Positions 1 through 64,000 of a DNA stretch of 64,000 nucleotides are shown here, piece after piece (within the stretch, counting starts at the first letter, position 1; each line of letters starts with the position of its first letter). Origin of the DNA: an uncultured Cellvibrionaceae bacterium (GTDB lineage Bacteria > Pseudomonadota > Gammaproteobacteria > Pseudomonadales > Cellvibrionaceae). The notes under the pieces were generated by a model, which worked only from the letters and a program-made list of their open reading frames with translations, made no database searches and was not told the DNA's origin. The DNA is taken from assembly GCA_965650515.1 (NCBI GenBank), contig CBFGOY010000001.1, positions 59,289 through 123,288 on the forward strand, written 5' to 3'. Made by a program: the position numbers and the translations under genes.

Positions 1-312
1 CGCAACTAAAAATAGCGCAGCAATCTTTTCGGGGAATTCCTGCGCGACACTGGCGCTCGCCAGGGCCCCGAAGCTATGGGCGATTAACACAGCGGGTTTA
101 TTAATATTTTGCAATTGCCGGATAATCCCCTGTTTCCATTTTGCCAAATCAGGCGTGTCCCACTCGGGAAGTTCAATGCGTTTGCTGTCCGGCAAGTTTT
201 CTTGCCAGCGCGTTTGCCAATGCCGCGCATCGCTATTGTGCAAGCCCGGCACAATCACTACCGGTTGTTCGCGCAATGCTTGAGGGAAATAAATGGAATC
301 AGGAATGGCCAT
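1..312 (-). CDS. RBBP9/YdeN-family alpha/beta hydrolase, 5' part (runs off the left edge; absent from the ORF track)
   Basis: Manual translation from ATG 312: MAIPDSIYFPQALREQPVVIVPGLHNSDARHWQTRWQ...AVLIAHSFGAL. Contains the IVPG..S...HWQ and AHSFG nucleophile motifs; GGAG RBS upstream. Confidence 0.85.
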   Translation of the reverse strand, partial: MAIPDSIYFPQALREQPVVIVPGLHNSDARHWQTRWQENLPDSKRIELPEWDTPDLAKWKQGIIRQLQNINKPAVLIAHSFGALASASVAQEFPEKIAALFLVA

Positions 313-408
313 GCTGCGTTCTCCACAAATTTTTGTCGCAGCTTAGGGAGTATTTACCGGTTTGAAAAAGAATTGTTTTTTCTTTGCTTATATCAAACTT
401 GCGTTGAC

Positions 409-1023
409 TTACAGTTGGGTGAAAAACAATGCGACGCCCGCGGCGACCAATGCGCTACCGGAAATACGATTGAACCATTGCTGGTGGAGTGGCGATTTCA
501 GCCAGCGCATAATGGCGCTACCGCCAATGGCATATATGGCCATCCAAAGTAAATCTGTGACGAGGAATATGAGGGTTAGTACCGCAAATTGCGCTGTCAT
601 TGATTGCCTGATATCAATGAATTGGGGGAAGAGCGCGCCGAAATAAATTAATCCCTTGGGGTTAGTGATGGCGACCACAAGGGATTTCCAAAACAAATGG
701 CTGCTGCGAATTGATGGAACATCGGTGTTGAAATCATGCGGAATGGCGCGGAATAAATGTATGCCAAGGTAAACCAGATAAGCAGCGCCTACCCATTTGA
801 TCGTATGGAAAACCCATTCCGCTTCCCCGACCAGCAACCCGACCCCTAACGCCGATAACAGCATCAACGCTAAATTGCCTGTACTGGCACCGAGCATGGT
901 GTAAATGGATTTGGCGAAACCGAAGCGCCCCGCATCTGCCATACATGACAGCATAACCGGGCCGGGGCTGGCGGAAACAATGAAGGTAAGCGTTATAAAT
1001 AGCCAAAGTTGTTCTAACGACAT
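409..1023 (-). CDS. LysE/RhtB-family amino acid exporter
   Basis: SPGP motif, 6 hydrophobic segments, WVGAAYLVYLG and NPKGLIYF motifs. Start trimmed to ATG 1023. Confidence 0.9.
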   Translation of the reverse strand: MSLEQLWLFITLTFIVSASPGPVMLSCMADAGRFGFAKSIYTMLGASTGNLALMLLSALGVGLLVGEAEWVFHTIKWVGAAYLVYLGIHLFRAIPHDFNTDVPSIRSSHLFWKSLVVAITNPKGLIYFGALFPQFIDIRQSMTAQFAVLTLIFLVTDLLWMAIYAIGGSAIMRWLKSPLHQQWFNRISGSALVAAGVALFFTQL

Positions 1024-1138
1024 GGGGGAGGTACTGGCAAGCCGGATCGGCACGCAGTGTAACAGAGCCGCCGGCAGCGACGGTAAAGTCTCCTATACTC
1101 AGGTTTGGGCTAAATGCTTGGTTAATTAAAGGTGGGTT

Positions 1139-1477
1139 ATGGCATGTAATAGTATTTCAAGTGCAATCCCGGTGTTGGAAGGATTACAGGCTGGGTTGGA
1201 TCAAGCTTATTGGGAAGCCAATAACCTGGATCGCAAGGATTTTTTCTATGATCTCATTAGTGCCCTGCACGCGGAATTGGCAGAGTTGGGTAAGCTGAGT
1301 GTGCAGGATCACGATTTGCTATATGAGCCGGTAACTGAAGAGTTTCGCGCGGCACGGCCCAAGTTGGGGCGCTTGTTAAAGTTGATTGATGATTTCGCCT
1401 TGCGCTCCACCACGGCGACCAGGCTGGATCAATTGATCAATGAGGTAATGGTACTTATGGGACGCACTGCAAATTAA
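1139..1477 (+). CDS. Hypothetical 112-aa alpha-helical protein
   Basis: ATG ORF with GGTGGG RBS-like sequence that fills the gap divergently from lysE; natural composition; no recognised domain. Confidence 0.7.
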   Translation: MACNSISSAIPVLEGLQAGLDQAYWEANNLDRKDFFYDLISALHAELAELGKLSVQDHDLLYEPVTEEFRAARPKLGRLLKLIDDFALRSTTATRLDQLINEVMVLMGRTAN

Positions 1478-1725
1478 CTTTTTATAGCCTTTCCTAATCA
1501 GTTTTAGCGGTTTATTGCTAAACAATTTAAAAATTGTCATATAAAAACTGGCAATGATCGAAAGTTGAACAATACTGAAACTACCGGTAACGGTTTCTCC
1601 CTGTGAGTCAACGGTGATGTAGCGATTGGTTGGCTTATCGATTTAGGGAGGTTAACGCTGCCGTTGGGTTTTTCTCTTAGCCCAGTTTTGGAACTCCCCT
1701 TTATTTGTAATCTAGTATGGTCTTG

Positions 1726-1756
1726 GCCGGCATCGTTTTGGTGTCGGCTTTTTTTT
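1726..1756 (+). terminator. Intrinsic terminator
   Basis: GCCGGCATC-GTTTT-GGTGTCGGC 9-bp stem (2 G-U) followed by T8. Confidence 0.8.
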
Positions 1757-1789
1757 GTTTATTATTTCGGAAAGTATTTGGTGAAGTTA

Positions 1790-2245
1790 ATGATGAAAAC
1801 GATGGTATTTATATCGCTATTGTCCGCCACCCTGCCGGCCCTTGCGGATTCATGTTTGGATAGCGAGGAATTAATTAAATTGGATCAGCGCTATGAGTCT
1901 GCCATGCAACAGGGAGATGTGGAATTTCTGCGCGGGTTGCTGGCCGAGGAGTTCTATTGGGTACACAACCTGGCGAGCCTTAAAGAAAATAAAGCCCAAT
2001 TGCTGGAGCGCATACAAAAGCCGGAAGAACAACCCAGGTCGCGTCGCTCACATGATTTGAGTGTGCGCCAATTAAAAAATACGGCAGTGGTGGAGGGTTT
2101 AAGCAGTGTGGAAAAATGGAATGCGGATGGCAAAACCATCCGCACTTCGCGCTACCAGGTTATGCGGACCTATGTGGCTATGGAAGGTGAGTGCAAGTTG
2201 TTAGCGGTACAGAGTATGAAAGTCTGGTCCAGCGACGGGCAGTAA
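1790..2245 (+). CDS. Secreted NTF2-like (DUF4440/SnoaL-like) protein
   Basis: Signal peptide MMKTMVFISLLSATLPALA; GDVEFLRGLLAEEF and beta-strand C-terminus typical of NTF2 fold. Start trimmed from ORF 1664. Confidence 0.75.
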   Translation: MMKTMVFISLLSATLPALADSCLDSEELIKLDQRYESAMQQGDVEFLRGLLAEEFYWVHNLASLKENKAQLLERIQKPEEQPRSRRSHDLSVRQLKNTAVVEGLSSVEKWNADGKTIRTSRYQVMRTYVAMEGECKLLAVQSMKVWSSDGQ

Positions 2246-2261
2246 TTGCCCGTCGGCATTC

Positions 2262-3116
2262 CTAATTAAAAATATTATCGTCACCGGGAAACACGCCGGC
2301 TTTTACGTCGGCTACATATTTTTGCATCGCGCCGGGAATATCATTGGCTTCCAGTAAAAAGTTTTTTGAAAATTTCGGCGGCTGTTCGGTAAGGCCGAGA
2401 ATATCGTTAATGACCAATACCTGCGCATCAGTATCGCGACCTGCGCCTATCCCTATAGTAGGAATGGATATTTCGCGAGTGATTCGCGCGCCCAGCGCTG
2501 CGGGTATGCACTCGAGCACCAATAAATCTGCACCGGCTCCGGCAAGGAGCTTGGCATCCGAGAGGATTTTTTCAGCACTTTCCTGATCGCGCCCCTGCAC
2601 GCGGAAACCACCGAATTTATTAACGGATTGCGGTGTTAAACCCAAATGCGCACACACAGGTACACCGCGTTCGGCAAGCATCCGGACCGTATCGGCCAGC
2701 CAGGCGCCGCCTTCAAGTTTCACCATGTGCGCACCGGCTTGCATGATACGCATACAATTGCGCATGGCATCTTCCGGGGTCGCGTAAGTCATAAAGGGTA
2801 AATCACCGATTATGAGTGACTTTTTATTCCCGCGTGCGACAGCTTCCACATGGTAAATCATCTGTTCCATAGTGACCGGAACGGTACTGCCGTAGCCCAG
2901 CACTGTCATGCCAAGCGAATCGCCAATCAAAACGACTTCGACACCGCATCGTTGCGCCATGGCTGCCATATGGGCATCGTACAAAGAAATCACCACAAAT
3001 TTTTCGCCTGTACTCTTTAATTTATTAAGGGTATGGATGGTGACATTTTTGGTGAGCGCAGTGTTCGCCGTTGGTGTGCTGTTGGCTGATGGGCTGTTAA
3101 TGGTTCCGTAGGGCAT
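2262..3116 (-). CDS. panB: 3-methyl-2-oxobutanoate hydroxymethyltransferase
   Basis: LIGDSLGM, GDLPFMTY, VKLEGG, HLGLTPQS, GIGAG motifs. Confidence 0.97.
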   Translation of the reverse strand: MPYGTINSPSANSTPTANTALTKNVTIHTLNKLKSTGEKFVVISLYDAHMAAMAQRCGVEVVLIGDSLGMTVLGYGSTVPVTMEQMIYHVEAVARGNKKSLIIGDLPFMTYATPEDAMRNCMRIMQAGAHMVKLEGGAWLADTVRMLAERGVPVCAHLGLTPQSVNKFGGFRVQGRDQESAEKILSDAKLLAGAGADLLVLECIPAALGARITREISIPTIGIGAGRDTDAQVLVINDILGLTEQPPKFSKNFLLEANDIPGAMQKYVADVKAGVFPGDDNIFN

Positions 3117-3140
3117 GGCAACTCTCACATGGCAAAGGAT

Positions 3141-3824
3141 TTAAAGTGCTGGCACCGGGTTGTAATAGTGGCGGCCACTTTTAATGGTAAGGATATATTC
3201 CACCAATTGTTTAAAGTGATCACGATTTTTTGCCAGATTTAAATCTTTGGCGTTCACGATCAGCAACGGAGCCCCATCGTAGAAATGAAAAAATTCCGTA
3301 TAGGCATCATTGAGTGCTTTTAAATAGTCGGCGCTGATATGTTGCTCTGCGCTAATTCCGCGCTGGCGAATTCGTTCCAGTAACACATCGAGTGGTGCCT
3401 GCAAATAAATAACCAGGTCCGGCTTGGGCGCATTAATTACGAGTTTGTCGTAGACCTGGCGATAAATATTCAATTCGTCATCATCCAGGGTTGTGCGCGC
3501 GAATAATTGATCTTTTTCAATCAGGAAATCGGCGACACGTACTGGTTCAAACATGTCATCCTGGCGCAAGCTTTGTAATTGATTGGCGCGCTGGAATAAA
3601 AAGAAAAGTTGCGTAGGAAGCGCGGTTGATTTCGGATCGCGGTAGAAGCGCTCTAAAAACGGATTCTCTTCCGGTTGTTCCAGCAGCATGTCGTAATTAA
3701 ACAAACGGGCAATATTGCGCGCGAGGGTCGTTTTGCCCACGCCGATACACCCTTCCACAGCGATATAGCGCGGCAATTTAATATTAGTCAGGTCAAGGGC
3801 TAATTCTTCGAATACAGCGTCCAC
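3141..3824 (-). CDS. Deoxynucleoside kinase family protein
   Basis: IAVEGCIGVGKTT P-loop, ENPFLERFY, PDLVIYLQA; sits between folK and panB. Confidence 0.92.
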   Translation of the reverse strand: MDAVFEELALDLTNIKLPRYIAVEGCIGVGKTTLARNIARLFNYDMLLEQPEENPFLERFYRDPKSTALPTQLFFLFQRANQLQSLRQDDMFEPVRVADFLIEKDQLFARTTLDDDELNIYRQVYDKLVINAPKPDLVIYLQAPLDVLLERIRQRGISAEQHISADYLKALNDAYTEFFHFYDGAPLLIVNAKDLNLAKNRDHFKQLVEYILTIKSGRHYYNPVPAL

Positions 3825-3842
3825 ATTAACTCCTCGCGCCGG

Positions 3843-4328
3843 TCAGCGACTCTCGGGCAAGCGAACCAAACCCTCAAACGGGCATTGGCTGATTAAGGCT
3901 TGCAGTGATTGGCCATCCGGTAGTTGTAAGTTCGGGTCTATATCGGCCAGCGGATACAGCACAAAACTGCGCCGGGTCAGGTAAGGGTGGGGCACATGGA
4001 GGCGCTGGTGCCGGATAGTTTCATTGCCGTACAGGAGCAAGTCCAGGTCCAGGGTACGCGGTCCCCAATGCTGGAGGCGCTGGCGTCGATGAGCTTGCTC
4101 TATCGCTTGCAGTGCATCCAGTAATTCGAGTGGGGCGAGGCCGGTCTCCACCCGTGCGACCGCATTGATATAGTCTGGTTGTTCCGGTCCTATAGCGCGG
4201 CTTTGGTAGAGCGCCGACCGCGTTACCAGGCGGGTTTTTGCGATGGCTTTCAATTCCTCGAAAGCCCGTCCGACCTGGATAAGCGGCTCTTCCAGGTTGC
4301 TACCCAAGCCTATATAGGCAAACACCAT
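3843..4328 (-). CDS. folK: 2-amino-4-hydroxy-6-hydroxymethyldihydropteridine pyrophosphokinase
   Basis: YIGLGSNL, QPDYINAV, WGPRTLDLDLL, PHP motifs. Confidence 0.97.
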   Translation of the reverse strand: MVFAYIGLGSNLEEPLIQVGRAFEELKAIAKTRLVTRSALYQSRAIGPEQPDYINAVARVETGLAPLELLDALQAIEQAHRRQRLQHWGPRTLDLDLLLYGNETIRHQRLHVPHPYLTRRSFVLYPLADIDPNLQLPDGQSLQALISQCPFEGLVRLPESR

Positions 4329-4331
4329 GGG

Positions 4332-5714
4332 TTATTCGTTCCCGCTGCCGGTATCGGTTTTCGGTTTCCGCGGGCCACGGCGCCGGCGGGGTTTACTGCC
4401 GGCTTTGGCGCCGCCCTGTTTGGCCAGTTCTTTTACCATGCGCTCGCGCTCTTCATCGCCAGCGCTTTGGTAATGGGTCCACCACAAACCCAGACCCTCC
4501 AGGGGTTCGCCCGCTGCTTCGCGCATCAGCAGGAAGTCGTAGGCGGCACGGAAGCGCGGATGATCCAGGGTGCGCAGGGCGCGCATTCCCATGCGATTGG
4601 GCAGGCGTTGTTGTAAATCCCAGATTTCACGCATTGGAATCAGGAAGCGCTTGGGAATAGCGGTGCGGGTTAATTGCTGGTTGATGATGTCGGTACCGGC
4701 TTGTGCCCAGGCCTGGACCGGCGTCATCTGGGTGGCCAGTAACTGGAATCGTTGTTGCATCGCTGGCCAGAGCAGTGCGGCGTAAATAAATGCCGGGGTA
4801 ACGGTTTTATCGGAGCGTATGCGCTTATCGGTATTTACCATGCACTGCTCAATGAGGTTCGCGCCTGATTCGTCCGCTGTTTTCAGGGCGGCGTCCGTAC
4901 CGGGGAAAAGATGCAATAACACGTTATATTCACGCAACAGGTTGAATGTCGCCGTTGCCGAGCCGCCCAGGAACAATTTAAGCACTTCTTCAAACAGGCG
5001 TGCCTCGGACACATTCAGCAACAGGTTGCCCAATTCGCGGATAGGTTTGGCGGTGGCCGGATCGATACTAAAACCGAGCTTGGCGGCAAAGCGCAATGCG
5101 CGCAGTATACGCACCGGGTCTTCCTTATAGCGCGTTACAGGGTCGCCGATAATGCGCAGGGTACGGTTTTTCAGGTCTTCCATACCCTTGCAGTAATCAA
5201 TGACGGAAAAGTCCTTCAGGGTGTAATAAAGCGCGTTAACAGTAAAATCGCGCCGCATCGCATCGGTTTCCAGGGTGCCGTAAACATTGTCTCGCAATAG
5301 CATGCCGTCTTCGCTGCGCGCGGAATGATGGGAGGCATCGTCGTGATGGCCGCGAAAGGTGGTTACTTCGATAACCTCCCGCCCCATGCGCACATGGACA
5401 ATCTGGAAGCGCCGCCCCACAATCCGGGCGCTGCGAAACAAGCGTTTTACCTCATCGGGTTTGGCATTGGTTGCCACATCAAAATCTTTCGGGTGGTTGC
5501 CGAGTAATAAGTCGCGTACACCGCCGCCAACCAGGTAAGCGGAATATCCCGCATCTTCCAACTGTTTAATGATCTTTATCGCTGCCTGGCTGATGTTTTT
5601 GCGCGAAATATTATGTTGGTCTCGTGGAATGGTAACGGCGCCATCGCTTGTGCGTCGAGCGGCTACTTTGCCGGAATCCTTTGAGGTAAATAAGTTGAGC
5701 AAGCGTTTGAGCAT
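4332..5714 (-). CDS. pcnB: Poly(A) polymerase I
   Basis: LVGGGVRDLLLG..PKDFDVAT, VGRRF, RRDFTVNAL, EDPVRILRA, HPRFRAAYDF; basic C-terminal tail. Confidence 0.97.
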   Translation of the reverse strand: MLKRLLNLFTSKDSGKVAARRTSDGAVTIPRDQHNISRKNISQAAIKIIKQLEDAGYSAYLVGGGVRDLLLGNHPKDFDVATNAKPDEVKRLFRSARIVGRRFQIVHVRMGREVIEVTTFRGHHDDASHHSARSEDGMLLRDNVYGTLETDAMRRDFTVNALYYTLKDFSVIDYCKGMEDLKNRTLRIIGDPVTRYKEDPVRILRALRFAAKLGFSIDPATAKPIRELGNLLLNVSEARLFEEVLKLFLGGSATATFNLLREYNVLLHLFPGTDAALKTADESGANLIEQCMVNTDKRIRSDKTVTPAFIYAALLWPAMQQRFQLLATQMTPVQAWAQAGTDIINQQLTRTAIPKRFLIPMREIWDLQQRLPNRMGMRALRTLDHPRFRAAYDFLLMREAAGEPLEGLGLWWTHYQSAGDEERERMVKELAKQGGAKAGSKPRRRRGPRKPKTDTGSGNE

Positions 5715-5850
5715 GGTGTATGGGGTAGTTAGTTGCGTGAAAGCGGGAGTTTAGCAGATGATCGGGGTTTTTTACGACATGGCGGAAAGCCGACCGAATT
5801 TGAACCTGGCGTTGGCATGAAAATTTGTGCCGATTTTGCGAATCTGCATA

Positions 5851-5880
5851 AAGCAAAACGGGAAAGCTTTCGCTTTCCCG
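5851..5880 (-). terminator. Intrinsic terminator of the CrcZ-like sRNA
   Basis: Minus strand CGGGAAAGC-GAAA-GCTTTCCCG-TTTTGCTT: perfect 9-bp stem, GNRA loop, U tract. Confidence 0.88.
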
Positions 5881-6069
5881 CTGGAGGGTAGCACCAAGGT
5901 GCTGCAAATTGGCATCTCAATGGGTGCCTCCATGGCAAACATCCAATCTCGCGTGCTATCCCATCCTGTGCCTAGTCAGTAGTCCGCTTTATTTTACTGT
6001 CTTATTGCTCTTGTCTTCTAGCGTGGTCAATCTAAGTTATTGTTTTCGTTATTGTTATATATGTTCTGT

Positions 6070-6245
6070 TGTTATTATTTCTTGTTGTTATGTTTAATCT
6101 TTCAGTTTCTTATTGTTTGTTGTTGTTATGTATTTGCTTCAGTTTCTTATTGTCTATTGTTGTTATTTTAAAATTGATCAGTTTCTTATTATTTGTTGTT
6201 GTTATTAGATTGGGTAAGCTAATTCTTATTATTTGTTTTTGTTAT
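6070..6245 (-). repeat. About five degenerate tandem A-rich units, consensus ATAACAACAACAAA(T/C)AATAAGAAACTGA, period ~37-41 nt
   Basis: The core tcagtttcttatt occurs exactly at + strand 6102-6114, 6139-6151 and 6178-6190, with degenerate copies near 6221-6245 and 6070-6091. Confidence 0.85.
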
Positions 6246-6256
6246 GGCCGACATAG

Positions 6257-6272
6257 AGCATCTCTTGTGCCA
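6257..6272 (-). promoter_or_regulatory. Sigma54 (-24/-12) promoter of the CrcZ-like sRNA
   Basis: TGGCAC-AAGAG-ATGCT against consensus TGGCAC-N5-TTGC; GG/GC spacing is correct. Confidence 0.85.
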
Positions 6273-6291
6273 CTTTTAGAAATCCTAATAA

Positions 6292-6304
6292 TAACAATTG
6301 CTTA
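6292..6304 (+). promoter_or_regulatory. Possible IHF site between UAS and sigma54 promoter
   Basis: TAACAATTGCTTA has one mismatch to WATCAANNNNTTR; the region is AT-rich, so a chance match is possible. Confidence 0.3.
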
Positions 6305-6368
6305 TGTTTTTTGAGGCGGTGTTTATTTCTTTTTGTTATTTCGAACAGTTACAGAATGGTAGCGAGTT

Positions 6369-6395
6369 TGTTACGGGTGGGTAGAGAAAGTAACA
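6369..6395. promoter_or_regulatory. CbrB-type upstream activator palindrome TGTTAC-N15-GTAACA
   Basis: Perfect inverted 6-mers ~100-120 bp upstream of the -24 box, with extra GTAAC/GTTAC half-sites near 6348, 6407 and 6428. Matches TGTTAC/GTAACA half-sites described for Pseudomonas crcZ. Confidence 0.75.
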
Positions 6396-6486
6396 GTTTT
6401 TTTACGGTAACACCCTTGTGGTTAGGGGTAACGGTTTGTCGTTAAAATTGGTATTTGTGGCGTATTTATTAATAAACGTGTCGCTA

Positions 6487-6525
6487 AAAGTAAAAATCCC
6501 CGCTGCTTTACACATAACGGGGATT
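6487..6525 (-). terminator. Probable terminator downstream of cbrB
   Basis: Minus strand AATCCCCG-15 nt-CGGGGATT followed by TTTACTTTT. Confidence 0.6.
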
Positions 6526-6552
6526 CTTCTGGGTGCGAAAAGTAAAAAGGAA

Positions 6553-7962
6553 TTATTTGGCGCTTGTCGCCGAGGCAGAGGCCTTGGTACGGGGAATACC
6601 AAGCCGCTGACGGCGTTCCCACAGGCACTTGCGACTCACACCGAGTTTACGCGCCAGTTCGGTTTCGCTCATGGTGTCCTGGTGTTCAAGGACGAAGCGT
6701 TGGAAATAATCTTCCAGTGACAGGTCTTCGCCAACGTCCTGCCTGCTGCTCCGGCCAGCCAGGCGCGGGGCTTCAATTAATGAGCTGCCGGTGTTGTCAT
6801 CCAAATCAAGGGCTTCCATATCAATCGAAAGCAAATGGTCGCCAATTTCGTTGGCGTCTTCACACAGGATTACCGCGCGTTGCATGGCATTTTCCAATTC
6901 CCGGACATTCCCTGGCCAGTTATAGCTCATGATGGTATCTATCGCGGAGGAGGACAGTTTTAGTTGCGGTTTGCCGAACTGGCCGCAGTAACGCTGCAAC
7001 AGTGATTCGGCAATGTTGATGATGTCGCGGCCGCGCTCACGTAATGGCGGCAATTCCAGTTGGACGACATTGATACGGAAATACAGGTCTTCGCGGAACT
7101 TGCCTTCTTTGGCCAATTTGCGCAGGTCGCGATGGGTAGCCGCCACAAGGCGTACGTCGACTTTGCGTGACTCTACCGAACCGAGGGGACGGACCTCTCC
7201 TTCCTGCAATACGCGCAACAGGCGCGCTTGTGCTTCCAGGGGTAATTCGCCGATTTCATCGAGGAACAGGGTTCCGCCATCCGCTGCCGCCACGAGGCCT
7301 TCGCGGTTATTGGCGGCACCGGTAAATGCCCCTTTTTCATAACCGAAAAGTTCGGATTCAATCAAGGTATCGGGAATGGCGGCACAGTTAACCGAGATCA
7401 TCAGGTGATTGTTGCGGTTGCTTTCTTCGTGCAGGGCGCGCGCCACCAGTTCTTTACCGGTTCCGGTCTCCCCGTGGATAAGCACGGTGGCATTGGTTGG
7501 GGCAACCTTATGGATGCGATTATAAAGGTCTTGCATGACATCGCTCGAACCAATCATACCGGCAATTGCACTGCTGGCGGCCTGGCTGGATGCCGCTGCT
7601 TTACTCGCGGCCTTGGCTTTACCGATGACGCGTTTGACGGCGTTGACCATTTCATCGTGGTCAAATGGCTTGGCGATATAGTCCACCGCACCCATGCGCA
7701 TGGAATCGACTGCCGAACGTAAACTGGCGTAACTGGTCATGATCAGTACCGGCGTATCCCCCGCCAGTTTGATCAGGTCTGTACCAGGGGCGCCGGGCAG
7801 GCGGAGGTCACTGATGATCAGGTCAAAATCCTTGAGCTGGAATTTGGATGTCGCCTCTTTGACAGATGGGGCCTCGCTGACCTCGTACTGGTTGCGCTCT
7901 AGCAGCTTGCGCAGGGCGTTACGGATGATGGTTTCGTCTTCAACAATCAGAATCTTACTCAT
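6553..7962 (-). CDS. cbrB: Sigma54-dependent response regulator CbrB (NtrC family)
   Basis: Receiver ([11 protein letters not shown]), AAA+ ([32 protein letters not shown]), and CbrB-type C-terminal HTH ([43 protein letters not shown]). Confidence 0.93.
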
Positions 7963-8036
7963 AGCTATCCGGGTCTTGCGTGTTAATGTTTACTGGTGTG
8001 GCCCGGGGCATTGCCGCACGGGTCGCGAGTTTTCTG

Positions 8037-11003
8037 TCAGGCGTCCATGAATGCATCAAGATGACGCGGCAGCGTTATCACAAATCTGGCGCCGCGATTA
8101 TGAACCGGATCGGCGGGGCTAATAATATCCATATGGCCGCTGTGGTCTTCAATAATGCTGTAAACCATTGCCAGGCCCAAACCTGTGCCTTCACCGGGTT
8201 CCTTTGTGGTAAAGAAGGGTTCCAGGATGCGCTCGATCAGCTCCGGGGGGATACCGTGCCCCTCGTCGGTAACAGAAACTGTTACCGAATCCTCATCTTC
8301 GTTACTTTCAAGCATAACACGCCCTTGCTCCGGGCTGGCATCCCGCGCATTAGATAAAAGATTTATAAAAACCTGGATAATGCGTTGCGCGTCACCGGCA
8401 ATGATGGCCGTTTTAGGGATGTCATTGCAAAACAGCACCTGGTTTTTATCTTTTTGCAGTGACAGGAGATGGATTGCTTCATTGGCGCAGTCACGAATGG
8501 AAACAGCCTCGAATTCGGATTTACTGGCGTGACCGGCATGGGAAAAGCTGACCAATGACTGCACAATTCGCCCGACCCTATCCGTCTGGCTAAGGATCTG
8601 TTCCGCAGTTTCCAATATTTCCGGATCTTCGGAATCATATTTAAGGTTTTGCGCGAGGCAGGCGATGCCAGTAATCGGATTGCCGATTTCATGGGCGACG
8701 CCCGCCGCCAGGCGGCCCACTGAGGCGAGGCGTTCTGAATGCACCAGCTCCTGTTCCAGCAATTGGGTTTCAGTGACATCTTCCAGCAGCATGACCTGGT
8801 CATATACCCCCGCGGTGATTGGTCCTTCAATGTTGGCTTTATGCAGGCTGATCCAATGGGGGCCGTTATTCAACTCGATCTCTCGCCGGTAGAAATGGGG
8901 TTCTTTGCTTTGGCTGAAATCAATTAACAGGCTGCACCAGGGTTCGGGGATATCTTCGAGGTAGGAGCCGGTCACATCTTCCGTAGGAATGCGGGTCAGG
9001 TTCGCCATGGCGCGGTTCCACATCAATACCTCCATATCGCGGCCCAGCGAGCAGACCGCCATAGGCAATTCTTCCAGTGTCTTGCGATGGTAAAGGCGCA
9101 GGGTATTAAGCTCTGCCGCCATGCCGGTGAGGTGATCTCGGTATTCCGACAGGCGGTTTTCGATCAGGTTGATATCCACTGTGCTCTGGGTTTCGGCGAT
9201 AACGTGGGGGATGTATTTATCCATGATTTCACTGGCCACATGGATACCCATCAGGCTGGAAAGGTTGCCTTCAATCTGGTCGCGCAGGCGGCGCAGGGCG
9301 TAGGGGCGGCGCTCGTCGATGGTGAGATTGAGTTCCTGGAGCGCGATATCCACTTCGCGGCTCGCTGTTACCTTGCCCAGGGGTTTAGCGAGGCGATGCT
9401 TGAATTCCGATGCGGAGTGAACATCCAGTGCCTGGCGTACCGGATGGCTGAGTTCATCCGCCGCACAAAGCTCGGCACTGTATTGCTCATCCTCTGTCTG
9501 CCGGGTACACAATGAAATCACCACGAAGAAGAAGGTATTGAGGCCAAGAGAAATGAGCGTGACCTGGCTCCAGTATTCAATACCAACGGGAATTCTCAGT
9601 TCACCCAGGGGTAGCTGGAGATATTCGATACCGGTCAGGATCGGTAGCAATAAGCCAAGGGCCCAAATGCTGGTACCGACGGACAGGCCGGTAATGAGGC
9701 CGCGTTTGTTGCCCCGGCTCCAAAACACAATGGCGAATGTGGCGGGAAGGAATTGCAGGGTTTCGATAAACGCGGTCATTGCCAGGTGGGCGAGGCTGAA
9801 ACGGTTGTCCAAGACCCAGTAGAACACATAACCGCCGGCGAAGATGGCGGCGATCAGCACCCGTCGCAACCAGATCAATTGGCTGTAGAGATCGGTCCGG
9901 GTGCGCAGCTTGAGGCTGGGCAATAACCAATGGTTCATCACCATGGTTGAGAGGGCGAGGGAAATAATCACCATGGCCCCGGTTGCGGCTGAAAGCCCAC
10001 CCAGGAACGCCAGCAAGGTTAGCCCTGGTGAATCGAACAGGATGGGAACACCCAGCGAATAGTATTGTGGCGGTAAAGGGACCGACAGTTCGGTGCCCGC
10101 CCACAGGATCGGGAAAATCGGCAGTGCCATTAACAACAGGAACAGCGGGAAGGCCCAGGTTACTGTATGGGAGTTACGCATCAGCGGGTTTTCCGCCAAT
10201 CCCAGATGGAAGATATGCGGCATGGTTACCGCGGTGGAGACAAACACCAGTAACAGCGTATGTGCGGAATCGGTATGAATAGGGGTATGCAGGAGTGCAA
10301 GGTTTTCAGGGTGGTCGAGCAGCCATTGGTCGAGGCCGTCCAAACCATCGAATACCCCATAAACCGCTACCAGGCCAACCGCGCAAAGGGCGCAAACCTT
10401 TAACAATGACTCAAATGCCATCGCCGTAATCAGCCCGCGATGCTGGTCGCGGTTGGCGCCGAAAGAAATGGTAAAAAACGCCAATATCGCGCAGTAACAA
10501 AGGGCCATTACATCTTTAAAGGTCAGTCCGGTTCCGGCGAGGGGTAACGAAGGGTTACTGCTGACGGTAAGGATATGCATGGTATCGGCAATCGCCTGGA
10601 TTTGCAGGGCGAGCAACGGCAAGATCCCGCATAGCATACAAAGTGTTGTGAGCGCGCCCACGCTGTGGCTGTGGTAGCGGAATACCAGCAAATCGGCCAA
10701 TGAATGTACCTGGTGGCGCCGCGCCAATTCGGCCAGCGGTGCCAGGGCAACGGGTGCGAACAGGAAGAGTGCGCCGGTGCCAAGGTAATACGCCAGGGCG
10801 CCATAGCCATACTGGAACGCAAGGTCGATGACCCCGTAGAAGGCCCAGGCGCTGGCAAAAATCCCAAGGGACAAAATATAGGTAATGGGATGGGATGTTA
10901 CTGATTCGGGAATCCAGCCGCGCTCGGTAATCCAGGCGATACCAAACAATAGCAACAGGTAACCGATTCCGAGGAGTGCAACTTGGCTGAGGTCAAAAGT
11001 CAT
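8037..11003 (-). CDS. cbrA: SLC5-transporter-fused sensor histidine kinase CbrA
   Basis: ~13 TM SSF-like N-terminus, linker/STAC-like region, PAS (VLMWNRAM), H-box [32 protein letters not shown]. Confidence 0.93.
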
Positions 11004-11042
11004 TATGCGTTCTTATTTACCGTGGAGGTTTGCCTTACGGGT

Positions 11043-11225
11043 TCAATCAATGTCGTGGTACTTCTTGCGCCGCAACTGGATCGCAAACGCAATTCCGATC
11101 ACCAGGATCCATGCAATATAAGGCCGATACCAGGCACCTTCAGGGTTGATAATCCAGTTAAACAGGCTGGGAGAAAAAATATAGGCAATCAGCAACAGTA
11201 ATATGACCAGGCGTTGATTGTTCAT
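11043..11225 (-). CDS. cbrX: CbrX-like 60-aa membrane peptide
   Basis: MNNQRLVILLLLIAYIFSPSLFNWIINPEGAWYRPYIAWILVIGIAFAIQLRRKKYHDID; two hydrophobic segments and the GAWYRPY motif I recall from Pseudomonas CbrX; directly upstream of cbrA. Confidence 0.85.
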   Translation of the reverse strand: MNNQRLVILLLLIAYIFSPSLFNWIINPEGAWYRPYIAWILVIGIAFAIQLRRKKYHDID

Positions 11226-11289
11226 GATTTGTCTTTCCTGGGTGGTGCAAGTACGCGACCGGGTTGATGTTATTGTTTTCCAATGCCTG

Positions 11290-12216
11290 TTAATTATCGC
11301 TATATAAATGGCTGAGGCCTTTAACTCTGTCCCTGCGCCAATGATGCAATCCCCAGTCCAGGATCTCCCGGGTTGATGCACCCGCCAACCCGGCGGGCGG
11401 ATTTTGCCCTAAAAACTCTAGCCCACGCCACAGGTTCCTGCTCGCTTCTTTATAGTCTATCGCTTTGGCATGGTTCTGTTTGCTGAGCTTTTGGCCATTG
11501 GCCTGGACAGCCAGGGGTAGATGGCCAAAGGCCGGCAGCGGGGCGCCCAACAATCCGAACAGGAACAATTGGCGGCCGGTGACTTCCAGCAAATCACTAC
11601 CGCGAATTACGTGGGTGATACCCTGGGCAATATCGTCCAGCACAACGGCCAATTGATAGGCGAAGAAGCCATCGCGTCGCTTGACTATTTGATCGCCCGC
11701 CCGGGTGCGCAGGTTTTGCGCCTGGGCGCCCTGGATCAGGTCGTGGAACCGGATTTCGTCGGCGCTTGCGTGATCTGGAATATCGTAGAGTTTAAGTCGC
11801 AGTGAATGGGGGCGCGCCAAATCCACCTTGCGGTTGCGGCAATGCCCGTTGTAAATGCCGCCCATGGCGGCCAGATCCTGGCGCGAACAGCTACAGGGGT
11901 AAACCCAGTGGCGCGCCAGCAAATAATCAATGCCGTCCTGGTACGCCTGGTGGCGTTGGCTCTGGTACATAACCTCACCGTCCCATTGCAGGCCATGCCC
12001 GTCAAGGCACTCCAGGATCGCATTGGCGGCGCCGGGTTGCTCGCGCGGTGGATCAAGGTCTTCCATACGGACCAACCATTGCCCGTTGTTGGCTTTGGCA
12101 TCAAGGTAACTTGCCAGTGCGGTGACCAGCGAACCGAAGTGCAACGGGCCGGACGGCGAGGGAGCAAATCTGCCTATATAAAGAGGATTAATAGCGGAGT
12201 TGAGCAGGGAGGGCAT
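11290..12216 (-). CDS. gluQ: Glutamyl-Q tRNA(Asp) synthetase
   Basis: GRFAPSPSGPLHFGS, RMEDLDPPRE, YPCSCSR, YQLAVVLDD, KLSKQ; downstream of dksA. Confidence 0.95.
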   Translation of the reverse strand: MPSLLNSAINPLYIGRFAPSPSGPLHFGSLVTALASYLDAKANNGQWLVRMEDLDPPREQPGAANAILECLDGHGLQWDGEVMYQSQRHQAYQDGIDYLLARHWVYPCSCSRQDLAAMGGIYNGHCRNRKVDLARPHSLRLKLYDIPDHASADEIRFHDLIQGAQAQNLRTRAGDQIVKRRDGFFAYQLAVVLDDIAQGITHVIRGSDLLEVTGRQLFLFGLLGAPLPAFGHLPLAVQANGQKLSKQNHAKAIDYKEASRNLWRGLEFLGQNPPAGLAGASTREILDWGLHHWRRDRVKGLSHLYSDN

Positions 12217-12251
12217 AGTGTTGGGGTGGGCTGGCCCACCCCCGGGCGATG

Positions 12252-12695
12252 TTAACCGCCAATTTGCTTTTCTTTGATTTCCGCGAGGGTTTTGCAATCG
12301 ACGCAGAGTGTGGCGGTGGGACGGGCTTCCAAACGGCGGATACCAATTTCCACACCGCAGGCATCGCAATAGCCATAATCGTCGTTTTCAATCAGCTCGA
12401 GGGTGCTGTCGATTTTCTTGATCAGCTTGCGCTCGCGGTCGCGGGTGCGCAGCTCCAGGCTGAACTCTTCCTCCTGGCTGGCGCGGTCGGCGGGGTCGGG
12501 GAAGTTAGCCGCTTCATCTTTCATGTGGCTTACGGTACGGTCTACTTCTTCCATCAGCTCTGAGCGCCAGTTAAGCAACAGGTTTCTGAAATGCTGCTTC
12601 TGGTTGTCGTTCATATATTCTTCACCCTTTTTCTCCACATAGGGAGTAAAAGGACGCAGTGCGAAGGTTTCAGTAGAGGGTGATTTTTTCGCCAT
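12252..12695 (-). CDS. dksA: RNA polymerase-binding transcription factor DksA
   Basis: FPDPADRASQEEEF, 4-Cys zinc finger CDAC/CVDC, RLEARPTA. Confidence 0.98.
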   Translation of the reverse strand: MAKKSPSTETFALRPFTPYVEKKGEEYMNDNQKQHFRNLLLNWRSELMEEVDRTVSHMKDEAANFPDPADRASQEEEFSLELRTRDRERKLIKKIDSTLELIENDDYGYCDACGVEIGIRRLEARPTATLCVDCKTLAEIKEKQIGG

Positions 12696-12953
12696 AGTGT
12701 TAGCGCCTCGTAAGACTTCCTGGATCAGCATTCATCTGCACCAAAGGGAGGGCAGAATTAGAAGGGGGAGCAAGCTATCAGATAACAAATAGGAGTGCCA
12801 GTTTTTTTCATTGGTATTCCGTTGGATTACAAGCGGGCTTGTTAATTCCGGTCGGGATTCGGTCACGAACAAAAACTATAGCCCTAAAATGGCGCGTTTG
12901 TGGTTCAATTCGCCGCTATGTCACCCTTGGTTTCCCGAGTCGATAGCCTGGTT

Positions 12954-13664
12954 ATGATCCCCTTATACCCCGCGAAGTTGCTTACCCGTTATAAACGCTT
13001 TCTCGCCGATATAGTTTTGCCGGATGGCAGCGAGTTTACCATTCACTGCCCGAACACCGGTTCGATGAAAAATTGCGTTCTACCCGAAGCTCCCTGTTGG
13101 TACTCGGTTAGCGATAGCAAGACGCGCAAATATCCGCAAACGCTGGAAGTTGTGACCACTCCCGGCGGTTACCTGGCGGGTATTAACACCGGGCGTGCCA
13201 ATGCTTTGGTGGAGGAGGCCATTTCCAGCGGTGTTATCACCGAATTGCGCGGCTATCAGGGACTCAGGCGCGAGGTGGTGTATGGTCGCGAAAAATCGCG
13301 TATTGATTTCCTCCTGGACGGAAACCCGGCTGATCCACGTGCATGCTACCTGGAAGTCAAGAATGTGACCCTGATGGAATCTGATGGTGAGGGATTTTTC
13401 CCCGATGCAATCAGTGCGCGCGGTAGCAAGCATATCCGGGAACTAACGGTGATGGCGCAGCAGGGGCAACGTGCGGTCCTGCTGTTTTGTGTGCAGCATA
13501 CCGGTATTAAAACGGTTCGCCCGGCGGACCATATCGATAAAACCTATGGTGCGATTTTGCGCGAGGCCAAAGCCGCCGGAGTTGAAGCTATTGCCTATGC
13601 GGCGGAAATAGTGCCGCATCAACATCGCATAGCGCTGGTTCAATCTTTACCGGTTGAGGTTTGA
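12954..13664 (+). CDS. sfsA: Sugar fermentation stimulation protein A (DNA/RNA nuclease fold)
   Basis: [35 protein letters not shown]. Alternative start at 12918. Confidence 0.95.
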
Positions 13665-14584
13665 TGGAGTGCCGGTGCTTTTTTGTTACCGGAGTTAATG
13701 ACGGCAACCGCCCCCAGGATTAACAAGGTTGCACTGTATTCTGGCCAACCGGGTTCTTCGCCCAGCAATAAAACGCCGGACACCACACCAACTAAAGGCG
13801 TAATTAATGAGGAAAGGGAAGATACGCTGACCGGGACCAGGCTAACCAGCCGAACCCACGCCCAGTAACAAAACATAAATGCAATAAAGATGTTGTAGAC
13901 CACTCCCCAGAGCGCCCATGTTGAAGGCATTGTTTGCGGAAGCCCATCAATAAACATCGCAGCGATCAATACCGGGACACTGGCCAGCAATAATAACCAG
14001 CCGGTCAGTACCACTGCGTTCATCGGAATTTGCCAACGCTTCATCATCACGGTACCGGCGGCCCAACACCAGGCGGCGATGATCATAAATGCGGCACCGG
14101 CAAGTAGGTCCCGGTTAAGCGGCCCACCGAACCAGCTCAGCAGTGATTCGCTCATTAACGCCAGCACGCCGCCGGTTCCCAATAACAAGGCGATGCCGAC
14201 GCGCGCGGTAAATTTATCGCGTAACACCCAAATGGAAAGCAACACCGTCCAGATCGGCATGGTGTAACCCAATAATGCCGAACGCCCGGCGGGCAACAAA
14301 GTTAATCCGTAGGTAGCCAGTACATTCCAGGCGATGATATTAAATACACAAACCCAGATTATTTTTTTTACATAACCGCGGGGTATTTGCAGCGCGAGTC
14401 CGGACGCGCGCGCAATGCCAAGAATTCCCAGTCCTCCCAGCAGTAAACAAAAACCACGGAAGCTCAGCGGCGGAATTTCGCTGATAATAAATTTCATGAT
14501 GGGCCAGTTAATGCCCCATCCAATCGCTAAACCCAGTAGTAACAAAATGCCTTCCGCGGAAAGGCGAGAGGAAGCGTTGTGCAT
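13640..14584 (-). CDS. DMT/EamA-family transporter
   Basis: 10 TM segments in two repeats, WGINWP, PVVGVVSG-like motif; 3' end overlaps sfsA by 25 nt. Confidence 0.9.
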
Positions 14585-14689
14585 GGACACTCACTTAACA
14601 AACGATAGGAAAAATACCACCGGGAAGGGAAAGGCTCGGCGGGCTCGTATTGGAACCCGCATTAACATCATAGACTCTCGATGAAAAAA

Positions 14690-15235
14690 TTACCTGGCTG
14701 GTGTGTTGGGTGGAAACTGTTGCAATAGTTGCGTAAAACTTTCACGCAATTTATTTTCCGCCTTGAGTGAAAAATTAATCAGCGGTATGCCTTCTGCGGT
14801 GCCGCGCCAAATCAGCGTATTGGATTTGGTTTGTGTGATGTCGATCACCATAACTCCCTCTTGCTTTCCCCTGCCTAATATTTGGCCTGTGCCCAGGCCA
14901 ATGTTCCCGTGGCGCCCAACCGGCATACCTATGCCAATGCCAATACTGGTATTGCCGCCGCTGCTCACGCGTGAAAAAACCTGCAAGTCCAGCAGCAAGT
15001 CCGGGTTATTATCCGAGGCCACAAAACCTTGCGCGCGCATTTGGTCGTCGGCCAGGCGTTGCAGGAAGGCTTTATCGGTGCCCGCGATATCCACCGTCAC
15101 CCCGCGCCATTGATAGGTTTTGAGGTTATTGAAATCGGTGCCGGATTTAAAATCGCCGCCGTATCTTGTGTTGGTGCAAGCTCCCAGCAGGATGAGCGTG
15201 GCAAATGCTAGCAAGCGGGAAATATTCGGCATCAT
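14690..15235 (-). CDS. DUF4136-family lipoprotein
   Basis: Lipobox LLGAC, NFNNLKTYQW-like, EGVMVIDI...LIWRG motifs. Start trimmed to MMPNIS. Confidence 0.82.
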   Translation of the reverse strand: MMPNISRLLAFATLILLGACTNTRYGGDFKSGTDFNNLKTYQWRGVTVDIAGTDKAFLQRLADDQMRAQGFVASDNNPDLLLDLQVFSRVSSGGNTSIGIGIGMPVGRHGNIGLGTGQILGRGKQEGVMVIDITQTKSNTLIWRGTAEGIPLINFSLKAENKLRESFTQLLQQFPPNTPAR

Positions 15236-15365
15236 GAATCTGTCCTCCGGGTGTGGTGGAAGGAAGTATAACCCAGTCCTGCGAAGTGAATGGGCATAGA
15301 GTTTGCAAACCCTGTGGAACTGGCGCAGACTGCGCCGCGTTTTTAAATTCATCCTGGAGTTAAGT

Positions 15366-16190
15366 GTGGATTTTTTACTGATTATCAAAGCGATTGTATT
15401 AGGTGTAGTTGAGGGCCTTACTGAATTTTTACCTATCTCCAGTACCGGCCATTTGATTGTGGCCGCGGATGTGATCAATTTCCATAACGATGGCCGTGTG
15501 TTTGAAATTGCTATCCAGTTAGGCGCCATCCTTGCTGTAGTGGTTGAATATCGGAAAAAATTTATCGGTGTGGCACTGGGAATGTTTAACGACACACAGG
15601 CGCAAAAGTTTATTGCCAACCTGCTCATTGCATTTTTACCCGCCGCGATTATCGGTGTGATGTTTATCTCTATTATCAAAACCTATTTATTCAATCCGCT
15701 GAGTGTGGCCGCCATGTTAATTTTGGGCGGCATAGTGATCCTCTGGGCGGAACGCCGTACACATCAGGTACGTGTGCATAATGTGGATGATATGAGCTGG
15801 AAGGATGCGCTTAAGGTGGGGTTGTTCCAGGTAGTGTCCATGGTGCCGGGTACGTCCCGTTCGGGAGCGACGATTATCGGTGGCCTGTTTATCGGCCTTG
15901 ACCGCAAGGTTGCCGCGGAGTTTTCATTCTTCCTCGCTGTGCCTACGATGTTTGCCGCAACCTTTTACGATATTTATAAACACCGCGACTTATTGCACAC
16001 CGGCGATGTGCCCATGTTTGCCGCGGGATTTATTACCGCATTTTTGAGTGCCTGGCTGGCGGTAAGGACGCTGGTGCGTTTTGTGGCTAACCATACTTAC
16101 GAAGTGTTCGCCTGGTATCGAATTGTCTTCGGGCTGGCCATTTTGATAACCGCCTATACCGGCGTGGTAACCTGGAGCGGCGTCGAATAA
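15366..16190 (+). CDS. uppP: Undecaprenyl-diphosphatase
   Basis: GVVEGLTEFLPISSTGHL, IQLGAILAV, PGTSRSGATI, AAEFSFFLAVP; GTG start with GGAG RBS. Confidence 0.97.
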   Translation: MDFLLIIKAIVLGVVEGLTEFLPISSTGHLIVAADVINFHNDGRVFEIAIQLGAILAVVVEYRKKFIGVALGMFNDTQAQKFIANLLIAFLPAAIIGVMFISIIKTYLFNPLSVAAMLILGGIVILWAERRTHQVRVHNVDDMSWKDALKVGLFQVVSMVPGTSRSGATIIGGLFIGLDRKVAAEFSFFLAVPTMFAATFYDIYKHRDLLHTGDVPMFAAGFITAFLSAWLAVRTLVRFVANHTYEVFAWYRIVFGLAILITAYTGVVTWSGVE

Positions 16191-16192
16191 TT

Positions 16193-16573
16193 TCAATTGA
16201 TAAACTTTACGACGCTGGTATCTTTCTCACGGCTTTTTCCGGCGTCGTGAAGTTTTTGCAGATAATCATTCCACAGTTGTTCCCGGTTTTTCCCCAATTC
16301 GTAAAGGTAGTTCCAGGTGTAAATACCTGTGTCATGGCCATCGCTGAAAATTATTTTGAGCGCGTAATTCCCGGCGCGTTCAATGTCGGTGATCGCAACA
16401 TCCTTCTTGCCGAACTGCAATACCTCCTGCCCGGGACCATGGCCTTTGACTTCAGCGCTGGGGGAATAAACCCGCAGGAATTCGGCGGGCAATAAAAATT
16501 GCTCGCCACTAAAATACAATTCCAGTTGTTGCGATTGCTTATGCAGTTTGATTTTGGCGGGAATGTGGTTCAT
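16193..16573 (-). CDS. DUF971 / gamma-butyrobetaine-hydroxylase-like N-terminal domain protein
   Basis: LPAEFLRVYSPSAEVKGHG, GNYALK..FSDGHDTGIYTW; TAATG overlap with hslU. Confidence 0.9.
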   Translation of the reverse strand: MNHIPAKIKLHKQSQQLELYFSGEQFLLPAEFLRVYSPSAEVKGHGPGQEVLQFGKKDVAITDIERAGNYALKIIFSDGHDTGIYTWNYLYELGKNREQLWNDYLQKLHDAGKSREKDTSVVKFIN

Positions 16574-17895
16574 TAGAGGATATATCGGCTCAAGTCTTCA
16601 TTTTTTGCCAGTTCACCCAAGTGTTTTTCCACATAGGCAGCATCAATTTCCACGCAATTGTTTCCATTGCCGGCGTCGAAGGAAATATCTTCCAATAATC
16701 TTTCCAGAATCGTATGCAAACGGCGTGCGCCGATATTTTCGGTGCGTTCATTTACATCATAAGCGGTTTCCGCAATGCGGCGGATGCCCTCCCTGGTAAA
16801 CGAAATATCCACGCCTTCTGTTTTAAGCAACGCTTGCTGCTGCTCCGTGAGTGATGCCTTGGGTTCGGTGAGGATGCGTTCAAAATCTTCCGGTGTCAGG
16901 GCTTGCAATTCCACGCGAATAGGCAAGCGGCCTTGCAATTCCGGAATCAAATCCGAGGGTTTGCTTAAATGGAATGCGCCCGAGGTGATAAACAAGATAT
17001 GGTCGGTTTTGATCATGCCGTGTTTGGTTGAAACGGTGCAGCCTTCGATCAAGGGTAATAAATCGCGTTGCACCCCTTCACGCGAGACATCGGCACCGCT
17101 CACGTTTCCGCGACGGGCAACCTTGTCGATTTCATCGATAAAGACAATGCCGTTTTGTTCGGCAGCTTCAATGGCCTGGGCTTTGATATCGTCTTCGCTG
17201 ACCAGTTTTGCCGCTTCTTCATCCTGCAATTGTTTGAAGGCTTTTTTTACGGTGATTTTGGTTTTTTTAAATTTCTCGCGCCCGAGGGATGAAAACATGC
17301 TTTGTAATTGGTTGGTCATTTCTTCCATACCGGGTGGTGCCATAATTTCCACGCCCACCGGAGTGGCAGCAAGATCAATTTCAATTTCTTTATCGTCCAG
17401 TTCGCCTTCGCGTAATTTTTTACGAAATACCTGGCGTGTACCGGATTCATGTTTGCTTTCTTCGGGAGATATATTCCGCGCTGGCGGTAACAGCACATCC
17501 AGAATACGCTCTTCAGCAGCTTCTGCTGCGCGATGTTGTACCGATTTCACCGCTTGCTCGCGGCGCATTTTTATCGCGACATCTACCAAATCGCGAATAA
17601 TGGATTCGACATCGCGGCCGACATATCCGACTTCGGTAAATTTGGTGGCTTCCACCTTAATAAACGGCGCATTGGCAAGTTTCGCCAGGCGGCGCGCAAT
17701 TTCCGTTTTGCCCACGCCGGTGGGGCCGATCATCAAAATATTTTTGGGCGTGATTTCATTGCGCATATCCATCGGCACCTGCATACGGCGCCAACGGTTG
17801 CGCAGGGCAATGGCAACTGCGCGTTTGGCATTTGCCTGGCCGATAATATGTTTATCCAATTCGTGCACGATTTCGCGCGGGGTCATAGAGGACAT
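16573..17895 (-). CDS. hslU: ATP-dependent protease ATPase subunit HslU
   Basis: [48 protein letters not shown]. Confidence 0.99.
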
Positions 17896-17996
17896 AGAAA
17901 ACTCGTTGGTATCTTTGTACGTTGATGGCTGTGTTGGCGGGGACTGTGTGGGCTGTCAGAGGCTGCGCCCCGCCACAACACCGGGCTAATAATTAA

Positions 17997-18521
17997 TTAA
18001 TAATCAAGGATTTCGATGGTGTGATTCTGGTTGGTGAACACACAAATATCGCCGGCAATCTTCAAGCCTTTTTCGACAATGCTGCGCGCATCCAGGGACG
18101 TATTGTCCAGCAGTGCACGCGCTGCCGCCTGGGCGTAGTTACCACCGGAGCCAATCGCAATCAGGTCGTCTTCGGGCTGGATAACATCGCCGTTACCGGT
18201 AATGATTAGCGAGGCTTCTTTATCGGCGACAGCGAGCAATGCTTCCAGTCGTCGCAGGCTTCGATCCGTTCGCCAATCTTTTGCCAATTCAACGGCCGCG
18301 CGCGTGAGTTGCCCGTTATGCGCTTCGAGTTTGGCTTCAAAGCGTTCGAACAGGGTGAATGCATCGGCGGTGCCGCCGGCAAATCCGGCCAATACCTGGT
18401 TTTTGTACAGGCGGCGCACTTTGCGCGCATTACCTTTCATCACGGTATTGCCAAGGGATACCTGGCCGTCGCCACCAATTACCACCTGGCCTTCGCGGCG
18501 AACAGAGAGAATCGTAGTCAC
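17997..18521 (-). CDS. hslV: ATP-dependent protease subunit HslV
   Basis: GTG start, N-terminal TTILSVRR (Thr1 nucleophile), [14 protein letters not shown]. Confidence 0.98.
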
Positions 18522-18594
18522 AGGACTTCCTTTAAATAAGTTCAGATGCAAACGACACCGGCGTCAGGTGCGGCATCGTCTCGGGAATTAGCAA

Positions 18595-18621
18595 AGTGGG
18601 GGCAGGCACTGCTTTTTCAAG
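18595..18621 (-). promoter_or_regulatory. Sigma32 (RpoH) heat-shock promoter for hslVU
   Basis: CTTGAAA-N13-CCCCACT against consensus CTTGAAA-N13/14-CCCCATnT. Confidence 0.82.
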
Positions 18622-18658
18622 CGGTGCTGTTCTTGCGGTGTGTGGATGGAAATGCCTG

Positions 18659-19204
18659 CTACCTGGCTTTAGCGCGTTTCAGAACCAGTGCGTTGTACTC
18701 GTTCTTCACCAATTGCGAGCGGGCGCTGGTGAGCGCATTTTGATTATCGAAAGGACCAACAACGACGCGGTGCCAGATTTCGCCTTTGCGGATTTCCACC
18801 CTTTCGATACCGGCATCCAGATTTAACAGGATAAGTTGCGCGCGCAATTTATCGGCGTCTTCCGCTTTGGGGAAGGAGCCTACCTGGATCAGGTATTCAA
18901 CGCCTGCTTCCTGCTGCGCGGGCTTTTCTTCGCCATTGGCCTCGCTGGCGGGAACAATGGTTTCGCTTTCCTGGAGCAATTTGTAGAAGTCGAAACGGGG
19001 CTTGGGGGCTTTGTTTTCCGTGACTTTCGCTTTGGGTTCTTCCTTGGGCGCAGGCGCTTCCACCGGATTCTTAATGAAATAATAACTTGCCGCAAACGCT
19101 CCCATCACCAGGCCCGCCACAAACCATAACCAGGCTGGTGTCTGGCCGTTGCTGCTATTGCGTTTGGCCGGTGTGCGGCCCTTTTTGGCGAAGTCTCTGC
19201 TCAT
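18659..19204 (-). CDS. SPOR-domain cell division protein (FtsN-like)
   Basis: Basic N-terminus, single TM, FDFYKLL motif, C-terminal SPOR (YLIQVGSF...WHRVVVGPF); between priA and hslV. Confidence 0.88.
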   Translation of the reverse strand: MSRDFAKKGRTPAKRNSSNGQTPAWLWFVAGLVMGAFAASYYFIKNPVEAPAPKEEPKAKVTENKAPKPRFDFYKLLQESETIVPASEANGEEKPAQQEAGVEYLIQVGSFPKAEDADKLRAQLILLNLDAGIERVEIRKGEIWHRVVVGPFDNQNALTSARSQLVKNEYNALVLKRAKAR

Positions 19205-19297
19205 GGAATCGTTACTGGCTAAAAAATCAGGGCGCGATTGTAAAGGGATTGGCAGGCCCAGTCACTAGAATGCATGGCTCTATTCGCTATGCAGCGG

Positions 19298-21517
19298 TTA
19301 ACCCATTTCCTGAGGGTCTACATCTATCGACCAGCGCACTGCTTTGGCAAGCGAACTGGCTTCAAGTTGCAAGGCTAATTCAGTTAGCAGTTGCTGCAAG
19401 GGTTTGCGTTGTGAACTGCTGATTTGCAATTGATAGCGAAACCTATCGCCGCGTTTTTCCATAAGCGCGGGCAGTGGGCCGAGATAACCGAGTGCCGGGC
19501 TGGCTGGCGCGAAGGCTTCCGCCTGCTGGCGGGCATAAGCGAGCAAGTCAATCGCCTTTTGCGGGATTTTGCTTTCCGCGCGAATCAGCGCGAGATGGCG
19601 GTAGGGCGGTAATGCCGTAAGCTGGCGTTCATGCAAAATCAATCCAGCAAGCGCGTGGTAACCGCGCGTCACCAGGGTTTGCACCAGCGGATGGTCGGTA
19701 TGGTTACTTTGCAAAATGACTCGCCCCGGTTTTTCCGCACGCCCTGCGCGCCCCGCAACTTGCAGCAACAATTGGCCCATACGTTCAGGGCCGCGAAAAT
19801 CGGTGCTGAATAAACCGGCATCGGCATCAATAATGACTACCAGTGTGACATCTGCAAAGTGGTGGCCTTTGGCGAGCATTTGCGTACCGACTAAAATACA
19901 GGGCGCACCCTTGTGCACATCTTCCAGCAGCTTTTGCATGGCATTCCTAGTGCGAGTGGAATCGCGGTCCACGCGGATAATGTTTTGTTGCGGAAACAAT
20001 TCCTGTAGCACCAGCTCGCTGCGCTCGGTGCCTTGGCCAATAGGTTGCAGATGGCTTGAATTGCATTGCGGGCAGCGGCGCGGCAGGGCGCGTTGGTGAT
20101 CGCAGTGATGGCAATGCAAATGGCGCGGAGTCTGGTGTACGGTCATGCGCGCATCGCAAAAATGGCAATTGGCGAGCCAGCCGCAGTCGTGGCACTCCAG
20201 GGTGGGGGCATAGCCGCGGCGATTAAGGAACACCAGCACCTGGTTGCCCTGCGCGAGGGTTTCGCCAATTGCGTCGATACTGGCCTGGGCAAAGCCCTCG
20301 TGGAGTATTTCACCGCGAATATCCAGCAGTTGGATATGCGGTGGTTTGGCACTACCGGCACGTGCTTTCAACTGCAGGTGCTGATAGCGCCCCTGGAGCG
20401 CATTGTGCAGGGTTTCGAGTGACGGGGTAGCTGAGCCGAGGATCAGCGGAATGTTCAATCGGTGCGCGCGCACTGCCGCCAGGTCGCGCGCCGAATAGCG
20501 GAAACCATCCTGCTGCTTGAACGATCCATCATGCTCTTCATCAATGATGATGATTCCCAATGATTGGAAAGGCGTGAACAGCGCCGAGCGGGTACCAATT
20601 ACAATGCGGGCTATACCCGCGCGCGCCTGGAGCCAGGCATCCAGGCGCTCCCGATCATTTAATCCGGAGTGGAGCGCCGCGACCGGAACAGCAAACCGGC
20701 GTTGGAAGCGCTGGATGGTCTGGGGTGTCAGGCCAATTTCCGGCACCAGCACCAGGGCCTGTTTGCCCTGGTTGAGGCAGTGTTCAATGGCTTGCAAGTA
20801 AATCTCGGTTTTACCACTGCCGGTGGCGCCATCTAATAAATAGGTTTTGAATCCAGCGAGGTCGATTTGGGCCAGGGCTTGTTCTTGCTCGTCGGTGAGA
20901 GTGAGTGGTCGCTCATTAAGAAGGCCGCATGATGGCTCGTTAGCTACGGGATATATTACCTCCATTTTTACCAGTCCTTTGGCAATCAGCGCTCTGGCGA
21001 TGCTGCGTGGTATCTCCAGCCGCTCCAGGGCATCCCGCAATAAATAGGGTTGTTTCTGTAGCTCTGCGACCAGCATTGCCTGCCTGGGTGAGCGTTTCAA
21101 TGCACCTTCCGGTAAGCCCTTTCCCTCGGTTGTTAGCATAAACGCCTGTTCACCGCGCATGCGCGCCGGCTCGCCCTGGCGCAACAATACCGGCAAAGCC
21201 GCCTGCAATGCCTCGCCCAGGGGAGCTTGATAATAGTCCGCGGCCCATTGGCACAGCGCCAATAGCTCCGGGTCTAACACCGGCTGTTGTTCAATAATCC
21301 CGTAAGCCGGGCGCAGCTTATCCAGTTGGTGTGCGCTAACTGATTTGATCGCAACCAACACCCCAACCAATTCCTGGCGGCCAAAGGGCGCTCGAACCAG
21401 GGTTCCCGCTTGCAGGGAATCTACCATTGCGGAAGGCCAATCGACTGGTGGTAAGTAATCAAAATTGCGCCTTAGCGGAACTGGCAGTGCGATTTCGAGG
21501 AGTCTGGTTTCATGCAT
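19298..21517 (-). CDS. priA: Primosomal protein N'
   Basis: GATGSGKTEIY, LVPEIGLTPQ, IIDEEHD, GSATPS, Cys-rich CHDC/CHFC/CHHC/CPQC, LLQVAGRAGR. Confidence 0.98.
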   Translation of the reverse strand: MHETRLLEIALPVPLRRNFDYLPPVDWPSAMVDSLQAGTLVRAPFGRQELVGVLVAIKSVSAHQLDKLRPAYGIIEQQPVLDPELLALCQWAADYYQAPLGEALQAALPVLLRQGEPARMRGEQAFMLTTEGKGLPEGALKRSPRQAMLVAELQKQPYLLRDALERLEIPRSIARALIAKGLVKMEVIYPVANEPSCGLLNERPLTLTDEQEQALAQIDLAGFKTYLLDGATGSGKTEIYLQAIEHCLNQGKQALVLVPEIGLTPQTIQRFQRRFAVPVAALHSGLNDRERLDAWLQARAGIARIVIGTRSALFTPFQSLGIIIIDEEHDGSFKQQDGFRYSARDLAAVRAHRLNIPLILGSATPSLETLHNALQGRYQHLQLKARAGSAKPPHIQLLDIRGEILHEGFAQASIDAIGETLAQGNQVLVFLNRRGYAPTLECHDCGWLANCHFCDARMTVHQTPRHLHCHHCDHQRALPRRCPQCNSSHLQPIGQGTERSELVLQELFPQQNIIRVDRDSTRTRNAMQKLLEDVHKGAPCILVGTQMLAKGHHFADVTLVVIIDADAGLFSTDFRGPERMGQLLLQVAGRAGRAEKPGRVILQSNHTDHPLVQTLVTRGYHALAGLILHERQLTALPPYRHLALIRAESKIPQKAIDLLAYARQQAEAFAPASPALGYLGPLPALMEKRGDRFRYQLQISSSQRKPLQQLLTELALQLEASSLAKAVRWSIDVDPQEMG

Positions 21518-21657
21518 CTTTGGAATCGTTCCGGGGTCACCTGGCGGCAGGATACCTCATCTCACCCCACCAAATCGCGAGCTGGTGTATTTGCCTGGTA
21601 ATTGGCCGGAATATCTCCATCAAGTGATTATTTTTCAGGCGAAATCCCGCTTTGCGG

Positions 21658-21685
21658 TTGCGCTGGCATTTTTTTCTGATAGTAT
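21658..21685 (+). promoter_or_regulatory. Probable sigma70 promoter of rpmE with GC-rich discriminator
   Basis: TTGCGC-N16-TAGTAT followed by CCCCGCTCC. Confidence 0.5.
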
Positions 21686-21720
21686 CCCCGCTCCCTGAAA
21701 ACAGCCGTTTTTTTTAACCT

Positions 21721-21758
21721 ATGTGCGGTGCCAGGCAATAGACCCGGTGGCGGCACAG
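21721..21758 (+). promoter_or_regulatory. Putative rpmE (bL31) leader stem-loop
   Basis: GTGC-gg-tGCCA ... TGGC-g-GCAC stem with an internal bulge, just upstream of the rpmE RBS. Confidence 0.5.
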
Positions 21759-21776
21759 CTTACGAAGGCATTCATC

Positions 21777-21998
21777 ATGAAAGCAGACATTCATCCAAAT
21801 TACGTTGAAGTGGCGGTTAACTGCAGCTGCGGCAACACTTTCAAAACCCGTTCAACCCTGGGTAAAGATTTCCATGTTGATGTGTGTGGCGTGTGCCACC
21901 CGTTCTATACCGGCAAGCAAAAAATCGTTGATACCGGGGGCCGTATCGATCGTTTCACCAAGCGTTTCGGCAGCCGTATCGGCACTGCCAAGAAATAA
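21777..21998 (+). CDS. rpmE: 50S ribosomal protein L31 (zinc-binding type A)
   Basis: [34 protein letters not shown]. Confidence 0.98.
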
Positions 21999-22024
21999 TT
22001 GGGTGTCCCTTGCAGCTTAAGCTG

Positions 22025-22843
22025 ATGCCGCGAATCCTGAAAACGCCAGCGCACAAAATCGCTGGCGTTTTTTTATGCCTGTTACCTGTGGTCGGGGTAT
22101 TGGCCGATTGCGGCTATCCTGAAACCGCGCTTGTTGGTGTGGATCGGGTGCAGGATGGTGATACCCTCAAATTAAGCGACGGCCGCTCAGTGCGGGTGCT
22201 GGGTATCAATGCGCCGGAAATTACGGTGGGCCAAAAGCGCGGCCAGCCGTTGGGGCGGGAGTCGCTGGTGAGTGCGCGCCAGTTTGTGGCCCGTTCGGGG
22301 GGTGAAGTGCGCCTGGGTTTTGAGGCAGAAAAGCGCGACCATTATGGGCGCTGGCTTGCGCATGTTTACGATAGATCCGGCCGCAGCCTGGCCGTTGAAC
22401 AACTTCGCGCGGGCATGGCCATTCAAATTTCCGTTCCGCCAAATCGCACCCAGGAATCCTGCCTGCTGGCCATAGAAACGCGCGCGCGGAAAAATCCGTC
22501 AGGTGTGTGGCGCAACACTTATTGGAATGCTTATCCGGCCTCGGCGCTTGGCTTGTCCGATACCGGCTTTCGTGTGGTGCGGGGCAGGGTCACCCGGGTA
22601 GATGTTAATTCATCAGTATGGATTGAATTTGACGGCGATCTGGTTGCACAGGTTAAGAAGTCTGACTGGGGGCCGTTCCGCTATTCGGCATCCGATTGGC
22701 AGGCGTTGGTCGGTAAAACCCTCGAAGTCCGCGGTTGGATTACTGCCCGCCAGGGCGGTAAGCAAAACGGCAAACGTCGTTTCAAATCGCTGATGATGGA
22801 TGTTCGCGCACCTTCATCCTTGAAGGTAGTAAAAGGCGACTAA
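22025..22843 (+). CDS. Thermonuclease (SNase-like) family exported protein
   Basis: DGDT, VRVLGINAPE, DHYGRWLAHVY, C-terminal OB-like region; hydrophobic N-terminus. Start uncertain. Confidence 0.88.
   Translation: MPRILKTPAHKIAGVFLCLLPVVGVLADCGYPETALVGVDRVQDGDTLKLSDGRSVRVLGINAPEITVGQKRGQPLGRESLVSARQFVARSGGEVRLGFEAEKRDHYGRWLAHVYDRSGRSLAVEQLRAGMAIQISVPPNRTQESCLLAIETRARKNPSGVWRNTYWNAYPASALGLSDTGFRVVRGRVTRVDVNSSVWIEFDGDLVAQVKKSDWGPFRYSASDWQALVGKTLEVRGWITARQGGKQNGKRRFKSLMMDVRAPSSLKVVKGD
22040..22074 (+). terminator. rpmE terminator, embedded in the nuclease 5' coding region
   Basis: AAAACGCCAGCG-CACAAAAT-CGCTGGCGTTTT-TTT, 12-bp stem. Confidence 0.82.
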
Positions 22844-25251
22844 AAAATCTCTTCCGGCAGGGTGACTTGTTCACTGGTTTCGTTGCCCGCGGCGGATGTT
22901 CGCGCTGTATCTTCCCCCAGGAATACTTCAAAAATTGCATCCGGGTCACCGGGCATAGCGGGTTTTCCGGTGTCCGGATTAATGCGTACAGTCACTATGC
23001 CCTCCGGTTGACGCGGTAATTGATCCGGCAAGCCTTCCAGCGCGGTTCGCATAAAATCAATCCAGATAGGCAGTGCGGCAGAAGTGCCAAACTCCTTCCT
23101 GCCCAGGAGTGTATTCGCATCAAAGCCCACCCATACAGTGGTGGTGATATTGGGGTTATAACCCGAAAACCAGGTATCACGCGGGCCATTGGTGGTGCCG
23201 GTTTTGCCGGCCAGGTCCTTGCGCCCTAATTGCTTGGCGAGGCGGCCAGTACCTTTATCCACCACATCGCGCAACATGGAATCAATCAGGTAGGCGATAC
23301 GGGCGTCAATGATCCGCGGGGCGCGCTCGCTGGCGTCCAGGGTGGAGGCGGGGATGAGCGAGCCATCAGCGCCTATCTGTAACTGGGGATTCTCGCATTC
23401 CTTGCATACCCGCTTGGGTTTGGCTTCGTAAACTACCTTGCCGTTATCCTCCTCAATCCGGGTAACGAGATAGGGGTCTATCTTGAAGCCACCGTTGGCG
23501 AAGCTTGCATAGGCGGTAGCCATTTGCATGGGGGTGAGGGCATGGGAGCCCAGTGCAAGGGTCAGGTCGCGTGGAAATTCCCTGGGATTAAAGCCGAACC
23601 TTGCAAGGCTATCCAATGCTGTTTGCATACCTATGCTGCGCAATAAGCGGATGGATACCAGGTTGCGCGAACGATAGAGCGCCTGGCGCATTCGCATGGG
23701 GCCGGCGAATTTGCCGTCATCATTTTCCGGGCGCCAGGCAATTCCCGTACTTGTGTTTTCGATGACGATGGGGGCGTCATTAATTATGGATGCCGGGGTA
23801 AAGCCATTTTCCAGCGCGGCGGTATAAAGCAGGGGTTTGAAGCTGGAGCCCGGTTGGCGGGCTCCCTGGGTTGCGCGATTGTAATGGCTCTGATTGAAAT
23901 CAAAGCCACCGACCAGTGAGCGTATGGCTCCATCAGCAGGATCAAGGGAGACCAGTGCCGCCTGGGCCGCCGGTACTTGGCTGAAATGCCATTGGTCATC
24001 ATTGTCTTTGGTGATGCGGACCACATCGCCCGGCTTTAAAAAGTCACGCACGTCGGTGTAGGCTGCGCCGCGGCTGTCTTCGGTGATATAAGGCCGCACA
24101 CTGGAAAGCCCTTGCTCCCATCCCAAGTCAATAAAGTCCCCGTTACTCGTCAAAACCTTAACCGACTTGTTGGTGAGGTCCACAACGGCGGCAGGTTCCA
24201 ATCCGCCCAATACCGGGATGGTTTGCAATTCGTCCAGCCAGTCAGTGAAATCACTATCCTGTGAAGGGTTGAGGTGGCGTTCGGGGCCGCGATAACCGTG
24301 GCGCTTATCGTAGTCCATCAGGCCTTTTAAAACGGCCGTCTGGGCGGTCGCTTGCATAGCGCTATCCACTGTGGTGTAAACCTTGTAACCCTGAATGTAG
24401 GCTTTGCCTCCAAATCTATCCAACACCTCCTGGCGGGCCATTTCCGCGATATAAGGCGCTTGTACATCCAGGGTTGTGCCATGGTAACTGGCGGTGTTGG
24501 GCTCGTTGATTGCCGCCTCGTAGGTTGTATGATCGATATGGCCCAGCTCGTACATCCGCCCGATAATCCAATTGCGACGGATCATTGCCCGTTTGAGGTT
24601 GGCCAGGGGGTTATAGGCGGAGGGCGCTTTCAATACCCCGACAATCATGGCGTACTGGGCGACACTAAGGTCTTTAATATCCTTCCCGTAATAAATTTGC
24701 GCGGCCGCTTGCAAGCCGTAGGCGCGGTTCCCGAAAAACATCTTATTGTTGAATAATTCGAGGATTTCTTCCTTGGTGAATTTTCTTTCAATTTCAATGG
24801 ATAAGAGGATTTCGTTAAACTTGCGTGAGAAGATTTGCTTGCGAGTGAGAAAGAAATCACGTGCCAACTGTTGAGTAATAGTGCTTCCGCCGGATTGGAT
24901 GGCGCCGGACTTTAGAATTTGTGATGCGGCGCGCAACATGCCTTTTACGGAAACTCCATGATGCTCAAAGAACTCTGCATCTTCGGCGGAGAGGAGAGCT
25001 TTTATATAAAGAGGCGGGATCTGGTTATAAGTGAGCGGAGTGCGACGCTGTTCGCCAAATTCACCAATAAGTTTGCCGTCGCTTGAATAAACCCGTAATG
25101 GGGTCTGTAATTTAACTTCCCTCAATGAGTCGACCGAAGGTAGTTTGGGGCTGAGATATAAATAAAGGCCCGCGAATGTCACCAGGGTAACACTGGTACC
25201 AGCCAGTAACAGCCAGAAAATGATGCCGAAGAAGGATTTTTTACTGAACAT
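22840..25251 (-). CDS. mrcA: Penicillin-binding protein 1A
   Basis: Transglycosylase GGSTITQQLAR; transpeptidase SSFK, SRN, KTG motifs; divergent from pilM. Confidence 0.97.
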   Translation of the reverse strand: MFSKKSFFGIIFWLLLAGTSVTLVTFAGLYLYLSPKLPSVDSLREVKLQTPLRVYSSDGKLIGEFGEQRRTPLTYNQIPPLYIKALLSAEDAEFFEHHGVSVKGMLRAASQILKSGAIQSGGSTITQQLARDFFLTRKQIFSRKFNEILLSIEIERKFTKEEILELFNNKMFFGNRAYGLQAAAQIYYGKDIKDLSVAQYAMIVGVLKAPSAYNPLANLKRAMIRRNWIIGRMYELGHIDHTTYEAAINEPNTASYHGTTLDVQAPYIAEMARQEVLDRFGGKAYIQGYKVYTTVDSAMQATAQTAVLKGLMDYDKRHGYRGPERHLNPSQDSDFTDWLDELQTIPVLGGLEPAAVVDLTNKSVKVLTSNGDFIDLGWEQGLSSVRPYITEDSRGAAYTDVRDFLKPGDVVRITKDNDDQWHFSQVPAAQAALVSLDPADGAIRSLVGGFDFNQSHYNRATQGARQPGSSFKPLLYTAALENGFTPASIINDAPIVIENTSTGIAWRPENDDGKFAGPMRMRQALYRSRNLVSIRLLRSIGMQTALDSLARFGFNPREFPRDLTLALGSHALTPMQMATAYASFANGGFKIDPYLVTRIEEDNGKVVYEAKPKRVCKECENPQLQIGADGSLIPASTLDASERAPRIIDARIAYLIDSMLRDVVDKGTGRLAKQLGRKDLAGKTGTTNGPRDTWFSGYNPNITTTVWVGFDANTLLGRKEFGTSAALPIWIDFMRTALEGLPDQLPRQPEGIVTVRINPDTGKPAMPGDPDAIFEVFLGEDTARTSAAGNETSEQVTLPEEIF

Positions 25252-25342
25252 TTTTTCTATGTGAATTAATGAGTTAGCGAATTCGCGGGAAAGAGGCGTG
25301 CATTATACGGGCTTTTTGCCTGTTTACATATTCATCGGTTTG

Positions 25343-25370
25343 TTGCAGGCTTAAGTTAAAGTGCTATAAC
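25343..25370 (+). promoter_or_regulatory. Probable sigma70 promoter for pilMNOPQ
   Basis: TTGCAG-N16-TATAAC with extended -10 TG. Confidence 0.45.
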
Positions 25371-25385
25371 ATAAACAACGTCTAA

Positions 25386-26473
<1,088 letters not shown>

Positions 26474-26474
<1 letters not shown>

Positions 26475-27061
26475 TGGCCAAAATTAACTTATTGCCCTGG
26501 CGCCAGGTTTATCGCGAAGAGAAAAAGCGCGAATTTTTAGGCATTATTTTCGGTGTGGGCCTGGTAGCTGCGTTAGGCGCCTATTTATGGGTGTCGAGTG
26601 TGGAATCGGCGATTGAAAACCAGAACGCACGCAATCAATTGCTCAACCAGGAGATCGCCAAATTAGATGCGCAGGTCAAGGAGATCAGCGAGATTAAAAA
26701 AGTGCGTGATGATTTGTTGGCCCGCATTAAAGTCATTACCGATCTTGAGGGCACTCGCCCGGTAATCGTCCGTTATTTCGATGAGTTGGCGAGGGCAATT
26801 CCTGATGGGGTATGGATAACTTCGGTTGATCGCAAAGGGAATGTGATGACTATCGAAGGGGTTGCCGAATCTTATAACCGTGTCGCAAGTTTTATGCGTA
26901 ACCTCGAATCATCAGACTGGTACGCCTCACCCAACCTTTCTTCAGTGCAAGCCGCACCTGATGAAGGAGAGGATGCCAGTACATTCAAAATGACTGTAGA
27001 GACCTCTGCACCGGTAGATCCTGCTGCTGAAGCAGCCAAGGCAGCAGGAGGAAATAAATAA
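26474..27061 (+). CDS. pilN: Type IV pilus assembly protein PilN
   Basis: N-terminal INLLPWR motif, TM, coiled coil, IPDGVW. Confidence 0.97.
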
Positions 27062-27681
27062 TGTCCTTCCAAGATACACTCGACCAGCTTAAGGAATTCG
27101 ATGTAAACAATATCGATTTCGAAAAAATCGGCGTCTGGCCCTGGCCTGCAAAGGTATTTGTATGTGTGCTACTGGTTGCACTCATTTTCATCGCCACTTA
27201 TTACGTCAAGATTAGCGATCTGAATTTACAATTGGAATCTGTAGTTGCCCAGGAGCAAACGTTACGCACTACATTTGAAAAGCGTAGTTTTGAAGCCGCA
27301 AACCTGGATGCCTATAAAGCACAAATGGAGGAGATGAAAGTTACCTTCGAATCCCTGTTGTCGCGGTTGCCTGCCAAAACGGAAGTGCCGGGATTATTGG
27401 AAGATATAGGTACGCGGGGAAATGAAAGTGGTTTAACCAATGTAAATATCAATTTCCAGCCCGATGTAGTTGCTGAATATTACATAGAGGTGCCGATCAG
27501 TATTTCTGTGGACGGTGGTTACCATGATATGGGCGGCTTTGTAAGCGGTGTTGCCGGGATGCCACGGATCGTTACCTTGCATGATTTCAGTATTACTTCT
27601 TCTAAAGAAAACCGTGCGCTGAATATGAAAATTGCGGCCAAAACCTATCGCTACAAATCCCAGGAGGCCGCTGCTAAATGA
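27061..27681 (+). CDS. pilO: Type IV pilus assembly protein PilO
   Basis: LP.KTEVPGLLEDI, YHDMGGFVSGVAGMPRIVTL, AKTYRY. Confidence 0.97.
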   Translation: MSFQDTLDQLKEFDVNNIDFEKIGVWPWPAKVFVCVLLVALIFIATYYVKISDLNLQLESVVAQEQTLRTTFEKRSFEAANLDAYKAQMEEMKVTFESLLSRLPAKTEVPGLLEDIGTRGNESGLTNVNINFQPDVVAEYYIEVPISISVDGGYHDMGGFVSGVAGMPRIVTLHDFSITSSKENRALNMKIAAKTYRYKSQEAAAK

Positions 27682-28202
27682 AACGGTTACTCTTCATTCT
27701 CCAATTGTTTTGTGTGTTTGGTTTGGTTGGGTGCGGACAATCCTCCCATCAGGATTTGATTGATTTTATGGAAGAAACAAAGCGTCGTCCTAAAGGCCAG
27801 ATTGAACCATTACCAACGTTTAGTCCTTATCAGCCTTTTGCGTACAGTGCGATGACATTACGTAGTCCGTTTGATAAGCCGATTCCGGTAGATGAATCAG
27901 CGGCAAAGGGCGGTCGTGCGGTTGCACCCGATTTAACGCGTGAGAAAGAATTCCTTGAAGGTTTTAATATCACTTCATTGAAAATGGTAGGAACTATATC
28001 GAAAGGCGGTCAGTTATGGGCGCTGATCGATAACGGCCAAAATAGTGTGGTGCCTGCAACCGTTGGAAATTACCTGGGGATGAACCATGGAAAAATCATC
28101 TCTACCAACCCTTCGCAAATCGAAGTGATGGAAATTGTAGGTGATGGCTCGAATGGTTGGGTTGAACGTCCCAGAATTATTAAATTAGAAGAGAAGGAAT
28201 AA
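27678..28202 (+). CDS. pilP: Type IV pilus lipoprotein PilP
   Basis: Lipobox LVGC, IEPLP, RSPF, REKEFLE, GNYLGMNHG. Confidence 0.97.
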   Translation: MKRLLFILQLFCVFGLVGCGQSSHQDLIDFMEETKRRPKGQIEPLPTFSPYQPFAYSAMTLRSPFDKPIPVDESAAKGGRAVAPDLTREKEFLEGFNITSLKMVGTISKGGQLWALIDNGQNSVVPATVGNYLGMNHGKIISTNPSQIEVMEIVGDGSNGWVERPRIIKLEEKE

Positions 28203-28238
28203 GCGGACATGTGTGCTCTATTCACTCCGGGGTTAAGT

Positions 28239-30392
28239 ATGCGTAAATTTGCGTTGGCATTGATAGGTGTAATTGCATCCCCCATCTTGTGGGCCAATAC
28301 CCTCAAAGATATCGATTTTTCCCAGTTACCTGGTGAGCGTTTCGAGGTGCGCATGGCCTTTGATGCGCCACCCCCCGAACCCAAGGGGTATACCATCGAA
28401 AAACCTGCCCGCATTGTCCTTGATTTTCCGGATGTGGTAAGCGGACTCAAGGAGCGCCGCTTTCCATTGGCGGTGGATAACGGTCAAAGTGCAATGATTT
28501 TGACCAGCGAGGGGCGTACCCGCCTTATTTTGAATTTGAATGATTTGGCAACTTATACCACTCGTGTCGATGGCAATAACTTCGTAGTAGAGGTCGGTGC
28601 GGTAAAAGGCGGAGAGTCAGTTCGAGCAACAAGTCAGTCTGTTGAAGTAAATGCGACATCAATGAATGAGCGGGACACTTTTGGTAACCAAACACGCATT
28701 ACCAACATTGATTTCAGGCGGGGAACATCCGGTGAAGGGCGAATTATTGTGACCCTGTCCAATCCAAAAGTCAGCGCGGATATGGTGGGTACAGGCGCTG
28801 GTGTCCGTTTGTCATTTAAAAATGCCTGGTTACCTCCGGAGCTGCGTCGCCGCCTGGACGTGGTGGATTTTGCGACGCCGGTATCGCTTGTTGCTGCCGG
28901 TCAGGAAGGTGAAAACTCGGTATTGAATATCAGTGCCGGCGGCGATTTTGATTACCTGGCTTACCAAACTGATAACGAATATGTCGTGAGCATCAAGCCC
29001 CTGACTGAGCAGGAAAAAAAGGAAAAGAAAAAAGATTTCGAATATACCGGTGAAAAGCTCTCGCTGGATTTCCAGGACATTGAAGTGCGTGCGGTGTTGC
29101 AGATTATTGCGGACTTTACCGATTTAAACCTGGTTGCCAGTGATACGGTTCAAGGTCGTATTACGTTGCGCCTGCAAAATGTGCCTTGGGACCAGGCTTT
29201 GGAAATGGTATTGAAAAACAAGGGATTGGATAAGCGCCAAGTCGGTAATGTATTAATGGTGGCGCCAGCCGCTGAAATTGCCGAGCGCGAGCGCCAGGAA
29301 ATCACCACCAAGAAACAACTGGAGGAACTGGCACCTTTGCGTACGGAATACATTCGTGTTCGATATGCCAATGCCAAGGAAATGTTTGAGTTGTTCCGTG
29401 GTGAAGGTGCCGGTGGTAAAGGTGGTTCCGGTGGTAGCGGTGGCGGCCAAGGTGGCAGCCGTGCTACTGGCAGTGTGCTTTCAGAGCGGGGGCAAGGTGT
29501 TGTAGACGAGCGCACCAACTCAATTATTATCACCGATACTGCAGAGCGTATCGAAGCATTCAAGCGCTTGGTTGATCAAATTGATATACCTATCCGCCAG
29601 GTAATGATTGAGGCTCGGATTGTAATTGCTAACACTGATTTCCAGCGCGAGTTGGGGATTCGTTGGGGCGGGGCCGGGTATAACGCAAATCGCAGCCGCA
29701 TAATAGATTTTGCGGGGTCACAGGATGGCCTGGATGATGAAAATGGTACGAGTCCTGCCAATTGGTTTACCCAAGGGCCAAATGGTAATGGGGCATTAAA
29801 CCTGACGGAAAATAACGTTGTTGATTTGGCCGTTACCAATCCGTACGCATCGGCGGCCATTGGAGTCCTTACAGATAGCACTTACCTGGATTTGGAATTA
29901 AGCGCGTTGGAAAATTCTGGCTATGCAGAAATTGTTTCCCAACCAAAAGTAATTACCAGTGATAAACAATTGGCAGTTATTAAATCCGGTAAGGAAATTG
30001 GTTATCAGGAAACAGCTCCAAGTGGCGGTACAACAACGGGATTCCGCGAAGCGGTATTGAAGCTGGAGGTAACTCCGCAAATTACACCTGACAATCGTAT
30101 TATTATGGATTTAATTGTTTGGAAAGATTCTATCGGTCAAACGACAGAAACGGGTGTGCCCACTGTAGATATCACACGCCTGGAAACTAAAGTACTGGTT
30201 AACAATGGCCAAACGGTTGTCTTGGGTGGGGTCTTCTCCGTTGAAGGAGCAAAAACAGAAAACAAGGTTCCGGTGTTGGGAGACATTCCGTACCTTGGGC
30301 GTTTGTTTAAAAAGACTATTGATAACCAATTCAAAACCGAATTGCTTATCTTTGTTACCCCCAAATTGATGTCGGAAAATTTGTCAAATTAA
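28239..30392 (+). CDS. pilQ: Type IV pilus secretin PilQ
   Basis: AMIN domains, [43 protein letters not shown]. Alternative start at 28209. Confidence 0.97.
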
Positions 30393-30907
30393 TGCGTAAA
30401 TCCCTCGTTTTCCTTGTCGGCCCCATGGGGGCCGGCAAATCTACCATCGGCCGGTTGCTGGCTACAGAGTTAGGTTTTAATTTCCGCGACAGTGATCGGG
30501 TAATCGAAGAGCGCACAGGTGCGGATATTCCCTGGATTTTTGATATGGAAGGGGAAGAAGGATTTCGGGAGCGTGAATCTGCTGTGCTCCAGGAACTGGC
30601 CGGTGAAACGAATACGGTGGTGGCCACGGGTGGCGGTATAGTGTTACGTGAGCAAAATCGTACGGTGATGAAGTCGGCTGGTTTTGTGTGTTACCTAACG
30701 GCATCTATCGATCAATTGGTGGAACGCACTGCACGCGATAAAAAACGTCCGCTGTTGCAGGTAGAAAATCCACGCCAGAAAATTATTGATTTATTGGCCT
30801 TACGCGACCCTCTCTATCAGGGGGCTGCAGATTTCATTGTAAATACTGATCGCAGGTCGCCAAAGGCAGTTGCGCAGGAAATCGCTTCTCTGGTTCTGAA
30901 TGCCTGA
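30392..30907 (+). CDS. aroK: Shikimate kinase
   Basis: [32 protein letters not shown]. Confidence 0.98.
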
Positions 30908-31028
30908 CATCTAATTTGGTGTTTTATTCTCCTCGTTTTATCGCGCGGTTATCATTACCCTCTCCTGAAATATCCCGGCACTTTGTGATAAAGTGCCGGC
31001 TGATTTTTTGCCCCACAGGTTCCTTGCT

Positions 31029-32111
31029 ATGCAGGTCTTAACCGTTAATCTGGATGATCGTAGTTATCCTATCTATATTGGCGAGCAGCTCTTATCCCGT
31101 TCCGAGTTAATTACCCGCCACATTCGCGGGAAGCAAGTTTGTATCGTCACCAACGAAACCATCGCACCTTTATATCTTGGCTCTTTGCTTAAAAGTTTAG
31201 GCAATGTGCAAGTTGATACTGTGGTCTTGCCCGATGGTGAGGGTTTTAAAACCCTGGAGGTATGGGCAAGTATTTTCGATAAATTACTTGATGCTCGCCA
31301 TAACCGTACCACAACGTTAATTGCGTTGGGCGGCGGTGTGGTGGGGGATATGACCGGGTTTGCGGCGGCTTGCTATCAACGGGGCGTGGATTTTATCCAG
31401 ATACCCACCACGTTATTGTCGATGGTGGATTCTTCTGTCGGCGGAAAAACCGGTGTTAACCACCCTTTGGGTAAAAACATGATCGGTGCTTTTTATCAGC
31501 CACAATGTGTGTTGGCTGATACGTCGCTGCTTGACAGTTTGCCGCCGCGCGAATTATCCGCGGGTATTGCGGAAGTTATTAAATATGGATTGATTTCCGA
31601 CTACGAATTTTTTGTCTGGTTGGAAAACAATATGGATGCGTTAATGGCGGGTGACAAAGAGGCATTGGCCTATGCCGTGAAGCGCTCCTGCGAAAACAAG
31701 GCTGATGTTGTTGCCAAAGATGAACGTGAAGGTGGTTTGCGTGCCATTTTGAATTTTGGCCACACCTTCGGCCACGCGATTGAAACTGCCCAGGGCTATG
31801 GCAATTGGTTGCATGGTGAAGCGGTGGCGGCCGGGATGGCGATGGCCGCGGATTTATCCTGGCGTCGCGGCGCCATCAGTGAACCCGAACTTAATCGCAT
31901 TATCCAGTTATTAGGGCGTGCTCGTTTACCCACAAAAGCCCCTGCCGATATGGCACCGGAGCAATTTGAACAATTGATGGGCGTCGATAAAAAAGTATTG
32001 GATGGTCGCTTGCGTTTGGTGCTATTGGAATCCATGGGTAAGGCAATGGTTACCAGCGATATAGATACCGATTTATTGCAGCAAACTTTCGATGCCTGCA
32101 AGGCCGATTAA
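31029..32111 (+). CDS. aroB: 3-dehydroquinate synthase
   Basis: [43 protein letters not shown]. Confidence 0.98.
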
Positions 32112-32138
32112 TTAATCAGGTTAAAAGAGATTGAAACC

Positions 32139-33863
32139 ATGACTGGAGAGCCGCCACTTCGCGCCCAGCCGGACAGTCGGATCCTGGAACAGGATTCGCA
32201 GCAAGGGTATTTATTTGATGATCGGGATGAGCACAAGGACGATCAGTTGCTCGCGGATTATCGCCAGCGTTATGGCTTATCCGAAGATCCGTTTGCACAC
32301 GATTTTTCGTTCCCATTATTCACCGGTGTCGGGCGCCGTGAACTGCTGGATCAATTGCTGCATTTATGCCAGTTCAGCAATAGCCTATTGGTTGTGCTGG
32401 GTGATTATGGTGTTGGTAAAACACGTATCGCCCACGCATTCATGGATTCACTCTCCGACCAGGATCAAATATGTTTCCTCAGTCTGCGCAATGGCCAGAC
32501 GTTAGAGCAAATATTGCTCGCCATTAACCAAACCTTTGGAATCCAGACCGGAGAAGTTCCCTCCACCGAAAATTTACTTGGTGCATTAGAAGCGTTCATT
32601 GCTGAAGAGGCCGTTTCCGAAGATGACGGTTTGGCGGTGGTAGTGCTGGATAATGCGCATTTATTGGATGACCAATCGATCTCGGTATTGACTGCGTTGC
32701 TCAATAATTTCCCACAGCAAAATCGTTTGCATTTTGCATTATTTGGCGAACCATCGTTGATGCGTCGCCTTGAGCGATTGAGCCCGGAAAATTTATTGTG
32801 TAACGATTTTAACCTGCCGCCTTTCACCTTGCAGGAAACGGTGGATTACTTAAATTTCCGCATGGAAATGGCAGATTATCTCGGACCGGAAATTTTTACC
32901 GAAGCCAAAGTGGAGTCCTGGTGGCGCCAGGCGCAGGGCCAATTAACCGTGCTTCATGGGCTCGCTGAGGAACACTTGCTGGAGTCAGTGACACCGGCGC
33001 GAACCCCGAGCAAACGGCCTTTGCCGGTAATCCACATTGTTGCCATATCGTTATTGATCGCAATGGTTGGGGTGGCTTTCCTGTACATGGGGGATGATGA
33101 ACCGAACCCGGTAGCAGTTGCTAATAACCCTGCGGTAAATTCAGCGCCTGCATTGGTTGCGACGTCCGCACCAACCAGTGCGATGGAATTAACGTCTACC
33201 CAGACACCAGTGCAACCTTTAATGCAGAGTTTGCCGCAGCCACAATCATCTTATCAGCTGACCCAGGTTCAGCCGCAGCTTCAGCAGCCGGCTACGCCGG
33301 AGCCTGCTGCGACGATAGAAACCAACAACGCACCAGTTGCAGAATCAACCACCAGTGATATTGCCAAAGAAGAAATTGTTCCCTTGGTGCAACTGCCTAC
33401 GGCCCCCCCGAAACCTGCGGGCCAACCCAATGTTATCGCTGAACCAAAACCCGCATCTGTTGCGGCAACAGCTCCGGTTATGCCCACATCTTCGCCTGTC
33501 GCGGTAAAACCTGAACCGACCCCCAAGCCGACTGCCAGGTCCGCGCCGCAACAAACGAGTGGCAGTGCGCAGGAACAACAGATTTTGGGATGGAAACCCA
33601 ATGAATACACTATCCAATTATTGGGGGTAAGCAATCAAAACGCCGCGCGCGATTTTATTGCAACACAGTCCAATAAACGTGATTTGCTAATGTTTAAAAG
33701 CAAGCGGCAGGGTAAGGATTGGTTTGTTGTGATTACGGGGCGTTTTGCCAGTTCCGCAGAGGCGCGCCAGGCCATTACAAAATTGCCTGCTTCCCAGCGC
33801 GATGCAGGTCCCTGGCCACGCGACGTGAAAACCATTCAGGCTGAAATTAAATCGGCGATGTAA
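32139..33863 (+). CDS. DamX-like protein: ExeA-type AAA domain, TM, Pro/Ala/Gln linker, SPOR
   Basis: Walker A GDYGVGKT, TM IHIVAISLLIAMVGVAFLY, SPOR (YTIQLLG...WFVVITGRF...AGPWPR); follows aroB. Confidence 0.85.
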   Translation: MTGEPPLRAQPDSRILEQDSQQGYLFDDRDEHKDDQLLADYRQRYGLSEDPFAHDFSFPLFTGVGRRELLDQLLHLCQFSNSLLVVLGDYGVGKTRIAHAFMDSLSDQDQICFLSLRNGQTLEQILLAINQTFGIQTGEVPSTENLLGALEAFIAEEAVSEDDGLAVVVLDNAHLLDDQSISVLTALLNNFPQQNRLHFALFGEPSLMRRLERLSPENLLCNDFNLPPFTLQETVDYLNFRMEMADYLGPEIFTEAKVESWWRQAQGQLTVLHGLAEEHLLESVTPARTPSKRPLPVIHIVAISLLIAMVGVAFLYMGDDEPNPVAVANNPAVNSAPALVATSAPTSAMELTSTQTPVQPLMQSLPQPQSSYQLTQVQPQLQQPATPEPAATIETNNAPVAESTTSDIAKEEIVPLVQLPTAPPKPAGQPNVIAEPKPASVAATAPVMPTSSPVAVKPEPTPKPTARSAPQQTSGSAQEQQILGWKPNEYTIQLLGVSNQNAARDFIATQSNKRDLLMFKSKRQGKDWFVVITGRFASSAEARQAITKLPASQRDAGPWPRDVKTIQAEIKSAM

Positions 33864-33879
33864 TGAATCGATGGTGTGC

Positions 33880-33907
33880 AAAAAACGCGGCGGTTGCCGC
33901 GTTTTTT
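33880..33907. terminator. Bidirectional terminator between damX-like and gcvH
   Basis: AAAAAACGCGGC-GGTT-GCCGCGTTTTTT. Confidence 0.88.
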
Positions 33908-33928
33908 TATAGGTTTTTTTTTGGGGAT

Positions 33929-34321
33929 TTATTCTTCGCTTTCCAACAGTTCGCGGTATTCATCGGCGTTCATCGCATCATCCAATTCGGATAAATCATC
34001 GGGTTGTACGCGGAAGAACCAGCCATCGTCGTAAGGTGAGCCGTTTACCGTTTCCGGTGCGTCCTGCAAGGCTTCATTGACTGCGATCACCTCGCCTGAG
34101 ACCAGGGTGTAAATATCCGACGCGGCTTTCACAGACTCAACCACACCGGCCTCTTCGCCGACTGCAACACGAGAGCCTACCTCGGGCGTTTCTACGTAAA
34201 CCACATCGCCCAATGCGTCTTGCGCGTGATCGGTAATGCCGATAGTGACGGTGCCATCTTCCTCAATGCGCGCCCACTCGTGGCTGCTCAGGTATTTCAA
34301 TTCTTTACGAATTTCGCTCAT
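33929..34321 (-). CDS. gcvH: Glycine cleavage system H protein
   Basis: [25 protein letters not shown] (lipoyl Lys), SPYDDGW. Confidence 0.98.
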
Positions 34322-34397
34322 GATGCTGTCCTGTATTTGTTGGAAACTGCGCGGGCGGTCCCGCGTGTATTTAAAGTTGAGTTTTTAAAAGGCCACG

Positions 34398-35486
34398 TTA
34401 AATCAGAGGCTTGCCATTGCGCACAAAATTGGGGGCAACAACATTGACTTGTACTTGCTTGCCGCGCATTTCTACCAGGCATTGATTACCGATCCCGGCG
34501 GGTACACGTGCCAAGGCAATAGAATAGCCCAAGGTGGGCGAAAATGTCCCGCTGGTGATAACGCCTTTTTCATCGCTGCCAGGGATAAGCACCCATTGTT
34601 CCGCGCGTAATACGCCGCGTTCGCGCAACACCAATCCCACCAATTTATGTTGTTTGCCTTCGGCTTTTTGTGCTTCCAATACCGGGCGGCCAATAAAGTT
34701 GCGCGTGGCCGGCTGCCACGCAATAGTCCAGCCCATATTGGCAGCCAGCGGCGAGACAGATTCGTCCATCTCATGACCGTAGAGGTTCATGCCCGCCTCC
34801 AGGCGCAGGGTGTCGCGCGCGCCTAAACCGCAGGGCGCTACACCGGCCCTGGCCAGTGCATTCCAGAAGTCCACTGCCTGCCCATTGGGTAACATGATTT
34901 CAAGGCCGTCTTCGCCGGTATAGCCGGTGCGGCCAATGAACCAGTCATTCGCGGGTAAGCCCTGGAATACTTTCAGTTGGTCGATAACCGCGGCTTTTTC
35001 ACTGCTAACCAGTGATTTGCTGATATTGATAGCCTGCGGGCCCTGTACGGCTATCATCGCCAAATCATCGCGTTCTTGCAGGGATACCGAAAAATCCGCC
35101 GCAATTTCATTCATCCAGGCGAGGTCTTTCTCGCGTGTACTGCAATTGACTACCACGCGATACCAGTCGCCCAGGTTGTAGACAATCAAATCATCAATGA
35201 CCCCGCCTTCGTGGTTGAGCATACCGCTGTAAAGCGCCTTGCCCAGCAGGGTGTCCAGCTTGGCGACATCATTGGCCAGCAGGTATTGCAAATAGGGTTT
35301 GGCATCTTTGCCGGTCACATCCACCACCGTCATGTGCGAAACATCAAACATGCCGGCGTGCTGGCGGACTTTGTGGTGTTCTTCAATTTGGGAGCCGTAA
35401 TGCAATGGCATGTCCCAGCCACCAAAGTCCACAAGTTTGCCGCCCATGGCTTGGTGGGTGGCGTAGAGAGCGGTTTTATTGCCCAT
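34398..35486 (-). CDS. gcvT: Glycine cleavage system aminomethyltransferase T
   Basis: [40 protein letters not shown]. Confidence 0.98.
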
Positions 35487-35523
35487 GGGATTACCTGCTG
35501 GAAGGTTAACAAATGAGGGTGAA

Positions 35524-35556
35524 CAAAAAGGGGCGCCATTTTAGGCGGGCGCCCCT
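35524..35556 (-). terminator. Terminator closing the protease-FHA-YbhB operon
   Basis: Minus strand AGGGGCGCC-10 nt-GGCGCCCCT-TTTTGTT. Confidence 0.75.
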
Positions 35557-35578
35557 GTGCTGTCCAATCGCGATTGGT

Positions 35579-36130
35579 TTAGCGGCCGTAATAAGCGGTA
35601 AAACCGGTTTTTTCGATCAGATTTGCATTGATCATATAGCCGATCAGCGCCGCGGTGGCGCCGTCCGGGATTTCCAGCTTGTCCGTTTTGAGGGCATGCA
35701 GGGTGAAAATGTAGCGGTGGGGTTTATCGCCGACCGGCGGACAGGCGCCGCCAAAGCCCGGGGCCCCAAAGTCTGTGCGGCCTTGCTGGCTGCCCGCCGG
35801 GAGTTTTTTACCATCGGCGGTACCTGCGCCGGCATCGATTTTGTTCGCGGTGGCGGGGATGTTGTACACCACCCAATGCCACCAGCCGGAGCCGGTGGGC
35901 GCATCCGGATCATAAACGGTAAGCGCAAAACCCTTGGTACCGGCGGGTGCATTTTTCCAGACCAGTTCGGGCGAAATATTGTTGCCTGTGCAACCAAAAC
36001 CGTTAAAAACCTGATCCATTGCCAGTGTGGATTCAGGTTTGATCGCAGGGCTGGATAACTGGAACCCGGAGGCTTGTACCAGGGCGCTAACACTGCACAG
36101 CGCCACGAGTGCGATGGTTCTTTTCAACAT
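35579..36130 (-). CDS. YbhB/YbcL-family (PEBP/RKIP-like) periplasmic protein
   Basis: Signal peptide; FGCTGNNISPEL, YDPDAPTGSGWWHW, GACPPVGDKPHRYIF. Confidence 0.93.
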   Translation of the reverse strand: MLKRTIALVALCSVSALVQASGFQLSSPAIKPESTLAMDQVFNGFGCTGNNISPELVWKNAPAGTKGFALTVYDPDAPTGSGWWHWVVYNIPATANKIDAGAGTADGKKLPAGSQQGRTDFGAPGFGGACPPVGDKPHRYIFTLHALKTDKLEIPDGATAALIGYMINANLIEKTGFTAYYGR

Positions 36131-36133
36131 GTT

Positions 36134-37186
36134 TTACTCCTTCATTGTTGGTAGGGATGATTGGGACGGCGAGGCTGTGCCTGTGTCGTCATCAGCCGGT
36201 TTATCTTCGATAATTTTTTGAATCAGGTTTTTATCCTTTTCCGGTTTTTCCTTGCGTTCACTGTCCACCCGTGCTTTGAGTGATTCAATATTTTTGGTGA
36301 AAGTTTCCACAGGAACGTCATTACTGAGTCGCAACGCCGGTGGATAGAGTTTGCTGAGGTAAAGCTCATCGGATAAATAATTACTCGCCTGGTATTCCTT
36401 CGCCATATTAATGCCGATAGCAAGCAATGCGAGGCCTGCAAGGTAAGCGCGCAAGCGCGCGGGGCGTTTGTTTCCGGCGGTCAGTAAATGGAAATACAAC
36501 ACCACGGCAAGGAGCAGGATTATCGGTTGGCTGGTAAACCGCGCCAGCGACTCTACACTGAACGCATATGCGATGGCGCCGCTGGAAAACTTCCACAATT
36601 GAACAACAGCCAGGCCGGCACAAACAATGAACAAATGGCGGCCGAAGCGCGCATGGCCGTTGAACAATTTGCTGAATAAGGCCCATACGCCCGCCCAACC
36701 CAATGCAAAGCCAAAGGTTCCCACCAATTCGAGCAAATATTTACTCAGCGTGCCCTGCTGCAAATCACCCAGCCAGGTGCTGAGCAAACCTGTGCACACC
36801 AGTAAAGCACCACCGAGCACAGCGGGCAGCCACCCCTCCCAGTGATGGTTGGTGGAATCGCTGACTTCCGGTGCCACGGGGTAATCCGCGGTACGTATGC
36901 GCAAACGCGTGTGGCCCAGGCGATATATCGCATCACCATTCACCACAAAAAAATCACTGCGTTGCTTTCCGAATGAGATACCGTTTTGGCTCCCCAAATC
37001 GCTGATGACCAATTCATCCAATTGGTTTAATTCGATCTGCGCGTGATGCGCCGCCGTGTGCTGGTCATCCAGGATTATGTCGTTGTCATAGGCGCGACCG
37101 ATGCGAATGGGAAGGTGCATGCACCGGGTGCGGGTAATTACTTCGCCATCGGGTGTTAAGAGTTCGATAAATACAGGCTGGCTCAT
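36134..37186 (-). CDS. FHA-domain membrane protein (~5 TM)
   Basis: IGRAYDNDIILDD..AAHHA, DLGSQNG FHA motifs, then five hydrophobic segments and a charged C-terminal tail. Confidence 0.88.
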   Translation of the reverse strand: MSQPVFIELLTPDGEVITRTRCMHLPIRIGRAYDNDIILDDQHTAAHHAQIELNQLDELVISDLGSQNGISFGKQRSDFFVVNGDAIYRLGHTRLRIRTADYPVAPEVSDSTNHHWEGWLPAVLGGALLVCTGLLSTWLGDLQQGTLSKYLLELVGTFGFALGWAGVWALFSKLFNGHARFGRHLFIVCAGLAVVQLWKFSSGAIAYAFSVESLARFTSQPIILLLAVVLYFHLLTAGNKRPARLRAYLAGLALLAIGINMAKEYQASNYLSDELYLSKLYPPALRLSNDVPVETFTKNIESLKARVDSERKEKPEKDKNLIQKIIEDKPADDDTGTASPSQSSLPTMKE

Positions 37187-38571
37187 TGCTGGGTCCCCGC
37201 ATTTCCTGGGGAATCATTAAGCGATGCGCGATCAATGCCCTGCAAGAATTCGGTAATCAGCTTTACCCCATTGGCATAGGACACGCCCTGGATATTAATC
37301 ATGCTTTGCAAACTCTTGTCGCTGTCATCGGTGCTGGCGGTGATGAGCGTGAAATCGTACAGGCCTTTGAATTTGTGGTAGGCCTCGGCGCATACCAGCG
37401 CACGCACCGAAATGTTTTTATTGCCCACAAAATCCTCAGTACAGTACGCGGGCGTAATGGTTTCACTTTTGGCGGTGCTGAATACCTGTCCGTCATAAAG
37501 GTTGGTGGCCAGTTGCGCAAATTGCATCGCATTTAATTTTTTATTGCGGGCGAATTTGTGATGCATGCTCAGATGGCCGGTTTGCAATTCGCCTGACACG
37601 AAAATAGCTGACTCCATGTTGCAATTGATACTGTCGATGGAATAGGGCTTTTTATCACTGTTATCGGTATTGCCCCAGCAGCGCACTTGTTCGGATTCGC
37701 GTACCGGCACCCGGTAAGGCCCCAGTTGTTTAATGCTGAAGGGTTTTTCGAGCAGCTTATCCACCATGGCCGCCTGGTGTTGCAGGAGCTGTTCGCCAAT
37801 GATCGGATTAAAACCCTTTGGGGGCGTCATATCGGCGCTGACCCTGGCGAGCAGTTGCTGGACGTAAATTGCGGGCACCAGGAAACTAACCAGTTCCCCA
37901 TCGCGCCGGTGGGCGACGTTTACCCCGGCGAGTTGGCCATCCGCAGTAACATTGGGGCCGCCGCTCATACCGGGATTAACCGGCCCGGTAAACATGAGTT
38001 GCGCGGAAAAGCCGCGGTGGCTTTCCCCGTTGTAGGTACCTTCGGAAATGGTAAAGCCCAGATCCAGCGGGTTGCCCAGCGAATACAAATGTTGTCCCTG
38101 TTTTAGCGGTGTTAACGCCGGTTGGGGGGTATCGCCGGCAACAAACGGCACATTGAAAACCCCGGTTCCCTGTAAATTGACGCGCACCACGGCCAGGTCG
38201 TGCAGCACATCCACCGCGAGTAATTCGATGGATCCGTTTTTGCCTTGCGTATCCTTGTATTCACCGAAATAAATATCCGGCTCAAGGGCAATTTGGGATA
38301 CCACGTGATAGTTGGTAATGACCAGGTTCGATGTACCTATCAGGAAACCTGAGCCCACGGAACTTTGGCTATTACCGCTTTTGGTTAGCACGCGCAATTG
38401 GAGCAGATCCCGTTGCGCGGCGGCATAAAGTTGTTGGGCGGTAGATGACGGCGCTTGTACTGATGCCGGTGTTTTTTGCGCGGATTCACCCGGCTGGGGT
38501 TTAAGCACTTGCGCATTGCTGCCACCAGCAAGGCTGATCGCTAAAGGCAACAAAAGGGAACGGAATTTCAT
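37183..38571 (-). CDS. Secreted trypsin-like (S1C-type) serine protease with uncharacterised C-terminal domain
   Basis: Signal peptide; GSGF, TNYHVV (His), DLAVV (Asp), NPGMSGGP (Ser); no PDZ recognised. Confidence 0.9.
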   Translation of the reverse strand: MKFRSLLLPLAISLAGGSNAQVLKPQPGESAQKTPASVQAPSSTAQQLYAAAQRDLLQLRVLTKSGNSQSSVGSGFLIGTSNLVITNYHVVSQIALEPDIYFGEYKDTQGKNGSIELLAVDVLHDLAVVRVNLQGTGVFNVPFVAGDTPQPALTPLKQGQHLYSLGNPLDLGFTISEGTYNGESHRGFSAQLMFTGPVNPGMSGGPNVTADGQLAGVNVAHRRDGELVSFLVPAIYVQQLLARVSADMTPPKGFNPIIGEQLLQHQAAMVDKLLEKPFSIKQLGPYRVPVRESEQVRCWGNTDNSDKKPYSIDSINCNMESAIFVSGELQTGHLSMHHKFARNKKLNAMQFAQLATNLYDGQVFSTAKSETITPAYCTEDFVGNKNISVRALVCAEAYHKFKGLYDFTLITASTDDSDKSLQSMINIQGVSYANGVKLITEFLQGIDRASLNDSPGNAGTQQ

Positions 38572-38699
38572 GAAAGTCCTTGCGGCTGGGTTAACAAAAA
38601 TAGTGCATGGATATTAGCGGCAATTGCGGGGCTTAGGTAGGAAGAATTACCAATGTTTACGGCAAAATGTTTTGCCTATGCAACCGCGCGCGGCCAGGT

Positions 38700-39419
38700 T
38701 TAATGGTCCGGTGTACGCGCCAGTGCCCAGATATCCACCCGTTGGGCGCCCGCCTTCAAAAGAAGTTCACTGACTGCGCGGGCGGTCGCGGTAGTCGTCA
38801 CCACATCATCCACTACCGCAACATGCGCGCCGCGCAAGGTTGCTGCGTGGTGGTGGGTTATCGCCAGTGAGGCGCGCAGGTTTTTTTGTCGCTCGCGTCG
38901 CCCAAGGCTTTTTTGCGCAGGGTGATAGCGTGTTTGGCGAATGGCGGGGATAACCGGTAGATCCAGTGCTGCACCTAGTTGACGGGCGAGGAGTTCGGTT
39001 TGGTTGAACCCGCGCTGCCAGCGTTTGCGCCAATGGATTGGGGCGGGCACCAACATGCCGGGGCGTTTTGCCTGGCGGCAAGTTTCGACAAGCAGGGTGC
39101 CGAGCGCTTTGCCACTGGTTAATTGCTGCCGATATTTGAATTGATGGATCAGGTGATCCAGCGGGTATTCATAACTGAAAGCAATGTGGCTGCGAGTGAA
39201 GGCCGGCCGACGCTCCAGGCACTGGCCGCAAAGAGGTGCGGGGCTTTTGAGCGGCAGGGCGCAACAGTGGCATAGGTAAGGGAATTTACCCAGGTGCGGC
39301 AGTGCTCCATAACAATGCTTGCAAATAAGTGGAGTCCCGCAGGCAGTGCCGCAAAGTAAGCAATGGTTGGGAATTAACCGGTTAATTAAACGACTAAAGA
39401 ATCCGGGGGCAAACGTCAT
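38700..39419 (-). CDS. comF: ComF/GntX-family phosphoribosyltransferase
   Basis: N-terminal CxxC zinc motifs, RGFNQ, VVDDVVTTTAT, WALAR; divergent from bioB. Confidence 0.93.
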   Translation of the reverse strand: MTFAPGFFSRLINRLIPNHCLLCGTACGTPLICKHCYGALPHLGKFPYLCHCCALPLKSPAPLCGQCLERRPAFTRSHIAFSYEYPLDHLIHQFKYRQQLTSGKALGTLLVETCRQAKRPGMLVPAPIHWRKRWQRGFNQTELLARQLGAALDLPVIPAIRQTRYHPAQKSLGRRERQKNLRASLAITHHHAATLRGAHVAVVDDVVTTTATARAVSELLLKAGAQRVDIWALARTPDH

Positions 39420-39503
39420 AGGCAGTCCTTGCGAGAGGTGGGGTAACCATCCAAATCAGTAACCCGTCAAGTCTACCGGCTTAAACGGCTGTGTCAAAAG
39501 CGG

Positions 39504-39536
39504 TTGTAAACTTTTTATCGCTCCAAAGGTTGACAG
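39504..39536. promoter_or_regulatory. BirA operator (bioO) overlapping the bioB -35
   Basis: TTGTAAACT-N15-GGTTGACAG. The right arm contains TTGACA (39530-39535), with TAAGAT 16 nt downstream (39552-39557). Confidence 0.82.
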
Positions 39537-39597
39537 CTATTTCCTCTCGGTTAAGATGCGGAAAACCCATAATTCCTACAACCTTCAGGGATTTGTT

Positions 39598-40656
39598 ATG
39601 AATGCCAGCTTTGCTCCTGCGATCCGCCACGATTGGACCCGCGCCGAAATCACCGCACTCTTTGCACTGCCTTTCAGCGATTTGATGTTCCAGGCCCAAT
39701 CAGTTCACCGCGCCTGGTTTAATCCCAATGAAGTACAAGTCAGCACGCTCTGCTCCATCAAAACGGGCGCTTGTCCTGAAGACTGCGCTTACTGCCCACA
39801 GTCCGCACGCTACGATACCGGCCTTGAGCGCGAAAAATTGATGGCGGTCGAAAAAGTGATTGAAGAGGCCCGCGCGGCGAAAGCCTCGGGTGCAACCCGT
39901 TTTTGTATGGGCGCCGCCTGGCGCTCCCCCAAGGGCAAAGACATGCCCTATGTCACCCACATGGTTAAAGGGGTAAAAGCCCTGGGTCTGGAAACCTGCA
40001 TGACGCTGGGGATGCTGGATGAGCACCAGGCACAGGAACTCGCTGACGCTGGCCTTGATTACTACAACCACAACCTGGATACCTCGCCTGAATACTACGG
40101 CGAAATTATTACCACCCGCACCTACCAGGATCGCCTGGAAACCCTCACCAATGTGCGCAAGGCGGGTATGAAAGTATGCTGCGGTGGCATTGTGGGCATG
40201 GGCGAAGAGGTCACTGATCGCGCGGGGCTATTGCAGCAATTGGCGAACATGCCGGAGCACCCGGAATCTGTTCCTATCAATATGCTGGTAAAAGTCAGCG
40301 GAACCCCGCTGGCGGACCAGGCCGACCTTGACCCTATCGATTTTATCCGCACCATTGCGGTGGCGCGTATCCTTATGCCCAAATCGTATGTGCGGTTGTC
40401 TGCCGGCCGCGAGCAGATGAACGAGCAAACCCAGGCTATGGCATTCCTGGCGGGTGCCAACTCGATTTTCTATGGTGAAAAACTACTGACCACCCCGAAC
40501 CCGGAAGCCAATAAAGATATGCAACTGTTCAGGAAGCTCGGTATTCAGCCTGAAGCTTATGAGGTGCATGAAGATGAAAGCGAACAGGAAGCGGCGCTAG
40601 TCAACCAATTACACGAAGCACAACTGGATTCGATGTTCTACAACGCAGCGACATAG
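39598..40656 (+). CDS. bioB: Biotin synthase
   Basis: Radical [39 protein letters not shown]. Confidence 0.98.
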
Positions 40657-40715
40657 CCTGCAATGATGTCCTCCCGGCGGGTTGCGTTGCCAGCCCGCCT
40701 TACAAGTACTTATCA

Positions 40716-41897
40716 ATGTCTTCTCATCTCGATCAAACACTCGCTCCATTACTTGCCGAACGCCGCGCTGCGCATTTGTATCGCGCCCGTAAAACCTTGC
40801 AATCGCCGCCAATGCCGGAGGTCATGGTGGACGGAAAAAACTATCTCGCGTTTTGCAGCAATGATTATCTCGGCCTTGCCAATCATCCGGATGTCATCGC
40901 TGCGCTTATCAGTGCCGCACAAAAATTCGGTGTCGGTAGCGGCGCTGCCCACCTGGTCGCAGGCCATTCCAGCGAACACCACGCACTCGAAGAGGAGTTG
41001 GCCGCATTTACCGGGCGCGAGCGCGCATTATTATTTTCCACCGGCTACATGGCGAACCTGGGAGCGATTAACGCCCTGGTTGGGCAGGGTGACGCGGTAT
41101 TTGAGGACCGCCTGAACCACGCCAGCTTGTTGGACGCCGGTTTATCAAGCGGCGCACGCTTCCAGCGTTTTTTGCACAACGATCTGGATAACTTGCAAAC
41201 CCGTTTGGAAAAAACCGGGGCTGCGCGCAAGTTAATAGCAGTGGACGGGGTTTTCAGCATGGATGGCGATTGCGCGCCCCTGCCAGAGCTTGCTGCGCTC
41301 GCGCAAAAATATAACGCCTGGTTGATGGTTGATGATGCCCACGGGTTTGGTTTCCTGGGAAAAACCGGCGCGGGCAGTGCGGAGCATTTTGGTTTAAGCC
41401 AAAACGACCTGCCTGTTTTGATGGGGACCTTAGGTAAGGCTGCGGGCAGCTTCGGCGCTTTCATTGCCGGCAGTGAGACGCTAATCGAAAGCCTCATCCA
41501 ATTTGCGCGTCCCTATATTTACACAACCGCCATGCCTCCTGCCGTTGCCGCCGCAACGCGCGCGAGCTTACGCATCATCCAGGCCGAACATTGGCGGCGC
41601 CAACATTTGCAACAATTGATCGCCCATTTCCGTCGCGGTGCTGCGCAAGCGGGTTTGCAATTGATGGATTCCTTTTCGCCCATCCAGCCCATCATTATCG
41701 GTAGAGAAGCAAAAACACTGGCCGTTGCCGAGCGCCTTGCGGCACGGGGAATTTTAATTATTGCGATTCGTCCGCCGACGGTTCCGGCAGGGAGCTCACG
41801 CCTGCGTATCACTTTCTCCGCACAGCATTCTGTGGCACAGGTGGATTTGCTGTTAACGGCGCTCGCAGAAGCGTTAAACGAGGTGGCGGATGATTAA
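40716..41897 (+). CDS. bioF: 8-amino-7-oxononanoate synthase
   Basis: [37 protein letters not shown] (PLP Lys). Confidence 0.98.
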
Positions 41898-43425
41898 CCT
41901 GATCCTCTTGCATGGTTGGGGTTGTGACAGCCGTACCTGGCAACCTTTGTTGCCTGCGTTGGAAAAAATCGCACGGGTAACACCACTGGACTTGCCGGGT
42001 TTCGGTAAATCACCTGCGTTAAATGGATTTTCGGTACCGCACGTATTAAATGATCTTGCCGCAAATATTCCGGATGGCTCGGTGGTGGTGGGTTGGTCCC
42101 TGGGGGGTATGTTGGCGGTGCAATTGGCTGCGCAATTTCCTAAAAAGGTCCGGGCATTAATTACCCTGGCGGCCAATGCAAAATTTGTAGCGAGCGAGGA
42201 TTATCCCGGCGCAATGCCTGCGGCTGTTAACCGGGAATTTAATCTGGCATTTGCGCGTGAATCCCATACCTCGGTTAAATTATTTTCAGGTTTGCTGGCA
42301 CAGGGCGATGCCGATGAACGCCAACTATTAAAAAAATTGCGCCAGCAAATACCGGCGGAATTTTCACCCCAATGGTTGCAAGCATTGGAATTGCTCAGCG
42401 TACTGGATAACCGTGCGGCCCTCAGCGCGCTCAAACAACCATGCCTGCACCTGTTAGCCGAAAAGGATGCGCTGGTTCCAATCGCCGCCGCCGCGTCCTT
42501 GGCGCAATTAAATCCAGCCCATAAAATTGCAATTATTTCGCAAGCTGCCCATGCCTTGCATTGGAGCAAACCCGAGGCAGTAAGTGAACAAATCCAGCGG
42601 TTTGTCCAGGGTGTGGCTGTTGACCGCTTTGCCCTGGACAAGAAAAAAGTTGCCCAATCATTTGGCCGTGCAGCGACAACCTATGACACAGTGGCGCAAT
42701 TGCAGCGCGATGTGGGCAAACATTTATTGCAATATGTTCCGGTGCAAATAGCGGATGGGGCCACTGTCATTGATTTGGGATCGGGAACCGGTTTTTTTAC
42801 CCGGCAGGTGGCCGCCCGGTATGAAACTGCCAACATTGTAGGACTCGATATCGCCGAAGGTATGTTGCATTTTTCGCGGCAACGCGCGGATGCAAAACAG
42901 GTCAACTGGCTTTGTGCCGATGCGGAGCAATTGCCCTTCGCAGACCAGAGTATCGATCTGGTGTTTTCAAGCCTGGTTATCCAATGGTGCCCTGACTTAC
43001 CGCAGCTAATGCGTGAGTTGGCGAGGGCGCTAAAACCCGGAGGCCAGTTACTGCTGGCAACACTCGGCCCCCATACCTTGCACGAATTAAAATCCGCGTG
43101 GCAACAGGTGGATAATTATGTCCACGTCAATCAGTTCCAGCCCCAGGACAGCTTGCGGCTCGCCGCTATCGCTGCCGATTTGGCCATTGATCATTTTGCT
43201 GTTGAGCAACGCGTTATTTATTTTGAGCGCTTAACGGAGTTGACCCGTGAATTAAAATCGCTGGGCGCGCACAATATCAATGCGGGTAAGCCTGGGGGGT
43301 TGACCGGGCGCAGCAGGATTGCCGCGTTTAGGGCGGCCTATGAAAATTACCGCGAAGCGCGTGGTCTGCCTGCAACCTATGAAGTCTTTTATTTATCGGT
43401 ACATAAAAAGGTAACCGGACTTTAA
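41890..43425 (+). CDS. bioHC: Bifunctional BioH-BioC fusion (pimeloyl-ACP methyl ester esterase plus malonyl-ACP O-methyltransferase)
   Basis: N-terminal LLHGWG and GWSLGG esterase; C-terminal [24 protein letters not shown]-binding, PATYEV; a single uninterrupted 511-aa ORF. Confidence 0.93.
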
Positions 43426-43431
43426 TAATTT

Positions 43432-44124
43432 ATGGCTAAGAAACAATTTTTTATTACCGGTACTGACACCAATGTCGGTAAAACATTGGTGTGTGCCGGT
43501 TTATTATGGGTGGCAAAAAACCAGGGCTTGCGCACCGCGGCGCTAAAGCCGGTCGCTGCCGGTTGTGAAAAAACAGCGTCGGGCTTGCGCAATGAAGATG
43601 CGCTGCTCCTGCAATCGGTAATGACGGAGTCCCTGGCTTACGAGCAAATTAATCCTGTCGCGTTGCAATCCGCTATTGCGCCGCACATTGCCGCGCAACA
43701 GGAAAAGCGTGTGCTTGCTGCCGATAGGATCGCAGGCTTTTGTCGCGCCAGTTTATCGTACGCCGACTTCACCTTGGTCGAGGGGGCGGGTGGCTGGCGA
43801 GTGCCATTAAATCCGCGAGAAACCATGGCCGACCTCGCGCAAATTTTGCAGTTGCCGGTAATATTGGTGGTGGCTGTGCGCCTGGGCTGCATAAACCATG
43901 CGCTGTTGACCGCAGGGGCAATCCGCAATGATGGATTACCCCTGGCGGGATGGGTTGCCAATTGCGTGGATGCGGATATGCCCGCGTTGCAGGAAAATAT
44001 CGAAAGCCTGGCAGCGCGCATTCCAGCGCCTTGTTTGGGGGTAGTGCCCTGGCTGGCATCACCACAACCCGAGCTGGTTGCGGCTGCAATAGATGAACAA
44101 CTTTTTACCCAGATACTTTTGTAA
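43432..44124 (+). CDS. bioD: Dethiobiotin synthetase
   Basis: FITGTDTNVGKT, LKPVAAG, VEGAGG, LGCINHA. Confidence 0.97.
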   Translation: MAKKQFFITGTDTNVGKTLVCAGLLWVAKNQGLRTAALKPVAAGCEKTASGLRNEDALLLQSVMTESLAYEQINPVALQSAIAPHIAAQQEKRVLAADRIAGFCRASLSYADFTLVEGAGGWRVPLNPRETMADLAQILQLPVILVVAVRLGCINHALLTAGAIRNDGLPLAGWVANCVDADMPALQENIESLAARIPAPCLGVVPWLASPQPELVAAAIDEQLFTQILL

Positions 44125-44129
44125 TTACC

Positions 44130-44795
44130 ATGTGTGCAGTGCTGCGTTTTGCTTGTTTTTTTGCGATTTTACTTTCAGGTTGTACTTCGCTGCCTGACGC
44201 AAAAAAAATCCCTGCAATGGATACCTCGCAACGTATTTATTTTGTTTATCGCGAATGGCATACGAGTATTTTATTGCCAGCAGATGCGGTTCGTGTGCAC
44301 AGCCGGTATATGCAAGAAGAAGCAATGGGCCAGCAATTTATTCGCGTCGGTTGGGGGGACGGGGATTATTTTACCGGTAAGAGCAAGAGCATCGGCTCGG
44401 CGACCCGCGCGCTATTTGTTTCCCACTATTCGGCTTTGCAGGTCCTGCCTTATTCCCAGGATCCCTTCGAGGATATTCCAAAGGAAACCTGGGTGCCCCT
44501 GGCGGTTAGCGATGAAGGCCTGCGTCGGTTAATCCGCTACATCGATAATTCATTTGAGTTGGCCGGCAAGCAACTGCGCCCTTTGCCAGCCTATGGTGAA
44601 GGGGTTGGGCATTTTTACCAGGCGCGGGGCCAATACGGATTATTCAGCAATTGCAATACCTGGAGTGGGCGTGCCTTGCAAGCGGCGGGGCTGCCGGTGC
44701 GCAGTCGTATGCAGCTCACAGCGAAAAGTGTATTTGAACAGGCCAAGGCCATATCGGAATACCAGTTTGCCCACCGCAACGAATCTTCAAAATAA
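44130..44795 (+). CDS. DUF2459-like lipoprotein
   Basis: Lipobox LSGC; WHTSI, VGWGD.DY, YGLFSNCNTW motifs. Confidence 0.75.
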   Translation: MCAVLRFACFFAILLSGCTSLPDAKKIPAMDTSQRIYFVYREWHTSILLPADAVRVHSRYMQEEAMGQQFIRVGWGDGDYFTGKSKSIGSATRALFVSHYSALQVLPYSQDPFEDIPKETWVPLAVSDEGLRRLIRYIDNSFELAGKQLRPLPAYGEGVGHFYQARGQYGLFSNCNTWSGRALQAAGLPVRSRMQLTAKSVFEQAKAISEYQFAHRNESSK

Positions 44796-44942
44796 TCCGG
44801 TTATATATTTTTATTTTTTAACTCCAACTTGTCTTAGAAACACTTTTTTCCGCCGCAATCATGTCTATTTTTTGCGCCATCCGCGGCGTAAACTTTGCTT
44901 TCCAGATAAATATTGCTTCATACATAACCGAGGGGTTAAGTG

Positions 44943-45197
44943 ATGGACATAGGTTCAGTCGTTAACCAGGGGCTGATTGGAATGCAAAAGAGCCAGGTAT
45001 CCATGGCTCAATCGGCCCAGCAAATTGCCCAGGCGAGTAATACCCAGCGTGCCGATGCCCCTGCTTCGACGCAATCCGTGGATTTGGTCGAGCCTTTGCT
45101 CAACCTTAAAATCCAAAGCCAGGTCTTTGACAGTTCGGCGCGGGTAGTTAAATCCGCTGACGAGGCCATAGGGACCTTGCTGGATATTAAAGCCTAA
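44943..45197 (+). CDS. 84-aa flagellar rod/hook D0-like small protein
   Basis: N-terminal GLIGMQKSQ..MAQSAQQIA and C-terminal DLVEPLLNLKIQSQVFDSSARVVKSADEAIGTLLDIKA resemble axial-protein termini; GAGGGG RBS. Confidence 0.7.
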   Translation: MDIGSVVNQGLIGMQKSQVSMAQSAQQIAQASNTQRADAPASTQSVDLVEPLLNLKIQSQVFDSSARVVKSADEAIGTLLDIKA

Positions 45198-45208
45198 GGG
45201 GTTATTAA

Positions 45209-46105
45209 GTGATTAACACTATCCCGTCCAACCATGCCAATACCATCGCGCCGTTTGCGCCGATGGGGCGTGCAGCTGTTGGGCAGGAAAATACCGAACT
45301 TAAATCTTCTACCTTTAAGCCGACCGAACAGCTAGCGGAAGCGGTGCGCGGCAACAACCGTCGCCTGCCTGATGAGCGGCCCAATGACGATGTGGAGCGG
45401 GATCGCCAAACCGCGCTAACAGAAGAGCGGCGTGTCAACGGCGGCCGCACCGAAGAAGAAATCAAGGCTGAGCGGGAGCAAATCCAGGACCTGGCTGCCC
45501 GTGATCGCGAGGTGCGTGCCCACGAGCAAGCCCACGCGGCCGTTGCCGGTCAGTATGGCGGTAGCCCGACTTACAGCTTCGTGCGTGGCCCGGATGGTAT
45601 TAGTTATGCCGTTAGTGGCGAGGTTGAAATAGATACCAGTCCCATACCGGGTGATCCCGAAGCGACGTTACGTAAAGCGCAACAATTGCGGCGCGCAGCC
45701 AATGCCCCCGCCGAGCCTTCCGCCCAGGATGGTCGTGTGGCCGCGCAAGCTGCCCAAATGGAGCAGGAGGCGCGAGCAGAGTTGCGCGAACAGGAGATTA
45801 ATGAAGTTCGGGAACAGGATGAGCTTCATCCCGGGGAAAACCAGGAAGGTTCGGAGGCATTAACTGGAAGTGGAGCGGTTCGCCGGCAGCGTGAAGAAGA
45901 GCGCGTGGCGCATGACGAGGAGCGCTTGCAGCGCGAACAGGAACAATTTGAGGCCGAGCAGCGTTTGTTGGACCAGCGCCAGGCGCGCGCGGATTTATTC
46001 AACGAAACCACCCGGCGCAATATAGATATTAATCGTCGCCTGATTGAAATCGGTGTCTTTGCCGACACTAACGCCATTGGCAGTTTTTTGAATAGAACTG
46101 TTTAA
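45209..46105 (+). CDS. SprA-related family protein / putative HExxH metalloprotease
   Basis: RDREVRAHEQAHAAVAG, GPDGISYAVSGEVEID, RAANAPAEPSAQD motifs; GTG start. Confidence 0.82.
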   Translation: MINTIPSNHANTIAPFAPMGRAAVGQENTELKSSTFKPTEQLAEAVRGNNRRLPDERPNDDVERDRQTALTEERRVNGGRTEEEIKAEREQIQDLAARDREVRAHEQAHAAVAGQYGGSPTYSFVRGPDGISYAVSGEVEIDTSPIPGDPEATLRKAQQLRRAANAPAEPSAQDGRVAAQAAQMEQEARAELREQEINEVREQDELHPGENQEGSEALTGSGAVRRQREEERVAHDEERLQREQEQFEAEQRLLDQRQARADLFNETTRRNIDINRRLIEIGVFADTNAIGSFLNRTV

Positions 46106-46202
46106 TGGTGTTGTCATAAATTCCGCTTAATCTGCTCGTATTACTAATCCGCCTTTGGTTACCCAAAGAGGATTATCTGTTTGATGGTTCAGGAAATTAT
46201 GC

Positions 46203-46231
46203 TTGACCATTGCTAATTGTCTCCCTATAAT
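46203..46231 (+). promoter_or_regulatory. Sigma70 stringent-type promoter for the tRNA-fMet-rimP-nusA-infB operon
   Basis: TTGACC-N17-TATAAT followed by GC-rich discriminator TCGCGGCC. Confidence 0.9.
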
Positions 46232-46271
46232 TCGCGGCCTCACTTGAGCGGTTAGCAAGTTGAGTTTCAGT

Positions 46272-46348
<77 letters not shown>

Positions 46349-46466
46349 AATTCTTTGCCTCTTGAGTATTTTCCAGTACATCAGGAGCAGGTGGAGACAA
46401 AGGGAATTCCCGGTTCTCGCCAGACAGCTGTAGCGAATCTACTGTCGCAGGTGGATTCAGGTCGAG

Positions 46467-46488
46467 AAGCCCCATTATGGGGCTTTTT
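46467..46488 (+). terminator. Terminator after tRNA-fMet
   Basis: AAGCCC-ATTATG-GGGCTT-TTTT. Confidence 0.72.
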
Positions 46489-46556
46489 TGTATTCGCTGT
46501 TCAGGGTTTCGGCCCACATCCCGCAGGCCTGCGGGGTGACTGAATGTTTTCGTTCG

Positions 46557-46585
46557 AATGGGCCTTGTGCCCATTTTTGTTTTTT
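46557..46585 (+). promoter_or_regulatory. rimP leader terminator/attenuator hairpin
   Basis: AATGGGC-CTTGT-GCCCATT-TTTGTTTTTT ~45 nt before rimP, like the rimP leader of Gammaproteobacteria. Confidence 0.68.
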
Positions 46586-46629
46586 AGGCCTTTGTTTTTG
46601 TAAAAATTACGAGGCAATGGGATTAAAGC

Positions 46630-47127
46630 ATGGCATCCAAGCAAGAAATTCTGGAGCGGCTGGTTGAGCCGGTGGCGCTATCCCTGGGGTGCGAACTCTG
46701 GGGATTGGAATATCTCACCCAGGGGCGTTACACCACAGTGCGCATTTACATTGATGGCCCCAACGGCGCTTCACTGGAAGATTGCGAGCGCGTTAGTCGG
46801 CAAGTGAGTGCGGTGTTTGATGTGGAAGACCCGATTGATAATGAATACACATTGGAAGTGTCATCGCCGGGCCTGGATCGCCCTTTATATAAAGAATCAC
46901 ATTACGCGCGCTTTGTTGGTGAAACCATTAATGTTCGTTTGCGCATTGCACGCGATGGTCGCCGCCGTTTTAAAGGCCTGATCACCAAAGTGGAAAACGG
47001 CGAAGTATTTCTGCAGGTCGATAACCAGGAAATCCAGTTGCCCATTGATGTTATCGATAAAGCTAATGTTGAGCCGCGTTACGATGAGATTTTGCGGCAA
47101 CATAACCTGCAAAACGACAAAGGCTAG
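46630..47127 (+). CDS. rimP: Ribosome maturation factor RimP
   Basis: VRIYID, LEDCERVSRQVS, YTLEVSSPGLDRPL, GRRRFKG. Confidence 0.97.
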   Translation: MASKQEILERLVEPVALSLGCELWGLEYLTQGRYTTVRIYIDGPNGASLEDCERVSRQVSAVFDVEDPIDNEYTLEVSSPGLDRPLYKESHYARFVGETINVRLRIARDGRRRFKGLITKVENGEVFLQVDNQEIQLPIDVIDKANVEPRYDEILRQHNLQNDKG

Positions 47128-47250
47128 TTTTTAAATCAACCGCTGTAGTGCCTGATTGATTTCATGCATTCGCAGCATCGCAATGGAAAATTTACCAATC
47201 CGGTGCGTTGCTTTTCAACGCCGGCTAGAGGAGTTAACAGAGGCAAACCA

Positions 47251-48732
47251 ATGAATAAAGAAATTTTGCTGGTCGCTGATGCGGTATCCAATGAAAAAGG
47301 CGTTGATAAAGAATTAATTTTCCAGGCAATTGAAACTGCCCTCGCTACCGCTACTAAAAAACGCTTCGACGAAGACTCCAATGTTGAAGTGAGAATTAAC
47401 CGTACTACAGGTGATTACGAAACCTGGCGCAGTTGGGAAGTGGTTGCTGATGATGCCATGGCGGAATTGGGAACCGAATTATATCTGGATGAAGCGCGTG
47501 AAAAAGAAGCTTCGTTAAAAGTAGGCGACACCTACCGTGAAAAAATAGAAAACGCGGAATTCGGTCGTATCGCTGCACAAACTGCCAAACAAGTCATTGT
47601 GCAAAAGGTGCGTGAAGCCGAACGTGCGCAAATGGTTGATGAATACCGTGATCGCATGGGCGAATTAATTAGCGGTACAGTGAAAAAAGTAACGCGTGAC
47701 AGCATCATTGTTGATTTGGGTAATAACGCTGAAGGTGTGTTGCCTCGCGATCAATTAATTGGCCGCGAAATTTTCCGTATGGGTGATCGCATTCGTGCAT
47801 TGCTGCTGGAAGTGCGCAGTGAAGCGCGCGGGCCGCAATTATTATTGAGCCGCTCCAATCCAAGAATGTTGATAGAACTGTTCAAAATTGAAGTGCCGGA
47901 AATCGCTGAAGAAGTTATTGAAATTAAAGGCGCTGCGCGCGACCCGGGCTTGCGCGCGAAAATTGCAGTAAAAACCAACGATGGGCGCATTGATCCGGTT
48001 GGTGCTTGCGTTGGTATGCGTGGTTCACGTGTACAAGCGGTTTCCAATGAATTGGGTGGTGAGCGTGTTGATATAGTGTTGTGGGACGATAACCCGGCGC
48101 AATTTGTTATCAATGCCATGTCACCGGCGGAAATCGAATCCATTGTTGTGGATGAAGATGCCGCGTCAATGGACCTCGCTGTGAATGAGGAAAACCTGGC
48201 GATGGCAATTGGTCGCGGTGGTCAAAATGTGCGGCTTGCGTGTGAATTAACCGGCTGGAACATCAATGTAATGAGCGTTGCCGATTGGCAAGCCAAGCAA
48301 CAGGCGGAATCCGGTAGTTACATCAATATGTTCATGAGTGCGCTGGATGTGGACGGTGACATCGCCGGTGTGTTGGTGGAAGAAGGTTTCACCACACTCG
48401 AAGAAGTTGCCTACGTTCCGCTGGAAGAAATGCTGGCGATTGATGGCTTTGACCAGGACATCGCCGAAGAGCTGCGTGCACGCGCTAAAGACGCCTTGTT
48501 AACCCAGGCATTGGCATCGGAAGAGCGCATTGAAGGCGTGGCGCCGGCAGAAGATTTGTTAACTATGGAAGGTATGGATGATGCGTTGGCGGGCGAGCTT
48601 GCGCGCCGTGGCATTGTGACCATGGAAGATCTGGCAGAACAATCCATTGATGATTTGGTGGATATTCAAGGTGTTGATGCGACTCGTGCCGCTGCACTGA
48701 TTATGAAAGCGCGCGAGCCCTGGTTTGCCTAA
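47251..48732 (+). CDS. nusA: Transcription termination/antitermination factor NusA
   Basis: [57 protein letters not shown], two AR domains. Confidence 0.99.
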
Positions 48733-48786
48733 GTGTGAGCCACAGAGCGAAAACTAGGCAACGAACAGAATCCCTGAGGAAAAACA

Positions 48787-51591
48787 ATGGCAGAAGTAAC
48801 CGTTAATGAACTCGCCAAATCTATAGGTGCGCCGGTCGAGCGTTTGCTCAAGCAAATGCAGGAAGCCGGCTTGCAACATAAAAGCGCCGAGGCGAGAGTG
48901 TCTGATGACGAGAAGCAGCGCTTGCTGGCGTTCCTGAAAAACAGCCATGGCGAAGCCATCCTGGAACCGAAAAAAATTACATTGCAGCGTAAAACCACGA
49001 CCACCATTAAAACCGGTACGGGTAATGCTAAGAAAACCGTTAATGTTGAAGTACGCAAAAAGCGCACTTACATCAAACGCGAGGATGAAGTGGCTGAACC
49101 TGCCATTGCCGAACTGCAAGAGCCGGAAGTTGAGCCGGTAGTCGAATGGGTGGCGCCCGAGCCGGTAGCCACCCCGGTGGATGTTGCGCCTGAACCAGTC
49201 GCGGAGCCGGAGCCGGTGGTTCCGGCAGAGCCGGAACCCATAGCAGCGGCAACCGTTGAGCCTGTACCGGATGAGCAGGCTCCTGCTGCTGAAACAGCGT
49301 CGCCTCACCGCATATCCTTTACTGATGGTATTGAAGAAAAGCGCCGTGCCGCAATTGAGCGTCGCCAGGCAGAGGAAGCTGCGCGCCAGGCGGATTTAAA
49401 AGCGCGTGAAGAGGCCAAGCGCGCCGCCGAAGAAGCGCGTCGCCAGCCACGTAATGAAAAACCCGCAGAAAAACCGGCTGTGCAGGCGCCAAACAAAAAT
49501 GCCAAGCCGGATGCGCGCCAACCGGCTAAAGGCAAACCTGCGGTGGCCGTTGTTGCACCCCCTGCTGAAAAAGAAGATACCCGCCATGGCCACGGCCACA
49601 AGAAACACCATCATCGCAGCGATGACGATGATGATGAGAGCGGCGATCGCGGTAACAAGCGCGGAGCAGGTAAAGCTGTGAAAAAAGGCGTTGCCGGCCC
49701 GAAAAAGGCGGCCAAGATTGATTTACTCGATTTTGTGGCCGAAGACGGTGAAGACAGCGATGTATTGGCACGTCGCAGCCATATCCGTGCACACCACAAG
49801 AAAACCAACAAACACGCCTTTAAGAAACCGACGACACAAATCGTGCATGAAATTGACGTTCCGGAAACTATTACAGTTACAGAATTAGCGCAGCGCCTCA
49901 CCATTAAGGTGAATGAGCTGATCAAGCGTTTAATGAAAATGGGCGTCATGGCCTCCATGAACGAGTCTATCGACCAGGACACCGCTGTGCTGGTCGTGGA
50001 AGAGTTGGGGCATAAGGCTAATCTCGTAAGCGAGAACGATATTGAGCACGCGCTCGAGAAATCGCTTGAAACTGAAGGTGAATTGACTACCCGTGCGCCG
50101 GTGGTAACCGTAATGGGCCACGTTGACCATGGTAAAACCTCGCTGCTCGATTACATTCGCGAAGCTAAGGTGGCTGCGGGTGAAGCCGGCGGTATTACCC
50201 AGCATATCGGCGCTTATCGCGTGTCTACTTCGCGCGGTGAAATTACCTTCCTCGACACCCCTGGCCACGCGGCGTTTACGGCGATGCGTGCACGCGGTGC
50301 CAAGGCGACTGATGTGGTTATCCTGGTAGTGGCGGCGGATGATGGCGTAATGCCGCAAACCGAAGAAGCAATCATGCATGCCCGCGCGGCCAATGTGCCG
50401 ATTGTTGTTGCCATCAACAAGTGCGATAAGCCCTCGGCTGATCCGGATCGTGTAACCAATGAATTGGTGGTTAAAGGGGTTATCCCTGAAAATTATGGTG
50501 GCGATACCCAGTTTATCCAGGTTTCTGCCCACACCGGCCAAGGTATCGATGAACTGCTGGAAGCTATATCACTGCAAGCGGAAGTGTTGGAGTTGACTGC
50601 GGTTACCAATGCGGCGGCTAAAGGTGTGGTGATTGAATCGCGTGTTGATAAAGGGCGCGGTACCGTAGCGACTGTACTGGTTCAACAAGGTACCTTGAAG
50701 CAGGGCGACTTGTTGCTCGCGGGCCAAAGTTACGGTCGTGTGCGCGCCATGATGAACGAGCGCGGCGAGCAGGTAAAAGAAGCTGGGCCATCAACGCCGG
50801 TTGAAATATTAGGCCTGGATACCCCGCCCAGCGCCGGTGATGACTTTGTTGTGCTGGACGATGAACGCAAAGCACGTGAAGTAGCCGCTTTCCGTGCCGA
50901 GAAAGAGCGGAAAGAAAAACTTGCGCGCTTCCAGGCGGCCAAGCTGGAAAATATGTTCTCCAATATGGAGGCTGGCCAAAAGAAAACCCTTACCGTGGTG
51001 GTCAAGGCCGATGTCCGTGGCTCACTGGAAGCCATCCAGGCGTCACTTGCCGATATCGGTAACGAAGAAGTCCAGGTCAATATCATTTCTTCCGGTATCG
51101 GTGGCATCACCGAAAACGATGTGAACCTGGCGGTGACGTCCGGGGCAATTATTGTCGGCTTTAATGTGCGCGCCGATGGTGCTACCCGTCGCCTGGCGGA
51201 ATCTGAAGGTGTGGACATTCGTTACTACAGCATCATTTACCAACTCCTGGACGAAATAAAGGCGGCCCTGAGCGGCATGCTCGACCCGGAACGCGTGGAA
51301 ACCATCGTCGGTATTGCCAACGTGCGCGAAGTGTTCAACTCGCCCAAGTTTGGCCAGGTGGCGGGTTGCATGGTGGTGGAAGGTACTGTGTCCCGCAACA
51401 AACCCATCCGTGTCTTGCGCGACAACGTGGTGATCTTTACCGGTGAATTGGAGTCCCTCCGTCGCTTCAAAGATGACGTCAGCGAAGTCCGCAACGGCTT
51501 CGAATGCGGTATCGGTGTGAAGAACTACGACGTAAAAGTAGGCGACCAGATCGAAGTGTATGAAGTGAAGGAGGTTGCGCGCCAGCTCTAA
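48787..51591 (+). CDS. infB: Translation initiation factor IF-2
   Basis: [54 protein letters not shown]. Confidence 0.99.
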
Positions 51592-51608
51592 GCCGGGCGC
51601 ATACCTAC

Positions 51609-51645
51609 GCCCCATCCCCTACCATGGGGGTGGGGCTTTGTTATT
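51609..51645 (+). terminator. Terminator-like hairpin between infB and rbfA
   Basis: GCCCCATCCCC..GGGGGTGGGGC stem followed by TTTGTTATT. Confidence 0.45.
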
Positions 51646-51666
51646 TTTAAAGTTGAGGTTGGCTGC

Positions 51667-52086
51667 ATGCCAAGAGAATTTACCCGTTCAGACCGCGTCT
51701 CCGATGCGATCCAGCGTTTGCTGGCGCAGGTGATCCCCGCTGAAATCCGCGACCCGCGTATCGGTATGGTCAATATTAATGAAGTGACCGTTACCCGCGA
51801 TATGGCATTTGCCAAAGTTTATGTCACTTTCGTGGGAGTGGACGACGAAAAGCAAAGCCAGGATGCCGCTGCCATCCTGAATAAAGCCAGTGGTTTTTTG
51901 CGTACTTTCCTGGCGAAAGAGTTGAGCATGCGTACCGTTCCCAAGTTGCAATTTATCTATGATAAAACCTCCGTTAAAGGCCAGGCGTTATCCTCATTGA
52001 TTGATCGCGCCATCGCCGAAGACCGATTGCATCCGCAAGACGAAGAAGCTTCAGGGGATGATGAACCCAAAGGCGAGCAACACTGA
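51667..52086 (+). CDS. rbfA: Ribosome-binding factor A
   Basis: RSDRVSDAIQR, IRDPRIG, LRTFLAKEL..RTVPKLQF.YD. Confidence 0.98.
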   Translation: MPREFTRSDRVSDAIQRLLAQVIPAEIRDPRIGMVNINEVTVTRDMAFAKVYVTFVGVDDEKQSQDAAAILNKASGFLRTFLAKELSMRTVPKLQFIYDKTSVKGQALSSLIDRAIAEDRLHPQDEEASGDDEPKGEQH

Positions 52087-53075
52087 TGGCGCGCAAAAAA
52101 GGCCGCCCGGTGGACGGGGTACTGTTATTGAATAAACCGGCAGGCATGACCTCCAACCAGGCCCTGCAACGCGCCAAACGTTTGTTTTTTGTAGAGAAGG
52201 CAGGTCATACCGGTGCCCTTGATCCGCTGGCTACCGGTGTTTTGCCCTTGTGCTTCGGCGAAGCCACCAAATTCTCGCAATTTTTGCTTGATGCCGACAA
52301 AGGCTATCGTGTTTGCATCCAATTCGGTGTAGCTACCGATACCTGTGACGCCGATGGTGAAATCATTGCGCAGCAATCCGCTCAAAATGTCACTCGCGAG
52401 CAAATAGCAGCGGCATTGAAACCCCTGCTCGGTAATATTTTGCAAGTGCCTCCCATGTACTCTGCACTTAAGCTCAATGGCCAGCCACTCTACAAAATGG
52501 CGCGCCAGGGTGTTGAAGTTGAGCGCGAGCCGCGTCCGGTGACTATCCACCAAATCGAGCTACTCGCATTTCGCCCGGGGGAGCGCGCCGAGGTGGAGCT
52601 GGATATCCGGTGCAGTAAGGGTACCTATATCCGTTCCATTGCAGCAGATCTGGGTAATGCGCTGGGATGCGGCGCCCATGTAAAAACCCTGCATCGTTCG
52701 CTAGCCGGTTTGTTTGATGAAAGCAAATGCATCACCCTGGAGGAATTGCAAACCGAATTTGAAGCAATGCAGGCGGAGCGAGGTGACGAGGCCGCATACC
52801 ATGCGCTGGATCGCCACCTGCTGGGGGCGGATACTCCTGTCGCCAGCTTGCCTAAAGTGGAACTGGCCGCCAACAGTGCGTACTACTTTCGCTTGGGGAA
52901 CCCGGTTATGCACCCACAGGTCTACCGGATTGCCCCCCAAGCTGCTATTGTGCGCGTCTTTTGTGCAGAAACCGATCAATCGCCCCGAGCCTTCCTGGGG
53001 TTGGGTGAGATTACCGATGACGGTCGGGTCGCCCCGAAACGCATTATCGCCAATCGTCCTGTGAATAATATTTGA
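52086..53075 (+). CDS. truB: tRNA pseudouridine(55) synthase
   Basis: LNKPAGMTSN, AGHTGALDPLATGVL, PPMYSALK, CSKGTYIRS. Confidence 0.98.
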   Translation: MARKKGRPVDGVLLLNKPAGMTSNQALQRAKRLFFVEKAGHTGALDPLATGVLPLCFGEATKFSQFLLDADKGYRVCIQFGVATDTCDADGEIIAQQSAQNVTREQIAAALKPLLGNILQVPPMYSALKLNGQPLYKMARQGVEVEREPRPVTIHQIELLAFRPGERAEVELDIRCSKGTYIRSIAADLGNALGCGAHVKTLHRSLAGLFDESKCITLEELQTEFEAMQAERGDEAAYHALDRHLLGADTPVASLPKVELAANSAYYFRLGNPVMHPQVYRIAPQAAIVRVFCAETDQSPRAFLGLGEITDDGRVAPKRIIANRPVNNI

Positions 53076-53225
53076 TGATTGGTACCGTCTTTACCTCACC
53101 GAGTGATCGGCAGGGTAAAAAGGCGCGCTGACTTCCCCCCTTGGCGGAAAAGCAGTGCAACAACCCACCTGTAAATATGCACGGGTGGGCTGTAATTTTT
53201 TGGCATATTAATTGAGGAAAATATC

Positions 53226-53495
53226 ATGGCACTGAGTGCTCAAGAAAAAGCTGCAATCGTTAAAGAGTACCAACAAGCGGAAGGCGACACCGGCTCGCCA
53301 GAGGTTCAAGTTGCTCTGTTGACTGTAAACATCAATAAGCTGCAAGGCCACTTCGCTGACCACAAGGCTGACCACCACTCACGTCGCGGTTTGATCCGTA
53401 TGGTTAACTCCCGTCGTAAGCTGTTGGACTACCTGAAAGGTAAAGACTCTTCACGCTATACTGCACTGATCCAAAAATTGGGTCTGCGTCGTTAA
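53226..53495 (+). CDS. rpsO: 30S ribosomal protein S15
   Basis: [35 protein letters not shown]. Confidence 0.99.
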
Positions 53496-53504
53496 GTGTG
53501 TACT

Positions 53505-53530
53505 GTGCCCGCCAATTGGCGGGCACTTTT
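53505..53530 (+). terminator. rpsO terminator
   Basis: GTGCCCGCCAA|TTGGCGGGCAC perfect 22-bp palindrome followed by TTTT. Confidence 0.85.
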
Positions 53531-53728
53531 ATTTCCGGCGGCAGGATTGTGCCGCGAGATTTTTTTAGGAAGTTAGCGGTATTGAGAAGCAAACATTACC
53601 GCCCTGACAGGACGTATGTTTACCGCGTTGATGATAAAAAATTAAAGCAGTAAATGAAGTGATGAAGAAGGCGCGTTCATGTAATGAAAAGCCGAACGCA
53701 ATTTAAATTGAAATGAAAGGATAAAAGA

Positions 53729-55867
53729 GTGAATCCGATTATTAAGAAATTCCAATACGGTAATCAAACCGTAACCCTCGAAACCGGCCGCATCGCCCGC
53801 CAGGCAACAGGTGCAGTACTGGCGACCATGGGTGAAGTCTCTGTTCTGTGTACTGTTGTGGGCGCCAAAGAAGCATCGCCCGGCCAGGACTTCTTCCCGC
53901 TCTCCGTGCATTATCAAGAGAAGGCCTACGCCGCCGGTCGCATTCCGGGCGGTTACTTCAAGCGCGAAGGTCGCCCATCTGAAAAGGAAACCCTGACTTC
54001 ACGATTGATTGACAGGCCAATCCGTCCATTATTCCCTGAAGGTTTTTTGAACGAAGTACAAGTGATTTGTACTGTGGTTTCCACCGATAAAAAATACGAT
54101 CCGGATATTGTGGCCATGATCGGTACTTCGGCCGCGCTGGCAATTTCCGGTATCCCGTTTAATGGGCCGGTTGGTGCCGCGCGTGTGGGATATACCCAGG
54201 AAGAAGGCTACATCCTCAACCCAAGCTACAAGCAATTGGACACTTCCGAATTGGATATGGTGGTTGCCGGTACCAAAGATGCTGTGCTGATGGTGGAGTC
54301 CGAGGCAAAAGAATTGCCGGAAGATATTATGCTCGGTGCAGTGCTTTACGCTCACCAGGAAATGCAAGCCGTTGTGCAAGCCTGTGCGGAACTGGCACGT
54401 GATGCGGGCAAGCCGCGTTGGGATTGGCAACCGCCAGCACCCAACCTGGCATTAAGGGAAGCATTGGCCAGCAATTTCGGCGAGTCCATCGGCATGGCGT
54501 ACCGCATCATCGATAAAGCCAAGCGTCGTGATCGCCTGGATGACCTGCGCAACCAGGCAGTAGTGGAGCTGGCCACCGAAGCTACCGGCTTCAGCGCCGA
54601 CGATGTGAAATCCGAATTCGGCAACTATGAATACCGCTTGGTCCGCTCGCGCATTGTGGCTAACGAGCCGCGTATTGACGGTCGCGACAACAAAACTGTT
54701 CGTCCCATTGCTGTAGAGGTGGGTGTGCTGCCGAAGGCCCATGGTTCTGCATTATTTACGCGTGGCGAAACCCAGGCGCTGGTTGTTGCCACCTTGGGCA
54801 ACGCGCGCGATGTGCAAATCATCGATTTCCTTGAAGGCGAGAAAAAAGAAGCTTTCATGCTGCACTACAACTTCCCTCCCTTCTCGGTAGGTGAGTGCGG
54901 TCGTATGGGATCAACCGGTCGCCGCGAAATCGGCCATGGTCGTTTGGCCAAGCGCGGCGTACAAGCGGTGTTACCGGCGGAAGCTGAATTCCCCTACACC
55001 TTGCGTGTAGTCAGTGAAATTACCGAATCCAACGGTTCCAGTTCCATGGCCTCGGTCTGTGGTTCTTCATTGGCATTGATGGACGCCGGTGTGCCGCTCA
55101 AGTCACCAGTGGCGGGCATTGCGATGGGCCTGGTAAAGGAAGCAGAAGGGTTTGCTGTGTTGACTGATATCCTCGGCGATGAAGATCACCTGGGCGATAT
55201 GGATTTTAAAGTGGCCGGTACCACCAGCGGTGTCACCGCGTTGCAAATGGACATCAAAATTGAAGGCATTACCGAAGAGATTATGGAAATCGCGCTGAAG
55301 CAGGCCCTGGCTGCGCGGTTACATATCCTTGGTGAAATGAACAAGGTACTCGCGAAATCGCGTACTGCGGTTAGTGAAAACGCCCCACGTTTTGAAACCA
55401 TTAAAATCCATCCGGACAAAATCCGCGACATCATCGGTAAAGGCGGTGCAACGATTCGCGCAATTACCGAAGAAACCCAATCTTCCATCGATATCGATGA
55501 TGACGGCACCGTAAAAATCTATGCTGACAACAACGAAGCTTTGCAAGCGGCTATCTACCGCGTCCAGGGTATTGTTGCTGAAGCGGAAATCGGTGCGATC
55601 TATGAAGGGACCGTGGTGCGCATTGTGGACTTCGGGGCATTTGTAAACTTCCTGCCGGGTAAAGATGGTTTGGTCCATATTTCCCAGATTGCGGAAGAGC
55701 GCGTGAATAACGTGAGCGACTATTTGAAAGAAGGCCAGGTTGTTAAAGTGAAGTGCCTGGATGTGGACCAGCGTGGTCGTATCAAGCTTTCAATTAAAGA
55801 AGCAGTGGCAGAAGAGTCAGGTGCGGTAGCACCTTCAACTCCTGCCGCTGAGCCTGCGGAAGAATAA
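53729..55867 (+). CDS. pnp: Polyribonucleotide nucleotidyltransferase
   Basis: [51 protein letters not shown] and S1 domains; GTG start. Confidence 0.99.
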
Positions 55868-55930
55868 GTTCCGCAAGCCCGGATAAATGAGCGCTACCCC
55901 AAAAGTTGGAAATCACTGGCGGGGTTATTT

Positions 55931-55967
55931 AAAAAATGGAGTCCGGTATACCGGACTCCATTTTTTT
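55931..55967. terminator. Bidirectional terminator between pnp and tetR
   Basis: AAAAAATGGAGTCCGGTA|TACCGGACTCCATTTTTT, a perfect 36-bp palindrome. Confidence 0.88.
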
Positions 55968-55991
55968 GGCCTGCTGAATATCGGGGATAGG

Positions 55992-56630
55992 TCAAGTATT
56001 AGCGCATGGCCAGGTTGGTTTTGCGCTGAACCAAAATTCCGGTTTCAATCCAATCAAACGATAAATAGCGACAGGTAGGTCATTTTTTACATTATCGATA
56101 TTGCGCGTCACCCGCGCATGGGTGATGACGCCTTGCACATATTGCTGCATCAGCCGTGCGGTTTGCTCCACATCTTTTGGCTCGCACAAATAATTCCCTC
56201 CCATCAAGCTACGCACGAGCGCCTGATTGTATTTGGCGCCGCGCTCGGTCATTAATTGTAGGGTTTCAGTAATGCGTGGCTCACAGCATCCCGCTTGCAT
56301 GCCTGTACTGAAAAATGCGCATCCGGGAACATTGTCTTTATCATCACCTACTTTATTGACGTAAATAAATTGCAACCAATTTTCCAACTGTTCAAGCGGG
56401 GTATTAATTGGTGAGAGCATGCAATCCATGTCCTGGCGAATTTTTTCCCAATGGTGATTGGTAGCTTCGCAGAACAATTCGGCCTTGGATTCAAAGTGGT
56501 GGTAGAAGCTTCCCTTGGTCACGCCAGCTTGCTTACAGATTTCGTTTACACCCACTGCGCTGTAATTGCTGTTCCATATCAGGTCCAGGGCAGTTTCCAG
56601 TAACAGGGTCCGGGTATCGAGGGCGCTCAT
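55992..56630 (-). CDS. TetR/AcrR-family regulator (NemR/ComR-like, 8 Cys)
   Basis: HTH YSAVGVNEICKQAGVTKGSFYHHFESK. The start is set at ATG 56630 because the longer ORF start (56693) lies upstream of the -35/-10 boxes. Confidence 0.9.
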   Translation of the reverse strand: MSALDTRTLLLETALDLIWNSNYSAVGVNEICKQAGVTKGSFYHHFESKAELFCEATNHHWEKIRQDMDCMLSPINTPLEQLENWLQFIYVNKVGDDKDNVPGCAFFSTGMQAGCCEPRITETLQLMTERGAKYNQALVRSLMGGNYLCEPKDVEQTARLMQQYVQGVITHARVTRNIDNVKNDLPVAIYRLIGLKPEFWFSAKPTWPCANT

Positions 56631-56660
56631 AAACGGGAATCTCTTAAAAATGTTGTGGTT

Positions 56661-56689
56661 ATTATGATACCGGGTGGTATGTTTTTCAA
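56661..56689 (-). promoter_or_regulatory. tetR promoter with operator in the spacer
   Basis: TTGAAA-AACATACCACCCGGTAT(17 nt)-CATAAT. Confidence 0.8.
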
Positions 56690-56837
56690 TCATCTAAAGC
56701 CATGCCAGACTCTTGGTATGTAAAAGCTTCAAGCTTCGTGAAATTTCTGTAACCGAAGATCCTATTGATTTTATTGGGATTTTGGGGTCGCCTAAATAGG
56801 TGACAGTAGCGTTTGGCTTTGTTCGATAAAAATCCTG

Positions 56838-56867
56838 TTGACCAACATACCAACCGGTATGTATAGT
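56838..56867 (+). promoter_or_regulatory. Efflux-operon promoter with palindromic operator ACATACC-N4-GGTATGT (56845-56862)
   Basis: TTGACC-AACATACCAACCGGTATG(18 nt)-TATAGT. Confidence 0.82.
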
Positions 56868-56958
56868 TTGCCGAAATGTCTGGTTAAATCCTTTCTGTCT
56901 ATTACCCCAAGGGGGTTAACTCGCCATTTGATTTGCTAAAGAGCAACAGGAGCCCATC

Positions 56959-58140
56959 ATGACTAGCACAATCCTTTCTCGTAAAGTTTTAACCTATGCC
57001 TCCATAGCCATACTGACAGGTATTGCCAGTCTGTATTATGTATCAGGAGTTGTTGCAGCAACCCCCACCACCGTACCGCCTGCTCCAGCAGTTGAGGTTG
57101 TCGTTTTGCAGCCCAGGGAAGTCCGTACATGGGCGGGATTCTCGGGCCGATTGGCCCCGGTAGAGAGTGCCGCAATCAAACCCTTGGTCAGCGGTACTAT
57201 CCAAAAAGTATTGTTTACCGAAGGCCAGCAGGTAAAAAAAGGCCAACCCTTATTTGTCATTGATCCGCGTCCGCACCAGGCTTCGGTGCAGCGGGCACAA
57301 GCGCAATTGGCGACCGCTCAATCACGCGCAAAACTGGCGCAGGATGAGCTCGCCCGCGCCAGGCAATTGATTGGCGCCAAGCTGGTTTCGCAAAGTGTCT
57401 ATGATTCGGCGTTAAGCGCACACCAGGTCGCCCAGGCTGATGTAAAGCAAGCTGAGGCTGCATTGAACCAGGCAAAACTGGATTTGGAATACGCGCATAT
57501 CACCGCACCTATTTCCGGTCGTGTTGGCCGTGCAGAACTCACCGTCGGTAATGTAGTGGAAGCCGGTGTAAACGCGCCCGTGCTTACCCAAATTGTTGCC
57601 AACGACAAACTCTATGCAGAATTCAATGTGGACGAAGCAACCTACGTACAACTGGCGCGCAACAACCAAAACATACAATCCATGCCGGTGGAGTTGAGCC
57701 TGGCAGGTGATGAAGCTGCCACTTATGAAGGAAATATCTACGCATTTGATAACCGCCTGGATACCAACAGCGGCACTATTCGCGCCCGCGCAATCTTTGA
57801 TAATAAGGATGGTGCGTTAACGGCGGGTATGTTTGCCAATGTGCGTTTGGGTTCGGCTGAAAAAGTTAAGGTGTTGTTAGTGCCGGAGCGTGCGATTGGC
57901 ACTAACCAAAGTAAAAAATATGTATTGGTTGTCGATGAAAATAACACGGCGAATTATCGCGAAGTTATGCTCGGTGATCATTATGAAGGCCAGCGTATTG
58001 TACAAGTCGGCGTTAATGCCGGTGAAAAAATTATCGTTAATGGACTATCCCATGTGCGACCGAAAAGCGTCGTGACTCCTACTCTTGCCACTGTCAATAA
58101 GTCGGACGATGAAGATACCAGGTTGGCCTCGGTTCATTAA
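56959..58140 (+). CDS. RND efflux membrane fusion protein (MexE/OqxA-like)
   Basis: FSGRL, FTEGQQVKKGQPLFVIDPRP, ITAPISGRVG, GTIRARA, VPERAIGT. Confidence 0.95.
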   Translation: MTSTILSRKVLTYASIAILTGIASLYYVSGVVAATPTTVPPAPAVEVVVLQPREVRTWAGFSGRLAPVESAAIKPLVSGTIQKVLFTEGQQVKKGQPLFVIDPRPHQASVQRAQAQLATAQSRAKLAQDELARARQLIGAKLVSQSVYDSALSAHQVAQADVKQAEAALNQAKLDLEYAHITAPISGRVGRAELTVGNVVEAGVNAPVLTQIVANDKLYAEFNVDEATYVQLARNNQNIQSMPVELSLAGDEAATYEGNIYAFDNRLDTNSGTIRARAIFDNKDGALTAGMFANVRLGSAEKVKVLLVPERAIGTNQSKKYVLVVDENNTANYREVMLGDHYEGQRIVQVGVNAGEKIIVNGLSHVRPKSVVTPTLATVNKSDDEDTRLASVH

Positions 58141-58276
58141 CCCGATCCTTATCTGACGTAATTTACTTTTAAGCGCATCCGGATGCACCGGTAATTTTTA
58201 CCGGTGCTCTCCAAACTCATCCCGCTAACGCCGCGAGGTCATGACCTCGCGGCCATAAAAGCTGGCAGGTACCCTT

Positions 58277-61200
58277 ATGAATATCTCCAAATTTTTTGTG
58301 GATCGCCCCATTTTTGCCGGTGTGATTTCACTCCTGATTTTTATCGGCGGTTTTATCGCCATGTTTCAATTGCCTATTTCGGAATACCCGGATGTGTCGC
58401 CGCCCTCGGTGGTTGTCAATGCATCCTACCCCGGCGCCAACCCGAAAGTCATTGCAGAAACGGTTGCGACCCCGTTGGAAGAACAACTCGCCGGTACTGA
58501 AAATATGTTGTACATGTTTTCGCAAGCCACTACCGATGGTCGGTTAACCTTAACGGTAACATTTAAAATCGGCACCGACCCCGACCTTGCGCAGCAAATG
58601 GTACAAAACCGCATTTCTCAAGCGTTACCCAGGTTGCCGGATGTAACCCGTCAACGCGGCGTGACCGTGGTAAAAAGTTCGCCAGATTTAACCATGGTGG
58701 TGCATTTAATTTCGCCAGATAAGAGTTATGACGAGCTTTATCTGCGCAACTACGCGTTAATGAATATCAAGGATGAACTCGCAAAAGTGCCCGGTGTTGG
58801 CATGGTGCGCTTGTTTGGTTCGGGTGATTACGCTATGCGAATTTGGTTAAACCCCGAAAAAATTGCGGAGAAAAATCTCACCGCTAATGAAGTGGTTAAT
58901 GCGATTCGTGAACAAAACGTGCAGGTTGCGGCGGGAATTATCGGTGGTGCTCCTATTGCCGGTCCGGTGGACGTGCAATTGCCCGTAAACGCAAAAGGCC
59001 GTTTGGATAACCCCGAGGAATTTGGCGAAATTATTATTCGCGCCGGCAGCAATGGTGAGATTACCCGACTGAAAGACGTTGCCCGTGTGGAAATGGGGGC
59101 ATCGGAGTTTGCACTGAATTCCATGCTGGATAGCCAACCTGCGGTTGCCATTCCGATTTTCCAATCGCCTGGCGCAAACGCTATCCAAATATCCGATGCT
59201 GTTCGCTCCACCATGGCGGAATTAAAGAAACGTTTTCCGGAAGGTGTGGATTATCACGTTGTTTATGATCCGACTATCTTCGTAAAAAGTTCTATTAAAG
59301 CGGTAATCAAAACCCTGCTGGAAGCGCTCGCATTGGTTGTGGTGGTAGTGATTCTGTTTTTACAAACCTGGCGTGCATCCATCATTCCGTTGCTTGCGGT
59401 TCCGGTTTCAATCATCGGTACTTTCGCATTGATGTGGGCTTTCGGATTTTCTATTAATACACTGTCGTTATTTGGTTTGGTGTTGGCGATAGGTATCGTA
59501 GTGGACGATGCGATTGTCGTGGTGGAAAACGTTGAACGGAATATCGAAGAAGGATTGTCGCCGGTTGCGGCAACCTACAAAGCCATGCAAGAAGTAAGCG
59601 GTCCGATCATAGCAATTTCGTTAACGTTAATCGCGGTGTTCGTTCCGATCGCCTTTGTCAGTGGTTTAACTGGCCAGTTTTACAAGCAATTCGCGTTGAC
59701 TATTGCAATCTCCACCGTGATTTCGGCCATTAATTCCCTGACGTTGAGTCCGGCATTATCAGCGTTGTTACTAAAAAGTCACGATGCGCCCAAGGATCGC
59801 CTCTCGATTGGGATGGATAAAATCTTTGGTCGTTTCTTCGCATGGTTTAACCGCAGCTTTGCGCGCGCATCCGGTAATTACTCCACGCAAGTTGGGAAAC
59901 TGCTCGGCCGCAAAATGGCAGCGGTCGGTGTGTATGCGGCTTTGCTTGGTATCGCTGTGGTTGGCTTCAATATTATTCCCAAAGGCTTCGTGCCGGCGCA
60001 GGATAAACAATACCTGATTGCCTTCGCGCAATTACCCGATGGGGCAACCCTGGATCGCACAGAAAAAGTAATTCGCGAAATGGGTAAAATCGGTTTGGCG
60101 GAGGCCGGTGTGGAAAATGCGGTACAGTTTCCCGGCTTGAGTATCAACGGCTTTACCAATAGTTCCAGTGCGGGGATTGTGTTTTTTCCATTAAAAGATT
60201 TTGACCAGCGTACCAGTGATGATCTTTCTGCGGCCGCAATTTCACATAAGCTCCAAATGAAATTTGCGGGAATCGAAGAAGCGTTCATTGCAATTTTTCC
60301 TCCACCGCCCGTGCGTGGTTTGGGAACTACCGGTGGCTTTAAGTTGCAAATAGAAGATCGCGCTGGTTTGGGTTACGAGAAGCTGGCGGAGGTGGTGGCG
60401 CAGGTGCAGCAAAAAGCGATGCAACGACCTGAATTGGCAAGTGTATTTTCCAACTACAAAATCAATGTGCCGCAATTATACGCCGATGTGGATCGCACCA
60501 AGGCAAAACAGCTAGGGCTGGATGTGAAAGAAATCTTTGACACCATGCAAGTGTATTTAGGTTCGCTGTATGTGAATGACTTCAATCAGTTCGGGCGAAC
60601 CTATCAAGTGATCGCACAAGCGGACGCGCAATATCGCAACACACCGGAAGATGCGCTCAATTTAAAAGTGCGCAATGCACAGGGCGACATGGTGCCATTA
60701 GGGGCAGTGTTACGCATGGAAGAAAGCTACGGTCCGGAAAGTGCGGCGCATTACAACGGTTATTTGGCGGCGGATATTAATGGTAATGCGGCCCCGGGTT
60801 ATTCCAGTGGCCAGGCACAGGATGCAATCGCGGAAATCCTGGCGGAAGTATTACCCGCAGGAATTGTGTATGAATGGACTGATTTGACTTATCAGGAAGT
60901 GCTTGCCGGCAATACCGCCATTTACATATTGCCTTTATGTTTGTTGCTGGTGTTTTTGGTATTGGCCGCCCAATACGAAAGCCTGGCGCTACCGTTGGTA
61001 GTGGTAACCATTGTGCCACTTTCAATTTTGTCTGCGCTCTTTGGTGTGTGGATAAGCAAAGGTGATAATAATATTTTCACCCAGATAAGTTTGTTTGTAC
61101 TTGCCGGGCTTGCGAGTAAAAACGCCATTTTAATTGTGGAATTTGCGCGTGAATTGGAAATGCGCGGTATGCAAACCTATCAGGCGGCGATTACGGCGAG

Positions 61201-61507
61201 CCGTATGCGGTTACGTCCGATATTAATGACATCCTTCGCGTTTATTATGGGTGTGATTCCCATGGTGTTCTCAACCGGTGCTGGTGCTGAAATGCGTAGC
61301 GTCATGGGAATCGCAGTATTCTCCGGGATGCTCGGTGTTACATTCTTCGGTTTGTTCTTTACACCTATGTTTTACGTATTGCTGCGCAAGCTGGAAGGTA
61401 AGCGCAAATATCATCAACAGCTAATGCATGGCGAGGATGGACAGGAAAGAACCGGTGACCATTATCCACGGCAATCGACAATCAATCAGCACGAGGTGAA
61501 AGTATGA
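58277..61507 (+). CDS. RND multidrug efflux permease (MexF/BpeF/OqxB-like, HAE1)
   Basis: FFVDRPIFAGV, ISEYPDVSPP, GIVVDDAIVVVENVER, KNAILIVEFA, RLRPILMTS. Confidence 0.96.
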   Translation: MNISKFFVDRPIFAGVISLLIFIGGFIAMFQLPISEYPDVSPPSVVVNASYPGANPKVIAETVATPLEEQLAGTENMLYMFSQATTDGRLTLTVTFKIGTDPDLAQQMVQNRISQALPRLPDVTRQRGVTVVKSSPDLTMVVHLISPDKSYDELYLRNYALMNIKDELAKVPGVGMVRLFGSGDYAMRIWLNPEKIAEKNLTANEVVNAIREQNVQVAAGIIGGAPIAGPVDVQLPVNAKGRLDNPEEFGEIIIRAGSNGEITRLKDVARVEMGASEFALNSMLDSQPAVAIPIFQSPGANAIQISDAVRSTMAELKKRFPEGVDYHVVYDPTIFVKSSIKAVIKTLLEALALVVVVVILFLQTWRASIIPLLAVPVSIIGTFALMWAFGFSINTLSLFGLVLAIGIVVDDAIVVVENVERNIEEGLSPVAATYKAMQEVSGPIIAISLTLIAVFVPIAFVSGLTGQFYKQFALTIAISTVISAINSLTLSPALSALLLKSHDAPKDRLSIGMDKIFGRFFAWFNRSFARASGNYSTQVGKLLGRKMAAVGVYAALLGIAVVGFNIIPKGFVPAQDKQYLIAFAQLPDGATLDRTEKVIREMGKIGLAEAGVENAVQFPGLSINGFTNSSSAGIVFFPLKDFDQRTSDDLSAAAISHKLQMKFAGIEEAFIAIFPPPPVRGLGTTGGFKLQIEDRAGLGYEKLAEVVAQVQQKAMQRPELASVFSNYKINVPQLYADVDRTKAKQLGLDVKEIFDTMQVYLGSLYVNDFNQFGRTYQVIAQADAQYRNTPEDALNLKVRNAQGDMVPLGAVLRMEESYGPESAAHYNGYLAADINGNAAPGYSSGQAQDAIAEILAEVLPAGIVYEWTDLTYQEVLAGNTAIYILPLCLLLVFLVLAAQYESLALPLVVVTIVPLSILSALFGVWISKGDNNIFTQISLFVLAGLASKNAILIVEFARELEMRGMQTYQAAITASRMRLRPILMTSFAFIMGVIPMVFSTGAGAEMRSVMGIAVFSGMLGVTFFGLFFTPMFYVLLRKLEGKRKYHQQLMHGEDGQERTGDHYPRQSTINQHEVKV

Positions 61508-62964
61508 ATAAAAGACTTTCTATCCGCAGGGGGCTGGCAAAAACTTTTGGTATTGCTTTATTGCCATTAATGGCCAGTGCATGCAGCGGATTTAAATCGG
61601 TGGATAATGCGCAGCAACTTGCGCAACTGCCGGCGATACCGGCCGCATTCAAAGTTCCCCAGGCAGCAACTATCCAGCAACCGGTTGCCGACTGGTGGGC
61701 ACAATTGCAGGACACGCAATTAAATCAATTAATGAGTGATTCGCTGGAGCACAACCATAGCATTCGTATTGCGCAGGCATCGCTGGAGGAATCGCGCGCG
61801 TATTTGCGCAATAGCAAGCTGGACCGGTATCCGACGATAGAAGCCAGTGCGAGTGGTACCCGCCAAAAGCAGAGTGAGGATGTTGCAAATAACGCAGCTC
61901 CACGCATCAACGAAACTTTTCAGGCAGGCTTCGATGCAAGTTGGGAACTGGATATTTTTGGCCGCGTACGCAATGGCGTGAAATTATCCGAAGCGCAGGT
62001 TGCGGCGCGTGAAGCGGATTTGCAATCTGTGCAAATCATTGTTGCCGCCGAAGTGGCGAGCGCTTACATTAGCTTGCGCGGAAATCAATATTTATTGGAT
62101 GTTGCTGAACGTAACGCAAAGAACCAGCAGGAGTCTTTACAATTGACGCAGCGTTTTGAAGAAGTGGGGCGCGGCGATAAATTGGATGTTGCGCGCGCAG
62201 AAGCTCAACTGGAATTGACGCGCGCAACCATCCCGGTGTTGCACGCGCAAATTAATAGCGCGATCAATCGCATCGGCGTATTAACCGGTAAGCCCGGGGA
62301 ACAATTAAAAACTTCCTTGGCAAAAGTAGGATCCTTACCGGAAATTCCGGCATCCTTTGCTGTGGGAAGTCCGGCGGATTTGCTAAAACGCCGCCCGGAC
62401 ATCCGCCGCGCGGAGAAAGCCTTGGCAGGTTCAGTTGCCGAATACAATATTCGCGTGGCGGACTTGTACCCGGGTATCAGTTTTACCGGCGGCTTGGGTT
62501 ATCTCTCCACCGATTGGGATCGACTCGGCAACGGGGAAACTGAAACTTTTTTCTTTTCACCGCGAATTCATTGGGCGGCCTTTAACCTGGCAAGGGTAGA
62601 TGCGCAAATAAATGCGGCGGATGCGCGTACACGCCAACGCATCGCGGAATTCGAGCAACGTGTGTTGGTGGCATTGGAAGAAACAGATAACGCCCTGCAA
62701 AATTTTTCTCGCGAAGAAGAACGCCGCGCGGGGTTGCAGCGTGCATTGGCAGCGAGTAATCAAGCCGCATTTTTTGCGCGTAAAAAATTTGAAGTGGGTA
62801 GCAGCGATTTCCTCTCCGTGTTGGATGCCGAACGCTCACAACTGGAGGTAAGCGCGCAACTCGCGCAAAGTGATATGCAAATATTATTAAATCTGGTTGC
62901 CGTTTATAAAGCCTTGGGTGGTGGTTGGGAATTGCAACAAAACAAGCTTGCGGCAAATCCCTGA
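61504..62964 (+). CDS. Outer membrane efflux lipoprotein (OprN/NodT family)
   Basis: Lipobox ASAC, WWAQL.D..L, WELDIFGR, LLKRRPDIRRAE, YKALGGGW. Confidence 0.95.
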   Translation: MNKRLSIRRGLAKTFGIALLPLMASACSGFKSVDNAQQLAQLPAIPAAFKVPQAATIQQPVADWWAQLQDTQLNQLMSDSLEHNHSIRIAQASLEESRAYLRNSKLDRYPTIEASASGTRQKQSEDVANNAAPRINETFQAGFDASWELDIFGRVRNGVKLSEAQVAAREADLQSVQIIVAAEVASAYISLRGNQYLLDVAERNAKNQQESLQLTQRFEEVGRGDKLDVARAEAQLELTRATIPVLHAQINSAINRIGVLTGKPGEQLKTSLAKVGSLPEIPASFAVGSPADLLKRRPDIRRAEKALAGSVAEYNIRVADLYPGISFTGGLGYLSTDWDRLGNGETETFFFSPRIHWAAFNLARVDAQINAADARTRQRIAEFEQRVLVALEETDNALQNFSREEERRAGLQRALAASNQAAFFARKKFEVGSSDFLSVLDAERSQLEVSAQLAQSDMQILLNLVAVYKALGGGWELQQNKLAANP

Positions 62965-63009
62965 TGATGGTTTAGTTTGATCGTCCAGGCATATATAGGA
63001 TTGCTTTTT

Positions 63010-63062
63010 GCCCGCTGTGCCGCTCCTACCCCCCTGGGCTGTGCATAGGCGGGCTTTTTTTC
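63010..63062 (+). terminator. Possible terminator after the efflux operon
   Basis: GCCCGC...GCGGGC closing a long irregular hairpin, followed by T7. Confidence 0.5.
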
Positions 63063-63127
63063 ATCTTGCGTGAACTTTTGATAAGCTGCGTCCATCTTAT
63101 TTTTATCAACATCTTCTTGGAATTGTT

Positions 63128-63571
63128 ATGAACAACATCCAGCTTAATTGTCCCCATTGTTTTGCCATTAACCGTTTGCCTTCGGAGCGCTTAAACGACA
63201 AGCCGAACTGCGGCAAATGCAAGCAGGCATTGTTTGTCGGCAAACCTATGGAGTTAACGTCGGACAATGTTGCTAACACATTGGAGAAAAACGATATTCC
63301 GGTATTGGTGGATTGCTGGGCATCTTGGTGTGGTCCGTGCCAGGGCTTTGCGCCGGTATTTGAGGAAGCGGCGGCACGGATGGAGCCTTACATCCGTTTT
63401 GCCAAGCTTGATACGGAGGCCGCACCCGGCATCGCGCAAACCTGGGGAATCCGCAGCATCCCTACTTTGGTTTTATTTAAAGGGGGAAGGGAAGTGCAGC
63501 GCGTTTCCGGTGCCTTGCCAATGCCGGAATTGATGCGCTGGTTGCATGGGTCCGGTTTATTTGGGGGATAG
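63128..63571 (+). CDS. trxC: Thioredoxin 2 (TrxC)
   Basis: N-terminal zinc motifs CPHC and CGKC, active site WCGPC, IRSIPTL. Confidence 0.95.
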   Translation: MNNIQLNCPHCFAINRLPSERLNDKPNCGKCKQALFVGKPMELTSDNVANTLEKNDIPVLVDCWASWCGPCQGFAPVFEEAAARMEPYIRFAKLDTEAAPGIAQTWGIRSIPTLVLFKGGREVQRVSGALPMPELMRWLHGSGLFGG

Positions 63572-63886
63572 GTTTTGACCTTGCAAGTTAAGTTTAGCGC
63601 TGGGGGCACTGCTTTTATCCATTAGCTGTTGATGGAATTCCAATGCTTGGTGCAATTGTCGATTTTCCTTGTTGGCTTGTTCAAATCGCGCGTTGCGATA
63701 TTCCAGGTCGCGTTGCATTTTTTCGAGTTTATCCAGTTTTGCCAGCGCTTCTTCCGCAAAGTTTTCCGGTAAATTATTTTCTTGCTTAAATAACCAATAT
63801 CCCGCGCCGTTGCCGATCAGGCTGGCAATCACAATCAAGAGGAACAAAGTGACTCTGGTATGCTGAAACCGCGTCAACTTTTTCAT
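63557..63886 (-). CDS. Hypothetical membrane-anchored coiled-coil protein
   Basis: One N-terminal TM and a heptad-rich C-terminus; ATG start 18 nt after the upstream stop. Confidence 0.6.
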   Translation of the reverse strand: MKKLTRFQHTRVTLFLLIVIASLIGNGAGYWLFKQENNLPENFAEEALAKLDKLEKMQRDLEYRNARFEQANKENRQLHQALEFHQQLMDKSSAPSAKLNLQGQNLSPK

Positions 63887-63904
63887 ATTGATCCCTGTCG
63901 AGGA

Positions 63905-64000
63905 TTACCAATAGCGGGGTAGTGGCTTTTTAATTTCAATGTAACCTGAGCATTGTTCAATATATTCCCCAATTAACAATTGCTTCATGATCCGGCTTAC
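63905..64000 (-). CDS. Crp/Fnr-family regulator, C-terminal fragment (runs off the right edge)
   Basis: Manual translation VSRIMKQLLIGEYIEQCSGYIEIKKPLPRYW*, resembling the end of a Crp-type HTH. Confidence 0.65.
   Translation of the reverse strand, partial: VSRIMKQLLIGEYIEQCSGYIEIKKPLPRYW

Follow-up and report, generated by a model that had tools for sequence, protein, structure and literature searches.

The 64,000-nucleotide stretch analysed here, hereafter the window, derives from a Cellvibrio (family Cellvibrionaceae; order Cellvibrionales in the NCBI taxonomy), a host that lies outside Pseudomonadaceae as now defined, as the earlier note had supposed. It displays the gene order cbrA-cbrB-RNA-pcnB on a single strand, which is the position expected of a CrcZ-type sponge RNA. 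The cbrA orthologue (8037-11003, minus strand) encodes a kinase of 988 aa with about 12 N-terminal TM segments followed by PAS-HisKA-HATPase, and shares 49% identity with Pseudomonas CbrA across residues 170-984. The cbrB orthologue (6553-7962, minus strand) encodes an NtrC-family activator of 469 aa with receiver and sigma-54 AAA+ domains; it is 96% identical to its counterpart in C. mixtus and 64-67% identical to Pseudomonas CbrB, and is the sole match in its own genome at E<=1e-150. The downstream neighbour is, as in Pseudomonas, the poly(A) polymerase gene pcnB (4332-5714, minus strand; TIGR01942, 1.3e-166). Between cbrB and pcnB lies a small RNA gene of about 395 nt (5851-6245, minus strand), extending from the predicted +1 (A6245/C6246) to the last base of the terminator U-tract. 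A minus-strand transcript unit in this gap had been proposed before, and every element then described was found in its place. A protein-coding reading of the region was rejected: the longest open frame measures at most 43 codons, the A-rich part is dense in stops, and the 3' domain of close relatives shows indels of 1-2 nt. The gene is single-copy, as genome-wide scans for AAnAAnAA clusters and sigma-54 boxes found no second, CrcY-like copy.

The region ahead of the RNA contains a sigma-54 promoter, read from the sequence as TGGCAC-N5-ATGCT (6257-6272, minus strand; GG at 6271-6270, GC at 6259-6258). This -24/-12 box is unchanged throughout the genus alignment of 21 Cellvibrio sequences, a box scoring 9 or 10 of 11 stands at the equivalent place in 23 of the 27 loci scanned, and across the genome it is the only sigma-54 box with such an A-rich array behind it. 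In three Pseudomonas controls the box begins 27 nt ahead of the Rfam CrcZ start; the same offset places the predicted +1 at about 6245/6246, in agreement with the 5' end near 6246 that the earlier note had expected. Further upstream, a CbrB-type activating region (6348-6433, minus strand) comprises five half-sites, GTTAC (6432-6428), TGTTAC (6412-6407), TGTTAC (6395-6390), GTAACA (6374-6369) and GTAAC (6352-6348), which are invariant in 21 species while their spacers are variable. The pair at 6395-6369 reads TGTTAC-N15-GTAACA, and the half-sites agree with the mapped subsites of P. putida, where CbrB binds TGTTAC/GTAACA at a spacing of 12-16 nt (PMC6296734). An IHF-like site, TAAGCAATTGTTA (6292-6304, minus strand), matches 8 of the 9 specified positions of the reverse-complement IHF consensus YAANNNNTTGATW, keeps its TAA...TTG columns across the genus, and is placed between activating region and promoter as in P. 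putida crcZ (PMC6296734). Between the activating region and the IHF-like site, a GAAATAAC box (6335-6342, minus strand) is the same in every one of the 21 Cellvibrio sequences, in contrast to the variable positions on either side. In phylogenetic footprinting over the 21 Cellvibrio species, half-sites, IHF-like site and -24/-12 box, the control elements of a CrcZ-type sponge, are preserved, and the intervening DNA drifts.

The 5' part of the RNA is occupied by an A-rich array (6035-6243, minus strand), in which repeat searches and ARN run counts delimit six modules of approximately (AAN)4-A-(AAN)4: M1 (6243-6223), M2 (6206-6182), M3 (6167-6143), M4 (6130-6106), M5 (6092-6068) and the degenerate M6 (6056-6035). 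They start at RNA positions 3, 40, 79, 116, 154 and 190, a spacing of 36-39 nt, where about five direct repeats with a period of 37-41 nt had been described. M2-M4 terminate in AATAAGAAACTGA, and this 13-mer occurs exactly three times (6190-6178, 6151-6139 and 6114-6102) against an expectation of 0.01, which bears out the claim of a core repeated exactly three times. TRF reports a period of 76 with 2.1 copies in the array, and a direct-repeat search found a 17-mer five times at spacings of 38, 76 and 40. Autocorrelation of the array at lag 76 (0.54) is modestly above shuffles (mean of the shuffle maxima 0.50, largest 0.565); the spacers differ by 1-4 nt, which blurs the period. AAnAAnAA has 22 overlapping starts in 250 nt at this locus (12 non-overlapping), the densest cluster of the whole genome of about 4.38 Mb, in which the runner-up has 8 and the background is 0.83 per kb per strand. 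RNA positions 1-215 consist of 60% A and 7% G and positions 258-395 have 54% GC; the consensus fold predicts an unpaired array, and the single-sequence fold one with hardly any pairs. The RNA would accordingly present several single-stranded A-rich AAnAAnAA or (ARN)n motifs, and the earlier description of an almost unstructured, A-rich 5' part followed by a GC-richer 3' third holds.

The GC-richer, structured 3' domain (5884-5988, minus strand), which begins AAAGCGGA..ACUGACUAGGCA and contains invariant GGA boxes (AGGAUGGGA, UUGGAU), is the most conserved part of the RNA, with a mean column identity of 80% across the genus. Its fold has a z-score of -4.1, and pairing in the proposed helices holds for 88% of cells, versus 42-53% for slid controls. 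A helix of GGCA (5972-5969) with UGCC (5914-5911), spanning 5911-5972 on the minus strand, is 100% paired and encloses an inner hairpin; in one species two of its pairs switch from GC to AU on both sides. The small hairpin UGCC-AUGGA-GGCA (5925-5937, minus strand) exposes an NGGA loop, and its closing pair shows compensatory changes from C-G to A-U/U-A; in our reading of the alignment, other clades have a register-shifted stem that retains A(C/U)GGA(A) in the loop. Covariation within the genus is sparse, with four double-sided compensatory pairs in the 3' helices and the terminator, and the details of the 3' fold are therefore tentative; an AGCAC/GUGCU hairpin and a long-range GGAUGGG/CCCUCC helix represent competing folds of the domain.

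The strong conservation of this domain raises the question whether the main function of the RNA resides here, either in base-pairing or as a decoy, e.g. for CsrA/RsmA via the GGA boxes, with the A-rich part as a mere landing pad for Hfq. Such a decoy would be in keeping with the three invariant GGA boxes, of which one occupies the loop of the covariation-supported hairpin; CsrA is encoded in the genome, and by our comparison of the sequences Pseudomonas CrcZ has a similar hairpin, GAUCA-CGGAA-UGAUC. The sponges CsrB, RsmY and RsmZ likewise titrate a global translational repressor by means of many short motifs repeated in one RNA, as the Cellvibrio RNA would do. However, they offer GGA motifs in hairpin loops to CsrA/RsmA and are driven by GacA/UvrY, in contrast to the single-stranded ARN tracts for Hfq and the drive by CbrB and sigma-54 that we propose for Cellvibrio. 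Three GGA boxes, moreover, are few for a CsrA sponge; Rfam yields no match of the CsrB/RsmY/RsmZ type, and a preprint on RsmA/N CLIP-seq makes no mention of CrcZ. Six phased modules, unique in the genome, far exceed the needs of a landing pad, and many related families have an RNA pared down to A-rich motifs and terminator, without a Cellvibrio-type 3' domain. We therefore regard a principal role of the 3' domain as unlikely, although such a role could coexist with sponging.

The RNA ends in an intrinsic terminator (5851-5882, minus strand) with a stem at 5882-5857, a GAAA tetraloop and a U-tract at 5856-5851. The stem core of 9 perfect base pairs (CGGGAAAGC/GCUUUCCCG) corroborates the perfect GAAA-loop terminator that had been noticed earlier; in the 21 species its pairing is complete (100%), and one G-C pair has changed on both sides to U-A. 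The locus is expressed as a discrete RNA: contigs from three RNA-type sequencing runs, each of a different study, are limited to 5853-6223, 5862-6228 and 5959-6228, and depth is zero over pcnB and cbrB. The library type of these runs is graded 'RNA?', and the contigs are strandless and leave the first 17-22 nt from the predicted +1 uncovered. One probable DNA run, by comparison, has coverage across the whole stretch. A discrete small RNA within 5853-6228, bounded by a conserved terminator, also bears on the idea that the locus is not an independent gene, the RNA being either processed from the 3' part of the cbrB mRNA or a leader at the 5' end of pcnB. P. putida CrcZ arises partly by read-through from cbrB and subsequent processing (PMC8871633), our terminator search between cbrB and the array found none, and 143 nt downstream lies pcnB, on the same strand. 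Nevertheless, the RNA owns an invariant sigma-54 promoter and activating region, a strong conserved terminator stands ahead of pcnB, and the RNA-type contigs end at 5853-5862 and never reach into pcnB or cbrB, which leaves this explanation very improbable.

How widely the RNA occurs can be judged at several taxonomic levels. A BLAST search, of the kind that the earlier note had recommended, matched it in 20 of the 24 Cellvibrio genomes sampled, and all 20 other Cellvibrio loci that were fetched contain the complete unit from promoter to terminator. Analogous arrays lie behind cbrB in each of the four other Cellvibrionaceae genera sampled. Of 30 further loci spread over the order, 29 contain positional analogues, i.e. 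A-rich RNAs behind cbrB, the smallest being mini forms of about 80 nt; among the 151 genomes that were sampled from the GTDB order, 111 have CbrB orthologues. The Cellvibrio RNA has about 6-7 modules, the mini forms of Halieaceae about 2. A scan of genome contigs with a 15-nt pattern returned mostly chance matches, the relevant ones being confined to Halioglobus, Haliea, Pseudohaliea, Dasania and two gammaproteobacterial MAGs.

Comparison of the modules indicates that the array is old and not recently amplified, because modules at equivalent positions are more alike between species (83%) than are modules inside one RNA (72%), and some modules have recognisable counterparts in Marinimicrobium, Gilvimarinus and strain SEMH9. 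The tandem duplication by which the modules were said to have been amplified is plausible, but ancient. Module cores at equivalent positions are 94% identical between species and spacers 65%; in nine other family-level RNAs nearly all intervals keep a module spacing of 35-41 nt while the spacer sequences drift. That the array is a functionless, chance AT-rich spacer with simple repeats is next to impossible: A/T-rich intergenic DNA is common and the autocorrelation rises just modestly above shuffles, but the locus is the top outlier of the genome, its 13-mer recurs far beyond expectation, and the conservation of cores over spacers, the retained spacing and the expression of a discrete RNA already contradict such a view.

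The relation of this RNA to Pseudomonas CrcZ is one of position and design, not of membership in the Rfam CrcZ family as far as sequences can tell. The suggested search with the Rfam CrcZ covariance model (RF01675) came out negative, without a match in window positions 4000-8500 even at E<=10, against a gathering threshold of 95 bits and scores of 324-343 bits for three Pseudomonas loci used as positive controls; relatives from other genera reached just 15-26 bits, below the threshold. An nhmmer profile of the Cellvibrio core had no hit at E<=10 among 56 Pseudomonas loci, and a profile of 55 Pseudomonas CrcZ sequences detected zero Cellvibrio loci at E<=1. With sequence membership thus ruled out by the covariance model and by nhmmer in both directions, the case for common descent with CrcZ is built on position, design and the short boxes that both have. 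CrcZ of P. aeruginosa and P. putida (with the paralogues CrcY and CrcX) likewise has cbrB and pcnB as its same-strand neighbours, has a sigma-54 promoter, TGTTAC/GTAACA CbrB subsites and an IHF-like site, measures about 400 nt, and combines multiple AAnAAnAA (ARN) motifs with an intrinsic terminator in a host that has Hfq and Crc. The boxes common to both RNAs are ACUGA and a GGAGAGG-UUUGC-like element, the exact form of which is found in Exilibacterium and Simiduia (Cellvibrionaceae), Microbulbifer and two Pseudomonadaceae loci.

In architecture, as deduced from their sequences, the two RNAs are distinct. Pseudomonas CrcZ disperses six short motifs of 4-5 triplets each among structured domains at both ends, whereas the Cellvibrio RNA arranges six bipartite modules head-to-tail in its 5' 215 nt at 36-39-nt spacing and has all its structure 3'. 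ARN runs of at least four triplets number 10 in the Cellvibrio RNA (53 triplets) versus 5-6 in Pseudomonas CrcZ (24-29 triplets), i.e. about twice the triplets, and the Cellvibrio gene is single-copy, with no CrcY-like second gene. The CrcZ and CrcY RNAs of Azotobacter, a genus inside Pseudomonadaceae in contrast to Cellvibrio, are recognisable CrcZ-family sequences, which the Cellvibrio RNA is not. Those of A. vinelandii are reported to be CbrAB-dependent Hfq-Crc antagonist sRNAs outside the genus Pseudomonas (PMC6292655).

The host encodes orthologues of CbrA, CbrB, RpoN, Hfq and Crc, and hence both protein partners of a CrcZ-type sponge. Its Hfq of 88 aa contains the stretch YLVNGIKLQGQ, which we take to be part of the distal face. 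The Crc orthologue, whose gene is truncated by the contig end in the Cellvibrio assembly and is the divergent neighbour of pyrE in the complete genome of a relative, has P. aeruginosa Crc as best PDB match (3.6e-59) and 47% identity to Pseudomonas Crc; the positions that presumably correspond to the catalytic E, DxN and D of ExoIII are replaced in it, as in Crc. A crude scan of roughly called genes found AAnAAnAAnAA within -32..+15 of the start codon in 13 genes. The 8 that were annotated, which include an ABC permease, CheZ, an ECF sigma factor and a histidine kinase, show no catabolic theme; with genes called so roughly, the scan speaks neither for nor against a regulon.

Position, footprints, ARN density, conservation, contigs and partners together support the earlier suggestion of a sponge RNA at the CrcZ locus. 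We consider it highly likely that the single-copy gene specifies a non-coding RNA of about 395 nt that corresponds to Pseudomonas CrcZ in position and function, a putative CbrB-driven sponge of Hfq, presumably with Crc. On poor carbon sources, CbrA would activate CbrB, and CbrB bound to the five GTTAC/GTAAC half-sites would, across the IHF-bent spacer, fire the sigma-54 promoter. The unstructured 5' two-thirds of the transcript would then present six phased (AAN)4-A-(AAN)4 modules. A single module roughly matches in size the distal face of one Hfq (six ARN triplets), so several Hfq hexamers could sit on one RNA, probably with Crc. Catabolic mRNAs would thereby lose Hfq from the A-rich sites in their ribosome-binding regions, and catabolite repression would be relieved. 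The structured 3' domain and the terminator hairpin would define the 3' end of the RNA, and we assume that they stabilise it too.

A more speculative extension, which we put forward tentatively and which is rather less probable than otherwise, concerns the phasing itself. The 36-41-nt interval may be selected for Hfq hexamers (with Crc) to pack cooperatively like beads on a string, five or six per RNA; module number might then be a dial of sponge capacity across the order, and Pseudomonas CrcZ might represent just one derived offshoot within an RNA family that is much older and spans the order. The highly regular array offers a natural substrate to study the assembly of several Hfq-Crc units on one RNA.

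Reviews describe CbrAB and crcZ as exclusive to Pseudomonadaceae (PMC8871633, PMC6296734), and our literature search found no paper joining CrcZ with Cellvibrio or related genera. Against these reviews, a conserved and expressed CrcZ-like RNA in Cellvibrio means that the CbrAB/CrcZ-type circuit probably extends beyond the pseudomonads. The Rfam CrcZ model overlooks most members of the order-wide group of cbrB-linked A-rich RNAs. The whole circuit is found in Cellvibrio: a cbrX-like peptide as a further part, CbrA, CbrB, the upstream activating region, the sigma-54 promoter, the A-rich RNA, Hfq and Crc. Since Cellvibrio is a model genus of plant-polysaccharide degradation, its carbon catabolite control, and with it the expression of carbohydrate-active enzymes, may follow the Hfq/Crc logic of Pseudomonas and not the cAMP logic of enterobacteria.

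The gap between cbrB and pcnB holds a real sRNA gene, conserved and expressed, and its product most probably serves as a CbrB/sigma-54-driven sponge of Hfq (or of Hfq and Crc). The window's CbrB shares 96% identity with that of C. mixtus J3-8, which marks the genome as Cellvibrio; in the NCBI taxonomy this genus belongs to Cellvibrionaceae, order Cellvibrionales, and the host is thus outside Pseudomonadaceae, as had been supposed. On the minus strand, a cbrA-like sensor kinase gene (11003-8037, 988 aa, about 12 N-terminal TM segments and PAS-HisKA-HATPase, 49% identity to Pseudomonas CbrA) is followed by a cbrB-like receiver/sigma-54-AAA+ activator gene (7962-6553, 469 aa, 64-67% identity to Pseudomonas CbrB), the 838-nt gap between 6553 and 5714, pcnB (5714-4332) and folK. 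A CbrX-like hydrophobic ORF of 60 aa (MNNQRLV...GAWYRPY..., 11043-11225, minus strand) ends 39 nt from the cbrA start, and AAUAAGAA lies in this spacer just 5' of the cbrA ATG.

All elements that the earlier note had listed at the locus (promoter, terminator, repeats, A-rich 5' part, GC-richer 3' part) are present. The sigma-54 promoter it proposed, TGGCAC-N5-ATGCT, occupies 6272-6257. The same box precedes the Rfam CrcZ match of three Pseudomonas control loci, starting exactly 27 nt ahead of it, and we therefore place +1 of the sRNA at about 6245. When the 240 nt preceding +1 were aligned for 21 Cellvibrio species, invariant minus-strand islands emerged, separated by sequence that is nearly all variable: three forward GTTAC half-sites (6432, 6412, 6395), two reverse GTAAC half-sites (6374, 6352), an GAAATAAC box (6342-6335) next on the promoter side of these half-sites, then an IHF-like TAA-N4-TTG element (6304-6292), and the -24/-12 box itself. 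To our knowledge no factor has been assigned to the GAAATAAC box. The genome encodes rpoN, and the sRNA promoter is its sole sigma-54 box with an AAnAAnAA array behind it. In P. putida, the CbrB subsites at crcZ, crcY and PP2810 are TGTTAC and GTAACA with 12-16 nt spacing, and an IHF site lies between the CbrB subsites and the promoter (PMC6296734).

The 5' two-thirds of the RNA consist of six modules of approximately (AAN)4-A-(AAN)4, starting at RNA positions 3, 40, 79, 116, 154 and 190, three of which terminate in ...AAUAAGAAACUGA. AATAAGAAACTGA occurs exactly three times (0.01 expected), as had been claimed. The proposed direct repeats, about five with a 37-41-nt period, were recovered as well: a 17-mer recurs in five copies at 38/76/40 spacing, and Tandem Repeats Finder reports a period of 76 nt. 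With 22 AAnAAnAA starts in 250 nt, this is the densest such cluster genome-wide (the runner-up has 8, and the background is 0.83 per kb per strand). RNA 1-215 is 60% A and 7% G and RNA 258-395 is 54% GC; RNAalifold leaves the array unpaired in its consensus, and the fold of the single sequence (z = -4.1, owed to the 3' part) pairs very little of it. The pentamer ACUGA appears four times (6182-6178, 6143-6139, 6106-6102 and 5980-5976; RNA 64, 103, 140 and 266), once behind each of modules 2-4 and once where the 3' core begins, is conserved genus-wide, and is likewise found in Pseudomonas CrcZ (AACUGAUUC).

Between 5500 and 6700 there is a single terminator-like site, the predicted perfect GAAA-loop hairpin (stem 5882-5857, 9-bp perfect core, U-tract). 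Over the final 140 nt, identity within the genus is 80%, and in the helices that we propose 88% of cells pair, versus 42-53% with slid partners. Double-sided compensation was seen at four pairs (two in the GGCA/UGCC helix, one in the A(U/C)GGA-loop hairpin, one in the terminator); since covariation is this sparse, details of the 3' fold are tentative. Within 5925-5966 the 3' domain carries three invariant GGA boxes, AGGAUGGGA, UUGGAU and the A(U/C)GGA hairpin loop, which resemble CsrA/RsmA sites; CsrA is encoded in the genome (csrA at locus L282), and Pseudomonas CrcZ has a comparable hairpin, GAUCA-CGGAA-UGAUC.

Among the public runs containing this stretch, three RNA-type runs of three studies, their library type recorded as 'RNA?', have strandless contigs that span only 5853-6223, 5862-6228 and 5959-6228 and leave pcnB and cbrB at zero depth; one probable DNA run extends over all 1.6 kb. 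DNA contamination would not give contigs about as long as the sRNA that end at the terminator. Towards the 5' end they fall 17-22 nt short of the predicted +1, within repeated sequence. Promoter and U-tract hairpin exist on the minus strand only. Our guess is that the A-rich RNA was carried into oligo-dT-primed libraries. A 398-nt contig of run X5 continues past the terminator (5853) with 27 non-genomic A-rich letters (RNA strand AAAAAAGAAAAAAACACAAAAAUAAUA), which could be a non-templated tail, intriguing next to pcnB, or an assembly artefact. Run X7 contains a second contig over 5941-6208, 90-95% alike, in which 204 nt are skipped and 90 other letters stand instead; it is probably this RNA's orthologue from a different Cellvibrio strain, with its modules arranged differently.

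BLAST found the locus in 20 of 24 genus genomes; of the four genomes without a match, three have a completeness of 64-81% and one of 97%. Promoter, array, core and terminator are present in all 20 fetched loci and in C. mixtus, and RNA length (291-430 nt) follows module count (33 nt per module, r = 0.87). A recent amplification in Cellvibrio is rejected, as modules are more alike at the same position between species than within one RNA (whole units 83% versus 72%, spacers 65% versus 46%). Individual modules can be traced to other genera: a Marinimicrobium module matches the CAAUAGACAAUAAGAA module at 90% identity, and one of strain SEMH9 matches module 2 at 97%. Most intervals between modules likewise measure 35-41 nt in Gilvimarinus, Marinimicrobium, Exilibacterium, SEMH9 and Marinagarivorans. 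The array is therefore ancient at the family level and changes by whole units; the suggested tandem duplication is plausible, but as an old event.

Potential protein partners are encoded as well. Hfq (88 aa) has the IYLVNGIKLQGQ stretch, which we take to be its distal face. The two best Exo_endo_phos genes of the genome were rejected as Crc, being true ExoIII homologues. The third has P. aeruginosa Crc as best PDB match (3.6e-59) and lies at a contig end (C17; L105:1408-2049, minus strand), which cuts it at about residue 22-46; full-length crc is present in 22 of 24 genus genomes. The Crc encoded in a relative's complete genome is 47% identical to Pseudomonas Crc, is the divergent neighbour of pyrE (L152:1674-2441), as in Pseudomonas, and differs from ExoIII, matching Crc, at the E, DxN and D positions, which we take to be the ExoIII catalytic residues.

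The suggested Rfam search did not bear out a CrcZ assignment: RF01675 had no match in 4000-8500 even at E<=10 (Pseudomonas controls, 324-343 bits), and nhmmer profiles of the Cellvibrio core and of Pseudomonas CrcZ did not detect each other in either direction. Sub-threshold CrcZ matches lie at the right place in SEMH9 (26 bits) and Agarilytica (25 bits). Among 281 loci examined, six contain a box ACUGA-N(3-25)-GGAGAGG-N-UUUGC, in each case 3' of cbrB (Exilibacterium, Simiduia, two Microbulbifer, two Pseudomonadaceae), and Cellvibrio has a degenerate form, ACUGACUAGGCACAGGAUGGGAUAGCA. The Cellvibrio sRNA most likely acts like CrcZ, judged by position, promoter design, size, motif type and partners, while by sequence it falls outside RF01675. 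We read the two as divergent orthologues, although what is firmly shown is only that they share position and design. The architecture is distinct: in three CrcZ sequences from Pseudomonas, 5-6 ARN runs of four or more triplets (24-29 triplets) are dispersed among structured domains, whereas the Cellvibrio RNA has 10 (53 triplets) in a tandem, phased array, about double the ARN load.

Across the GTDB order, 111 of the 151 high-quality genomes that were sampled encode a CbrB orthologue (identity of 56% or more, E<=1e-150, with just one match in the window's own genome). Of 30 further loci, drawn from 10 family codes, 29 have a sigma-54 box 3' of cbrB with A-rich motifs behind it. Many families of the order have a mini form downstream of cbrB, also noted across loci L121-L145: 75-110 nt with a sigma-54 box, 2-4 AAnAAnAA motifs and an GAGACCUGGAUGGGGAA-loop-UUCCCC terminator hairpin. 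These units are often paired in tandem, the second 100-200 nt further (Halioglobus, L223; Haliea, L181; Pseudohaliea, L185; Dasania, L233), and the second Dasania unit has its own GTTAC/GTAAC sites.

Consistent with the earlier note, which knew of no characterisation of such an RNA there, none of the papers searched names Cellvibrio, Saccharophagus, Teredinibacter, Microbulbifer, Marinobacter or Cellvibrionales alongside CrcZ. Older taxonomies had Cellvibrio within Pseudomonadaceae and GTDB has Cellvibrionaceae within the order Pseudomonadales, which makes the phylogenetic jump a moderate one. Reviews describe CbrAB and crcZ as restricted to Pseudomonadaceae (PMC8871633; PMC6296734), and a CrcZ-type RNA in Cellvibrio would run against this statement.

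Follow-up and report, generated by a model that had tools for sequence, protein, structure and literature searches.

The window analysed in this work, a 64,000-nucleotide stretch of DNA from an uncultured Cellvibrionaceae bacterium, carries cbrX, cbrA, cbrB, a small RNA gene and pcnB, which by sequence and synteny lie in the order known from Pseudomonas and are all encoded by the minus strand (Table 1). The original prediction had described a complete series of peptide, kinase, activator, upstream enhancer, promoter and sponge-type RNA in a Cellvibrio-like genome. Every one of these elements could be located, and the genome can be assigned to Cellvibrio by its CbrB, which is 96% identical to the CbrB of C. 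mixtus.

Table 1. Features of the cbr locus (positions counted from the first letter of the window)
Feature	Position	Strand	Description and basis
cbrX	11043..11225	-	60-aa two-helix membrane peptide with GAWYRPY motif
cbrX-cbrA spacer	11004..11042	-	39 nt, sequence; AAUAAGAA at 11017-11010 just ahead of the cbrA AUG
cbrA	8037..11003	-	988 aa; SLC5-STAC-PAS-HisKA-HATPase transceptor histidine kinase
cbrB	6553..7962	-	469 aa; NtrC-family sigma54 activator: REC, AAA+, C-terminal HTH
Hairpin and U-run just after the cbrB stop	6492..6525	-	Read from sequence: 8-bp stem, 15-nt loop, T-run
CbrB-type enhancer	6348..6432	-	GTTAC/GTAAC half-sites, pattern match
sigma54 promoter	6257..6272	-	TGGCAC-N5-ATGCT, pattern match
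CrcZ-like small RNA	~5855..6246	-	~390 nt; promoter/terminator, RNA contigs, conservation
Intrinsic terminator of the small RNA	5857..5882	-	Terminator scan: 11-bp stem, GAAA loop, U-run
pcnB	4332..5714	-	Poly(A) polymerase I; NCBIfam TIGR01942 pcnB, 554.7 bits; conserved downstream neighbour, as in Pseudomonas

The CbrX, CbrA and CbrB proteins

The cbrX reading frame matched the CbrX chain (10ed_X) of 10ed, the cryo-EM entry of P. putida CbrXA, with 54.5 bits (E 6e-14), and residues 1-600 of CbrA matched the SLC5-STAC part of its CbrA chain (10ed_A) with 559 bits, the SLC5 part being about 50% identical to that of P. putida. In the C-terminal kinase core of CbrA the Pfam models HisKA and HATPase_c exceeded their cut-offs; the match to PAS_4 was weak (20 bits vs. 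a cut-off of 23.1). The histidine pocket and Na2 site of P. putida CbrA are formed by Y51, S53, W55, A56, F71, Y75, K196, F248 and F406 (PMC13488458). When these residues were compared by hand with the alignment to 10ed_A, seven of the nine, including the Na2-site lysine, were found to be identical in the Cellvibrio protein (S53, W55, A56, Y75, K196, F248 and F406, in P. putida numbering), and two were substituted (Y51 by F, F71 by A). Compared with many Pseudomonas CbrB proteins, the Cellvibrio CbrB shows 65-67% identity along its entire length (residues 1-467) and has an almost identical HTH segment; it contains the Pfam domains Response_reg, Sigma54_activat and AAA_lid_14. There is no CbrB equivalog model in NCBIfam, where the best generic match was NtrC, below its cut-off. 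The domain architecture of CbrA, the CbrX peptide, most of the histidine pocket, the Na2-site lysine and the CbrB HTH are features shared with the CbrXA-CbrB system of Pseudomonas.

At every Cellvibrionaceae and Pseudomonas locus examined cbrX is kept upstream of cbrA. Structure prediction docked CbrX onto CbrA residues 67-81, 228-251 and 279-297 with an ipSAE of 0.62 (best of three controls 0.00; in the calibration, 55 of 80 solved complexes and 3 of 110 mismatched pairs attained the mark), a value which, in families with a solved complex, indicates likeness and not binding. CbrX is predicted to bind the SLC5 domain of CbrA, and the docking ranges would fit the published TM3, TM8 and TM6/7-loop site.

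Overlap of the cbrX stop with the cbrA start, which provides translational coupling (PMC6591292), is the rule in Pseudomonas and in most other Cellvibrionaceae genera among the loci examined. In contrast, in Cellvibrio the two genes are separated: at our locus the gap measures 39 nt, and in three further Cellvibrio genomes 51, 80 and 80 nt. All four have the sequence AUAAGAA 8-12 nt ahead of the cbrA AUG.

The enhancer, the promoter and the transcript

The hairpin that follows cbrB may be a weak terminator; the terminator scan made no call there because the loop exceeds the limit of the scan. Further downstream, the enhancer contains TGTTAC at 6412-6407 and 6395-6390, GTAACA at 6374-6369 and GTAAC at 6352-6348. 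Relative to the sigma54 box there is a GTTAC at -122 and a GTAAC at -102 and at -80, which match the F1, R1 and R2 CbrB subsites defined in P. putida (PMC6296734); the half-sites at 6412-6407 and 6432-6428 are additional. These three subsite positions are common to 25 loci, which belong to Cellvibrionaceae, Porticoccaceae, Pontibacterium and Pseudomonas; nearly all related loci have an equivalent sigma54 promoter on the downstream side of cbrB, and the arrangement of three subsites plus sigma54 box occurs once in the 4.38-Mb genome. Transcription from this promoter would start near position 6246.

Contigs of 270-398 nt from three public RNA runs (X5, 5853-6223; X7, 5862-6228; X15, 5959-6228) are confined to positions 5853-6228, with zero depth over the 3' end of cbrB and the 5' end of pcnB, which indicates a discrete, abundant transcript and bears out the prediction of a small RNA gene. 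At one end they terminate at the intrinsic terminator, and at the other about 20 nt separate them from the start site that is predicted. Since Logan contigs carry no strand information, the transcribed strand was deduced from the promoter and the terminator.

The RNA has no long ORF, and its fold z-score is -3.6. The first 235 nt or so consist of 57% A and contain 12 non-overlapping (AAN)n tracts, which pair up into six bipartite sites. This part has 22 overlapping AAnAAnAA 8-mers as compared with 7.8 +/- 3.4 in composition-matched shuffles, and the 400-nt stretch 5956-6355, with 25 matches, is the densest in the whole genome, the next unrelated stretch having 9. The last 150 nt or so form a conserved domain richer in G+C. 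Mean column identity of the RNA is 88% in four Cellvibrio genomes, and in the four species the A-rich tracts hardly vary at all, whereas the spacers are much more variable. From genus to genus the terminator stem is kept, with A-U pairs changed to G-C pairs by compensatory substitutions. BLASTN found the RNA in 77 of 100 Cellvibrionaceae genomes.

The A-rich stretch immediately precedes pcnB, in the same orientation, and one RNA contig has an A-rich extension past the terminator, as might be expected if the stretch served pcnB as a leader or regulatory sequence, or were just AT-rich spacer DNA, instead of being an RNA gene in its own right. We consider this highly improbable: the RNA contigs end without reaching pcnB, a strong 11-bp terminator stands between, the stretch has a sigma54 promoter and an enhancer of its own, and the region is conserved in 41 of 50 genera.

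Relation to CrcZ and to the Hfq/Crc proteins

It is instructive to compare the Cellvibrio RNA with CrcZ of P. aeruginosa and P. putida (with the paralogues CrcY and CrcX) and with CrcZ/CrcY of Azotobacter vinelandii. They share the position between cbrB and pcnB, a size of close to 400 nt, several copies of the AAnAAnAA motif and an intrinsic terminator; the sigma54 promoter and CbrB subsites of Pseudomonas CrcZ are equally spaced in Cellvibrio, where the crc and hfq partners are present too. There are also differences. In Pseudomonas CrcZ the A-rich tracts are apparently spread among stem-loops, whereas in Cellvibrio they are packed in six regular bipartite units into an almost unstructured 5' half, which is followed by a distinct conserved 3' domain. 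The Cellvibrio RNA is single-copy, unlike CrcZ with its paralogues: nowhere else in the genome is there a locus with a similar density of motifs. The Rfam CrcZ model (RF01675) did not match the window at the gathering score or at E <= 10, nor did it match any of 14 non-Pseudomonas loci (the Pseudomonas control scored 309 bits), thus sequence homology to CrcZ is not demonstrated. The Cellvibrio RNA is most readily regarded as a positional orthologue of CrcZ that has diverged, and as a putative Hfq/Crc sponge.

The original prediction was open to rejection by the absence of crc from the genome; in fact, both crc and hfq are present elsewhere in it, as is rpoN. The Crc orthologue scored 244 bits against P. 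aeruginosa Crc (4jg3) and 187 bits against 4b5h, the best clearly lower-scoring chain deposited as an exonuclease. Another chain, 2myi, deposited as exodeoxyribonuclease III, scored 233 bits, thus deposited names alone do not separate Crc from the exonuclease group. Because a contig end interrupts the gene, about 11 N-terminal residues are missing. In the available part the RNA-binding patch is kept (K135, R138, K139, R140, R141, E142; R196 is replaced by K). In P. aeruginosa assemblies the Crc-Crc interface involves R229, R230 and the E193-R233 pair (PMC6422490). Comparison of our alignment by hand with that study showed that the first two are not kept (G and P, respectively), and that E193 is replaced by K and R233 by E, possibly a charge swap. 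The Hfq core is identical to P. aeruginosa Hfq (1u1s) at 67 of 72 residues (138 bits) and has a Pseudomonas-type distal face; hfq is located upstream of an hflX-like gene.

Taken together, the Cellvibrio cassette is probably a complete and functional orthologue of the CbrXAB-CrcZ module of Pseudomonas. By homology with that module, CbrA, a transceptor kinase of the histidine-type SLC5 class with CbrX bound to it, would phosphorylate CbrB, and CbrB would bind the three subsites about 80-122 bp upstream of the sigma54 promoter and activate synthesis of the non-coding RNA. Each of the approximately six bipartite (AAN)n sites in the unstructured 5' part would be long enough to occupy the whole distal face of an Hfq hexamer. 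On poor carbon sources the RNA would titrate Hfq and Hfq/Crc complexes off A-rich sites at the starts of target mRNAs, whose translational repression would thereby be lifted; the identity of these targets is likewise suggested by homology.

The RNA might instead act with Hfq alone, or base-pair through its 3' domain, and not be a Crc-assisted sponge. The 3' 150 nt or so keep their sequence in three genera, a property for which a pure A-rich sponge would have no use, and the loss of R229 and R230 from the Crc interface points in the same direction. We think this improbable, because the RNA-binding patch of Crc is kept, Crc is a core gene of Cellvibrionaceae, and nothing in the RNA is better conserved than its six bipartite A-rich sites. 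The Crc-assisted sponge remains the preferred reading.

Possible targets and evolution of the circuit

The original prediction held that the circuit may control carbohydrate-utilisation mRNAs, and proposed counting AAnAAnAA motifs at the starts of CAZyme and TonB-receptor genes. In all these counts the gene starts were called crudely. In the region -45 to +12 the 8-mer occurred 246 times in the sense and 173 times in the antisense direction (control regions near 1.0); longer A-rich tracts were not enriched at gene starts (17 vs. 24). Bacterial start sites generally have A-rich leaders. Of all 3515 genes, 320 carried the motif; it was found in 6 of 37 TonB-dependent receptor genes (p 0.11) and in 7 of 42 genes of a CAZyme sample (p 0.08). 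Pooled, the two classes gave 13 of 79 with an odds ratio of 2.0 (one-sided p 0.024). This enrichment, about two-fold and marginal, is suggestive only. The link to carbohydrate-utilisation mRNAs is not established by so weak a signal.

The cassette could be genuine and yet govern the catabolism of amino acids and organic acids and the nitrogen balance, as in Pseudomonas, instead of polysaccharide-degrading enzymes and TonB-dependent receptors. The largely kept histidine pocket of CbrA, with its Na2-site lysine, the marginal CAZyme/receptor signal and the lack of enrichment of long A-rich tracts make this a serious possibility, if still short of probable. Arguing for the polysaccharide targets are the pooled odds ratio and the sequence AACAAUAA, which three large receptors share 27-38 nt ahead of their start; moreover, the crude calling of gene starts would weaken any such signal.

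The literature confines Cbr/Crc to Pseudomonas and Azotobacter (PMC8871633), in agreement with what the original prediction stated, and reviews describe the circuit as unique to Pseudomonadaceae. The latter statement is contradicted by the occurrence of full-length CbrA in 290 of the 400 other genomes of the order that were searched (G000 excluded) and of Crc in 96 of 100 Cellvibrionaceae genomes; within Cellvibrionaceae, full-length CbrA was present in 12 of 12 genomes. We put forward, tentatively, a joint reading that is on balance somewhat unlikely to be right: the Cbr-CrcZ-Hfq/Crc circuit would be ancestral to most of the order containing Cellvibrionaceae and not an invention of Pseudomonadaceae, and in Cellvibrio it may serve as the master switch by which cells turn from preferred small substrates to the costly degradation of polysaccharides and back. 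Particular to the lineage would be an RNA family with no Rfam entry, composed of six bipartite units each the size of an Hfq hexamer, and a Cellvibrio-specific feedback, in which the AUAAGAA sequence by the start of the uncoupled cbrA may put the sensor kinase itself under the control of Hfq/Crc.

The cbr cassette and its control region

The cassette of the original prediction was found complete: cbrX, cbrA, cbrB, the enhancer, the promoter and the small RNA (sRNA) all lie on the minus strand, followed by pcnB. Because NCBIfam has no model for CbrA, CbrB or CbrX, the family names used here rest on PDB entries and synteny. In CbrA, PAS, HisKA and HATPase_c domains lie C-terminal of the SLC5-STAC part. 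We take the Pseudomonas gene order to be cbrX-cbrA-cbrB-crcZ-pcnB, which is the same as here. As far as crcZ this order is confirmed by a review (PMC8871633).

Features of the cbr locus and the crc gene of the source genome (window positions unless another sequence is named)
Feature	Position	Strand	Identification
cbrX (60-aa ORF)	11225-11043	minus	chain X of P. putida CbrXA cryo-EM entry 10ed, 54.5 bits, E 6e-14
cbrA (988-aa ORF)	11003-8037	minus	residues 1-600 match 10ed chain A (SLC5-STAC), 559 bits
cbrB (469-aa ORF)	7962-6553	minus	REC, Sigma54_activat and lid domains
TGTTAC half-sites	6412-6407 and 6395-6390	minus	
GTAACA half-site	6374-6369	minus	
GTAAC half-site	6352-6348	minus	
A-rich gap	~6400-5950		30-37% G+C, strong A excess on the minus strand
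sigma54 promoter TGGCAC-N5-ATGCT	6272-6257	minus	pattern match
terminator	5882-5857	minus	terminator scan; 11-bp stem, GAAA loop, U-run
pcnB (460-aa ORF)	5714-4332	minus	TIGR01942, 554.7 bits
crc	L005:1405-2151 (crc-bearing stretch) = G000 C17:88195-88938 (source genome)	minus	cut by contig end, ~11 N-terminal residues missing from the assembly

The lineage was also judged correctly as Cellvibrio-like, CbrB having 96% identity to the Cellvibrio mixtus J3-8 protein and 86% to one from a Cellvibrio MAG. Identity is 71-81% to CbrB of Marinimicrobium, Gilvimarinus, Simiduia and Microbulbifer, none of which is known to belong to the Pseudomonadaceae, and 64-67% to CbrB of many Pseudomonas species. 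NCBI taxonomy assigns Cellvibrio to the Cellvibrionaceae, Cellvibrionales; older manuals put the genus in the Pseudomonadaceae.

The CbrB subsites of P. putida are F1 (TGTTAC), R1 (GTAACA) and R2 (GTAAC-), spaced by 12-16 nt (PMC6296734). Distances were measured in 25 loci, with the first position of the sigma54 box as reference. Half-sites were found at -122/-123, -101/-104 and -80/-82 in four Pseudomonas-type loci and in 15 of the 17 Cellvibrionaceae loci, the remaining two having one half-site shifted or inverted. In the Porticoccaceae, Endobugula and Pontibacterium-type loci the pattern is kept only in part. Only one or two positions set the C-terminal HTH of CbrB apart from its Pseudomonas counterpart. 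In the 4.38-Mb genome, three subsites with a sigma54 box after them are found at a single place, the cassette, and rpoN is present. Taken together, half-site spacing, CbrB HTH, single genomic occurrence and rpoN strongly indicate that the entire regulatory module is orthologous to that of Pseudomonas. The cassette and the Pseudomonas Cbr/CrcZ module are true orthologues.

Compared with P. putida CbrA, seven of the nine described pocket residues, including the Na2-site lysine, are identical, whereas Y51 is F and F71 is A here. In the predicted CbrXA complex CbrX lies against CbrA residues 67-81, 228-251 and 279-297, which appears to fit the published P. putida site (TM3, TM8 and the TM6/7 loop). 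The prediction score was 0.62 (best of three controls 0.00). In calibration, 55 of 80 solved complexes and 3 of 110 mismatched pairs attained the mark; in a family with a solved complex, a passing score of such a model would show likeness rather than binding. Unlike in Pseudomonas and most Cellvibrionaceae, cbrX and cbrA are separated by a gap of 39-80 nt in four Cellvibrio genomes. In all four (window 11004-11042, minus strand, and the Cellvibrio loci L009, L109 and L110) the sequence AUAAGAA stands 8-12 nt 5' of the cbrA AUG, at the usual Shine-Dalgarno position. It could be an Hfq/Crc site providing feedback on the kinase, or merely an unusual ribosome-binding site.

The small RNA

The sRNA is about 390 nt long, from a predicted start near 6246 to the terminator, and has no reading frame longer than 43 codons. 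Its 5' 235 nt are 57% A and contain 12 (AAN)n tracts, which do not overlap and form six pairs. In each pair an 8-14-nt tract is followed by an 8-nt tract, with a gap between them that measures 2 nt in the first five pairs and 4 nt in the sixth. Four pairs have AAUAAGAA as their second tract, the rest have AAUAACAA or AACAAUAA, and the unit AAUAAGAAACUGA is present in three exact copies. Judged by the ARN-repeat mode of Hfq distal-face binding (PMC8121710), one pair (~20-24 nt) would be long enough for the six tripartite pockets of one distal face. In the predicted fold the A-rich half is almost unpaired and the 3' ~150 nt are structured (z -3.6).

The AAnAAnAA motif, the A-rich Hfq distal-face motif, occurs here in 22 overlapping copies, compared with 7.8 +/- 3.4 in composition-matched shuffles, and the sRNA region has the highest AAnAAnAA density in the genome (25 hits vs 9 in the next unrelated window). 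That second-ranked stretch, C1:161601-162200 (plus strand, outside the window), does not look like a second sponge RNA: it is without a sigma54-type promoter and appears, by eye, to be Lys/Glu-rich coding sequence of small ORFs.

The sRNA is real and transcribed. Assembled contigs of three public RNA runs were confined to the sRNA stretch, covering 5853-6223 with zero mismatches (X5), 5862-6228 (X7) and 5959-6228 (X15, a metatranscriptome), and stopping ~20 nt short of the predicted start. In the same 1-kb stretch all three had zero depth at the 3' end of cbrB, in the enhancer and at the 5' end of pcnB; these silent flanks provide an internal control for DNA carry-over. Contigs of a related strain span the entire stretch in a fourth run, which is labelled as probably DNA. 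It must be noted that the RNA-run contigs carry no strand information and that contig depth is not a measure of expression. The X5 contig runs beyond the terminator (window 5853) with 27 non-templated letters, A-rich in the RNA sense; this tail may come from polyadenylation (the neighbouring gene is pcnB), from capture of an A-rich RNA by oligo-dT, or from chimeric assembly.

Mean column identity in an alignment of four Cellvibrio genomes was 88%, the A-rich tracts and the 3' domain being almost invariant and the inter-tract spacers varying. A BLASTN search of 100 other Cellvibrionaceae genomes detected the sRNA in 77 of them; by genus the count was 41 of 50, with that of the source genome included. 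Across genera the terminator stem keeps 90-94% identity, and Marinimicrobium and Marinagarivorans show compensatory changes in it. In nearly all non-Pseudomonas loci examined, a sigma54 box and then an A-rich cluster come 3' of cbrB.

Sequence blocks of the 3' domain (5855-5990, minus strand; also L011, L013, L014 and L093-L103) are kept across three genera: AGCGGA, a GGAU/GGGA-rich stretch and ACUGACUAGGCAC, the last in all but two Cellvibrio genomes, along with a nearly invariant terminator stem. For 12 sequences of the 3' domain from these genera, RNAalifold found support for the terminator and a single short helix only, and gave no confident structure.

In the Cellvibrio MAG locus L010 no A-rich RNA was found within 1300 nt of cbrB; directly 3' of cbrB (L010:5392-6700) there is unrelated sequence, by eye perhaps a coding region of the other strand. 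An insertion or rearrangement may account for it.

An Rfam search at gathering score and at E <= 10 gave no CrcZ and no other sRNA family at the cassette; elsewhere in the window it gave only a tRNA (46272-46345, plus) and a ribosomal S15 leader (53161-53282, plus). The CrcZ model (RF01675) had zero matches among the related non-Pseudomonas RNAs, while the Pseudomonas control scored 309 bits, thus the model is too narrow for annotating RNAs of the Cellvibrionaceae type. We also considered a common core with Pseudomonas CrcZ (ACUGAYU ... GGAGRGGG..GC), which occurs in seven Cellvibrionaceae and two Pseudomonas loci only and nowhere else in 1.46 Mb of loci; with so few loci, homology to CrcZ is not proven by the pattern.

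Partner proteins and candidate targets

Lack of crc had been named as an argument against the proposed circuit, and this objection falls away. The genome has seven exonuclease-fold genes, and the one that ends contig C17 encodes a Crc orthologue. Its product scored 244 bits to P. aeruginosa Crc (4jg3; the protein is also part of the Hfq-Crc-RNA entries 6o1k-m). Among chains deposited as exonucleases that score clearly lower, 4b5h was the best at 187 bits; the product scored 233 bits to 2myi, though 2myi is likewise named exodeoxyribonuclease III. Pei et al. named K135, R138, K139, R140, R141, E142 and R196 as RNA-contacting residues (PMC6422490). The first six are all kept and R196 is K; at the Crc-Crc interface, where positions were read off the alignment by hand, R229 is G, R230 is P, E193 is K and R233 is E, the last two possibly representing a charge swap. 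The genome also has the anticipated hfq, its product being identical to the P. aeruginosa core at 67 of 72 positions, and Crc orthologues (62-97% identity) were found in 96 of 100 Cellvibrionaceae genomes. Very probably, the sRNA acts as an Hfq/Crc sponge, a mechanism suggested by homology.

With crude gene calls (longest non-overlapping ORFs, starts chosen by a simple Shine-Dalgarno score), AAnAAnAA was found at -45..+12 in 246 genes in sense and 173 in antisense orientation (binomial p 4e-4); the sense/antisense counts were 178/190 and 181/186 in upstream control windows and 120/137 and 104/120 in intragenic ones. Long A-rich tracts at gene starts had no sense bias (17 vs 24 antisense). The expected enrichment at carbohydrate-use genes was marginal: TonB-dependent receptors (6/37 with a start motif vs 320/3515 genes overall, p 0.11) and a CAZyme sample of CBM2, GH43, GH5 and GH3 (7/42, p 0.08) were not significant singly, but pooled they gave an odds ratio of 2.0 (p 0.024). 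A-rich leaders favour translation generally. The counts are compatible with control of carbohydrate-use mRNAs, without establishing such control.

Distribution and significance of the circuit

Among 400 other genomes of the order that were sampled, 290 have a full-length CbrA; they cover most of the 58 sampled families and all 12 Cellvibrionaceae, and identity among the matches listed is 43-58% over ~980 residues. The protein parts of the circuit are near-universal in Cellvibrionaceae and common across the order. Reviews describe CbrAB as unique to Pseudomonadaceae and build evolutionary arguments on this (PMC8871633, PMC6296734). As the original prediction held, the system is described mainly in Pseudomonas and Azotobacter, the only two genera for which a 2022 review describes the synteny (PMC8871633). 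In the literature searched there was no paper linking CbrB, CrcZ or Crc/Hfq with Cellvibrio or its relatives. The present finding corrects the repeated statement that CbrAB is restricted to Pseudomonadaceae.

Cellvibrio is a cellulolytic soil genus, and it has the whole circuit: the peptide, the kinase and its activator, the enhancer geometry, the putative sponge RNA, and both Crc and Hfq. For plant-cell-wall degradation, Cellvibrio japonicus serves as a genetically tractable model, and a catabolite-repression switch of the Cbr/CrcZ type would offer an obvious handle on understanding or engineering the timing of CAZyme production. Such a switch could be tested in this model polysaccharide degrader.
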